Part shown: positions 1 through 64,000 of the stretch, piece by piece
Numbering within the stretch: the stretch's first letter is position 1
Layout of the letters: every line of letters starts with the position of its first letter
DNA from: Hormiphora californensis
Lineage: Eukaryota > Animalia > Ctenophora
DNA: 64,000 nucleotides
Direction: 5' to 3'
Assembly (NCBI GenBank): GCA_020137815.1
Contig: CM035355.1
Coordinates: 2,666,001 to 2,730,000 of the forward strand
Notes under the pieces: model-generated
Database searches by the model: none
Told to the model about the DNA's origin: nothing
The model's input: only the letters and a program-made list of their open reading frames with translations
Program-made: the position numbers and the translations under genes

Positions 1-613
1 TTAGCTCCAAATCACGGTATGTCTTGGGGACACGGATGTACTTATCGATAAACTCTCGTTTCGTTAAAACTTCCAGGTTATCCTGCTCTTGCTCCTCTGA
101 GATCTCGGTGGATTGCTGGACCTCCTTCAGGTTCAACACATCGTGTTTGTAGTTCCAGTACACGTACTTGTGTTTACTGGTGGGGACGGGTTTTCCTCCA
201 ATGACCCAGATCTATGATGTCCTGAGGAGTCACGTGACTCAGCTCCTTTTCCTTCTCATCAACCTCCGCGTCTAGGAGCATCTTGCGGCAGAACTGGACA
301 AATCGGTTGGGCTTCTTTTTCTTAACCAGCTGCTCCACATTTTTGGGGTTGTTACAAAATGTAAATCTCTGTGATCCGATCCTCATTAGCTCTGGTTTTA
401 TTGGGGCAGGCATTGGGATGAGCTCTTCAAGAGAGTCTTCTTCCTCTTCCTCTTCCATCTCCTCGAGATCCATACTGCTCCTGTAGCTACTCGCCGCACT
501 TCCCCCTGAGGACCTTCTGGATGGGATCTGGTCTGCTGGACCTAGCCGGTTCCGAATCTTGGACTTAGTCTTTTCCGCCCATCCGCGTTTCTTTTTGATG
601 GGCTTTTTGACAA
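1..613 (-). CDS. Partial exon of an unknown acidic/basic protein, running off the window edge
   Basis: Acceptor ctttcag at ~614-620. Open frame VKKPIKKKRGWAEK...MDLEEMEEEE...HWRKTRP; after a 1-nt shift at the gggg run (~182-185) a second frame stays open to base 1 (SKHKYVYWNYKHDVLNL...YRDLEL). Upstream exons unresolved. Confidence 0.55.
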
Positions 614-1660
614 CTGAAAGGTGTTTTTACAAGTTAATTAACATGTGCAGCTTTTAATGATTGTAATTTTACACAGTGATTGAAAAATATATGCTTTGTG
701 GTTAAAATGGGTAAAAGTAACAGTTTTACAATTCAAATATTGCACACACACTATATTTCTCAGAGTTTGCTGCTGATGAATGCCCGGTGTATTGTATTGC
801 TGCCTAAAAATATGTCAATTAATCAATTCTATTATAATGATTTCACGGTGATTTCCACGGTGCCATAGTGCTTAGTTGTCTGGTACTGGTAGATATCGAA
901 ATGGGAAAGAGCACAGCACACATATATGGTACATAGTGAGACATGAATAATTATTCATCTAACATGTAAAACTTTCGACTAGTGCTGGCAACAATTGTGA
1001 GAAATAAAAGTTTTCTTCTCTCAGTAGCAATATATAAGCAGCAAAAAAAGCAACACCATGCTGTACAAATAATCATCCTCAAGACCACCCCTTTAATCGA
1101 GTCCGATAATTCTCATCTGTTTCATCTCTTGTGCTACTATTGAGAAGACCGAGAGTTGGTTCGTGTGTGTGTGTATGAAGCGGAACAATATATAAAAGAA
1201 TCAGCTGCTATTTTCGACGGAGTTTTTGGGAAATGTCAGGAGGAACACGGTTCCACAAGGAGCGACCAATTATGGAACACTTTGCCTTTTTGTATGTGCC
1301 TGAAAGGGGCGGGTTAAAAAGAATTCATATCAAGTTTGAAAAGAGGGCTAATTTATAATTTGGTAGTGTAATAAGTTAATTTGAATGGTTTAGTCGAAGC
1401 ACTGCTAGCTTAAGCTTACGCATCTTCATTGCATTGTTTAGGATTTTTAGAATGCCTATAATACGCTAACTCATAAATCTTGACCAACTGCAATACCAAT
1501 AGCGCACTACTTTGATAGCTTTTAACTGATCTGATAATATTAAGAACCACTTTATTAAGAACTGAATGATTCTAATAAAATGGAACTTTATGAGCTGTAA
1601 ATGGTAGCTTACTCTCTTGTTGCGTGTGTGTTGCCAGCTAAATGGTGCAAGCTGCGATTG

Positions 1661-3475
1661 TTACGATGTCGTTAGAATTCCTTTACTTTTGGTGGTTGAA
1701 CTGGCGTATCCGAGGGCCAACTTGTGGTTTGTTAGCTCTTTGTAGTCGAAGAATGCGTCCTGGTCAGGATCTAGATCTGCCAGGAGGAGGATTTCCGCGA
1801 ATTCCTCCTCAGTTAGCGGATCATCGCCGATTCTTGTTAGTGCTCTAGAAAAGGAGATAGAGAGAAATGAGTCGAGTTGAGAAGATAAAGACAAAAGAGA
1901 GAATGAAATGGAGAAATGGAGACCTCAAGCTGAATTGAGCCATGAAGTAGAGCATGAAATCAATGCTAAAGACAATGTCTTTGATAATCAGTTCCAAGCT
2001 TTTGTTTTCAATGGTTCCGACCCAAAACTGGTGTTACAGCGAGTTATTACCTGTGCAAGTCCTTTGTCTGAAGTCTTCCATCGTCATCCCGGTCAAAGAT
2101 CTCAAAAGCATTGGTTATATCCGTCAGCGTTTCCTCCTCATTCTTCCCTACAACAAGTTTAAAAATATCTTGGAACTTCATTCGGCTGTCATCGCCAGTT
2201 GCAGAGGACATTGTAGCTGCCGCGGTGAGAATGTTTTGTGTTTCCCGGTCCTCGGAGGAGTATCCCAACTTAGAAAGGATGTCCGTTATTTCATCCTGAT
2301 TTACACCGTCCTTTTCCGGGTCCCCTACACTGTCGTAGGCTCGCTGCACCGCACTTCGGAATGTCGCCATAAACACTCCCGCGGATTTCTCCTCATTTTC
2401 CTCTTCATCCGAAGGGGTCCTGAAATCGGAGGGATTTGCTGCTTGGTTTGATCATTATAATATTCTGGAATAGTGCCAACTGCTTCATTGTTACCCCGCC
2501 TTAGACCAATTCGAGTTACCCACTTGTAATCGAAACAGGAGCCGAAACAAGGAAACATTAAGGACAGGGACAAATATTTAAATGGCTGCACATAGAACAT
2601 TATGTTGCCCTACGACTAATACCATAAACAGGAGGAGTATGAATGATAACAACAGGGGGAGGAGAATGAAATGAATTAAACTCTGTCTAAGGGGTGCAAT
2701 TGACGAAAGGAGACAAACAGCAATATATATGTTTACCGACCATTAAATCCCACGGTAACATATGCCAATTAATCCACCCAGTTTCGTTTAATTATCATAT
2801 CGGTGATCACATACGGACAACAACATTAATTCGAAAAGATTATATAATACAGTCGGACCCCGATTTATCGGGATATTCGAGGGTAAGGGTTCTGCCCGGT
2901 AAATCGGGGTTCCGTACTTCCGGTAACTAGGAGTTCGACCGTAGAGACTTTTGGTAGGATAATGCAGAAGAAATGAAACTTACTGTGTTCGTGTCAGATT
3001 CTGACTGATATCTGACATGTGCATCTGGGTGGTTGTTTGCTCTTGTCGCGTCTTGGATTTGATGCTGTCCACTGCATCTTGGAGGGCTGCTTTACGTGCC
3101 TGAAAACAAGATCAATAATTACACACAATTTAAGATAAACCCACCACTCATTCAAGAGAAATGATAACTGATTACTATTACTAAACCCCCTATCCCCATT
3201 ATATTATCTAGATCATTATAATATGTCCAATGTACCAGGTTACAGACCTGTCTCCTGATCTCTTTACTCCTTGCGATGGCAGAGTTAAGGACTCCTCTCA
3301 CAGCAGGCTGGACAGCACTGGCCGCAGTGGTGGGCTGAATGGTGGATGGCCTCCTTCCTGCTGGGTTTGCTGCTGAGGCGGCTGATGACACGACAATTGT
3401 TTTATCGGGTTTCCTGACTCCACCTAAAGAACTCAGGTAATCGAGGGACAATGCTGCCAGGTCGGTTGGGTCCAT
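1661..3475 (-). CDS. Calmodulin/centrin-like EF-hand protein with N-terminal extension (4 exons)
   Basis: Phase-compatible GT-AG exons 3475-3248, 3099-2984, 2420-2051, 1844-1661. EF-hand loop FEIFDRDDDGRLQTKDL followed by RALTRIGDDPLTEEEFAEILLLADLDPDQDAFFDYKEL, which resembles a calmodulin C-lobe. Confidence 0.8.
2850..2915. mobile_element. Degenerate Tc1/mariner-type MITE (same family as 52459-52631)
   Basis: TA-CAGTCGGACCCCGATTTA ... TAAATCGGGG(T)TCCG inverted termini. Confidence 0.6.
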
Positions 3476-4034
3476 TTTGGTGGGAGTATTTGGTAGAATG
3501 ACACACACACACACGGACAAGTAGTGGGGAGTGGCACACCAGTCGTTGGTAGGGAAAGTAATGGGCAACAAGACGTGTGAGACAAGTGATACTGGGTATA
3601 GTGTGAGTGTTTTGCTGTCCATGGTAATGTAATCAGTTTAGTTCTGACTAGCCGCTGTCGCCCCACGGGAGTTCTGTCAGAGCATTGGTCTGACAGTCAT
3701 GGAACACTAAAACTGTGCAGTTATGTGACGTCATGGGCACATGGTTGTATAATAAGAAGGACACATACATGTATGAAAACACGTGCCCACGGTTAGTCTA
3801 TCATGTGGTGTCTTGTGTAGACGTGTGCGTATCCCCCCTGCGTATCCAACCAAAAAGGGTCGGATACGCACAGGCCAACTCAGGTGGGCGAGCATGGAAG
3901 CCAAGAATTGTGATATGGCTCGAAAACAAGGGATAGGGTATAAATCTCGTCTCTTACAAAAAACACAAACTCACGCAAACAAACGGTACTCACCGACAAA
4001 TTTACTTTTCCTGTTATCGAAGTTACTCTCCCAC

Positions 4035-7000
4035 ATGATGGTACTATCGAGGTGTGTCTTGTTGAGTAAGGGGATGTGTCTGCAACTCTTTCTCTCGCTT
4101 TATGTATCGTATCCTGGTTTTCAGCTCTGAATGTTCGATGAAGTTTATCCGGGGTTCACCTACGTCATAGTCATTCCTACTGTGAAGTTTTTGTTAGATA
4201 GTGAGCAAGTGTTAGGGGTATGGAAAAGAATGGTAATTGAGATAATGAAAATGAGCGATTGTGAACTCTTACGCAATTTTTTCAAAATCACAAAACGGTT
4301 CCCCCAAGACAACATCATTTCCCCCCTTTTAAGTATGGGGAAAGAGCTAAATATTATAACATAGATCTGGAAGTTCACGGAAGGGGTTCCCACATTGTGG
4401 AAAAAATGAAGGGCCTCCCAGGTTTTTTAAAAAATTTTTTTAAAAAGTTGGGTTTTTTTCGTAACTTTTTTAAAAGTATTTTAAAACTTAGATAAATAGG
4501 GGGTTAAAAATTTGAATTGGGACCAATTGGGGTTTTTTCTCAGGTTTTTTTTGTTTTAATAACCCCCTCCCCAAAGGGGGGAACCCCAAAAACCCTTTAC
4601 CTCTCCCTAAAAATTTCCCCCTTTTTTCCCGGGTCCCCCCTTTATTTTCCCTTAAAAAAAATTTTTTTTTTTTTTTCCCCTTCCCTCTCTCTCTCTCTCT
4701 CTCTTTTTTCTCCCATTTTTTCTTTTTCCCATTTTTTTTTTTTTTTCTCTCCCTTTTTCCCCTCTCTCTTCCCTTTCTCTCTCTCTCCTTTTCCCCCCTC
4801 TCTCTTCCCTTTAAAAGTAAATTTAGGCCTGTTCCCTCTTTTTTTTTTTACCTTTGATTGTGGTTTTAAATGTTAGCTTGGCTAGTTCTCGTTGCCACCC
4901 TAATAGGGGTAACACAGGCTGAAGGTTTCGGTGGGGAGGCTACTAAGCAATCACAGACAGGTCAGACACGATATTGTAGTAGGCTTGGAAAGCACCTGTC
5001 TAGCGGCGCCTGCCCGATCTGAGCACTTTGTCCCGTTATAAACATTCTCATTTCTCAAAACGGGAACCGGCGACGCCAGACAGGAAAGTAACGTCTAAAG
5101 TTTATCTTACTTCGATAACTGCAGATAGGCTAATTTGATATAAATAGATGGCGCTAAACGACACACATGCTAGTTAGCGTGGCACGTGGGGTAGCCGATC
5201 CCTTGAGATATAGATCTAGAGCTCTCCAGCTATTGGTTAGATATATGTGTTTGGGCACCCCACGCGCCCTATTACAAGTTAGATAATAAGAGTGTAACGA
5301 CAAACACGCAGACAACATAGTATATGCTAATAGGGGATGGATAAAGGATGTAGTGACGATAGCAAATGTTGGATTTAAGTATTTATATTGGTCGACAGCT
5401 TAACATTATACCATTACTACAAGAAAAGGCATGTCAAGTTAGTGTCTTTTTATGCAGTAATATATGACATGTGGTTTGGGATCGAAAAACACCACTTATA
5501 TCCATTTTATTTTCAGACTATCTGAGCACAGAAGTGTCTCTCTTCCTGGGACCGGAAAACTATAGGTCATTGTTCATGGCAAAAAACAAAGGGTCGGATG
5601 ACTTCCAGGATAGGATCCTGGATATGATTAGCAAGTCTTTTGAGGCTGCTGATATTGACCAAAATGGATCACTTTCTCGACAGGTTAGGCGACCACCAAT
5701 TATCGGGCAATTGACATGCTCAGACACTTAATTATACTGATATGAGCGGGAAAATTAAACTTATTTATTGATCAGTCCTTTGACTATACGACACCGTAAC
5801 AGTCTGGTTTATGCCCTCCAGGAACTGGCCCTAAAACTCGGTACAAACAAAGGGCTATTGAGTAACGTGGAGAAGCTAGAAGAGTTCCATGGGATGGACA
5901 GTAATGGAGACAACTCTCTCTCTTGGAGAGAGTTTATGGTGGGCTCCTTTAGCAAAGATTTTATTGACAGTTTCGATCGGGGTCATGTTGATATTGAGGG
6001 GCTGAACGTGGAGGGTGGGCGTGCTGAATACGAGGCGTTCCATGCGTATCACAAGTTTGGCAGGTAAGAACCTAACGATGACAGTGTAAGATAATGAAGG
6101 TGTAAGAAGTGGGAACAATCGTTTTCCGGCTATTTGTTGTGCAAACTGCAAAGCATGTCCGTTTGTCTCATGAGGCCCCATGAGACAATTGGACACGTTC
6201 TTCCTGCTCACAAGCGCATTTTCTCGTGCCTCATTCCTATAATCATTCTATGAAGTTTGTGGTGAGAACACTTGATTTCTGGGATTCAACAGACTGCTAA
6301 AAGTTAATCGGTTAAGATTCTAAGAAATGAGAAACGAATACATGGATAGATTGAATAGCACCACCATACGATATAATAATGCTACTAAGTGTGGTCGTAT
6401 AATGTCATGATCTTTGAGAATTGCATTCTTGTGGTGACATATGTGGTTTGGTAGATGACAATTTGAGCCTAGATGATTCATAAATCGACCCTCACATTAG
6501 CATACATTATTAAGCGAAAGGGAACAAAAAGACTCGAAACCACAAAATAAAACAAAAGAATATTTTGGACAGTATTTCAGCTATTTCTCATAATTAAAAG
6601 AGTTATCTCAGGTAGTATTTCATAATCTATCCCCTCCAGATTCAAGCTGGCTGATTTCGATAAGAGTGACTCCCTGAACACGGAAGAGTACCTCCGGTTT
6701 GTAAACCCTGCCATGTACCCCGAACTACGGGAGAGTTATTACAATGAGGTGATATCTGATGTGCAACACGATGACGACAATGAGCACGTGAGTGACTCCC
6801 AATTCACATGACACTCATCGATTGACTCACGGCGAGTCAATCGATGAGTGTCATGTTAGTTAGCCTTTCGAAGTTCAATGAAGTTTTGAGTAAAATCGGG
6901 TAAAATTACAGTCCCGATTTATTATAGCAGAGGGACAAGGGACTAGTCAGTAAGTTCAGAGGTTGCAAATTGGAGGTTGCAGATTGACCAAAACAACCGA

Positions 7001-7521
7001 TTAACCGATTGAACGTGACCTGATCTAATTGATAGGAAATTATTGCTGGAAATAGATGCACTGTTTTGTTGACTCGATCGTGTGCTTATTAAATCAGCTG
7101 GTTTCCGGGGGCCCTCTCTCATAGTTCTGTGCATGGCGTTGTTAATCAAATAACAAATCAGCTAGCGACCATCTCATTATTCCATGGAATGTTACGGTGA
7201 TTCATCTTCCGTAACATCAAAGCAATGTGTGTTGATTAGCTCAATTAAAAGTTGTAGCTCAATTAATCAATACATAACTGGAAAAGCGTTTAAATCTAAA
7301 ACTTAGGCGAAAAATAATTTAAAATCTTATAGGTTTCAATGGCAGAATTCAAGTCTAATATAGAGATGAAGGCTCTGTTATCGAAGCCGGAGGACGCAGG
7401 ACGGTACATGGCTGAGCAACTTGAAAAGTTTCACGTTCTTGATGTGGATAGGGATGGAAAACTCAACAGAAACGAGACAAAGCAGTGGTTCTTTGGGTAG
7501 GTTGATCATTGTACGTAGTTG

Positions 7522-7576
<55 letters not shown>

Positions 7577-10500
7577 GTAGAGTTGGGAGAGAGACAGAGA
7601 CAGAGAGAGAGATGGGAGATAGAGAAGGATAGGGAAAGAGAGAGGGAGAGGGAGAGAATAGAGATAGTTTTTTATTTGAGACCATGTTGCTATGAGCCAT
7701 GCAAAACACTAACTGTGCAGCAAAGGGAATTAGCAAAGGCTTTTACTAGACGATAGTTGGAGCCTGGTAATGGCCAGCATCTCCAATCTCCCTATCTTCC
7801 TCTCTATTTCTCTCCCCCTTTCTATCCTCCTTTCTCTTCCCCCTCTCCATCTTCCCCTCTCTCTCTTTTCCTCTTTACCTGTTCTACACTCTTGCCAAGA
7901 AGCTTGTTTTTAACTCTCATAACGCCTACTTCTGCCACTCGTCAGTACTCGAACCTACCCTATATGTCTGTCTCTCTCTCCCCTATGTCTCTATCGCTCT
8001 CATTCTCACTCTCACGTAGCATTGCGATCAAACGTGTAAAAAGCAGCTCTCTGTGAAATTAGAATAGGAGCACTAAAACACCGAACTTAAAGGTGAAAAG
8101 AGGGCGAGAAATTAACTGAGAGTGCAATCAGCCAGAGTTTTAAAGCGAGAAAGAGTAAGTGAGATAGAGAGTGAGAGAAAGAGAGAGGGCTATAGTGATC
8201 GCGAGATAGAGTTAAGTGAGACAGAGAACAAGGTCCAGTGCATCTGCCTTGTTCAAAGTGGCAAGACCGGCCGCCATTAATATGAGAAGTTAGGATCCAT
8301 TTGCAGTAAGTGGTCCTGTCGTTTATACGCCCAAGCTGTTAGCTGCAACTACTTGAAGTTAAAACGGGAACAGCGCTTTCTTACTTATCTCATTTTTCTA
8401 TCGTCAATCTCTCGTTATCTAGCATATAGGCTATCTCTTTCTCTCCTTCTCTCCTTCTCTCTCTCTCTCTCTCCCGTGCTCTACTCTCTCAATTACTGAT
8501 GAGAGAGAAAGAAGAAATGGAACGAGTAAGTGTGAACTATATATTCCTTTCGAAACTATAGCTCAGCTCAGTCAACGGTTCGCGGTTTCAGAGACGATCA
8601 TGATAAGTACTGAGTACATAAAACAAAAAGTACTTAAGTACTAGACTAACCATAAAGTCGGGCATTTATGTGCACGTTTAACTCACTTTTAAAGATGTTT
8701 ATCTCCCTCTCGCTAATCCTCTCTCTCTCCCTCTCTCTTTGATCTCTCTCTCTCCCCCGCATATTATAATGTCACTAAACTTTTCTCTCCCCCACATAGC
8801 TCAATAACCTATTCTCTCCCTCATTGTCCGGCACTGACTGTAACATCTCACACGCTGCTTGATTTTCAGTCAGGCCTCAGTACGTAGCCGCACGGGGTCG
8901 AAGGCCAGTCTTATATATGGGACAACTCCCCCACTAAACTATACTATTCTTTCCCCCATTAAAACAGGGACGTGAACACAAACAGTACCCATTTGGTGAA
9001 ATCAGAAGTGGACACCCACTTTAGAGTGTGCGATACAAACGAGGACGGACTCCTACAGTTCGAGGAGGTATGGTGCTCTTCAGGAACCGACCGAACCAAG
9101 TAAACAACCAATCAGAGCTCGTTATTTAGGTCACGTGACTGGTTATCAGCCAATCAGGGGCAGTATTTCCTGATTCGGTCGGTTCCTGGTGCTCTAATAT
9201 ATAATGAGCGGTGCTCATAATTAATATATGTCACAAGTCATAAAATAATTAACATTCCACAGAATTGGTAACTGAGGTGAATACATTGATCACTGCAGTA
9301 GAATGTAAGAACTCTCTCAGGGGCAGGCGTGGGAAGATGGATTTAGCAGCTAGTAGAGAATGAGCAGTGAGCACTCGACTATTGAGCGAGATAGACTTGA
9401 GAGAGATAGGTCTGTCCTCTAGACTGCACGCAATAACAGTTCAATATGTGTAATAACGAGAGAGGGAAGGAGAGAGAGAGAGTGAGAGAGAGGAATGGAG
9501 ATAGAGAAGAGAGTGAGGTTTCAGTGGTTCTTTCTCACCGTCCTCCAGTGAAGGTCAACTAAGCAGGGTGCAATATGATGGTATGCTGTGAGCCGCACCA
9601 AAGGGTATGTTACGAAGTTACCCCTCCATTGCCAGCGCGTGAAGGTCGCGAGGGGTTATATCGTAACCAAACCAAAGGGTATGTTTGCTATTGAGAAGCC
9701 CCCTATTTGATCTAAGCTGCCTCTCGATAGAGACAATCAAGGGATAGGACAATTGGATATTCTTGGGAGTTGGGACAATTGGATATATGTGTGTGTGATT
9801 GATTTGGGGGCTGCGCTATTTCATCTCAGATATTGATTGTGGGAGCAGGGAGAGGGAGAGGGATCATCTAACTGAAGATCCTGTTGCCAAACAAAACATG
9901 ATACAGTAATATACAAGACTACCATGAACCATCAAGATAAGGATTCCCAGGGCTAGAGAGATAATATCTCTGAGATAATATCTCCCATATTATAGTCTTG
10001 AAATCATATATTGTTGGGATGAATAGAACGAATAGAACAGCATTATATACCTCGATATAATCTAGAACCGCAGTATAAGAGCTGCTGCAGATATCGAATA
10101 ATTACATTACAATTCTGCGTTATTGTGTGAAACTACTCGGATCTGCATATGAAGTGGTGAATCAGAATTTCAATCAACATGATCAAACAGACATGGGGCC
10201 CCAGAGATGATTCTCTCTCGAAATAAACTATAAAGCATGAATTAAAGTATAAGCTATGTTTGATACTAAACAAATCATAACCACAGGGAGATACCATTTT
10301 AATAAGATACCACACTCATATTATGGCAGGTGAGAAGAAGCCCGACCGGTTAAGGGACCCTTTAAGGGACCCTTTTAGGGACCCTTTAAGGGACCCTAGA
10401 AAGTTAAGGGACCCTTTAAGGGACCCTAGAAAGTTAAGGGACCCTTTAAGGGACCCTAGGAAGTTAAGGGACCCTTTAATGAGGTAGAACGTATCGTGAG

Positions 10501-12319
10501 CAGTACCTTCGTATCAGTTCACATTGTAAGCGGTTCCGCTGCTAATGAGGTACACCGAATCGTGGTCAGTACCCTCGTATCAGTACACATTGTAAGCGGT
10601 TCCGTCGCTAATGAGCACTGAGCAGTGAGCAGTACCGTGTATCGGTTCACATCTCTGTCTCTCCCTCTGTCTCTGACCTCTGTCTCCCCCTCTGTGTCTG
10701 TCTCTGTCCCTCTCTATGTCTCTCCCTCTGTCTCTGTATCTGTATCTGCCTCTATCTCTGCCTCTGTCGCTGTCTTTGTCTCTGTCACTGTCTCTGTCTC
10801 TCTGTCTCTCTGTCTCTTTCTCTCTCTCTCTCTCACAGAGACTGAGACAGAGACGGGGACAGAGACAGAGGGGGACAGAGACAGAGGGAGCGACAGAGAC
10901 AGATACAGAGACAGAGATGTGAACCGATACACGGTACTGCTCACTGCTCAGTGCTCATTAGCGACGGAACCGCTTGTAATATGTACTGATACGAGGGTAC
11001 TGACCACGATTCGGTGTACCTCATTAGCAGTGGAACCGCTTACAATGTGAACTGATACGAGGGTACTGCTCACGATTCGTTCTACCTCATTAAAGGGTCC
11101 CTTAACTTCCTAGGGTCCCTTAAAGGGTCCCTTAACTTTCATGGGGTCCCTTAAAGGGTCCCTTAACTTTCTAGGGTCCCTTAAAGGGTCCCTTAAAGGG
11201 TCCCTAAAAGGGTCCCTTAAAGGGTCCCTTAACCGGTCGGGCTTCTTCTCACCTGCCCATATTATTATCAGAATTATTATAATAATTACTGTTATTGGAT
11301 GTTGGGTATTGGTATTCTTGGTCAAGTAAAGGATTTGAATTATAATGAACTAACTCGTCGTGTCGCTAATTCGATAGCCAATGGCAATGGATTTTTAGTT
11401 AGAAGAGCCCATTCGCTCTCCATCTAACGCCCCATTGCACCCCCAGATGCTGGAACAACCAGTGTTTCTGTTTGAGGGTATAGACCCGGATGCTAACGAA
11501 GGTCTGGCTGACCAACTACGGGATCTGATGGCAGAACAGAACAAAACTGATATCACCGACTTCTTTACCGAAGGTAGGTTCATTTAATTACCATTTATTA
11601 GGTTTAGAATTTGCTTCAAGGTAGGAAGAATTAGTTACCGGATTTGTTCCTCACCTCTCTAACTTCTTCAGAAGCACTCTCTGACCTGGCAGAGAAGGAG
11701 CAAGAGAAACGGAGGATTCTGGGTGAACTGGCAGATAACTACGATCTATCAGATGATGAACTTGGATTTGATAATAGTTTCGTAAGTAACACTAGATTTA
11801 TATTATTATTCCCTCCCCTAGGACCACCCCTAGTTGGTTTACCCGTGTTTCCCCTTTGCCTTGTTCGACCCTCTAAAGTTACCCCTTACTCAACAAGTCT
11901 ATGCAACAACAAAAAAGTATACGCATGTTTTGTTACAAACTCACATTACCATCAGTTCATCATGACGTGTTCATTATTTCCAGGGTCTATCAGAGAGCTC
12001 TGTTTACGACTACGACCCAGCATGGGATCCTAATAACAAGGTCTACAAACATGGCTTTATTGCACCGACCCAGACCTCCATACCTTCTGGGTACAGTGCT
12101 GCGGAGTACGCTGAGCAAATGAAGGAACGGAACGGTTTAAATACTCCAGAGGGATTTCCAGAGTACCCTACTGAAGGGGACCAGGAGCAGGAGGAATTTC
12201 CACATTTCCCAGCAGGAGATGGAGGAGATACGGAGTGGGTGGAGTCAAGTGATAATGAGACCCCTACTACTACCAAGACTGATGAGATACCCCCGATTCC
12301 GGGTCACACCGAGTTGTAA
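4035..12319 (+). CDS. CREC-family (calumenin/reticulocalbin-like) ER EF-hand protein with acidic C-terminal extension, ending HTEL
   Basis: Exons 4035-4065, 4877-4960, 5517-5683, 5822-6063, 6640-6787, 7333-7496, 8968-9067, ~11447-11573, 11671-11781, 11985-12319. Signal peptide MMVLSRCVLLTWLVLVATLIGVTQA; EF-hands DIDQNGSLS, DSNGDNSLS, DFDKSDSLN, DVDRDGKLN, DTNEDGLLQ; CREC-like RFKLAD...EEYLRFVNP; C-terminal HTEL*. Confidence 0.85.
4390..4870. other. Homopolymer-garbled, probably low-quality assembly segment (in intron 1 of the CREC gene)
   Basis: Abrupt switch to sequence made almost entirely of A/T/C/G runs, as seen in degraded read ends. Confidence 0.65.
4995..5084. mobile_element. Short MITE of a CTGTCTGGCG(G/A)CGCC-TIR family (related copies ~29085-29190, ~33470-33548)
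   Basis: cctgtctagcggcgcc ... ggcgacgccagacagg inverted ends; internal ccgatctgagc motif shared between copies. Confidence 0.55.
9081..9188. mobile_element. hAT-type MITE
   Basis: TIR CAGGAACCGACCGAA/TTCGGTCGGTTCCTG; 8-bp TSD gtgctctt/gtgctcta; second copy at 38160-38236. Confidence 0.8.
10325..11257. mobile_element. Foldback-type non-autonomous DNA transposon (MULE/Merlin-like termini)
   Basis: Near-complete 933-bp palindrome with GGCAGG termini and a perfect 8-bp TSD catattat. Arms are built from 12-bp TAAGGGACCCTT units and ~66-bp units; centre is (TCTCTG)n-like. Confidence 0.85.
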
Positions 12320-12488
12320 AAACACTGAGAGACTGGAATCTGAGGGTGATAGAGACTGGGATTTTATTCCCATTTTGTTTTTACTTTGTGGGATAATTGG
12401 TATTTGTGTTCCCTTCTAAATTAATTGACCAACTTTTAATTGACTGTTTTTGTTCTAAACTGAGGTTCGGATGGCCGCGGGGGCCATA

Positions 12489-12590
12489 AAAATGTAGCCT
12501 TTCCTCTCTACTCCGACCAAGTTGGGCGTTTATATCGGGAGAGTGAATAGGTTCAGCAGTCTGTCAGTCGGAGAGGAAAGGCTACATTTT
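12489..12590. mobile_element. Small MITE-like inverted-repeat element
   Basis: aaaatgtagcctttcctctc ... gagaggaaaggctacatttt 20-bp inverted termini. Confidence 0.55.
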
Positions 12591-12642
12591 ATTCCGTTAA
12601 TTCCCCATTCGGCAGTTCCATTATATACAAGCATCTCCCTGA

Positions 12643-12743
<101 letters not shown>

Positions 12744-12753
12744 TCTCTCTCTT

Positions 12754-12795
<42 letters not shown>

Positions 12796-13031
12796 CTCTC
12801 TCTCTCTCTTCACATATAAGCTGGGTGACTCATTGGTTGAGAATATTGTCTGAAGTCTGCTCCAGCCCATTACTAAAAACCTCCTGCAGCTGGAAGCCCT
12901 TGAAACGCTCGAATTACTTGCCTTACGAACGAGTTGAGAGAGACTGAGAGAGAGAGAGAGAGACTGAGAGAGAGAGAAAGATGGAAAGCTACAACTGAAG
13001 ACAGTCTGTGCAGTGCACTTTTCCACCCGCC

Positions 13032-15036
13032 ATGCATTTGTTACTCCTTGTTTTCGCCCTGCAGCAAGTACTAGGAGAGAGCAAGAACCATGTTGTCAGT
13101 CTAAACTACGGTTAGTTGCATGGACGGACCCACACCCTGTCAGGCCAATGCTCTGACCACGGTTCTCACGGGGGAATATAGGGTTAGCCCAATGGTCTGA
13201 CAGGTCTCACCCAGTTTACCAGAGCATTGGCCTGAACCTATTCTAATTTCTCATCGCGCAAGAACAGTGGTCAGAGCATTGGCCTGACAGATTTTACCCT
13301 CTAACAGAAACCACTAACCAGAGACCTCTATCACGATGAGTGTCACACAGTACGCTGATGAACACTTCTGCATTCCTATTTCTCTCTTTGCTCCTTTTCC
13401 ACATTCTGGCGTTCCTATAACTCTACTTTACCCCACTCCCTCCAGCTAACACTTTATCCCAGGAACTCTGTACTGTAGACAGTGTATTGAATCCCACTAC
13501 CGAGATGTCACCCAATTCTCTAGCTCCTATGGTCTCCTCCTATCTGATTGCCCTACCCTGGCATGCTCCCCACATCACGATCTCTGCAGGGAGACCCGGT
13601 ACACAATCCTGGGAGCTCGGCATGTTCTTTATACTTGTGGATCTAGCACAGCCACATCGGGTTAGTAATGTGTTGTCCCGTGCGACACAGTTAGAACACG
13701 TTAGGGATGCAGGAACTGGAATGTTTGCAAGTATCTGTTCCGATAACCGTTGACTGACAATTCGAACTGATACGGAATACAAGTGTCAAGTTCATTCGAG
13801 ATTCATCAACGGTAAATCTTGAATGACCTTGTACCATGTAGATGTATACATATATGTACAACAACAAAGCGCAGTCACACATAAGCCAAAACAAGAGATT
13901 GTTAAATGTCAAGAACAGACATGTGCTAATTGTTAACTTTTCTCTGACGGGCCGCGACCCTTTATCTTTTACATTTCCCGTGCTGTTCCTAACACTCACT
14001 AACATTTCCCTTACCTTTCATAATTCGTATACCTCACTAACATGAGAGGGTATCATACACAATGAGCCCCCACTCCCTCTAAATATTCACAAAAATAAAG
14101 AAACTATATTCTGACAATGCCCCCTCCCACAGAAGAGATATGTGAGTCAGTGGAGAGTTATATTAGTCTAACGAAGGGGACCTGTCAGAGCCAGGTTGTG
14201 GATGGTATGATGTATGTTACCCCTGCTGCCCTACATGGTAACTACGAACCAACCAAGAGCCAGTCAACTCCACCACACCCAGGTTTGTGTTTTCAGAACA
14301 TTGGCTTGAGAGAACCATAGCCATGGTTCTCTCAGGCCAATATGCATTGGCCTGACAGAATTGTTAGAAACAAAACACGAAATCAACTCATTTGACAGAA
14401 CTTTATACCCCACTAATCCAGTATACTACCGAAACTAAACCGAGAACTAAATGAGACATATTATAACTATTTAGAGAGTGTGGGATAGTTGGCTGAGTGG
14501 TGAGAAACTCGACTGGTACGTGCTAATCCTTTATATTAGCTCCCTGCAATAAGCTCCTTAATCCCGGAAGTTGACTACGTACTCAGCACTAGCTGTAGAC
14601 TTAGCTTCTAATTCGCCTCCTCCTCAAATCACTTCTATCTTAGTTCAATTTAATGGCCACTCCCACGCTCTATACAGATACATATACATGTTGTAACTCA
14701 CCCCGGCCCCCTCTCTCTCCAGCTGTAACATGTTGTAACCCCCTCTCTCTCCCCATGCGTAACATGTTATAACACCCCAGACCCCTCTCTGTCTACAAGT
14801 TGTAACACCCCCTCTCTCTATCTACAGGTTTTAATTCCCCTTTCTTCCTCTCCGGTGTAACATGTTGTAACCCCCTTTCTTTACCCCCTTTCTCTCCCCC
14901 CCCCCCAGGTGTAACAAGTGGAGATATGGAGGTGAAAGTCAGAGAGACCAACCAGACTACACAAGTCACATCACCCTCTGGCTGCCCCCTGGTAGGGTCT
15001 ACTGTCATACTCCTGATCTTGATAATACTGTTTTAA
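13032..15036 (+). CDS. Secreted, GPI-anchored Ly6/uPAR (three-finger)-like protein (4 exons)
   Basis: Exons 13032-13110, 13463-13660, 14133-14282, 14909-15036, all joined by phase-1 introns. Signal peptide MHLLLLVFALQQVLG; LYCRQC start with 8 Cys in the domain; S/T/P stalk; hydrophobic end SG-CPLVGSTVILLILIILF*. Confidence 0.7.
13137..13290. mobile_element. MITE of a CTGTCAGGCCAATGCTCTGACC-TIR family (fragments also at ~3674-3695, ~14333-14358, ~35972-35994, ~51076-51156)
   Basis: 22-bp inverted termini; the motif recurs across the window. Confidence 0.65.
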
Positions 15037-15127
15037 TCTTTTTACAATTGTAAACAATTTATATTGCTGGTTTCATGGAAATCAAATAGTTATTAAATAA
15101 ATAAATAAATAAATATAATTCAACACA

Positions 15128-16402
15128 TCACTCAAACTTGCCAGTCTTTGCGGCCGTCTCCAGCATCTCTCTCCTCTTTCTCTCCTTCCTCAACTTGGCA
15201 CGTTTGTTTTGGTACCACACAGTAATCGTCCGAACACTCACCCCTAACATATTCGCTAGCTCTTGTTTCCTGCTACCTCGGGCAAAGTCACACTGTGCGA
15301 ATGCTTCCTCCAAAATCCGGAGGTTCTCTCCCCGGAACTCGGTCCTCTTCTTCTCTCGGACACACTGGCTGTTTAGGGTGGGAGGAGCAGATGGTCGGCT
15401 GTTTAGGGTGGGAGGTGGTCGGTAGGAGCTGGGGTAGGTTGGGGTGGGATGGTGAGTAGAGTATATCTGGGCTGGGTAACATTGCTGCTGATATCCAGTT
15501 GTGTATCCTGCAGTATCCGGGATAACGGGTTTGAAAGGAGGGTAACTGAACTGATCTGAAGATAACAAGTGGTGTTTTTGGTCTGGGGAGGGTTCCTGGT
15601 AGGTTGGCTGTTGTTGTTGGTCCTCAACAGAGGAGGGTAGTTGGTAGTATTCCTGGGCTGGGTTGTTGTGATCAGGAGAGGAGGATTGTATAACATGGCC
15701 ATCAATTTGGGATATCAAGCTCTGGAAGGTCTGTCCTGCTGGAGAGGACTGTTGGTAGTTGAGTGCCTGTCCTGGAGAGGATTGTACAACAGAGGGAAGT
15801 TCTGGGGCGGTAACAGAAGGAGATGGAGTTGAGTAGCTCTGTTGCTGTTCTGAAGAGACGTGTCGGTACGTCTCATGGTGATAGTTGTCCTGTGGGGGAG
15901 AAGAGTGCTGGTAAGGAGTCTCCTGATCCACTGGAGAAGAGTGCTGGTAAGGAGTCTCCTCCACTGGAGAAGAGTGCTGGTAAGGAGTCTCCTCCACTGG
16001 AGAAGAGTGCTGGTAAGGAGTCTCCTCCACTGGAGAAGAGTGCTGGTAAGGAGTCTCCTCCACTGGAGAAGAGTGCTGGTAAGGAGTCTCCTCCACTGGA
16101 GAAGAGTGCTGGTAGTTACTCTCCTCCACTGAAGAGGGGTGTAGGTAGACCTGACTGGGCATGTTATATCCAGAGGATGTTGGGGATCCCAGATTGATAA
16201 CGGGACGAGTAGTCTCAACAGGAGAGGAAACTGGAGAGGGATATGTGTTATCTGCACTGTGATATGTAGGAGGAGGAGGAGGGATGAAGGTGGGGAAGAA
16301 GGCTTCACCCTGTTGGTTGTAGGGATCAGGAGCGGTGTCATCATCAGCCATGAAGGTATCATGGTACCACTGCTGAAAGGCTGCACTCTGTTTGTAGTCC
16401 AT
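15128..16402 (-). CDS. Intronless homeobox protein with divergent C-terminal homeodomain
   Basis: 424-aa ORF; KKRTEFRGENLRILEEAF...RKQELANMLGVSVRTITVWYQNKRAKLRK (W48, Q50, N51, R53); P/S/Q/Y-rich N-terminus. Confidence 0.9.
   Translation of the reverse strand: MDYKQSAAFQQWYHDTFMADDDTAPDPYNQQGEAFFPTFIPPPPPTYHSADNTYPSPVSSPVETTRPVINLGSPTSSGYNMPSQVYLHPSSVEESNYQHSSPVEETPYQHSSPVEETPYQHSSPVEETPYQHSSPVEETPYQHSSPVEETPYQHSSPVDQETPYQHSSPPQDNYHHETYRHVSSEQQQSYSTPSPSVTAPELPSVVQSSPGQALNYQQSSPAGQTFQSLISQIDGHVIQSSSPDHNNPAQEYYQLPSSVEDQQQQPTYQEPSPDQKHHLLSSDQFSYPPFKPVIPDTAGYTTGYQQQCYPAQIYSTHHPTPTYPSSYRPPPTLNSRPSAPPTLNSQCVREKKRTEFRGENLRILEEAFAQCDFARGSRKQELANMLGVSVRTITVWYQNKRAKLRKERKRREMLETAAKTGKFE
15899..16131 (-). 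repeat. 33-bp coding minisatellite (~7 copies, YQHSSPVEETP)
   Basis: Near-identical ggagaagagtgctggtaaggagtctcctccact units. Confidence 0.95.
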
Positions 16403-17741
16403 ATTGTATTGATTTGATAGACGGATATCAGTTGGTTTGATGGTTGGATGGATTAGTGTGCACTAAGACGATGTTAACCAACTAACCCATGGCACTATTT
16501 ATACTACCACCTTCCCCAGCGCCATCCGATGGTGTCCCACCGTCATGACGCGGTTACAGTGACGATGGCCGTGACGATTGTGGTGACGATAGGGGGACTT
16601 GAGTATATAAATACTGTCTGGGTTCCACTAACATCACATGTCTCACGTCTCCCTCTCTCACTAACATAACATGTCTCACGTCTCGGTGTGTGGGGGTGGT
16701 GGTGGATAGATGAATCGATGTAATGTGATCTATAGCACTGTAGGTACACATTTGGGTGTGTGACGTGATACGAGAGGAGATGGGACTAGTGAAACGAGAG
16801 ATGGTGCGGTTCTCAGCTATCCGTGGTGGTACAGGGGGTGGATCTAGAGAGGGGAAATAAGAGAATGAACTTTAGTAAACACACCTTCCTAACCAGTATA
16901 GACGATATAAACACACCTTTTCCTAGCTTTCTAACCAGAAATATGAGTCTTGGACATTGGAAATCTAAATCAGATGACCCATGGGTGGTGCACCACTCAC
17001 TGGGCCGCGAGAAAAATGCTAAACTTTCACACATTATTTTACGGGAATACGAGATCAACGGGGTCCGTAAGAGACACATAGGTCATAACGTGACACTTGC
17101 CTTGTTAGACCCTGAACCCTCTCTCCCCGAACTAAACAACCCGGCGTCACAGCTGTGGCACACTCCTCCATGTTAGTGTTTGTAGGGCGCGCGGTGTGGA
17201 AAGTAGACCTGTACGCGCGGACCCGCTTCTTCAACCTCTCTGGAGTCTCGCACATGCAGCTTTCTTCCGGGTGAAACTTCAGGTCAAAGCAGCTTTCACT
17301 GAAAGCTGTGGCAAAGGGGACGGCTTGCCTTGATCGACCCTTTTCACTTCGCCCCATTGCAGGAATTCACAATCTGTGGCAAGAAGGGTCAGGGGGGTTG
17401 GTAGTTTCGGGGAATTTTCAATAAAAACAGCATCGTTTCATGCTCTGAAAAGTTATCAAAAGCACTCACAGATTCATCATCTTCACATCATTAACAGATA
17501 ATTACACATGCATTTGCAAAGAATAAATATTTACTTTAACAGAGAAAACAGAGAGAGAAGATATTCAAAAGTTGACACAAAATCCCATCTTTAAACAGCA
17601 GCTTGTCTTTCTCGTAAGATTCTTATTAAAAAACAAAACCCCAGTTGTCATCAATTTGATCTACCAAACCCTCACAACATACAATGTCTCCTTTACCACA
17701 ATTCAGTTTTCAGAACGTGCTCATCACCACTACATAGTCAA

Positions 17742-19632
17742 TTAAATTTCAGACGTTCCCACGGCATCTTCAAAGATGGAGGTCTGTGGCCTGGAGGGTG
17801 GTGCTGTCCCGTTGACCCTCACAATGGATCCTGGCACTACAGTTGGGTTAACAGTAAACACAAAACCTCTGTCATCAGGTTCAAGTGAGCTGAGTGTGTT
17901 GACACTGTAGATACTGTCACACGACGCAACGTTCTCGTATGAATCTCCTGTTTTGTCGGAGGACAGTTCGTCTGTGGCTGTGTCACTGGTAACTAGCTCA
18001 GTTGTCATCTGGGTGTCAGGTGCTTCTTGTGTTTCAGCAGGTGCATTGGTGGACTCTGGAACGGTAACAAATGTCTCGTCAGATATGACTGTCTCCACTA
18101 CTTCAGGCGTGACTGTCTCAGCTTCTGCAGATGTCACTGTCTCCACTACTTCAGCCTCAGGTGTGACTGTCTCCACTACTTCATATGCTGGGGAGGTCTC
18201 TTCTACTTCAGATGTCACTGTCTCAGCTTCTTCAGATATCGCTGTCTCCACTATTTCAGGTGTCACTGGAGAAGTCTCTTCTACAGCAGCAGGTGCCTCG
18301 ATTAGAGTTTCAGTTGACACAACAGTGGTGGTATCTCCTGACTCTAGCTCAGGTTCTGTCTCTGTACCAGTTTGGGTTTCCGGGACTGGTTCAGTGACTA
18401 GTTCAGGGACTGGTTCAGTGACCGTAGTATCGGTATTTGCTTCAGCTCTGTTAGTATGCTCAGGTTTGCTACGTCATTGCTGTTTCTTTCTTCTTCTCTG
18501 TATCCCAGTGCCGTTTCTTCTGCTGGCTCAGTTGCCGTTTCTTCTGCTGGCTCAGTTGCTGTTTCTTCTACTGTTTCAGTTGCTGTTTCTTCTGCTGGAA
18601 CAGTTACTGTTTCTTCAACTGGCTCAGTTGCTGTTTCTTCTGCTGTTTCTTCTACTGTTTCAGTTGCTGTTTCTTCTACTGTTTCAGTTGCTGTTTCTTC
18701 TGCTGGAACAGTTACTGTTTCTTCAACTGGCTCAGTTGCTGTTTCTTCTGCTATTTCTTCTACTGTTTCTGTTTCTGTTTCTTCTACTGTTTCTGCTGCT
18801 GGTTCAGTTACTGTTTCTTCTGCTGCCGCTGTTTCTTCTAGTTCTACTGTTTCAGCCTCTTTGCTAACTGCAGGTTCAGTTGGAATTTCTTCAGTCTGTT
18901 CAGTCTGTTTCTCTGGCACTTCTCCAAAATCTGCCACAAGGTCAACAGAGGGTGCCTGGGCGACCAAGTCAACCTCCTCACATGCCTCACTCGTCACCTC
19001 TGTCAACATTGTCGTGTTTTGCTCCGAGGACGTATCTAGAACTGACGATGTTTCAACTTTTAATCCCAGCGTCTCGAACACAGAAACAACATTCCTCAGG
19101 GCAGCTCCAGCGGTGTTAAGTTTTTCAATTGTCCCCTCCTGTCTCTCAATTACAACCCCTGTTCCTCACACCTCACTCTGTATGTCGCTAGCTCTGCCTC
19201 AAATAGCGCCAGAGCCTCTGTGAGTGAGGCGTTAGTGGAGTTGAGGTTTGCATTGTCCGTGGTAAGAGAGGCTAGCTGGACCTCAGCCAGGGATTGGGAG
19301 TGTTGGAGGGAGAGTTTTTCAGTCTGTAGGGAGTCGATCAGGGATTTTAGTTCCACATTCTCAGCTAGAAGCGATGATAGTTCTGTTTCCTGTTCTTGTG
19401 TCTGAAAATGGGCTTTGTTAGATAATCAATATCAAGATGATCAAATGGTATTAATCTCACAGGCACAGTGTCATCTCACAGTTTCTTATCAATGTCTTAT
19501 CAGTGTCTTACAATGTATCAATGTCTAACCTTCATTGCTTGTTGAACAAGACTTTGTGAGAAGGTTTTCTTATCTTCCTCTGTTTTCGATAGGTGGGCCT
19601 GGAATTCCTTGATCTGTCAGGGGATCATGGGT

Positions 19633-19673
<41 letters not shown>

Positions 19674-22600
19674 ATTGATTGATTGAAATAAATAGGTACG
19701 TGGAACACAAAGTATGGATGCACACACAGAAAGCACAGCGTAAAAACACAGTGAAAACATGTAAAATAGCAGTTCTAGCACACACTAATCAGTCCAACTG
19801 TCCCTTGCGAGACACTGTCAATGTCATAGTTCTTTGAAAACATCAGGTTGGTGGTTCGTAACCATGCCACAAGCTTGGGGGACAGGTGATGACTGGTTGT
19901 AGAGGAGTGCACATGGGGATGTTGCTCCGTGATAGGAAGACTTTGTGCCATATAGCGCATATGGGAAAGAAGATAGGTTAAGGGGAGAATTTAAGGAGGG
20001 AAGAGGCGAGGGAGAGGGGGAACAACTGCTCAATATAGATAATTTGGAAAAGGTGGATTATAGGAGCCAGGTTGAATTATAGCCAGGTTGGATTAAGGGT
20101 AGAGGAACAGGGGGCTGTGGGGATCAATTTCTCAGCAGAGAAGTGTTTAAACATGTCCATATAATATCAGGACCAGAGTTCTGGAGATGAGAGATCAACT
20201 TAAGGCAGCTGATTGAAAGACTGAGGCGAGAAAAAAACAGATGCAGAGTTAAAATATGTTTTGTCTTTCAAAGCTGTGTTCCAAAACCGAGGCCCAGAAA
20301 TGAAATTGTTGTCAAGGTATATGCGCCTACCAGGAGGAGCCAGAGCAAGACACTCATTTCTAGAGGAGAACTTAACAATAGAGGTTGGTCTATGAGATGT
20401 ATTGGTACTGTAGTAATAAAACATTCAGATAGTACAGAGAGTGTATAGAGCAGTACACTGTCAGAGTGCTCAGAGAAAAGTTGGTTTGGTGTGAGGCTTT
20501 GCATACTTATCAAGCTTGGTTGTATGTAGAGAATACGAACAGCATCCTTCTGGAGCTTGAATAAAGGCAGAAGCTTGTTATTGGACGACCCCCAGACACA
20601 CAATGCATATCTAATATTGGACTGTATAAGCGACTCGAAACAGAGCGCCTCATGGATTTAGGGAGACATTCCTGAGTCCGCCTCAGACTCCCTAAAGTAC
20701 AATAAGTCTTATAATAACTTGCTTGATGTGGGGTCCCAGGAAAGCTTACTATCAACTATAACGCCTAAAACTTGACCTGGTCGACACATAAGATATCATC
20801 ACCATTAAACTTGGGGAAGAAGATCTGATTAGAGTTGCTAGCAAAGTACGGAAATGAATGAAATTAGTTTTACCAACATTAAGGTGTAAATATAGAACAG
20901 ACATATTCCTGAAGGTTGGTCAAAAAAGATCAATCATACGTTGGACATCAGCAATGCTATCACCAGATATGAAGATACTTGTATCATCTGCAAAGAGAAC
21001 AAACTTGATGCCTTTCGAACACCTCCCAGAACACACGGTTTTACAAGAACAAATGATATTGGGTAAATCATTCAGGTAAAGAATAAACAGTATGGGACCT
21101 AAAATTGATCCTTGAGGGACACCGTAGATAATAGGGAGAGTAGAAGAAGAGAAATCTGATAAGCGCACGTATTGCATTCTGTTAGTAAGATAGCTGCGAA
21201 ACAGGTCCAGTGGTACACCACGAATGCCATAATGTTCTAACTTGCTCAATAGTATCTCATGATCTATCGTGTCAAACGCTTTTTGCAGATCTAGGAATAG
21301 ACCAACAGTCTGCTGACCCTTATCAATGGAAGAGACAACATGGTGTTATGCCACTATTAAGAGCTTTGGTAGTGGAGCAACCCGTCCTGAATCCAAATTG
21401 ATCCGGGGAAAGAATATCATTCTTATCCAGAAATGACACTAGCCTAACTAGAATACACTTTTCATAGATTTTAGACATTGTAGGCAAAATAGAGATGGGT
21501 CGGTAGTTCGTGATAGTATTACGGTCACCCCCTTTAAGCAAGGGAGTAACACGAGCAACCTTCAGGTCATCAGGAAAAACACCTTCAAGCATGCACGAAT
21601 TAATCAGTGCGGAGATATCACGTGACACGAATAAGCTCACTTTCTTAAGAATGATAGGGGATAGACCAGAAGATTTGTTGGAATCAAATCTTTTAATTAT
21701 ATTGAAAATTTCACTAGGGTCAGTAGGGGATAAAAACAGTGAGTTAGATACTCGGTTCCGAAGAAATTTATTAAAGGTAGATTTGTTACCTGAACCCAGG
21801 TTGGAATACTTAGCGTCGTTAAGGCGCTTGGCTATACCCACAAAATGTTCATTGAACTCACCCGCAGTATCTAACCCAGGATTATCTGGGTAGGTAGGCC
21901 CACCACCCTTACCCCTAATACCATTAATCACTCTCCAACAGGCACGTATGTTATCTTTACATTTGAAAAACTGTAAAGTATAGTAATCATCTCTCGCTTT
22001 GACAAGGAGATCACGAAGTGTAGAACGATAAGCCCTGTAATTCTCTTGATGTTCATATTCATTTACTAGAACCTCTAGATTTACCCACTTTTTATAAAGC
22101 TTATTTTTAGTATCACACGACTTAGCTAGTCCGACTGTAATCCAAGGTTTGTCAGTGCGGTTGCGGGGTGATGTGACCAGCTTAGTTTTAACGAAAGCAG
22201 CTGTGTAAAGCTCATGAAAAGTAGACATATAACAAGAGAAGTCACGGGATCTACAAGACTCACTGTATCTGTCAAGACCATTGGAAACATACGACTTATG
22301 GAAATCAGTAATATCATAATCATTACAATCAGTGTAGGTAACTGTACGGGGGTAATCTCTAACGGTTTCTTGCTGGGGGATAAGTTCTTCACTGTGAACA
22401 TGGGGAGAGAGCATGAAATAGGGGAATGATTAGACATGGAATCATTAAGAACATGAGAAATTGGTTGAGAAGTGTAATCAGGCCCAATAACATTTGTCCA
22501 GATCTGATCAATGAGCGAGAAGAGTATTATAGAGGGGCGGTATACTAATGAGGGGGCAAGGCCATGGGAGCAGAATAACTGAAAGTATTTTGAACCTTCA

Positions 22601-25345
22601 GGAATCCATACGAGCAGATCAGTAAATTTCACCGACTATTACATCACAGTTTGACCTTGGAACTTAATTAAGAACCGCTCCAGACTCTCGAAAAGGCCAT
22701 CATACCATAGTTTGTCGCCCCACCTGTTATGAAAACGATACACCACCACAATATTTCTTTTGACCGCTAGGTAAGGAGAGTTTACCACCATATGATTGAA
22801 AGTTTCAAGGTCATAGCATAACTCATTAGAGATGGTAAACGAAAGATTGTTTTTGGCATAGATGGAGAGGCCAGCACCTTTATTCTTACCAGTATTATTT
22901 GGAAGACAAAAGTGCTTATAATTGGGGAGATTATACCAACTAGTGTTGTCTCGTGAAGTGATGTTAGTTTCAGTAAATAGATAGAAATCGAATTGAGACA
23001 CACCAAATCTACCAACTCTAAATTCTTCAAAATTTGTTTTAAATCCATCTATGTTTAAAGAATAGATAGACAACTGACTAGCATCCGGGAAAGAAGGATT
23101 ATCACGGATATCACACTTATCTAGAGTATTGGACATGATTTCCACAGTTTCGGAAATATCTTCATGAGCAGAGAAAAGAAGAAAAGGGATTAAAACGAGG
23201 GAGGGGAGAAGCGCTATATGGAGACAGGGTCAAATAATAGGTAATAAGGTGAGGGGTAGATAGGGTAGGGGCCAAGTTATGAATACTACACACGATTAAG
23301 GCCGAGATTGCCGACTAGGGGAAGGGGGAAATACCAGAACGAAGTTAAGCAAATGAGATACTAGAGTGAATACCCTAGGAAGAGTCAGATTTTAACTCAG
23401 GTCTGGTAAAACACATAAAACAAAACACTAAACTAGCTAAAAAACATACCCACTAACTAGCCAACTTAATACATAGAGGGAGGGAACAGACGAGGACTAG
23501 GCGAACAGGTTAAAACAGAGAGAGAGAGATAGCCTAGTCCTAGTCTTGGGAGGAGGGGGGAGCGGGGTCTGAATCAGCCAATACGGTACCACCAGCCTGA
23601 AACTGGGATACAAAGTCATCCAGACAAAAGATCTTTCTGAACATAACCTCTCCACTGATCACACGGTCCCTCTGGAGCTGGACAACAATTCCAGAGGAGG
23701 CCGATCGGAAGTGAATGTACCGGATATTAACTGAACCAATCTGATCATTGATAGCTTTTTTAAGGCTACGGAAATGATATTTTAGAGACTGGGATATAGT
23801 AACCTCTCGACGCCGTTTGTTAGCTTTATCATAGTTACTATAATCACTGACTATCTTATCTTTTAGGTTATAATCATAGAATCGAACCGTAACAGATGGA
23901 GGTTTAGTTGCGTCAGACTTATTAGGAGCATTACGGTGACATGCTTGAAGCTGTGATGGTTCAACCTTAACACCTGCACTAGAAATGGTACTACATACCG
24001 AACGCTTTAAATCATCTGGTTTCTCATTTCTCGCATGTTTCAAACCTGACATGACGATGGTTGATCTACGACTATATTGATCAGATTTAGCACATTCTCC
24101 TCAAGTTCAGAGATTCTCTGTCTCTGCTCGTCAAGATTCTTATCCTGCTCACTGATTTTTGAACACAGTAGCGTGAATAATGCTAAAACTGGTGGTGACA
24201 CATTGGAGCTACTCTTAAGATCATCCAGCTTTGGACTGGAGATCCGAGTCACAAACAGGAGAAGCAGGAGAACCAGAAACAGATACATTCTGCATACCCT
24301 TTCTACCACGTGTGTTATTATATGGTGCTGACATTCTGAAGTTACCCAAGTTACCCCTCACAATAGTTAACTATGGATAATTACAGATGGAAAGAAAAAT
24401 ATAATAGGAGATATTTGCACAAGGGAGAGCACGGGTGCTGGGGTACAGGTGCAAGCGGAGCAACAAAAGGTGGACAGAGACAGAGACAGAGAAAGAGCTT
24501 GCAAGTCACGTTGCTTGTCACCAGCAGCTCACAAGAATCTCACATACGCGCATGTGACACGCGCACCAATTTACATCCCACGCTGCGCGAGAGGTCTGCC
24601 AGAACCATCCCGCGCGTTCCATACCTGTTTCTTACACTGGTCCTTCATGACGTTTAGCTGAGTTTGGCACTCCTCCTGATAGGACACAAGTTGTTCCCGG
24701 TGGGCTGCCTCGTCTCAGCTTGGGATAACTCCATCTAAAGAGAGAAGAATGGAGTTGAATTAATTGGGACAGCTTTAAAATACCGATTCTTTCCCGAAGC
24801 ACGACTCGAAAGTGAAAGTAATGTATAGCCATGGTTACTAAGACAAAATACCTGTATAATCTTGTCTTGTAGTATCTTTATCTCTGTCGAATCCACTTGC
24901 TCTGCTAGCTTCTATCCCGCTCTGCTACCTGGGCTTCAAGTTCTGAGATTCGCTCAAACATCATCATGAGTTGTGTGTTGGCTTCCTGGAGTGTGTATTG
25001 GTTATGTGTATAACTAGTGGGTGTATTATTATATGCATGTATACTGTAATAAAATATGCAATCGGCTCTTATCTTGTCTCACTTCTCGAATCTATTCCTT
25101 TCTTCCCCCTCCCTCTACTAAACAGGGTGACCCATAAATTATGAATAAGGGGTGCGAGCGGTAGCTCCAAAAGGTGATAGTTGCACAAAAACAAACTACG
25201 GGAACATGCTGTACTCTCTCCCCCGTCTTACTCACCTTAATCATAACTTTACTGGGTGTCCCGCTAGTAGGTTGTGACCCGGAGTTAGAAACCCGTCTCT
25301 GAGGGTCCTTACTGTTGCTGGTACATTGACCTGTTAAGACGGCGC
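17742..25345 (-). CDS. Unknown coiled-coil protein with a long E/T/A/V-rich repetitive tail (start unresolved; several apparent indels)
   Basis: Exons ~25345-25236, 24985-24852, 24734-24625, 19613-19530, 19401-17742 with phase-0 junctions. Heptad-like segments (ELKSLIDSLQTEKLSLQ...) and 8-aa EETATEPA repeats. Single-base shifts near 24905, 24720, 19157 and 18490. Confidence 0.6.
20199..24450 (-). mobile_element. Degenerate CR1/L2-group (Crack-like) LINE in an intron of the coiled-coil gene
   Basis: ORF1 24309-23540 (coiled coil plus ACHR..VTVRF RRM-like region). ORF2 pieces: APE endonuclease (SLNIDG, FTET, SNHSPI) and RT (NYRPISIL, QFGFR, GVPQGSILGP, LFADD). Multiple frameshifts. Confidence 0.9.
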
Positions 25346-25736
25346 CTGGGAGGGAGTTGTTGTAGAGAGTTACCAAGGGGTATATAGTTGGTGTTAAAGG
25401 TTGGGCTGGGATGGGAGTTACTAGAGGTCAATGGAGGGTATATAGCTTAGGGGGTATAGTTGTTTAGGAAGGACTAGGATTAGGGTAGATACTAGATGGG
25501 GGATTTATTGTGGAGAGCGGAGGGGGTGATGGGGGATTCATTGTAGAGAGATATAATACCGGAATGGGATGATAAGGTGGGTTGGTTATCTTGGATGTTG
25601 AAAAGGTTATGGTGATTCATCGGGGGAGGAAACACCAATGGGTCTTGTTACACACTACAAACACGCTGTTTTTGTAAAATAAGTTAAAACCAAATATACA
25701 AAAACACATCACACAAATCATTAGAGGGACAACATC

Positions 25737-26204
25737 TCAATATCCCTCATTACTCCAATGTACTTTATAGTCAGGATATTTAGCTCTGATCAGTCCACAC
25801 GCTACCTCATGGTCTGCCCTACCATACCCAACACTATAACCATACACAAATATCTCTTTGTTCGTAGGGTCGTGTTTTATTCTTCCTCCGCCCCGACACT
25901 CTGTGTCCAGACCCTTGCCACTCGCTTCTGATAGTGTACTCTGGGGGAGAGGAATAGAAGTTACAGTGGTGTTACAGGAAAATAAACAGTACATAGTAGC
26001 ATTATTATCACAGGTATAATCTTGATGATCTAATAAATCAACATTATCTCGTCAACTAGCAACGTCACGCACCTGGTATATATCATCATGATATTCGCCC
26101 CAAGCGTGGCCCCTGACCAACCAGTCAGTACCCCCATCCTCCCTGTACAGTGCAATCAGCACATACTTGAACACCCCACTCTCGTCGATATCTACAGGTT
26201 CCAT
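25737..26204 (-). CDS. PHPT1: 14-kDa phosphohistidine phosphatase (Janus/Ocnus family)
   Basis: Exons 26204-26073 ([17 protein letters not shown]...[15 protein letters not shown]) and 25940-25737 (ECRGGGRI...[13 protein letters not shown]...[13 protein letters not shown]). Confidence 0.92.
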
Positions 26205-26770
26205 GTCACTGGAGGGAGGGAACACGAGTTGTGTGTGATTATTGGGAGTGGGGAATTGGAGAGAGGGAACACGAGTTGCGTGTTATGGGAAATGGGGAAC
26301 TGGAGAGAGGGAATACGAGTTAAGTTGTGTGATTATTATATTGAGAGTGGGGAACCACTAGTTGTGTGATTATATTGAGAGTGGTTCAGGAGTTGTGTGA
26401 TTATATTGAGAGTGGTTCAGGAGTGAGAGGAAGTGTTCGTGGAAAGTTGGGAACAGGTTCAATGGAAGTGAGAGGTAGTTAGCCGTGTGTTGATTGGAAG
26501 TGGGAACTGGGAGTAAGGGGAAGGCAGGAACACGGGCTGTATAAATGACTGTAGTGGGGAACTGGAGTTGGAAGGAGGTAGATATAGAGAGGGTTATACA
26601 AACAAGAGGGGGTGATGATATGTGAAGGGTTTATATTGCTGTTAGTTATGTAATCTTATCCAGGGTATATTTACATTTCCTTCCGATACTGTTTTGTCTA
26701 TCTCTGTATGTACCTATGCGTGTTAGAGGGGTAGCAGATGTGGTTGTGCAATTATGCAACTAAAAAAATT

Positions 26771-26844
<74 letters not shown>

Positions 26845-27333
26845 TAATAGGCCAGGCATATATGACGTCGGGGTAGTACATGCGTCATGCGAGTGCTGAG
26901 TTATGTGTAAAGTAAAACACGGTATATATTTCCTTAACAATACATGACAGAAAGTTGTATACAACTCATACAAGGTCTAGACCCCAGAATATCCAGATAT
27001 TATAAACAAACACTTGCACTCTCGCTTCAACCCTCACCGATACACAACTAGATATCTCTCTCACACACTCTCTCTATCCCTCTACTCTCTCACATACAAT
27101 TAAAAACTGACGGAATATAATTTTAGAGAAAATCTCTCGCAGCTATCCCAATTTTCCAAATCATTTTATCTCCAGGATTTATCCATTCTAAACAAAGAAT
27201 ATTCAAATATATCACATTTAGCGAAGCAAAATATATATATATATTGACCCAAGTCCAGGAACACGAGGAAATCCAATCCGCTATTCATTCGATCCTTTAA
27301 GAAGATGAGTGCATTTCTTTTCCATATATCCCC

Positions 27334-27485
27334 GGAATGGGGCGCCTGGCATGTTTCTCCTAAGGAGCTCCTAGGAATGGGGCGCCTGGCATGTTTCTCC
27401 TAAGGAGCTCCTAGGAATAGGGCGCCTGGTATGTTTCTCCTAAGGAGCTCCTAGGAATGGGGCGCCTGGCATGTTTCTCCTAGGA
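27334..27485. repeat. 40-bp minisatellite (~3.8 copies) in the SLC35D 3' UTR
   Basis: ggaatggggcgcctggcatgtttctcctaaggagctccta repeated at 27334, 27374, 27414, 27454. Confidence 0.9.
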
Positions 27486-27512
27486 GTGGGGTGTGGGAAG
27501 TGATCTGACTGA

Positions 27513-30041
27513 TCATGCGATTGAGGTTGCACCCTGTTTCTTCTTCACTGCACTAGGACTATCTCGGCCTGTAAACGTCACATAGCTGTACACTACTCCA
27601 CCAAAGGCGCTTATTGTTATACCTAAAGGGGTGGAGGAGGTGTTATTGGGTCGGTGGTCTAATAATAATATCCCCCAAGAGTGGCATGGTTTCAGGAGAG
27701 AGATAGAGGGATTTCACCCTCTCTCAGGAGAGAGATACAAATGGGGTGACAATTCCCACGTTTACTGAGACAGTTGTAGTGAATGTGTTAATATAGATAG
27801 ACTCCCCCCTCCCTCTCAGGAGAGAAGGACTTCCCCATCCCCTCCCTTACCGGTGAAGTTGACCCAACTGAAGATGTAGTCTCCTCCGTACCACATTCCA
27901 AAGTATGTCATGACAGTGTTCTTGAGGACTCCCACAACGTTCTGAGTTAGAGCTCCACACACTGAAACACACGCATAGTGAGAACAATTTGTTAGAAAAT
28001 TTGTCACACTATTTGTATTGTCAGACACCAAGACAAAACATGTCTGTCTACATAATGGCGGGGTTGCGGGAGATCGAAGAAAAAAGGAAGAGAGAGCTCT
28101 CAATATATATTCCTCTGTAACATATTAGTAGAAGGCAGCTAGTACACACTACACAGTATATTGCACACTACACAAACCTGTGGTACAAAGGATGGAACTG
28201 TAAATGAGGATAAACCCTAACATGTTGCAGGCAAAGAACTCGAAACAGAACCACGGGTCCGACCAACCCTCAAAATCTGATACCTGCGCATGAAGATGTG
28301 TTATTTAGTTGTGTTAGTTAGTAAAGTTGTGTAAGTTATGTAAGTCAAGATTAAAATTCCATCCTCAAAAATCAGGGTACTGATGAAAACACCCGTCCCC
28401 AATTATGTTGTTTTTCACTTACGGTGTCCCCAGAAGCGAGGAATATGAGTATAGCAAGGGGGAGTGATACAATAGAGTTGTAGTACATCATCCCCAATCT
28501 ACCGAGTGACTGAAAACAGTGGGAATTGAAATGAGCGGTTAGGGGTTGGAACAAATAAACATTTACTGGCATTTAAAACTGTACAACCGACTCTGTTTCG
28601 TTCAAACTGGGACGCGGTGAGAGAGGGTCGAGCAAGGCAGCCCAACTCCTAACAACACGATATCTACCTTGTTATCATCTATCTTTTTGATGTAGATGGA
28701 ATATGCTGCCGTTAGAGCATCGTTCGTTAGGATTAGGAAATATCCTGACAACTCAAATGCTAGATCACCTCTGCAAATAATATGTTTATTTTGGTTATCA
28801 TGCATGCCGATTGCCGAGTTGGTATTTTCGAGTTTCATGGAGTCGCCGATGCCAAGTCCCTTACCACCCAAGTATAGAATTTGTTATACCCATTCTAGGA
28901 TTGGTTTAAAAACTTCTACTTCCGTTACTTACAATGAGGCAACGATGACTCCAAATATCATTGCGAACACAGTTACCATAGTTAACACTGAAAACCGCTT
29001 CCTGAAATACGGATTCACCATCATTATTCGCTCTGATTGAAAGTTCTATTTGAGAGATTGGAAGAAGAAACAGACCCGGTGATGCACTGTCTGGCGACAC
29101 CGACCCGATCTGAGCATGCTAAAAATCAAAATTGGGTCTGGCACCATCAGAAAGGCGCTGCACAATTGACTCTAGTTGTTGCCACCAGACAGGGCACAAG
29201 TAGTGCTACATATATTGACTCACTGTAAAATGACTATTTCCCCAATCATGACGAACAGAACTGTGAATCTTCGTAATACAGTGAACATAGCGATACTGAA
29301 ACAACAGGGGTTAGTGTTAGAAATAGAGATAGCTGCTAGGTAGAAATAATTCCGTCCCATCCTATTATTGGAGAGATTTAACACCCCACAAGTACACCCC
29401 ACCTCACGGCCCACATATCTCTGTGTACCCATATAATCTACCTAACCGAGGCTCTGAGTGCTGCCTACTGCCCACTCGTTACCTGAGACTCTGGGTGCTA
29501 CCCACTGCCCACTAGTTACCTGAGACTCTGAGTGCTGCCCACTGCCCACTATTTACCTGAGGCTCTGAGTGCTGCCCAATCCCACCATCATATTCAGCAT
29601 GTATAGAATGGGGAGGGGCATAACCTTCCGTACATTGGTAATAGACAGGTCCGGGAAACTGACCAACTTTCCAAACTTGAGAAGTTGTATCACAATGACT
29701 GTTACTGTTAGCTGCACCACTGATAGGAATTTAACACTTGGGAAACTGAAGAGGGGGGAGTTTAGTATTTATTAGGAAGTAAGGTAGAAGGTCAAAAATT
29801 TCTTCGCAATATTTGGGGACGATTATAGGGTCACCTATGACCCCGGAATGTTCTGCGTACTAGCTCGTCTTTTAGCAAAGCAACTAACTTTTTTGCTTTC
29901 CAGTGTGAAAACTTAATAATAAACTTACGCGTAGATTGACAGGACACTCTTATTGACTGTTATAATTAGGACCGATGTCAGGGCATAGGCAAGAGCACAT
30001 CCTATCCACTTTAACCCGCTTCCCACACCATCCTTCACCAT
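27513..30041 (-). CDS. SLC35D: SLC35D-family UDP-sugar transporter (multi-exon)
   Basis: Exon peptides YALTSVLIITVNKSVLS, AMFTVLRRFTVLFVM, GDLAFELSGY..ND, GMMYYNS, ALTQNVVGVLKN..TYFGM..GGDYIFSWVNF.G.TISAFGGVVYSY; stop TGA at 27513. Confidence 0.88.
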
Positions 30042-30782
30042 CTTGCTATAAACAGTGGTATTATGAGTGGTTTTGTTCCGGAGGCACGGTGAAACAGGGT
30101 CGAGCAAGGCAAGTTATAAGTTGATGTGGTGGTAGATTCGGGGGGGGGGGGGGAGTAGAAATTGGGTCACGCAGAGAGCTGAAGTGGGTCGAACAAGGCA
30201 AGGGGGAGTAACAAAACAGGGAGTTAACAAAATTTTATCAAACACAAAACAATCTGAAACAACACTGAAAAAAGCACAAAATAATTTGTCTTGCACACAA
30301 TTATAAAAAAAAACATTAAAAACATGAATAACAAGAATAACTGCATTATGTTTCGTAATGCTATGTTTCCCCGCCAACCTTTATTTTCGTAACCATCTAA
30401 TGTGAAGGCGGGACAGAAATTTCCGATCATTTATGAATCACTCAAACCGTATAGAATTTTTTGTGTTTTAGTAGCACTAAATTGCGTGCCACAATGCGCG
30501 GCTCACATTTCTTGAAAACGTGCCATTGAAATATTTGATGAAGGAGCAACACCGTTGTCCCCCGCAACTGAGCGTGTTACAGCCAGTTTTGTGACCGTGA
30601 CACCTCACTAGTATGTAAACTTGTCGAATTCTAAACCCCTATGCCTTTTTACAAAAGGCATCCGGGTGAATGCCTTCGGCATTCACCCGGGCGGGGAAAA
30701 AATGAACTGGAATCAGATGGAGAAAGTGTTAAATTCCTGATTAAATATGTTTACACGCTACACAAAAACCCAGATGATTGGC

Positions 30783-31462
30783 TCACTGATATAACTGGTT
30801 GTAACCACCTCTGCTTGGCTTGGCAGTAAAGACAAAACAAGCCGTGATCAGTTCGAATACCGTGACAGCAACTGGAGAGAGGGGAGAGATATTATTATAG
30901 TATATTGGGTAAGACGTGTGGTTATAGTACACACTACTGACTACTGACTACATATCATATATTGGGTAGTGTGCACTACACAAAGTATAGAGAGTATATA
31001 GAGTATACAGTGTGTGTTCACAGCTTGCTTGTGATTGTGCAATAAAAGAAAGTTAGTTCTGAGTTCTAAGAAACAAAATGTTAAAAACACGAATCATGTT
31101 TCAGTTTATGCATGAAACAGCACTGAATAGCAGTTGGTTACGAAGTCATGAGCTATATTAACGGAGGGGTATTACCAAGAATAGCAGTGCTTATAAGACG
31201 AATCACAGACGTACGTAATCAAACAATAATTTGTTTTGTCTGGGCCAATCTTTAAACATTTAAAAACACCGAATTCAAGCCGCAGGACTAGGAAGTAGGA
31301 ACTAAAAGCGCCTAACAACAATTACACACCGAATTTTCAAGGAACTAATAGTAGCGGTTCGAATAATATAATACACATGTAGCTCACACACATCCTACCT
31401 GCTGCAACAATAGGTCCAGTACACTGAGAGAGAACCTTACTGGAGATAGCCCCGTAACAACT

Positions 31463-31552
<90 letters not shown>

Positions 31553-32652
31553 TGGGAGAGGGAGAGAGAGAGAGAGAGAGAGAGAGAATATAAACGAGGG
31601 AAGGTATACACATTAATGAGCACACACATAAGCTTGGGTACCACATTGAGACACTGCATTGTACATGTATAAAGGGTAACACCAATGTATGTAGTTATTA
31701 AAGCGATTATTCAATCTTCCTCACTACCAGGAAATAGTTAAGACGTGTGATCATTGAGCTCACAAATTGCACCCGTATGTGTGATCATTGACCTCACAAA
31801 TTGCATATCTACCCATGTTTATAAGCTCTATCCTGGTCACAGCCCGTGGGACTCTTGCAGCAGCTGGGAGGAACATCCATCTGTCCATAATCAAGAACAC
31901 CACTAGCTCCACAACACGCCAAACTCCTCTGGATCCCATCAACAAAACCCTGCTCCGCACTTCCTGTCTCATACCCCCAGTAGCTCTGTACTCGATCCTG
32001 GAACTTGGCCGATTGGTCGGAGTGGAGTCGGGCCGAGGTCACAATGACCATGATGAGACCGACTGAAGCGAAAACACCTGCAGAAATAAATGTTGTGCGA
32101 ACAGAAAAACAGAGTGTGTACTAAGTATACTTGTAGGCGGATGCCCTCTGTTCGTCTCTCCGTTCTATACGGTTCAGAACACGGTCGACAATGGAAAAAG
32201 AGCAGTGAGTTAAGATGAGCAGAACGTTGAAAAAAGTCGAAAAAAAGATGAAGAAAAAAGTTGTAAGGAGATATATAACAGGTCACACTCACAGACAATG
32301 GAGAAGAGACCCTTTACAGCGGTGTCTGCACGTTCCTTTGTGTAGAGCATCACAGCAAGATGGGAGAGGAGGATAACTGAAAACAAAAGGTGTGAGAGTT
32401 GAGCAACCATTCATGTGTGTTATGGCGGATTGAATATAAGATCAAACGAAATTAAAATAATATTATTGGCTGGAAATATGTACCTAGGATTAATGCGATA
32501 GTGCAGTAATGGAACGATGTTACACTGCTGTCCACTGAGGCCTCAATTGGGAACCGAAGAAGCATCAAGTAGGGCATATCAGTCATCAGCAGAAAGAACA
32601 GACATGCCGAGCCCATAATAAGGCCGATGGAGAGCCGGTTTTGCATCACCAT
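30783..32652 (-). CDS. Tetraspanin with C-terminal YxxL motif
   Basis: Five exons; large loop IQRSLACCG..DY..PPSCC..C..GC; last exon VAVTVFELITACFVFTAKPSRGGYNQLYQ*. Confidence 0.85.
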
Positions 32653-34294
32653 TCTTGGCTGAAAATAACCGCTTTAATTTTACTGGAAATGAACAAAAAT
32701 CGTTACAATTACGTCTAATTAATAGCTGAAAGTTTTAGCGAGAATTTGGCCATGGGAGATGGGTCAGTGGGCGTCCCCTAGAGATTTTATATGGCTATCT
32801 AAACTGTAACTAAGAAAAGAGTTTGGCAAACGCTGAACTCTGAAGGTATCATAAATTTTCATCCCCTGGCTCGATCCGGCGTTCCCTAAGCCCCAGCCAA
32901 ATTTTAAGTACTTGGACGTAGCAAAAAGTTCTGTCCCGGCTACGACGAACACTGACGAAGCTTCCCGGAACGGTCCCGATCTTTAAAAGACTTCCCATTT
33001 GGTAGAAGTTATCAACAAAAGGACATTCTGTATTTTAGAGACTAGGGGGCCCGAAGAACGTGTTGTAACGGAGACCGGAGTGGAAATCGCGAACGTGTTG
33101 CTAAAATTTAAAAATCGAAGTGAAAATCGCCAAAAAATTCAGGAGAAAAACTAAACGCCGCGTAAAAGATATCTACGAACGCGCCGCGCGGCTCTTGTTG
33201 GCACAGTATTTCAAAATATTGAGCCGACAACCTGATATGAGCGTTAGATTTCGCGTAATTTAATAATTTAATTATGCATAATTATGCAGCGGTAGTACCA
33301 GTAGCAGTACGTTTCCGGGTCACGATCTGATCTGGATCAGATCATTGGTGACATAGACACTTGGCGCGACTCGACCCCCCACCAGGTGTCTATCTATCAG
33401 TATCACCGCGCCGTCAACTTGGTATCACCGCGCCGCCGCGCCGGCAAGGGAGGGGTAACTTCGTTACCAACTGTCTGGCGGCGCCAGACCCCATTTGATT
33501 CTCAAATTGGCGACAGTGCGCTCAGATGGGTCGCGGCGCCAGACAGGTTACCAAGCGATCCGTCAACACAGTCACATGCTGATAGAAGAGCGCGACGTGC
33601 CTTGGATCCATCGCATCCTATTCTCGCTCCGCGAATAATAGGATCCCGGCCCGTTGAGAGCAAGAACTCACGTGCGCGCGATATAAAGCACGTTTTCAGC
33701 AGATCGCGCGTGATAGACCGTTTTTGGAGACCATTTTAGCTGACCTAGCACTACTCAAAGGTCAATTATGGCCTCATTTCGCATCGTGATGAATCGGCGG
33801 GTATTTTCCCATACTCACAAGGCCATGACGATTCCCCCAGTACCCGCAGATTGTCCCAGGACCGAGTACGAGCTTGCAGCCAGGTCTTTAAAGAATTGCT
33901 CATGTTTAGCGTCAATTTTGACCCACTATTCCTCAAATGCTGATACTCGCGGGTATTTTCCGTAAAACTAGAGACAATTATCTGCCAGGAGCAACAAACG
34001 AGATGTAAATCGGTTCAGTAGTTCCTTGCAGCCAGGTCTTTGAAAAAGTTTGCTCTAAAATCAATAACGGACCGGAGGCCTAGATGTGAGATCGATCTCG
34101 GTCGCTGCGCGACCTCGATCTCACTCAGGCATCAATGTGGCCAAGACGTGCCCAAGTTACTATACTGTGCACTGTCAGTGCAAGTGCACATGTCACTGAC
34201 AGTGGCATGGCAGTAACTTGGGCACGCTGTGTCAGGTCAGTGGTCACACTGAGAGTTAGAGTGAAAACGGACAAATGTAGCCGTAGATTGGGAG

Positions 34295-34626
<332 letters not shown>

Positions 34627-35270
34627 AACTCAGTACTCACAGAGAATGATATCAGATACACTTACAGAGACTCTTCATAAATAATGGTAACATAATGCGT
34701 GTATATTCAGCTTCTGAATCACCTGACCATTGTGACCACCTGTTGCCATCATAGCCTTTCTGTGCTTCTTTTTCTCAGTCTCACTAGAGGAACCTACTGA
34801 TCATTGGTTTGTACCTACTGCTCATTGATTTGGTCTATAATTGTTCTATGTTCAAAATGCAGTACGAACTACGAACACTAACAGTGAATTCAGTAAACAT
34901 GCTCGCACTTGTGGCTGTGCAGTGTGCAGTGTGCAGTGTGCACTGCCACAAGTGCGAGTGTTCGGGTTGGTGCCGCCAGACAGCACCAGTACTGCATGTG
35001 GCATGTGTGTTGCTATCTCATTAGAACTGGATCTAGCTAGTATCTAGATCGAGTTCTGCTGAGATACTACTAGATCTAGTCAATGAGAATCAGCTTTGTT
35101 GTGCTTGGGCCTTGTACTTGTACATTAATAACAGTTTTACTGACAGACGACAGACTGGCAATGCAATGACGTGTCCGACATTTTAACGTTAGGACGCTTC
35201 CTTTCTAGTTTCTTACCCACTGCAGCAGTTGTGTATGTATGATATTCATTTATGAAGCCGTGTTATATTA

Positions 35271-35560
35271 GGGGAAACTCTAACTGAATGGCATCCCATT
35301 AATGGGATCCCATCAACAGTAAAACTCTAACTGATAATGGACCACAGTGATGGTTCTTTCTCTGTATTCTCTCTGTGTGCGCGCCCGTGCCCGGGCATGC
35401 CCAATAGTTCTTTCTCTGTATTCTCTCTGTAGGCAGTACATAGATGTACTGCCTACAGAGAGAATACAGAGAAAGAACCATCACTGTGGTCCATTATCAG
35501 TTAGAGTTTTACTGTTGATGGGATCCCATTAATGGGATGCCATTCAGTTAGATTTTCCCC
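35271..35560. mobile_element. 290-bp palindromic MITE flanked by TA
   Basis: TA-GGGGAAA...TTTCCCC-TA; ~105-bp near-perfect arms plus an internal hairpin. Confidence 0.75.
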
Positions 35561-36861
35561 TACTACTAGGAGCTGTAGCCAGTAGCTTATATTCCCTACT
35601 CCCTAGCTTGAGACTGAGAGGTCGCGTTGGATATGAGCGCCGACCAATGAGATGGATTTGGAGGTGGTCATGTGACCCTCAGGTGGGTTCCCTCTCGAAA
35701 AGGGCGCGCCCCCCCCCCTCGTACAGCTCTTTCTCGGGTGAAGACTGGGAACCATAAAATGTGTGTTGTTATGTACTTGATAAAGTCTTCGCAGATCTGA
35801 TATCTATATTCTATATCGCATTGTTGTTGTTATCTGTTTTAGGAACAAACCCTTCCTGTGTGTTTCATGAAGAATACAATCTTTTGAAAAACATCAGTAG
35901 GGTAGCTTCATGGTGGTAGACTTTGATGGGCAAGCAATTCAACTTCAAGAATACTCTGTATAATTGATCGACTGTCAGAGCATTGGCCTGACAGTTGATC
36001 GATGCTGTTAGTGTAATCTTCTTGATAATATTTATTACAAATTCGAGGATCTAATTTATCGAATTTTCTCGTTTTTTAATGGGCAACGGCATGCATGGTG
36101 GTATCAATCGTAAACTTATAGTTAGAGTATAACTTGTAGCGAGGGCGCCCTTGCTATAAGAGGTATTATTGAATCTACCGTGTCTGTTATTAACATGAAC
36201 CCTGACAAGACATGTGTGTGTGAGAGTGTCTTGTGTGTGTTCCGTACCCAACTATATTTCCCAAGCAGGGAGCTGTTTTCCACAGTTCATTACTATCATT
36301 GCATGCTAAAATTGGGTAGATCCATGTTTACCAAATGAACTAGCTCCGTGGGACCAGTCTGAAGGGGGCCAGTAATGAACAATGAATTCATGGGTTATCT
36401 AATTGCAGATGAACTTCATCAGGAAGCTACCGGCCACTGCAGCGAACACAGAGTGTCCCTAAATCGGCCACCATACCTTTCTCTCATTCATACCGGCCAC
36501 TGCACCATACCTTCCTGCTATAATAGCTCTCGTTCTACAATCTACTGCTTGAGTTAGCCAATGACAGCCCTACGTTTGTTTCGATAACCAGCTTTTTGTT
36601 TTGTTTTCCTTGAAGGTCTTTGTCGATTATGTAATGCAGTGTGCCAATTTAGTCCTGATAATATCAGTGATATATGTATATATTTATCCCATCATGTGTT
36701 CTACTCAAAACCCCGATTTGACAACATTGTTACCACACCATATCTCTAGCTGATATATCGTTGTACCAAATTACACAGTGCAATCTGGAATCACAGCAGT
36801 GTCTAAATTGGGGTAGTATGGGCCGACCACCACAATTCCTTGATCAATATCAACTACAAAT

Positions 36862-37293
36862 ATGGACAACCATGATAATGAACCACCGGACCAGCCCCAC
36901 CCTGAACCCCCTCCTCAACCACCTATCATAAACAGACCCGCCCTGATAAATGGTGTCTTTGTGGTCAGTTTAACATGAGATGATTTCTGTACTGCAATTC
37001 AGTTGCCCTAAATTTTGTCGATTCCTTCATAGTTCTTATTCAATTCTTTTCAATCTTTTAATCTTCTCTTTCTGCAGGCGCCAGCAGAGGAAAATTTAGA
37101 AAACGAAAATGATGCGATTTGTAGGATAATAGCTGAAATCCTTGTTGAGTACGCCAGGGCCATTGACCAGGGATTAGAGGAAGAAAATGCAAGAAACAAC
37201 CCTCCCCCTCCTCGACGCGGGGGAGGAAACTTATTTTCCGGGGTGTTGTCTATAATCTACTGGATTATACGGGTCGTATACCGCGTTCAATAG
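36862..37293 (+). CDS. 105-aa proline-rich protein with an amphipathic BH3-like helix and C-terminal tail anchor (2 exons)
   Basis: ATG follows an in-frame stop; exons 36862-36963 and 37078-37293 (phase 0, strong polypyrimidine-CAG acceptor); ends LFSGVLSIIYWIIRVVYRVQ*. Confidence 0.6.
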
Positions 37294-38159
37294 AACATGA
37301 AAAGGATACTTCGCAAAATTATCCGCCTCCGATGACCTAGAAAATTGAAATCCTTGTTTTACAAGTTGTAACTCCTTGAAATAGTCGTTCTACGTGACGC
37401 ATCATCCTCTTAGCTTAGTATTATATTATATCCTGTGACAAATGTAGTGAAATTCTTATAACCTCCGTATGTTATATGTTCAAAATGTTAAAATATTCCA
37501 ATTTATATCGTGACTAGCGTGTCCCACTGTTTCCTAACAGAGCCCCTAAAAAGCTATTTTTGCTTTGCCTTGTTGTCAGCTGTGGGATACGTGGCCAGTT
37601 TTGTTTTTTTCGAGAGATCTGCATCCACATAAGCCAAAAAAGAGGTTATAAGTTTATCACTCAATGCCCTTAATTTTATTTTTCTTATGTCATCTCTTAA
37701 TCGTTTTACTTTCTTTTTTCTTTAAAATTTTAAACTCGTTATTCAATGTAGATTGTTCCTGCAGGAACAAAAATCGCTTTTTAAGATCGTTAGAGTTATT
37801 GATTTATTTTCTTTTGTATGCTACTAACAACATGATTTACTAATATTTGACCCTGATTGACTATGCACGATTTGAGATTGAGTCTATCAATCTAGGAACG
37901 ACAGGTGAACGAGTGTTTTGAGAGCCGTGACAGTGAGATTTGGAGATTATTGGGTCGCTAAAATATGACTAAAACCCTTTATAGTAGTTTAGTTACTAAA
38001 GTGAGTGAGAATTCCGAGACGCTGCTGTGTGTTTGCTCTATGTACGTACTAATAATACTGTGTGTTTCAGACCTTCTAATGTGTCAGTGTGGGTTCATGT
38101 TGAGTGTGAGTTTTTTAAAAAATACTGAAAAGACTTGGTGTACAGGTTGTTCTACCAGC

Positions 38160-38236
38160 CAAGAACCGACCGAATCAGTCACGTGACCTAAATAACGATT
38201 TCTGATTGGTTGTTTACTTGTGTCGGTCGGTTCCTG
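38160..38236. mobile_element. hAT-type MITE (family of 9081-9188)
   Basis: Perfect 8-bp TSD ctaccagc; TIR CAAGAACCGAC/GTCGGTTCCTG. Confidence 0.8.
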
Positions 38237-39280
38237 CTACCAGCGCTGTAGCATATTACTACATCATATTCACAGTGTGCATGTCTTGGATAGGAATTGC
38301 CCATGTATCTTTCTAATTCATGTACACATCGTGTTTATGCCAACAGCTAGGATATGTCGAACAACTTTCCAGTCACCAGGAAAAAAAATATCCAAGCTAT
38401 CACTATATTTATTAATATGTTTATCTCAGTTTAATACTTCCGCCAACTAAAATAAAGATGATATCTCTCTTTAAAAATTAAAACTAACCATTTCTTTTAT
38501 CTTTCTAGGGTTATTTCGTGCTACCAAAAGCGGGTTCTGTGAATTTTGATAGGAATTATGACGTGGTTTTATCGATTATTCTGCAAAACCGATTTTAAAA
38601 AACCCCTTTTACAACCTCAACATCCGAGTTTTGTAGTCTCTCCCCCACCCCGCATACATGCTCCCCTCATTATGTATTCATGTGTTCATTATAATATCAT
38701 CTAACGGCGCCCGGCTGACCCATTGTGTATGATCCTTAGGAAAATGGGGAGCCCTCTGGGTTTTACATTCACAGTAATGAACTAGCCCAGAGGTTATTCA
38801 TTTATTGAGAGAGAGACATGGAGAGGGGTAAAATGAACCTCTCTCTCCCACTGCCGCATGCAAATGTACAAAGCATAGCAGCGCAGCACTCGCATTCTCA
38901 GCATTATAGGGTCATGTGAGCCTTGGGACTGAGTGCTCCAGCTGCGTCATGTACAGCTCTTTTTAGGAGACTTGCCCGGCAGACCATTAGCCTGTAATTG
39001 CCATGAAGCCTCATGAGAATTAGTTTAGTATGATTCATGGTGCTTAGACCGGCCGCGGACCTGTTTGATCTTTATATGCAAAGTTGGAGTGGGGGATTTT
39101 GGGTCGTTCAAAAACAATTGATCCTATATAATAGTAAATTACAAAAACACGTTTCTCTCTCTTACTCAATTGCACATACATACTCTCTCATTTCCTCTCG
39201 CTCGCTTCCTCTTTACTCTGTTTTACCCTCACAATCACTACAAACAAACACAAGTTACACAAAATAGATATATATATATT

Positions 39281-42200
39281 TCAGAAGCCTGTCCACACAA
39301 AAAATTTCTTACTTTTCTCCACGCTCACAAATGCCTGTCCGAGAGGGTGCCATTTGACTGCCACCACGGCATTACTGTGCATTTTAGGAACCTCCTCACG
39401 CTTTAGAGTCCGTGTGTTCCAGATAAATATAGAACCATCGCCCGAACCGCAGGCAATGTACTGCCCATCAGGGCTGAATGCACACCGAGTGTGCTCCCCG
39501 ATCCGAAGACCGTCGTGAGTGAAGGTGGCGATGGCTTGGTTTAACTTGAGGTCGATCAGTTTGATTACCGAGCTATCCTAGAGTGGGAGAAGGGTCGTTA
39601 GATCTCCTATATATTGGAGGCCCTTTAAACAACAGATATATGCTAATATGGTTCATGTAGGAGCCACGTGGGCTCCTCGTCCACGTGTGCCTTACCTTGC
39701 AACTGCACGCGAGGAACTTTCCACACAAACTTAGATCGACACTAGTTATCCGGCCATCTAGTAGCATTTCGTGGGAGCTGGTATCCTGACGTTCATCCCA
39801 GAACCGGAGTCGCTTATCGAAGTGACAACTCACTATATTTGTCCTGGAGAAGGGGGGGGGGGTTAAAAATGGAAAACGGAATTTAGGAACTCATTGAATT
39901 GTGATAGAAATAGCAACATACATAGCAAAATACAGTTGTATTACTTCGTTGAAATAGCAACATATTTAGACTACAGAGTAAAACTTACCCTTGTTCACTA
40001 AGGACAGCTAAATCGTGGCAACTTGAACGTGCAAATATTGTCCTAATATCTGAAATGATAATTAAAGGTTATAACAAAAACACTAGAGATTATTACAATC
40101 ATTATCATTAGAACAGAGTGTACAGAACAGGTACATTCATTGTTAAGTTCTACCCATTCTACCCCTGTAGTTAGAGAGGGTCGAGCTTGTTATGTATAAT
40201 TTTCCTTTTCATTCGTAAAAGGGGTGCAATTAGAGGGCCGAGAGGGTCGAGAAAGGCAGGTACTGGGTACATTCAGAGAACAAAACTACCCCCAAAACTC
40301 ACTTTTACCGGATCGAACATCCCAGAGTCTAAGAGTCCTATCATGACTCCCTGACACAATCCTCTGAGAGTGATTGTAGAACTTCACCGTGTAAACCTTG
40401 TTATCGTGGCCCATGAATTGATTTTTGACAACGCTGTTATTCACCTGCCACAACCTCACTGCAGCATCGTTACTACCTGCCACTAGATAGTGATCCTGAG
40501 AGAATGTCAGGATAATTAATGTTTTATTATTCGTAATATCCGGTGCGGTGTGGCGATAAACAACAAGTATCATCATGTACGACGTGTATCGGCGAAGGAA
40601 GGAGAATTCTGCAGTGCGCGCAATATGAGACACCGTGACGAAATGCTCAACTTCGCTTTCATCAGGTCAGCAAACTCGCGCGTTACAAACAAACACAAAT
40701 AAATTGCGACAAAACTGGTTTTCAGGCTTGGTGGCACACACATTACATCCGCGGTACGAATGGTACCGGGTCGGTTATATCTTACCCTTTCGTCAATGTC
40801 AATACTCATCACACCAGCGTTGCAGCCAAGTAGGGTGTTTGTGTTATCCAAACTGGGCACTGGGAAGGGGTGAGAGATACAGTTAGAGAAATGAAAACAT
40901 GACAAAAGCAAAAGTGACTGGACTCCTAAGAGGGGGGGGGGGGGGTCGGCCGATATTAGATTCTACGGTAAAAGGTCAATCAATTAATTAAGAACTTACA
41001 GTTAGTTGTTCGCCACATTTTGATACATTTATCAGCACCACATGTTGCCATTGTAGTGCCCTGGTAACTGAATGCAACACTGTACAATTCGCTAGTGTGA
41101 CTCTCCTGTTGGGAGGGTGTGATAAACAATGTTAGTTATCATGGCATAAATGCCCTAAAAAGTTAATCCTTATTCCTTGCCTAGCTCAACCCCCTTTTCG
41201 CAAGTAAATGTAAAGGAGGGTTCTTCTGTACATAATTTCTTAAAACTTTCAATTCTTGAACAGATCTCGTTACTGAATATACTTACAACTTTGTTTTGCA
41301 CTTCCTTGGGAATAATGGACGGTCCAGAGTAGAGCCGACATCGTGATGAAGCACTGAGGAAGGGAGTGTTAGATATGGTGAAGGGGAGAGAGATAGAGAG
41401 GGAAGGGAGTTAGATATGGTGAGGGGGAGAGATAGAGAGAAAGATAGAGAGCGAGAGCATGCCAAATAATCACAGAGATTTCAGCCATAATCAATGCGAT
41501 CACAGTAACACAAACAGTAACACATACAAAGGGAGGTGATAACCTAACATTGCACCACTTGTTAGCATATTAGCAGGCTTTTTATAAGTTTAGCAAACCA
41601 TAACGGCTGTATTATTGCTTGGTTACGAAATAACCCCTCTAAAGACCTTCGTGTCCGCAAGGGAGGGGCAACTTCGTTACCAATAATATTGCATGCTTCA
41701 AGCCCACACACACAGATATAATATGCCCACTTACGAGCTGTGTCGGGATGCACCCTCATCTGACTCTGACTCTGATTTTCGGAAAAACCGAGACAGGATT
41801 GAGCTCCTACCTCCCATACCTGGGGCACCGCCAACAGAACTACCCGGGTTGTTGTACGCACCCAATCTGGCATGAGGGGGCGGGGTAGGGAGGGGTGGGG
41901 ATAGAGGGGGTGGGGTAGGGAATGGATGGGATATAGGCGCGGAGTGGGGAATGGATAAGATAGGGGGAAGGGTTTGCATATGTATGGACTATATGGACTG
42001 AGGGGAGAATGAAATGTGATTTCGTGATGCCTGATGGGTTCGGAAGGAGAAAGATATTGGGTAAAATGACAGTGCTGATCAAGATCACGGAGGAACATGG
42101 ATAGGAAACGATCTAGACATGAATTCTTATACATTCGTCAGACATGTAATTATTGTGATTTATTCATATTGTTGTGTTTTATTGACATGGTAACATAATT

Positions 42201-44690
42201 CAGCCTTATAATACCCATACCTTGGAGTTAGAGTTGAAGTTATGCTCGAAGATAAGGCAAGACTGAAGAAAACATAGCATAAACAACATGACACAAATGC
42301 AAGAGAAAGAGAGAGATGTGAACCAACAAACAACTAATTATACCGGTGATGTTTTATTTGATGAAGGAGCACTTACGATTGTTCGGGGGAGATACTATCC
42401 TCTCGTCGGGCACTTTCCAACTCGTAGAAGATTTGATGTTCCTTTAACCTACAACACAAGGATAGAACAATTTAGAAAAGCTGCACAGAGATCGCCCAAA
42501 TAAAAGAAGAAGAATAAAAGAAGAAATGATAATCTGTGCAGGAGCGCCCCAGTAATTTCCCTTATTTCCTATCCCTATATTATTTTCCCGGTCCACACTC
42601 ACACCAAATCAAGATTTCTACTGATAAGAGAAGTAATATTGCATATTCCCAACTCCCTCATAGAGCTCTAGAGGGTTATGAGAGGGACCCTTATTACCCT
42701 CTAGATGATCTGGACAAGAGTGTGCCCGTGAAAGTGAGGTCAACTCTCTGGCACAATTTCAACTTCACATTGTCCAGCATCCTATTTTACTAGAGATGTA
42801 ACTCAGTACCACCCAATTCAACTAGTAACTACCACCCTACTGGCTACTACCACGACTACTCACTTCTTCATAGTTTCGTTGTGCATATTAACCAGATCAC
42901 TTGTATACTACTATCACCCTACCACTACTCACTTCTTCATTGTTTCGTTGTGCATATTAACAACATCAGCTTCATCCTTCTTCTGCTGGAGTAGTTTCTC
43001 CAGAATGTTCCCATTTTCCATCGCCATCCTCTTCTTCTCTTCATCTGACTTCTTGAGTATTAGTGACATGGTAGTATGCTCATCTTTGAGGGTCTCTGGG
43101 AGGGGATTTGAAATGTTACAATCTGAAACAAAATCTGTTCAACTCCCCTCAATGTGTTATCTTACTCTCCCCATTTCCAAGGATAATCTTATAATCTAGC
43201 TCTCTCAGTCCCCTACCATTTCCTTCCACATCTCTCTCCCCTACCAGGAGAGGGGGAGGAACCTACCATTCTCTTCCACCAGAAGTTGAACCCTCCTCTC
43301 TAGTTCCATAATCTGTATCTCCTTCTTAGCAACATCCTTCGCTTTAGCAGCCATCTTATACAAGTCCTGCTGCATCGAGTCTTTACTGGTCTGTAGCTGG
43401 ATTATCTCCTGAGAAAAGAAGTATCATACTATTATTAAAGCAAATAGGGAAATCCCATGTCCCGTTTTTTTAACCAAATATGGCACAAAATTCCTGGAAA
43501 TGGCCTTTTGCACGTGTTGTCCCTAGAGGGACCCTGGCAACCTGCCAGCTTGAGCCTTAAACTGCACGTGCATCCTTGATTCATCTCTCTGCCGGTTGTG
43601 TGATTGATCGTTTGCTCGATTTGATCTGTTCACCACGTTTCGTGAACATGACTACTCAACTTCAACACAATCGCCAGCGAGTTTGGAGGAGCCATATGTC
43701 CCAAACTGGCGCTGACGCCTATAGACTACGTGATAGAATCCTACAAAAGAGGTGATTATTATTCAAAAAATGTTGTCAACACACGTAATAACAAAGTATC
43801 AATGGCACTAATAAGAAATGACAGTAATACGTGAAAGTATTTTGAAAATGTGCTCCTTCATAAAATACTTCAGGACCTGGCAAAAGAGGACCCGTGGTTT
43901 TTCCGTCGAAAGAATCCCTGTGGTTAATTTACCTGATAAATTTACTGATTTTAAAAATTTCAAATGATACTACACTATTTGCTTAGTTTACTGTATGACC
44001 ATTTACCATCCCCGACATTCGCCCGTAGGGCGAGCGGGCTTACTAGTGATTAGAAACAGGCCAGAACAGGTTAAGTCATCACGGCAAATATCATAAAGGA
44101 TCAAACTGAGAAAATGTGGAAATTTTTTTCTCAATCCCTCTCATGTCCCTCTCATGTCATAAATCATTCTAAAATCTCATCCTCGGCACCAAGAGGAAAG
44201 TTAGCTCAAATCAGACTCTTACCTCCTGGAGCCCAAGATAACGAAGATCATTTTCTGAGAGATTATTTGAGGGGTTGTTGATAACATTATTAATATCCTC
44301 CTGCCTCTTCAACCTCTCATAATCCAACATCGTGATCTTGGCCCGGTACTGTTCCAGTTGAGTGTAAAGAGAGGCAACTGAAGGGATGTTTGAGGTAAGG
44401 CAGGGTTTGGGATATGGGGGTAAAATGTTTTGATTGATATTTGATATAATCGGGGGTAGGTTGCCTCCTTCGACCCTCTTTCTGGGTTAAAACATTTAAA
44501 CAAGGGGTTAGCATAAAAATTGTTACTCACACGATCCAAATATATCCTTGAATGGCTCCTGTTCAGTCTTATCTCTCTCCCTCAATAGTGATCTATAACG
44601 GGAGGGCCACACATCCCTGTACAAGATCTGCCATGACTGGGGACCGGGGTCTCGTGGTGGCGGCGCTTCGTCGTCCTCTACCTCAACCAT
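39281..44690 (-). CDS. ATG16L1: Autophagy protein 16-like (ATG5-binding helix, coiled coil, WD40 propeller)
   Basis: N-terminus W...LRERDKTEQEPFKDIF; coiled-coil exons; WD exons AGSNDAAVRLW, GHDNKV, VSGSHDRTLRLWD, SCHFDKRLRFWD, CAFSPDGQYIACGSGDGSIFIW. Probable 1-nt deletion in a T run near the stop. Confidence 0.9.
43424..44046 (+). mobile_element. Non-autonomous Helitron in an ATG16L1 intron
   Basis: Inserted between A and T; 5' TCATACTATTATTAAAG; 3' hairpin tcgcccgtagggcga about 10 nt before terminal CTAG; no TSD. Confidence 0.75.
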
Positions 44691-44794
44691 AGTTAGAGCT
44701 CATAGTTACCAGATATATATCACATGTGTAGAGGGTGGTAGTGGGTGCAGGCTATAGAGAGGGGATTTAACATTATTCGATCAGGTTATTAATA

Positions 44795-46134
44795 CACGGC
44801 GTGCCTGGTGAAACTTTAACACGACCTAGCATGCTACGGGAAACCACCACTTGTACGTGGTAGCTGAGGGTCTACAGAATGGCGCTACGGTGCGGGAAAA
44901 AACATTCCATTGCCTAAAATCTTTTTTTTACTTTTATTTGATTTGGGTCAAAATTGGCTATATTAAACGTGGTCCCGAAAAATCCATAATGACTTAGCAC
45001 ACGAAATATGTCACCCCCACCTATTTTTGCACGTAGAATCGATTGCCGTTGAAGTCGAATCTCTAAAATGACTGTAAAATGGTCAAAAGTTGATTTTTTA
45101 CCATTTTTTGGAGGTTTTTGGCCCCTAAACCATTGAAAACGTTGAGATAGGAATTTGAAACTAGTGCCAATCGTTAAAATGGTCATTTTTCTACCAAGAA
45201 CCAAGTTTTCGTGTATATCCGATTTATGGTTAGATTTGGGCAAATTGTTGAAATCTGCCAACTAGGAGAACCGTAACTTGATTTTCTTGTTTTTTGGATT
45301 TTGGCATTTTTGACAAACTTCTGATTGAAATGGTCAATCGGGACCATGCTTAAGTTGTTTATGGGACAATTTTCGACTAAAATCCAAGATTTCATACCAA
45401 TCCAATAACAGATCGTTGATTTATAGAAAATTTAAGTAGGCAAAACGGTCAAAATGACAACTTTTCTTGCTTATTTTCACCGTTTTGCCTACTTAAATTT
45501 TCTATAAATCAACGATCTGTTATTGGATTGGTATGAAATCTTGGATTTTAGTCGAAAATTGTCCCATAAACAACTTAAGCATGGTCCCGATTGACCATTT
45601 CAATCAGAAGTTTGTCAAAAATGCCAAAATCCAAAAAACAAGAAAATCAAGTTACGGTTCTCCTAGTTGGCAGATTTCAACAATTTGCCCAAATCTAACC
45701 ATAAATCGGATATACACGAAAACTTGGTTCTTGGTAGAAAAATGACCATTTTAACGATTGGCACTAGTTTCAAATTCCTATCTCAACGTTTTCAATGGTT
45801 TAGGGGCCAAAAACCTCCAAAAAATGGTAAAAAATCAACTTTTGACCATTTTACAGTCATTTTAGAGATTCGACTTCAACGGCAATCGATTCTACGTGCA
45901 AAAATAGGTGGGGGTGACATATTTCGTGTGCTAAGTCATTATGGATTTTTCGGGACCACGTTTAATATAGCCAATTTTGACCCAAATCAAATAAAAGTAA
46001 AAAAAAAGATTTTAGGCAATGGAATGTTTTTTCCCGCACCGTAGCGCCATTCTGTAGACCCTCAGCTACCACGTACAAGTGGTGGTTTCCCGTAGCATGC
46101 TAGGTCGTGTTAAAGTTTCACCAGGCACGCCGTG
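44795..46134. mobile_element. 1.34-kb near-perfect palindromic non-autonomous DNA transposon, Chapaev-like
   Basis: CACGG...CCGTG termini; 4-bp TSD AATA on both sides; ~655-bp arms nearly identical; no real ORF. Confidence 0.8.
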
Positions 46135-46392
46135 AATAAAAAGGGGAGTGAGCGAGGAATGTATGTTAGGAATTGATTAAAAAGAAGTTAACCGTAGTTA
46201 ACATTATATGATAGGTCAGGGCCAGCAAGGTTAACAAATGAGAAGACAAACCAGACACTAGAGGGGGCTCGTATAATGTGAGAGCCAAGCACTGCAGCAC
46301 ACAAATAATATAATGATATTACAAATTACAAAAGAATGATTACATTTAAAAATATAATAATTTACCGGGTGTTGTGACATTTGGGTGACATG

Positions 46393-47523
46393 TTAGTCAA
46401 TTAATGTAAAAACCTGCAAGGTACACTCACTATTCTGAACTAAAAACACTGGAAAATCTCGAGCCACATCCACGACCCTTCCCTCCTTGCCCAACCCAAA
46501 GGCACCAACAAGTTTCTCTGTCAGTGAGTTCTGAATTTGGATCTCCCTACCACCGTTATCACCACCCACAACAGAGACCAAGTAAAACCCACAACTCTGA
46601 AACAACCCTCCACCACACGTCTCACTCCCCACATACTCCAACTCTGCTATGGGTCTCTGAACATCTAGTGTCGGGTTGAGATGGAGCGTGTAAACTGTAA
46701 CCCCGTACTGTACCGTCAGCAGGATGTGGTCTTGGTAGGAACGGGCTGCTAGGCAGGATACAGTTTGGGTCTCCGTCAACCCTAGCTCACATAACACCTC
46801 ACCAGTTAGGGACCAAATCATGAGCCCCTGTGGTGTTGACCCCACAATTCTCTCACCCGAGAGGTGTAAGGTGGTGACGGGTGTCTCAGTTGTAAAGTTG
46901 ATGTCCTCCAGGTTGGTGATGACATGCCCACCAGTTTCATCTGTAACTGATAACAACAACCCACCGTCCTCCCCTAGGGTATCCCAGGAGTGGATAACAG
47001 TCCTCTCAAATACCACCTTCCCTTCCTCCTCAACCGATATGACTTTATTGTTTAGCACAATATGAAGTGTCCCACACAACATCACCGCACCCCTAACATC
47101 ACCCCACTGCCAGTGAGATCCTGGTGTCCAACTCTCTAATCGCCATGACGTCATATCAACCAGATGTACGTTGTTATCCGTGGTAACCATGGCAACATGT
47201 GTCGGTTTATACACAGGCTCATAAGTTCCCCGTCCCTTGTGGTATACAAACCACGCCCCAACGACCTGCTCCGACAGCTGCAACTCGTGCCTGCAGACCA
47301 TCCTCTGGTTGTGGCCCACGTGAAATGGGACCTTGTACTCTGGCAAGGGCTGAGGTGGGGCAACTTCCATCTGACGTTCTCGCTGTTTTCGTTTGTTTAG
47401 CTGCCGTTCAGCGACGGCCAACTTTCGGGCTATCAGCTCCTGTTTCCGGGCCAGGTCTGCCATTTGGATGGCAACTCGAGCACGTTCCTCATCCTGAGTC
47501 CTGTGTTGTTCTGGAGTGGCCAT
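46393..47523 (-). CDS. Unknown 376-aa protein: N-terminal coiled coil plus a beta-strand-rich (propeller-like) region
   Basis: Single long ORF; acceptor cctctag just upstream of the ATG. Confidence 0.75.
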   Translation of the reverse strand: MATPEQHRTQDEERARVAIQMADLARKQELIARKLAVAERQLNKRKQRERQMEVAPPQPLPEYKVPFHVGHNQRMVCRHELQLSEQVVGAWFVYHKGRGTYEPVYKPTHVAMVTTDNNVHLVDMTSWRLESWTPGSHWQWGDVRGAVMLCGTLHIVLNNKVISVEEEGKVVFERTVIHSWDTLGEDGGLLLSVTDETGGHVITNLEDINFTTETPVTTLHLSGERIVGSTPQGLMIWSLTGEVLCELGLTETQTVSCLAARSYQDHILLTVQYGVTVYTLHLNPTLDVQRPIAELEYVGSETCGGGLFQSCGFYLVSVVGGDNGGREIQIQNSLTEKLVGAFGLGKEGRVVDVARDFPVFLVQNSECTLQVFTLID

Positions 47524-48194
47524 GAGGGGGAGCTAGAGGGGAGGGATGTGGGTTAGGATCTTTTAAGGGTTAAAGAGGTTGGGAATATTATATTGAAGAC
47601 ACAGTAAAACACATAATCTCATTCTCGCATTCCGAAAGTATTCAACGAGAAGTAAAGAAGTTCACACAAGGGAAATGGGGAAATATAACAATAGTAAATA
47701 CAGATCAAATAATATCAATATATTTCATTAATTAGTTTTCAAATATTATTACGAGGGGTCCGGCCCGGGGGGAAACATGAAATTTGAACAAAATAACACA
47801 CTTTCATCTCTAAATTCTTAAAATGTGTCAATTCCTTTCCAGCAGGATAATGACGTGCAAGGAGGGACAAAAAAAAAGGAAAACCAAGTTGCTAAGACTT
47901 GAAAGTTCAAAAATCATATCATCGTACGGCTCAACGGTCAACCGTCTTATAACCTTACGCTTTTTAAACGGCTCTACGGTCTCTTTTCAAAACTAGATCT
48001 CTAAACTACATTGCTGAGGTACACAGTTGCGTGTGTATACAATTTGATCTCAGCCTCAGTGCTAACTCAATCTAACTACAACAACATCTAGAAAAACGTC
48101 CCCACGAAAGTAACTTGATCTATCTATCTCTCTATTTTTCTATCTCTCTCTAGCTCTCTCTCTGTCTCTCTACTAGAACCATCTTTCTGATCTC

Positions 48195-51100
48195 CTACTG
48201 TGCATCCACAACGGTACTGAGATCAATATCAATTGGGAAGACGTTTGCTTTCTTTGAGATAACAAGACATTCCTCGTAGTAATCAAGTAGGACAGTGGTC
48301 CACTTTTCTAGCTGGTCTGTCAAATCTTGTACTGTATAAGGGGAGATGGAATGAGATAGAATGATTTGATCTACTGAACCCTCACAGAGCGCTCATTTTA
48401 TGACATAAAATGCGGTGTGAGCTAAACAGTGAATGATAAGCCTGTCTGGCTAAAGATATGCCAACAATGAGGTTCCTTGAACGTACCGTGTTTTGAGTTG
48501 AGAAGTTGTAGTTTAACTCTGACATCACTTCTTAGCTGGAGGAAGTGGGCTCTAGCCTGGCCCCGGCACCTCAGGACCACTCTATATTCGTAGTTACCAT
48601 CCTCAACCCGAGGTAGGGGGTCATCCAACGACTTGAGGGGAGAGGGGTTAGTTTAGGTTACCAGGGAGGGGGGCAGGGGGTCATCCAGCGACTAGAGGGG
48701 GAGAGGGGTTAGTTACTAGGTTACCAGGGAGGGGGGCAGGGGGTCATCCAGCGACTAGAGGGAGGGAGGTTAGTTTAGGTTACCAGGGAGGGGGGCAGGG
48801 GGTCATCCAGCGACTAGAGGGAGGGAGGGAGGTTAGTGTAGGTTACCGGGAGGGGAGGCAGGGGGTCATCCAACGACTAGAGGGAGGGAGGTTAGTTACT
48901 AGGTTACCAGGGAGTGGGGCAGGGGGTCATCCAACGAATAGAGGGAGGGAGGTTAGTTACTAGGTTACCAGGGAGTGGGGCAGGGGGTCATCCAACGAAT
49001 AGAGGGAGGGAGGTTAGTTACTAGATTACCAGGGAGGGGTTGGGGCAGGGGGTCATCCAGCGACTAGAGGGAGATGGGAACCGCAGGTGAGTTACTTACT
49101 AAACTACTACAATTGAACACGATACCAAGAGGGAAGACTAAAGTTGGACAGAAACAGCAGTCCTACTAACTAAAGATCTCGTGAGCCTGCTCTATTTGAA
49201 CATGCCTGCTCTATTTGAACATGTCTACTAAAATTAGGGACTTGGGGGCCTCCCTGGTGGGTCATTCGCGGTTGTTATAAATTGTGGACCCCTAACCCCT
49301 TATCTTTGTTTCAACACAATATGTTACATCACCATGTTCCCAGGAAGAAATGTTTCGCCTTTCATTTACACACACACACACATGTAATCATGGTTACCTA
49401 TGGTAACGAAATGGTGGGATAACGTTTTTAAAATGGGGGGATTATCTCACTCACAACAGGCGGATGGGGGGGGGGGGGTAACCGGTAAGTGGTAAGTATT
49501 TAAGATGGGGGGATTATGTCACTCACATTGAAGGTATATTCCTCGTCATCCATCTCCTTTATCTTGAGACAGTAGGCCAGGTACTCAAACTTGGCATCGG
49601 CGTACTTCTTAATTGTTAGTCGCATATCTGGAACTGCCTTGTGTAGGTATGTTCCCAGTTTGTTCATTATCTAAAGAAATAGATCGTTAGTGTTGGGGTA
49701 GATGTGAAGTCGTGGAGTTGATAGTTTTACCGTTCCCCCCCCCCCCCCCCCACCGAAAACACGTCCTATTGACTGAAAATATAGACCACAATTAACAGAT
49801 TTTAAAATTTTCACTAGATTTTGGCGATGAAATTTACTAGGAATCAGGATCCCAGGATCCTTGAATTTGGAAACTATAGACAACATACCGGGGATGCTTT
49901 CTTCTGGAAGTCGGTACCAGCTTTGTGGTAGTTCCGGTGGGCGTCTGCAAACATTGTGAAGGCCTCATTTGCAGCTGCTTTCTCTCTGACAGCGATCTGT
50001 GAGAAGAGATCGCCCATACCTGGCAGTGGGGAGATATGGTTAGGAGAGTGGGAGATATGGTGAGGGAGAGAGGGTGCGGGGGAGCGAGAGGGTGTGGAAA
50101 ATAGGGTGAGCGCGAGAGATGTGTTAGATGCTTCATGTTTTAGAAAGTGATACAAAATCAGCGATAGGAGAGAATGTATCTCATTTGGTCAATGTTACCT
50201 TTGTAAACGTTGGACGAGGCATTAAAATCCAGCAAGAGATAATGGCATCGAACTAGGAGTTCTAAAAATAAGAATTTACCTTTATAAGGGCTGTAAGGTA
50301 TCTTTTGTCCGTTGGAAGTCGGGGGAAGTTCGTCAAATAGTCGTACGTAGGTTGATAGTCCGGCAAGTAGTTCTGTTACATGTTACAATTGCTGTTACAG
50401 TATGTTTGAAGGAAGGGGAAGGTAGCAGGTAGCTCTGTCATTTGTTACAATTGAGCAAGAGCTTGGAAGAAAGAGGGGAAGTCATGTCTGTCGTCGTGTA
50501 CCCAATTAGTAACTAGTAATTACCCACCAATATTACCCACTAAATATCACCCACTTATTCCTCACCTTTATAAAACGTTGCATTTCTGTTAAACTCCTCC
50601 AGTTTCTTAGCCAGATCATCGTTGCACAGCACGGCCCTTGTTAGACCCAGTTTATCTGCAGTCCCACTGCTCATCCTCTCAATACACTTGTGCTTCACTT
50701 TCTTCATCACTGGGAGAAAGATATGCTACAGGAGGGTTTCTGGTTTAATTAACAACAACATACCATAATTATAGCCCCCCTACCAACAATGACCGGCCAT
50801 CCGCCGGAGACCAGAGTATATAATCGAACTCTAAATACACCCCCAACCCCCCACCTCAGTTCCCCAAGCAAGTTTATATGTAATTGAAATACTGAGCTAC
50901 AAAACGTGATGCGTGTGTAACTGCATACCCATGTCGAGCCCTTTGGCCTCCTTGAAGTGGTTGGTATCGAATGACAACTTTGCATACGTGAATGTCACAC
51001 TACCCTGTACAGGAAAAGGAGGAAAGTATGTTATAGGGTGAAGATACCACGGAGCAGACACAAAAATGAAAAATGCTGTCAGGCCAATGCTCTGACCAGA

Positions 51101-51590
51101 GTTCTCGCGTACTCCGAATAGGGTCAGGGCCTGACCGTCAGGCCAATGCTCTGACACAAAAAAGTGCCTTCCGATGCATGACTTACATCAATGCGTTGAA
51201 TGTACTTGGCGGCCTGGACCTTTGTCATTCCCCTGAGAGAGTGCCCGTTGACTGCCATTAACTCATCCCCCGCCTGAAGGGTCGCCTCTTTCCAGGCTGG
51301 AGTGTTTTCAAACACCTGCAATAGAGAGATAGTCATAGATCTCTTAATTGCTAGGCCAATTTTGCAAGGCTACTGCACTTCAAGAGCACGCAAAATGGAT
51401 TTAGGAAGTCGGTACTAGTGGAGCAATATAGTGAACCATTTTGGGGATGATCTATACCGTTAGATAGATCCCGTACCTGTACAACATAAAGACAGGGACA
51501 GTAGGGTGCTCCTCCCCCGATTGTGAGGCCCACCATCCCATCCTTACCCCTCTCCAGGGTCACCGTGCTACCAGGCACCATAGGGTACAT
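48195..51590 (-). CDS. PICK1: PICK1 (PDZ + BAR/arfaptin domain)
   Basis: GMVGLTIGGGAPYCPCLYVVQVFENTPA, AGDEL..VNG, KKVKHK.IE.MS..TAD.LGL.RA.LCND, FEYLAYCLKIKEMDDEE, GNYEYRVVLRCR, FPIDIDL; stop TAG at 48195. Confidence 0.95.
48617..49070 (-). repeat. ~57-62-bp minisatellite (~8 copies) containing the PICK1 3' splice site and exon start
   Basis: Unit cctctag|tcgctggatgaccccctgccccctccctggtaacc(tag)taactaacct on the minus strand. Confidence 0.9.
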
Positions 51591-52035
51591 GATGGGGCAA
51601 CTGTCTTATATTAGCTAGAGAGAGGGAGAATAGTTAGATACAAGGGAGGGAGAAGGGGAGAGGCACCATCGGGTACATGACGGGGTGGCTGTATACTATA
51701 TAGGGAGGGAGGGAGAATAGTTAGAAACAAAACGCATCGTGATTGTGGTTGAGATTGTTTGGACTAGGATCTAGGGAACTGGGAACGAACTTAGTTGTTA
51801 GGCGATTACAAAATAGGAAATAGCCAAAAAATAGAGTCTTGAAAATATGTGTTCAAAGAGTTTATCACATGGTATTAAATGCAATTATTTACACGTGCAT
51901 GGTCATGCCAATACTTATACAAATTAAACATTACCCCGCATCATTTCAATAAAAGACTGCAACTGTTCAAAGTTTTATTTATATCACTCTCGAAAAAAGA
52001 GCCCGGTCGTTTAGTAGTCTCAACACCAACCCTCA

Positions 52036-52104
52036 CACAATAATATCAGCCGATCACTCCGCCTGTTAGACCAGGTTTAGAAGTGCAGCGTCATATAATA
52101 CCAC
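52036..52104 (-). promoter_or_regulatory. Type II SECIS element in the SELENOS 3' UTR
   Basis: AUGAC-gcugcacuucu-AAA-ccug(gucuaa)cagg-cggagugaucggc-UGAU: core quartet, helix II, apical AAA and mini-stem all present. Confidence 0.85.
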
Positions 52105-52259
52105 CACCCTGTAACAACCTGTTACTAAAGGGGGGATTATCGTCCCATAGCAACACGGAAACTCCTAGTAATAGGTTACTAGGAGAAACAAAGTTACCCC
52201 TAGTAACGGTTGCTAAGGGTGGAGAGTGTGTGGGTGTGTCGAGTGTACGCCGGACTCTA

Positions 52260-53920
52260 TTAACCTCATCCACCACCACCACGGCTCATACTGGGTCTGG
52301 AAGGTCTGTAAGCTACCTGATGAGGAGGAGAATCGGGTTAGGTCATATATACTTGGTCTGGAAGGTCTGTAACTACCTGAGAGGAGGAGAATGGGGTTAT
52401 GTCATATACTTGGTCTGGTCTCTGGAAGGTAAGCAAATTTGAAATAAGCAACAAATTACAGTCGGACCCCGATTTAGGGGCCCCCGATTTAGTGGCACCC
52501 CGATTTAGGGACAGGATTTTTTTTCCCCCGATATAGGAAATTAACCTTATTTGACCCCGATTTAGTGGACACCCCGATTTAGTGGACAAGAGCCTTTCCC
52601 CCGAGGGTGTCCCTAAATCGGGGTCCGACTGTATTGTTTATGCTACTAAATCTTTAATTGCTAAGTATAATGTAAGATCACTAACCCGATCCACCGGCTC
52701 CATGTCCCGCTAAAGGATTAAAACTATCCCTCTTTAGTGTCACTGGTTTCTTGGCCGTTGTTGTAGCCGCTGTAGGAGCTCTTACTCTTATACCCCAGAC
52801 CTCTCTTGTGCCGCTCCCAATCCTCTATCTTCTCCTGTCGCTGCTGCTCATCTCTCTGAATTATATAGCAAACTGTTAGACACCAAAATACACCAAATTA
52901 AACCAAACTGTGGACTGTTAGACATTAAAATACACCAAACTATGGACTGTTAGACGACAAATCGCCCCTTTCAAAATGAATCAGTTCTGCAGTACCTCCC
53001 GCTGCTTGGCTGCCTCCTCTTGCGCGGCTGTGTCCACCTGGGCCTGGAGGCGCTCTCTTGCCCTCCTCATTGCCTCCATCCTGTTCATCTGCTCCTCTGG
53101 ACCTGGAGTGAGGGAGGGGTGGTTACAAGGGATGAAGGGAGGGGTCCGAGTGGGTTAGATATGGAAGGGGGTGACGTATTATAGCTATGAGGGTGGTACA
53201 CTTATTTCTGTTGTAGGGAAACTTCCACTACCCCAAAGTTTGTTCTAAAATGGTACTGGTTTTTTGCAGAACCGGTTTTATGGTAAAATCACGATTTGAG
53301 TCTAGCTACTACTTACTCAGTCTCGACTCGACACCGCCACTTCCACTGCTGGCTGATTTACCCTCCAGGTATGTGACAGTCCTCTGGTAGAGATAGTAGG
53401 TAATGACTGCCCCAATAACAATCACATACCCATTTCCCTCCATCATCTTCCAAACTGGGGAAATAACACGTGGTTTGTGTGGATCACGTCGCATTATATT
53501 TCATGTGAGAGTTCAGTAGATCAGCACGTGGTTGGAATGCGCATGTACCATGTTACTGAGTTTTCTCAATTGAGAAAGAGAAAAGTACTTTTAGCATGTG
53601 GTTGATAGTGAGAATTCTCGAGAAAGGAGAAAGTACTTGAGACAAGATAGTACTTGATCGCCAAGGACAAGATGTCTTGTTCTTGGCTCAAGTACTTAAG
53701 ATAGTACTTAAAAGATAGTACTTCTCCGATAAATTAGGGTATTTAAGATACCAGGTTTTTCTGACAAGTTTGTCAGGTAGTAATTAAGTAAAATATACTC
53801 ACGGTATCCAAAAGCATTCCAGAAAATCCCATCGTTAGCTTTGTTGGTTAGGACATTGGGATGTTCCAAGGGATCGTGATCAATGATAACCCCATCATCA
53901 TCAGGTACAGGTTCGGCCAT
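52260..53920 (-). CDS. SELENOS: Selenoprotein S (VIMP) ending GGUG*
   Basis: Five exons: TM GYVIVIGAVITYYLY; RMEAMRRARERLQ; RQEKIEDWE; FNPLAG; YRPSRPSMSRGGGG-TGA(52266-52268)-GGT-TAA. Two apparent 1-nt indels (~52785, ~52310). Confidence 0.88.
52459..52631. mobile_element. Tc1/mariner-type MITE
   Basis: TA TSD; TIR CAGTCGGACCCCGATTTAGGG; internal CCCCGATTTAG repeats. Confidence 0.85.
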
Positions 53921-54252
53921 GTCCCGGGTCACGTGGTGTGTCACGTGACTTCCTAATAAGGAAGTTTCAGTTTTATCACGATTCACGTGACTTCATGTTT
54001 AGCAAAGGATATCATTAACTTATTCGAGATTATTTTTTATAGGAGGGCCACAAATAAACAGGGGCACAGTAATTGGGCTAACTAGGCTAAGTGAGTTATA
54101 ATTAGCAAAAAAGTAGAGAGAGAGTTATAATTATCAAGTTGAGAAAAGTAATTGGCCACTCTCAGGCTGCTAAGTGGTCGCAGGAGTAAGGGAGGAGTGC
54201 ACTTCGTACCTACTTTTGAGATCAATTACCTCCAGGCCTCTCCAATCCGTAA

Positions 54253-54372
<120 letters not shown>

Positions 54373-54815
54373 TCTGTGTGTACAAAGATCATAGCTGAGT
54401 CTGTAGTAAGTGGTTGCATCTACTACAGCTCAATTCTCTTTCTCTCTCCTGACTTTATCCGGATAAGATAAAGACCTTTCTCTCTATCTTTATTGCTTGT
54501 TTTACAGTAACATCTTGTTTACTTATTCCAATATATATACGAAACATTGCTCTTTGCAGAGCGGTACTTCTGTAACTACTCTAGGAAGTGTTAGAACAAT
54601 AGTGACAGTCCCGCCCCTTTTGTGTAAATTCATTGACGTCGTTTGTTTCTATTTCTCACTCTCTTTTTAATAAACTATCCGGTAGTAGTTGTTCGTTCTT
54701 TCAATCTCTGTTTGTAGTTGCAAACTGTATTGTATATTCCTTGTTTTATTACCCGGGGCACGGGGAGGGAGGGTCGAACAAGGCTAATATATATTCCGAA
54801 TTTGTTCAGTTTAGT

Positions 54816-56548
54816 ATGGCAGCAGGAACTAAACCAACAGTTGACACAGAACTTGAGAACGTTCCGAAACTAAAACCTGGCGCTTCCTATGATGTATTCA
54901 CTGCATGGGTCCATGAATTAGGTCAGTTAATTGAATGAATAATATTGAGTCTGTCTGGTAAATTATAAAGTATCTCTATGTCTTTATATTTCATCTTTTA
55001 CAAACCAAATTGAATGAACTGTTTATGTAATTACCAGGCTAGTCGGGGGAATTTACCGGTTGAGTAAATAAATCATCAAACTTCTAGTTCCATGCAATTA
55101 AAAAAGTTTGGGAAAATATGCCTTTCGAGATACACGGTACAGTATATCGAGTAAATGTATCTTTGTGACTGGAGTAAAAGAGAAATCGTATAATACATAA
55201 ATATAATACTCTATCTAACAGATCCTTTTTTTTCAGAGATGTATTTCAAAGTGAACGGTATAACTGATCTAGTTAGGAGGTATTCTTTGTTCATGGTGTA
55301 TGGGGGATCTTTCCTTACTGAGATAGTAAAGGAAGCTAGAAATAGGTAACAAGCAGAACTAAATTATGTAGTATGTTCAGGAGTATACAAGCAAGCTTCT
55401 GTATTTGTTAAGTTTAGGTTTATGACCATAATATTATTTGCCTAGCTAGACTGTGTTTTGCGCACCCCATTACAAATGTAAAGGAGGGTTAGAACATAAC
55501 AAAATATTATGAGTTTTCAACAAACAGTAATTTAACTGTTAAATTCATAAAAACGCTATTAATTCGTTTACTACAGACCAGTCAATCCAGTAAAGAATTC
55601 AGGAGGGACAATTAATGATTTATACGACAAAACAAGAGACATTGTCCTGGACAACTATCGCCCTTCCACAAGGTAACAACTAAGAAGCTGGTAGTGAACA
55701 TTTCATTTCGCAAACCCTGTTTCCGAAAGTCGATTGGACTTTTATCAAAAGTATTTTTTACTGTCAAAAGTCTTTTTTTACTGAGGTCATGCAGGATGTG
55801 TGGATGAGAAAACTAAATTTATGTCCCCCCCCCCCTAGTGTAACAGTAGAGAGAATGAAGTTCAGGAGCTGTACGCCCTCCCTCACTGACACACACCAGA
55901 CATTCATTGAGAAGCTGAGGAGAAAGGCAGTGTATTGCAAGTTTAATGATGGATACAGGTAACTGTGCAGCTCAAAGTTGGAATACTTATTCTTACAGTT
56001 TCTAAACCACTGCTTCTTTTATTTTGTAAAATTTGACATATTTTTCAGCGAGGAGGATGCAATAGTGGAACAATTCATGGACAAGTGCCTGTGGGGTAAT
56101 CTTAAGACTCGGCTTGCTTTTGAGCAAAGATTGACAATCAAGAGAATTCTGGAAGTGGCCAGTGAGATAAAGAGCGAGCCACTAACTAAGAGAAGTGACT
56201 ACACATACCAGAACCCTGCAGCGGAAAAACTATTTAGTACTGTGCCCAAGGAATGGAAAAATATTAACAAGGTAGGAGGTAACAGTTATACTTGACATTC
56301 AATTGTCAAATATTTATTCTCATCCTGTAGTACAATCTTCCATTGCTTTGAACGGAAATCTGACTTGTTAATGAACAATTGTTTTTCAGATTCCGGGCAC
56401 AGGTAAGACTGTTTACAAACTTGAGAATCTCTACAGCACACGAAACAGAGAGAGTATTCCAGATCCCAAGGCGATTTGTGGGACCTGCAAAAAGATGGGA
56501 CATTTACCTCAGTATTGCTTGTGGAGAAAACCTAGCGAGAGTCAGTAG
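54816..56548 (+). CDS. Intron-containing Ty3/Gypsy Gag-derived gene (capsid-like region + CCHC zinc knuckle), 270 aa
   Basis: Six phase-compatible GT-AG exons: 54816-54921, 55237-55345, 55577-55672, 55839-55958, 56049-56271, 56390-56548 (813 nt). Gag-like motifs W..ELEMYF..NGI, ERMKFRSC...FIEKLRRKAVYCKF...IVEQF...RLAFEQRLTIKRILEVA, and CGTCKKMGHLPQYC. Confidence 0.82.
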
Positions 56549-56707
56549 ATGAACACTAATTTGTAATATTTGTGTGCAGTTTGTGTGTTAACAACTATAA
56601 ATGTTAAAGAATTCGATCTATAAGATTTAACTAAATTTGTTTTTACGCCTGAAAAAAAAGGAAATGCAGATTAAGATTTAAGGAGACAAAATATGATGAG
56701 GTTTATG

Positions 56708-56978
56708 TAAAGTCGGATTTTTTGAAACTGTCACCCCCCTGGGTGGCGCGCGAGTTTTTATTTGCGCGTCGGAAACGTGTCAGAGACTTGTTTTGGCTCT
56801 CACGCCTTTGTTTCTTGACCAATTTCGTCAAACCAAAGTTTTACGGACTCACAAAATTATGCTCTTTCCGATGATATGCGGCTTTTTGCCGAAAAGTGAG
56901 AGGAAGTGGGGGCTGTCACGCGCAAATACGACGCCGCGCGTGAAAAGGGGGGTGACAGTTTCAAAAAATCCGACTTTA
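56708..56978. mobile_element. MITE with ~32-bp TIRs
   Basis: taaagtcggattttttgaaactgtcacccccc / ggggggtgacagtttcaaaaaatccgacttta. Confidence 0.75.
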
Positions 56979-57635
56979 TAACTCGTATGTTTTTAGAGCT
57001 AGATGTAGATGCAAAACTCGGTTAAACAACCAGCCGGAAGCGAAAAATCAGTAAAAACGGACGGGGAAAATGTTTGTTTTTTCAGTGGCGTCTGGAAATC
57101 TTGAGATCTTAATTTTATCAGCATTTAGTCGGCGCGCGCCGCGGCGTTAACTTTGCGCGTGCTAAAAGTGACGTGTTGTAGCGCGCTTTGTAAGATGGCG
57201 CGTTCAGTAGAATGCTGCCACAACATGGTGAGGGTCTCGCGCCCTACGTCAACGTCTGACATTGTAGTGACGTCAGTTGTTTGCCATTACCTTCTTTGCA
57301 GAAGATGCAGTGTGCAGCAGTTTAACTGGCCACGACCAAGGGCGGAAGAAGGATGGTAGACACGCTGTGATGAGGGATAGGGCGGAGAGAGTGTGTGTGA
57401 GAGAATGATGGGCTTTGGGGGACGAAAAATGTATGATTATTACTTCTCAATTTTGAGACATTTCATACAAAATAAAACTCAGTAGTTTTGAGTCGTCAAA
57501 TAGGCGGCCAGCGTAGCCCATGGATCAAAACAACAAAACAGAACAAGCAACAACAACATTTCAACTCTGAAACCGGTTTATAAAACTAGCATAAACTCAG
57601 GAAACTATTTTACTAATCCCCACTCTCTATCACTA

Positions 57636-59352
57636 TCACTGTCCATTATATACAGTCTGTACACTAGCTTGGTTCAGAATAGCCTTAACACTGGCTCTTT
57701 CTTCAGCTGATAATTCTCCACGGGGGAATTTAACATCAAAAGTAATATACATGTTACCAAGTTTATTCCTGTTTTCAAAGTTAGGCATTCCCTCTCCCTT
57801 TTTCATGATGGTAGCACCATACCAAGTTACTGCTGTTCGTTTTACGGGTACTTTATGTCCATCCAAATGTAATATGTTCATATCAAATCCGATTAGAGCC
57901 TCTTGAAGTGAGATAGTCAGGTTGGTGTAGAGATCATCACCCTTGCGGTGGAATCGGGCATGTCGGAGGGTCTTCACCTTGAAGTATAGGTCACCTGACT
58001 CTCCCTCCATGTGGGGCTCTCCCTTTCCTGTGGAAGAGAGGAGGGGAGTTAGATGATTTGGGGTTATACTGATGGGATAATGTTTAGCGGGGTTGGAATC
58101 CCTTATCTCTATATCTTCCCTGAATCTTCAATGAATAAGAAACATCTGGGGATTCACTACTATGTGTCTGTGTTGCACTGTACCAATTATACCCAAATTG
58201 ACACACCCACATTTCTCTCTCTTTAGGGATTTGAAAAAAAACACTTACCGGAGAATTTCTGGACCATTCCATCGATCATTCCTGGCTCAATTTCCAGTTC
58301 TATCTCCTCAGTTTCAGTTACTAGTTTCAGTCCAGGACACTGGTCACACACACGATGCTGAGTCATCTGGGGAAATGAGGGGAGTAGTTAGTTGGTTTCA
58401 GTTATTTTACCTCCCCTGCTATAACGCTATCCGGTGTATCATAACGTATTAATGGCGTGAATTCATTCATAGGTTACGTGTAGCAAACTTCCCAAACCTA
58501 GAAACTTAAAAAAGTTTGTACTATAATCTCGGACAATCTAGGGGTAAACTGCAATATCTTACCTGGAAGGATCCAGGTCCGGTCATGTGAGTCCTCATTT
58601 CCATTCTACAGTTACACTGTCTCTGTCCACCAGTCTCTTTATACACAGGTCTGTCCCTCTTAATTGTTACAAAGTTACCCAGATACAACTCTTCTAATGT
58701 CACTATCAAATCCACCACAACATCGCTACCCTTCCTCTCCTGCTGCTCCTGCTCCTGGCCACCAAACCCAAAGTGACCAAAGAAGTTGGCAAACGGATCA
58801 AAGTTGGCTCCACCTCCCTGTCCCATCTTTTTGACACCCTCCTCTCCGTGTTTATCAAATGTTTTCCTTTTTTCATCGTCAGCAAGTGTCTCATATGCCT
58901 CGCTAATTTCTTTGAACTTGTCAGCGGCTGTTTCATCGTCAGGGTTTTTGTCGGGGTGATATTTCATTGCCAACTTTCTGTAAGCCTTCTTGATTTCTTT
59001 CTTGCTCGCTGACCTGGATAATGGGGTAATTGTATAAATTGATTTTGTAGAAATTTATATTACATATAACATGGTGACTGGCGGGATCTGTGTTTTAAAC
59101 AACTCCCCGGGGAATGGGAATACAATGTTTACAACGTAGATCCCGCACAAATAGTGCACCATTGATTGTAAAGTTTAAAGTGAGTACCAAGATTATTAGT
59201 TAGGTCAAAATGTCTCACGCAATAGCAACTCAATAACCAGACAACAACGAACACTAAACGCACCTGCTAACACCTAAGATATTGTAGAAGTCCCGTCCTG
59301 CCAGGGCCAGGAGGAGAATGGAGAAGAGAACTAACACACGCCGACACACCAT
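57636..59352 (-). CDS. DNAJB11: ER DnaJ chaperone ERdj3
   Basis: Signal peptide + [11 protein letters not shown]; J-domain KYHPDKN; [12 protein letters not shown]; [14 protein letters not shown]; GEGEPH..GE.GDL; ends VYNGQ*. Confidence 0.95.
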
Positions 59353-60113
59353 ATCTGACTAGGAGTATTGTAAGTAACATAAGGGTATTATACATTTGTT
59401 AAAATCAAACATAGTTTTCAAACTAAAATTAGAGTTTGTCAAAGAATCAATAAGTAATGAGATCAAAGTATTATGGGGTTAAAACAGAAAATATCAGGGT
59501 TATTGTCACGTATGGAGGGCCTCCATTGGAGGCACGACACTATGTTGCGACTTGCCTAGGTAGACTGTGTTTCGGCCCCCCCCCCCTTCCTTAACAAATG
59601 TAAAGGGAGGGTTAGAACATAACACATTGCGACGTGCATAGGATTGCGACGTGCATGCCTCCGTTAGTCACGTATTACGTAACACATGCATCCTCCCTCT
59701 GACGGCTGACACACGGTTTCCAGGACTTTGTGAGATATGGAATAAGACTATAGTGATACAAGGGACAAGTTACAACGAGAGGATGAAAGACTGGGTAAAT
59801 GATGAGAGACTGGGACAGAAATGTTGGAAGAAAGAAAATGAGATAGGAAGAAAGAAAATGAGATAGAAAGAACTAGTGAGAGCATGAGAGAAAGAACAGT
59901 CTAGAATGACGGACACTGATGGATAACAAATACAATGCATCAAACAGAGCTTACACGTGACATTGTGAGATGGCCTCTATGACTTGATTATCCTCTAACT
60001 GCCCAGTGTGCAGGCTAGGACGGTAGCAAGTAAATATCCGAGTTAACTCCGCCGATGTGATGATCCGAGGGGCGAGGGGCGGCCAATGGTATTAGAATTC
60101 GGACCATGGCGAT

Positions 60114-63100
60114 GGTAATCTTGTAATCTTGTAATCTTCTTCGTGTACAAACTACACAGGTGTCAGTTCCTCACAGAGCCTCCCCCTCCCTGGAAACGAT
60201 CCGTATCCAGTCCAAGATTGAATTGTTGTTTTGTTTTGGGTATCCGAGAACCGGTGGGCGATCCGGAAATCTCGTCATCCATTTCCCTAGTAGTACCTTG
60301 AACGACGGTAGGTTTTCCGCTAAGTTCACTTCCCTGGGTAGTGTGTTCCATAGTCGAGTCGCTCTACAGATAAACGAGTTGTGGTACTTCGTCGCGACTG
60401 ACTTCTGTGTGTTTGTGGGACATGTTGGGACCTCCGCTTTTTTCCCGAGACGGTTGTTGTTATAAAAGCGGATGCCGATGTTGTTGGGTGCGTTGCCGTT
60501 TGCCATCTTCCACATCATTATGATGCTGTAACGTTCTCGGCGGCGTTGAAGGGAAGTAAAATTCAGCTTTTTCAAACGCTCCCAGTAGTTTAGTTCAGCC
60601 ATTCCCTTGATCCGTTTGGTGAACTTCCGCTGGATTGCTTCAACGTCCTGGATGTCAGAGATCTTTGGCGAATCCCATAGTGGACAGCAATATTCCAGTT
60701 TACTGCGGACCAGACTTTTGTACAGGATAGTCATAGTTTTTTCCTCCCTTGTTTTGAAGGCCCTCAATACCCATGCACTCATCTTTCGGGCGTCAGATGT
60801 CATTTTTCCTATTTGATGTTCCCAGGATAAATCATCTGACAGTTGGACCCCTAAGTCACGGACACAATGTTTTGGTTCAATCTTGAGTCCCTCTGGAGTA
60901 TAGTACGTTTGGAGGTCTTGGGTGAATGGTAACTGTTTAAGTAGTTGAGTTTTGTTGAGAGAGTATTGCAAAACCTCAAACTTATCTTCGTTCAGACTCA
61001 TACTACTACTACTACTACTACTCGGAGTGCCTGGGCTTGCCTACGGCAAGCCCACAGGGACTATCGCAAAGCGATATCGCCGGCACTGGAGAAGAGTCCC
61101 CCCGCCCTCTCCCCTCGCATGGAACTACCATCTGGCAGGTTCACAATATAACGAGAGATTTGGAGTGGGGCTCTTCTCGGGGTTGTTCTAGTCCTGTGTG
61201 GTTATTTTTACCAGGAACGTTTATACATACTTTGATCTTGAACCACAGTTTCGTCTTCGTTTTCAATTAATCTTTGATACGGGATATGTGAGACCTATCT
61301 GTCTGATTAGGTTCAATTAGGTTAGAAGGCTAAACTAGCAAGGATTTGTTCTCAGTCCACAGTTTTGTTTAGTATGTATATATTGGTGGCGGGTGGGGTG
61401 GTTCGGGCTGGGTGGAGGCTAATAGGGCTAGATATTTGGTTGAAAAGGGGAGTGAGAAAAATAGGGCTAGATATTGGGTTGAATTCTTTTAATTTTATTG
61501 ACATAATACCATGTAGAACATGTGTTTAGGTACCAGATATTATCTGTATACAGCCATCTTAATTCTTGGAGCAGCAAACAGTGGCCTTCTGAATTGCTAC
61601 TCGTTCAGACTCATGTTGTTGGCCTTCGACCAAATTCCCACTTTTGTCAGGTCCTCTTGGAGTTGGTCATGTGACACTTCCCTTTCAATTCCCTTTATGA
61701 GTTTAGTGTCGTCGGCAAGAGTTTTGGTTGTTGAGTGTACAACGGCTGAGTTTAGGTCTGCAACATATATGATGAAGAGTATTGGCCCGAGTACGGTTCC
61801 TTGAGGAACTCCACTAAGCACTTTCTCCAGTGATGAGAGTTTTCCATCCACCACGACAGTTTGGTATCTGTCGGTCAGGAAGCATCTGATCCAACTGAGA
61901 ACTTTTCCGCGGATACCGTAACGTTCTAGCTTTGCCAGGAGAACGCTGATGTCGACCTTATCAAATGCCTTTGCATAGTCGACATATATAACGTCGACTT
62001 CGTTTCCCTCCCTTAGTTCTTTTAGGATTGTATCCACGTGTTCAATCAACTGGGTGAGACAGCTCCGTTGCTTCCGGAACCCATGCTGAGATTCGGGAAA
62101 TAGGTTATTCTCCTCGAAGTGTTGGACAAGGTGTTTCTTCATGACACGTTCGAATGTTTTGATGACATTTGACGTGAGGGAGACGGGGCGGTAATTCGCA
62201 GCTTTGGTTCTATCTCCTTTTTTGAAGATGGGTACTACTTGTTGTTTCTTCATAGACGGTGGGATGACTTCCTCTTCCATTGATTTGTTCCAGAGGAGCC
62301 AAAAAGGGTAGCAAAGCTGTGCTCTGCACTCATAAAGAATCCTAGCCGGGATGTCACCGTCCGGTGCCGCTCCATACGGATCAATTTCCTTTAGGGCGGA
62401 CTGGATATCCTCTGGCGTAAAGTCAAAGTTTTCAGTGACCAGATTTGGTTCCGACTTAATCCAGGTCAGGCTCTTCTCAGCGTCTACATCAGCAGGGTTG
62501 CTGAACACTCCTACATATTGGTTTTGTAGTAGCTGTGCTTTCTCAGCACTGTCGGTTGTCAGGCTTCCATCCTGTCTCCTCAGTGGTGCGATTGTTGAAG
62601 CTGTTTTAGACTTCTTTTTCGCATAAGTGTAGAAGAAACGAGGGTTGATTTTTATCGTTCCGACTGCGTTTATCTCCTCTTGGTCTAGGTTTTCAAGGAT
62701 CTTCTCCTTCCTTCTGAGAGTTAGGAGGTCCAGTTCCTCATAAAGAGTTTCCTTACTGAGTGGGTCAAGATCTCCTTCTAGTTTCTTCTTTATTTTTCTT
62801 GACTTCCGTTTAAAAGATTCAGATATCCTCTGTGTATGCCGTTTTCCTTTTCCGTGTTCGGCCTTACCAGGGAGGGTTTCTTCTGCAATTTCACGTACGA
62901 TTTGGGTTACGTAGGTCTTGAACTGCTCAAGGTCATAAACATCACCATTTTTGCAGAGCTGGAGTAGTCCATCCCAGTTTATTTCGCACAGTTGTGTTTT
63001 CATTGGGAGGTAGTCAACATTATGTATCTTCACTTTTCTGAAGGGGTCATCTTCAGTTTTAGCGTTAACAACACTGTCCAATGGGTTGTATGCCATGGTA

Positions 63101-64000
63101 CATTCCACTACACGATGGTCAGATATTTTGCTATCTACAGTTGTCACATTTGCAAAGTATTCAGGGGTGTTTGTGAACACCAGATCCAGGATATTCGTTC
63201 CTCTTGTTGGGGTTGTGACAAGTTGTGTAATGAAATTCTCGTTGACGAATTCAAGAGTTTGGTGGTAAGGGCCAGCCTCTCTTCCTCCTTGGGATGGAAA
63301 TGTCATTGTTTCCCAATCTATGTTTGGGAGATTGAAGTCTCCGATGATAATAATCTCTGGTGTTCGCCCATCATTTTCCTCGATAACCGAGTTGATCTCT
63401 GCTTGGAGTTTCGTTAGAGATTCTGCATACGATTTTTCCTCTGTGTCTGGTGGTCGGTACATACAGGCAAAGAAAAGGTTTTTCTGTTCGGAGAAAGCGG
63501 TTACAAGACTTGTCTGGCGGTCACTCCATGAAAATTGTTTTGTAATCGGCACGTCTTTGTTGATGTATAACAAGCAACCTCCTCCGACTTTCAATTCTCT
63601 ATCTGCTCTCAGAGTAACATATCCGGGAATCGATATTTGGGCATCTGATATGTAACTTTTTAGCCACGTTTCGGTGATACCCACTGCTAAAACAGGTGGT
63701 TCGTTTGAGCTCGGGGACATCAGTGTTTCCTGGATGTAGGGGAGTTTCCATTTAGTCTCCCCACCAGCTGCCGGTGAGATCGACCTGCAGTTTAGTAGAA
63801 GGACCTTTGAGATCGGTGAGTCAGAGGATGGAGTGTCTGTAGCTCTCCTATTCTCTCTGTTGGTATCATGTAGTCTGGCATAATCCCTGAGTGGTCCATG
63901 GTGAAGGGTTTGACCGGAGAGCTTGTATCCCTTTGGATTAGGGCTTTCATCAGCTGTTGAATCTGTTGACCCTGATATAGGAACCCTTCCTTCATTTCCT
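60114..64000 (-). mobile_element. Young CR1/L2-group LINE (ORF2 APE+RT), split by a nested insertion; 5' part outside the window
   Basis: LLNCRS, ITETWL, GDFNLP, SDH, NYRPVSLTS, QHGF, GVPQGTVLGP, LADD, SLQRRR; (CAAGATTA)n 3' tail at ~60114-60138. Confidence 0.95.
61002..61600 (-). mobile_element. ~600-bp non-LTR (SINE or truncated LINE-like) insertion within the LINE ORF2
   Basis: 14-bp TSD tcgttcagactcat (60988-61001 and 61601-61614); (GTA)n tail on the minus strand; subterminal hairpin gggcttgcc-gta-ggcaagccc. Confidence 0.85.

Follow-up and report, generated by a model that had tools for sequence, protein, structure and literature searches.

Can a gene derived from retrotransposon gag sequence acquire spliceosomal introns and work for its host, and what would its protein then do? 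A locus raising this question lies in a 64-kb stretch of DNA, here called the window, for which a preliminary description had proposed an old Gag domestication followed by the gain of five introns.

Gene structure and expression

Splicing the six exons in silico gave a joined reading frame of 813 nt (270 amino acids plus a stop codon) with no internal stops, and all five introns run from GT to AG (Table 1). The arrangement put forward in the preliminary description, six GT-AG exons with intron phases 1,2,2,2,0 and a 270-aa ORF, was thus borne out by splicing. The CX2CX4HX4C zinc knuckle is also present. The knuckle is the sole one across the six frames of the window. GC content is 0.43 in the exons and 0.30-0.39 in the introns.

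Table 1. Positions of the exons, introns and zinc knuckle of the window gene (nucleotides counted from the start of the window; identities are to the longer Mnemiopsis leidyi isoform, P0019).
Feature	Position	Strand	Description
Exon 1	54816..54921	+	Carries the start codon and the first helix of the predicted capsid N-lobe; the next intron is in phase 1
Intron 1	54922..55236	+	315 nt, GT-AG, phase 1; within predicted N-lobe; site matched by the end of P0020
Exon 2	55237..55345	+	N-lobe helices; identity 17/36
Intron 2	55346..55576	+	231 nt, phase 2; variable N-lobe loop; contains a 64-nt dispersed repeat
Exon 3	55577..55672	+	Variable loop and last N-lobe helix; identity 8/32
Intron 3	55673..55838	+	166 nt, phase 2; predicted inter-lobe linker; lineage-restricted
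Exon 4	55839..55958	+	First half of predicted C-lobe; ERxKFR and F..KL...A.YC.F motifs; identity 23/40
Intron 4	55959..56048	+	90 nt, phase 2; within predicted C-lobe; one in-frame stop
Exon 5	56049..56271	+	Second half of C-lobe and spacer; identity 40/72; six further homologues
Intron 5	56272..56389	+	118 nt, phase 0; RNA-supported splicing
Exon 6	56390..56548	+	Basic region, zinc knuckle and stop; identity 19/51; within the X1 contig
CX2CX4HX4C nucleocapsid-type zinc knuckle	56477..56518	+	In exon 6

Run X1, which is seawater RNA-seq according to its library text, contained one 220-nt contig (depth 3.8) that differs from the window at 0 letters and skips exactly intron 5. Expression, looked for in co-opted gag genes in PMC8321522, was thus seen here in that one contig, which is spliced and matches the window letter for letter. 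A second run, X2, stems from a related organism (<90% alike at the neighbouring DnaJ gene) and yielded a pair of short pieces with homology to exons 4 and 5. X1 also contained a spliced contig of the DnaJ gene, and X2 likewise held spliced DnaJ contigs; that the two runs are RNA is our guess. The RNA-seq check suggested in the preliminary description accordingly gave cover in these two runs at one of the five junctions (junction 5) and none at junctions 1-4.

A full-length homologue in Mnemiopsis

A HMMER search with the exon 4-5 region against 1.84 billion representatives returned eight proteins at E<=0.001, 46-77% identical, all of them exon-sized fragments from ENA, JGI or Logan contigs. 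A profile of exon 3-4 fragments then found one full-length match among 3560 candidates. This was the hypothetical protein ACHWQZ_G014292 of the ctenophore Mnemiopsis leidyi, annotated with isoforms of 254 aa and 297 aa (KAL5254801.1 and KAL5254803.1/804.1) under one locus tag on one 17-Mb contig. The window protein and the longer isoform (P0019) are identical at 117 of 266 positions, with every exon contributing.

All six exons are colinear with P0019, exon 1 pairing with P0019 29-48. In shuffle tests the observed score was reached in 0 of 2000 cases for exons 1, 2, 4, 5 and 6 and in 4 of 2000 for exon 3, and 15 intron frames scored 19-38 against the same protein, compared with 43-189 for the exons. 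Since the exons align in order and beat both shuffles and intron frames, the six-exon model is not a product of chance. The M. leidyi homologue supports it independently of the preliminary description, though the M. leidyi model is a prediction as well.

The two genes share the knuckle and have introns 1 and 5 at identical positions. The M. leidyi protein, unnamed in the database, differs in a start 13 residues longer, in a longer N-lobe loop and in an annotated short isoform (P0018) that runs into intron 5 and lacks the knuckle. All four zinc ligands are kept in the four of four sequences that bear exon 6 (the window gene, P0019, the fragment P0010 and the homologous locus L001).

The sole homologue with a named host is that of M. 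leidyi, which suggests that the window gene, too, comes from a ctenophore, and the family is probably restricted to ctenophores. Phage DNA, viral contigs and a first metagenome scan yielded no homologue. Searching longer proteins by word index with exon 5 gave 0 of 23 candidates, and a word-index search with P0010 recovered its cluster mate alone. Contig L002 was discarded: it is virus-like and unrelated, and its 10-residue match is due to chance. In a tree of seven exon-5 rows the window gene groups with P0010 and the remaining five are unresolved, so that orthologues and paralogues are not separable there. One homologous fragment occurs as 5 variants on 5 contigs; another has 4 members, one of them on 5 contigs.

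Constraint and genomic surroundings

Over 102 codons of exons 5-6, the window gene and L001 differ with pS 0.74 and pN 0.33, a single pair with silent sites near saturation for which the ratio is rough. Identity at the first, second and third codon positions was 0.66, 0.71 and 0.38, and the likeness of intron 5 between the two was no greater than that of shuffled sequence, 65 of 300 shuffles reaching it. One fragment is known in five variants, whose differences number 0-2 among 58 core residues versus 1-8 among the first 47 and fall mostly in intron read-through and loop. In the flanks of the X2 pieces the residue was kept in 15 of 19 codons, 7 of these silently changed (counted by eye). These comparisons point to purifying selection on the window gene, with a rough pN/pS well under 1. 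The dN/dS<1 that the preliminary description had named as a check thus agrees with divergence that is mostly silent, both against L001 and in the X2 pieces.

The same description had claimed that LTRs, protease and reverse transcriptase were absent nearby, and this held: the surroundings of the gene showed no long direct repeats, and 45-64 kb contained no aspartic-protease or YxDD motif. There was likewise no tRNA gene and no second gene copy in the 64-kb window, no plus-strand ORF >93 aa between the stop codon and 57700, and no Rfam match at 52-58 kb. An LTR retrotransposon is recognised by an intronless gag with LTRs and pol; the window gene has five GT-AG introns, one seen spliced, and neither LTR nor pol near it. 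Downstream, 160 nt from the gene, is a MITE-like element.

The proposed host-gene neighbours stood in part. The downstream neighbour, on the minus strand, has DnaJ and DnaJ_C domain matches and is a gene that we take to be DNAJB11. Upstream, an exon in head-to-head orientation has a weak Selenoprotein_S match, below the cut-off (E 0.026).

Relationship to gypsy Gag

The subject of the fold tests was the Mnemiopsis homologue rather than the window protein. At the level of sequence, Pfam gave nothing above cut-off for any exon, fragment or homologue, including Retrotrans_gag, Ty3_capsid and PNMA at their curated cut-offs. PNMA matched the N-lobe weakly (E 0.04-0.06, 13.3-13.8 bits versus a cut-off of 25), and sequence searches of solved structures returned no capsid.

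The homologue was compared with Atlas clusters by features and by structure. By features the homologue reached 0.93-0.95 to Retrotrans_gag, Ty3_capsid and zf-CCHC clusters, with shared-feature counts of 141-165 of 256, below the 170 typical of the same family. By structure, TM values were 0.40-0.58 over 166-217 residues (region 22-295), at least 0.5 in 7 of the 10 rows listed. Clusters with reverse-transcriptase or protease domains made up 7 of these 10 rows, and a PNMA row reached the bar for naming at TM 0.49.

AlphaFold models of the homologue were poor (mean pLDDT 44.8 and 57.6). With the whole model, the top three Foldseek rows were SCAN domains at E 1-3, with none at E<=0.001, and a wide structure search gave helical hairpins and no capsid among its best 50 rows. 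When the C-lobe model was compared with 48,161 chains, PNMA2, MOAP1 or retroviral capsids filled 12 of the best 50 rows and 7 of the top 9, PNMA2 and MOAP1 ranking 1, 4 and 6. These capsid rows had Z 3.8-5.0 (4.3-5.0 in the top 9), tied with unrelated helical proteins. Foldseek gave no clear match for the C-lobe model, MOAP1 and MLV capsid domains standing at ranks 22 and 49 (E 7-9). Dimer prediction of the Mnemiopsis capsid region scored 0.01.

The predicted two-lobed capsid fold of Ty3/gypsy Gag is thus seen on the Mnemiopsis homologue at moderate strength and in low-confidence models, and a knuckle follows the capsid as it does in Gag. Because these individually weak results agree and the knuckle sits in the expected place, an origin from gypsy Gag is likely on the models at hand. 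The capsid-fold check of the preliminary description therefore found a similarity, carried by the Atlas comparisons, the Foldseek SCAN rows and the C-lobe search.

When the introns were gained

Intron 1 is common to Mnemiopsis, whose Logan fragment P0020 ends at the same residue. Intron 4 is also shared: the fragments P0004, P0007 and P0008 end and P0003/L001 begins there, and L001 confirms the site in DNA. At the site of intron 5, L001 has a 98-nt, stop-containing GC-AG intron, into which P0018 runs and through which P0010 reads. For intron 2, the read-through starts of P0004, P0007 and P0008 suggest that a phase-2 acceptor probably lies in the same variable loop. Intron 3 is absent from three of three homologous genomic fragments across its site (P0004, P0007 and P0008 are uninterrupted). 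Given a retrotransposon progenitor without introns and this absence, the simplest reading is that intron 3 was gained later in the window's branch. At least three or four introns would then predate the split of the sampled lineages, with intron 3 coming afterwards. The sharing of intron positions among distant homologues suggests that they descend from one ancestor. The five introns claimed beforehand are therefore present, one of them spliced in RNA, but they were not gained together. With an intronless progenitor, the gene would offer a clean record of intron gain, made of older shared introns and one lineage-restricted intron.

Introns 1 and 4 break the predicted lobes themselves. An exonic AG precedes all five introns, which is also the normal splice consensus. 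Comparison of the five introns with one another revealed no sequence likeness (lowest 4 of 100 shuffles among 20 comparisons); they also lack terminal inverted repeats, and an introner-like burst was rejected. Nor was the birth of intron 5 from coding sequence supported, an idea raised by the read-through of P0010: in the cluster mate of P0010, whose contig is 1 nt shorter, the frame closes at that point, and the stop-containing intron of L001 at the same site opposes it too.

Proposed origin and function

The window gene is very probably a domesticated gypsy Gag, and the old domestication claimed in the preliminary description is supported by the full-length Mnemiopsis homologue, the shared introns, the excess of silent change and the lack of pol or LTR nearby. 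Of the refuting conditions named in that description, the three that were checked (junctions in RNA, capsid fold and dN/dS) did not go against it. For the job of the protein, capsid-like RNA packaging has about an even chance. The complete account, a host gene from Ty3/gypsy gag whose protein self-assembles into RNA-binding capsid-like particles, we hold tentatively, at a shade below even.

According to this account a gypsy copy would have lost pol and its LTRs and become fixed. It would then have gained introns that retrotransposition would have removed: by the time these were fixed, the element would no longer have been mobile, because a copy made via spliced RNA loses them. The predicted protein would have kept both capsid lobes and one zinc knuckle under constraint and, by analogy with Arc, dArc, PEG10 and PNMA2, may assemble into RNA-binding particles. 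Capsid-like assembly and RNA binding are favoured because both lobes and the knuckle are conserved, as such a role needs. A caution is that retained capsid lobes need not mean assembly; SCAN domains are described as capsid-derived dimerisation modules (PMC8321522).

The alternative that survives best is a domesticated Gag that forms no particles and works in a routine cellular pathway, where the lobes would serve for dimerisation or as a scaffold and the knuckle would be a finger that binds RNA or DNA, as in SCAN and some PNMA/RTL proteins. The SCAN domains at the head of the Foldseek rows fit this, as do the distance of the family from all known Gags (no Pfam above cut-off), the annotated knuckle-less isoform P0018 of M. 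leidyi and the head-to-head position of the gene next to a SELENOS-like housekeeping gene. We nevertheless regard it as unlikely, given that the two lobes, the motif between them and the knuckle have all stayed in order while silent sites diverged to saturation, whereas SCAN retains the C-lobe alone.

Less probable again is a restriction factor that co-assembles with, or binds the lattice of, a resident gypsy Gag and blocks its particles, like Fv1 or Ty1 p22. A full capsid surface is retained, and precedents are described in Fv1 (PMC8321522) and in RTL8, which antagonises PEG10 particles (PMC11684626). At L001, where the neighbours differ from those in the window, a PLD6/Zucchini-like gene sits in antisense orientation immediately upstream of exon 5, a loose tie to transposon control. 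That neighbour lies outside the window, however, and may be there by chance, nested genes being common in ctenophores (2357 in Hormiphora according to PMC8527503). The core, moreover, is conserved, and nothing in the few sequences compared suggests that it turns over rapidly.

A still-mobile, intron-bearing Gag-only element (non-autonomous or DNA-mediated cargo) could explain the fragment variants on several contigs and the MITE-like element downstream, but is very improbable in view of intron positions common to 44-77% identical homologues, the missing LTR, pol, tRNA site and second copy in the window, variants whose differences lie mostly outside the core, as expected of alleles, the single M. 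leidyi locus tag on one contig and five introns unlike each other. Equally improbable is a convergent likeness to Gag in some ordinary helical protein that carries a CCHC knuckle: there is no significant sequence or Foldseek match and knuckles are also known from host proteins, terminal uridylyltransferases for example, but Atlas features and structure, which are one source, both indicate gypsy Gag over residues 22-295, and the separate C-lobe model ranks capsids first among the chains searched.

To return to the self-assembling Gag, a bolder version is that ctenophores independently domesticated a gypsy Gag before the lobate/cydippid split, that it became an intron-rich Arc-like capsid moving RNA between cells, and that the knuckle-less isoform tunes its cargo; we consider this doubtful. 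If the host of the window gene is a cydippid, the gene would be older than the lobate-cydippid split, given as 160-260 million years in PMC10232365.

Comparison with known co-opted gag genes

In 2,011 eukaryote proteomes, Wang and Han 2021 reported 14 deep gag co-options, seven of them in animals, and called such events scarce (PMC8321522). According to the same paper the seven animal cases are all bilaterian, within beetles, flies, tetrapods or mammals. The window family is absent from the 14 as given there; the ctenophore names searched for do not occur in that paper's text and supplement, where Nematostella, Amphimedon and Trichoplax do. Among our homologue matches there were no members of PNMA, RTL, Arc, dArc, SCAN or Crtg1, and hence no orthology to the seven animal co-options. 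Our literature search, from which subscription journals were largely missing, found no description of a ctenophore gag-derived gene or of the window family. The family would add a gag co-option outside Bilateria.

Ctenophores are the sister lineage to all other animals. They have been argued to have evolved neurons separately (PMC4685580). If the capsid account is right, this earliest-branching animal lineage would have in the window gene a candidate for an RNA-packaging capsid like Arc. Mnemiopsis has a homologue and is reported to be open to CRISPR editing (10.1101/527002), so the recurrence of capsid-based RNA transfer across animals becomes directly testable.

The introns set the gene apart from the described patterns. 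The capsid regions of annotated mammalian genes are reported to have no introns (PMC10516033), and mammalian gag-derived genes to have mostly UTR introns and at most few coding introns; integrase-derived genes have up to 7-8 introns, and older domesticated genes have coding introns (PMC3257199). Six-frame genome screens assume intronless capsid genes (PMC10516033), so intron-bearing ones would escape them. An intron within a co-opted gag has one fungal precedent, Crtg14, described in PMC8321522, which refines the reading of the preliminary description.

Ty3/gypsy polyproteins (K02A2.6-like) are the nearest Atlas structures of the Mnemiopsis homologue, with TM 0.51 and 0.58 over 171 and 217 residues, and have the same order of capsid, spacer and knuckle. 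The window gene differs from them in having no protease, reverse transcriptase, integrase or LTR, in its five spliceosomal introns and in giving no match at the sequence level.

PNMA proteins (PNMA2, MOAP1; Crtg6) are domesticated gypsy Gags with a capsid, and with a knuckle in some members. They are described as a mammalian co-option (PMC8321522), and the window family, at 13 bits against a cut-off of 25, is not a member.

Arc and dArc (Crtg2, Crtg3) and PEG10/RTL are independent gypsy Gag domestications that are reported to form RNA-carrying capsids (PMC10516033), and the feature matches of the Mnemiopsis homologue in the Atlas include an Arc1-like cluster (0.94). They belong to other host lineages. 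Arc itself is described as having no nucleocapsid domain and introns in its 3' UTR alone (PMC10516033, PMC3257199).

Another co-opted gag gene, Crtg14 of Tremellomycete fungi, has a putative GT-AG intron within its gag-derived part (PMC8321522). Crtg14 is of Bel-Pao origin, fungal and fused to PEX14 and has one intron, whereas the window gene is gypsy-like and stand-alone and has five.

Homologues of the Gag gene

On L001, a genomic contig carrying exons 5 and 6 of a Gag gene homologue, a PLD6/Zucchini-like open reading frame (ORF) lies antisense to the homologue and upstream of its exon 5, roughly 120 nt from the acceptor of that exon. From this position and orientation, the ORF is probably nested in intron 4 of the homologue; L001 stops short of exon 4. 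The ORF itself contains no introns and matches Pfam PLDc_2 (E 2e-28). Intron 5 of the L001 homologue is bounded by GC-AG, its donor being GC as against GT in the window. In Mnemiopsis leidyi, two isoforms of the homologous gene ACHWQZ_G014292 are annotated (P0018 and P0019), one of which stops within intron 5 and is without the zinc knuckle.

Coordinates of the features (window positions unless prefixed)
Feature	Position	Strand
Inverted repeat	10318-11265	
Homeodomain exon	15128-16462	minus
Non-LTR retrotransposon-like ORF, broken	21323-24100	minus
PDZ-domain exons	51124-51605	minus
CACGTG boxes (n = 3)	53930-53989	
Pyrimidine-rich stretch	54800-54815	
Dispersed repeat, two copies	55438-55501; 59552-59624	
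MITE-like element	56708-56978	
Broken ORF, presumably non-LTR retrotransposon-like	60171-61040	minus
PLD6/Zucchini-like ORF	L001:4-633	minus
Intron 5 of L001 homologue	L001:958-1055	

Repeats and neighbouring exons

A MITE-like element with perfect terminal inverted repeats of 33 nt starts 160 nt past the Gag gene stop codon. One copy of a short dispersed repeat lies within intron 2 of the gene and the other, 81% alike, 4 kb downstream. Both non-LTR-like ORFs, the first with a weak RVT_1 match, are unrelated to the Gag gene. The long inverted repeat (~400 nt, 90% alike) is probably a DNA transposon remnant. The large homeodomain exon carries the domain at its C-terminal end and an array of 15-residue repeats inside; the PDZ-domain exons upstream of the SELENOS-like gene we take to be PICK1-like.

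The 5' side of the Gag gene

The Gag gene and its SELENOS-like neighbour form a head-to-head pair and may share a common promoter. Three CACGTG boxes are located between them; across the whole window this motif is enriched (22 occurrences vs. 7.4 expected). Directly 5' of the Gag gene start codon, the pyrimidine-rich stretch contains two AG dinucleotides. It could represent a 5' UTR intron or a spliced-leader acceptor; spliced leaders are described as common in ctenophores in PMC8527503.
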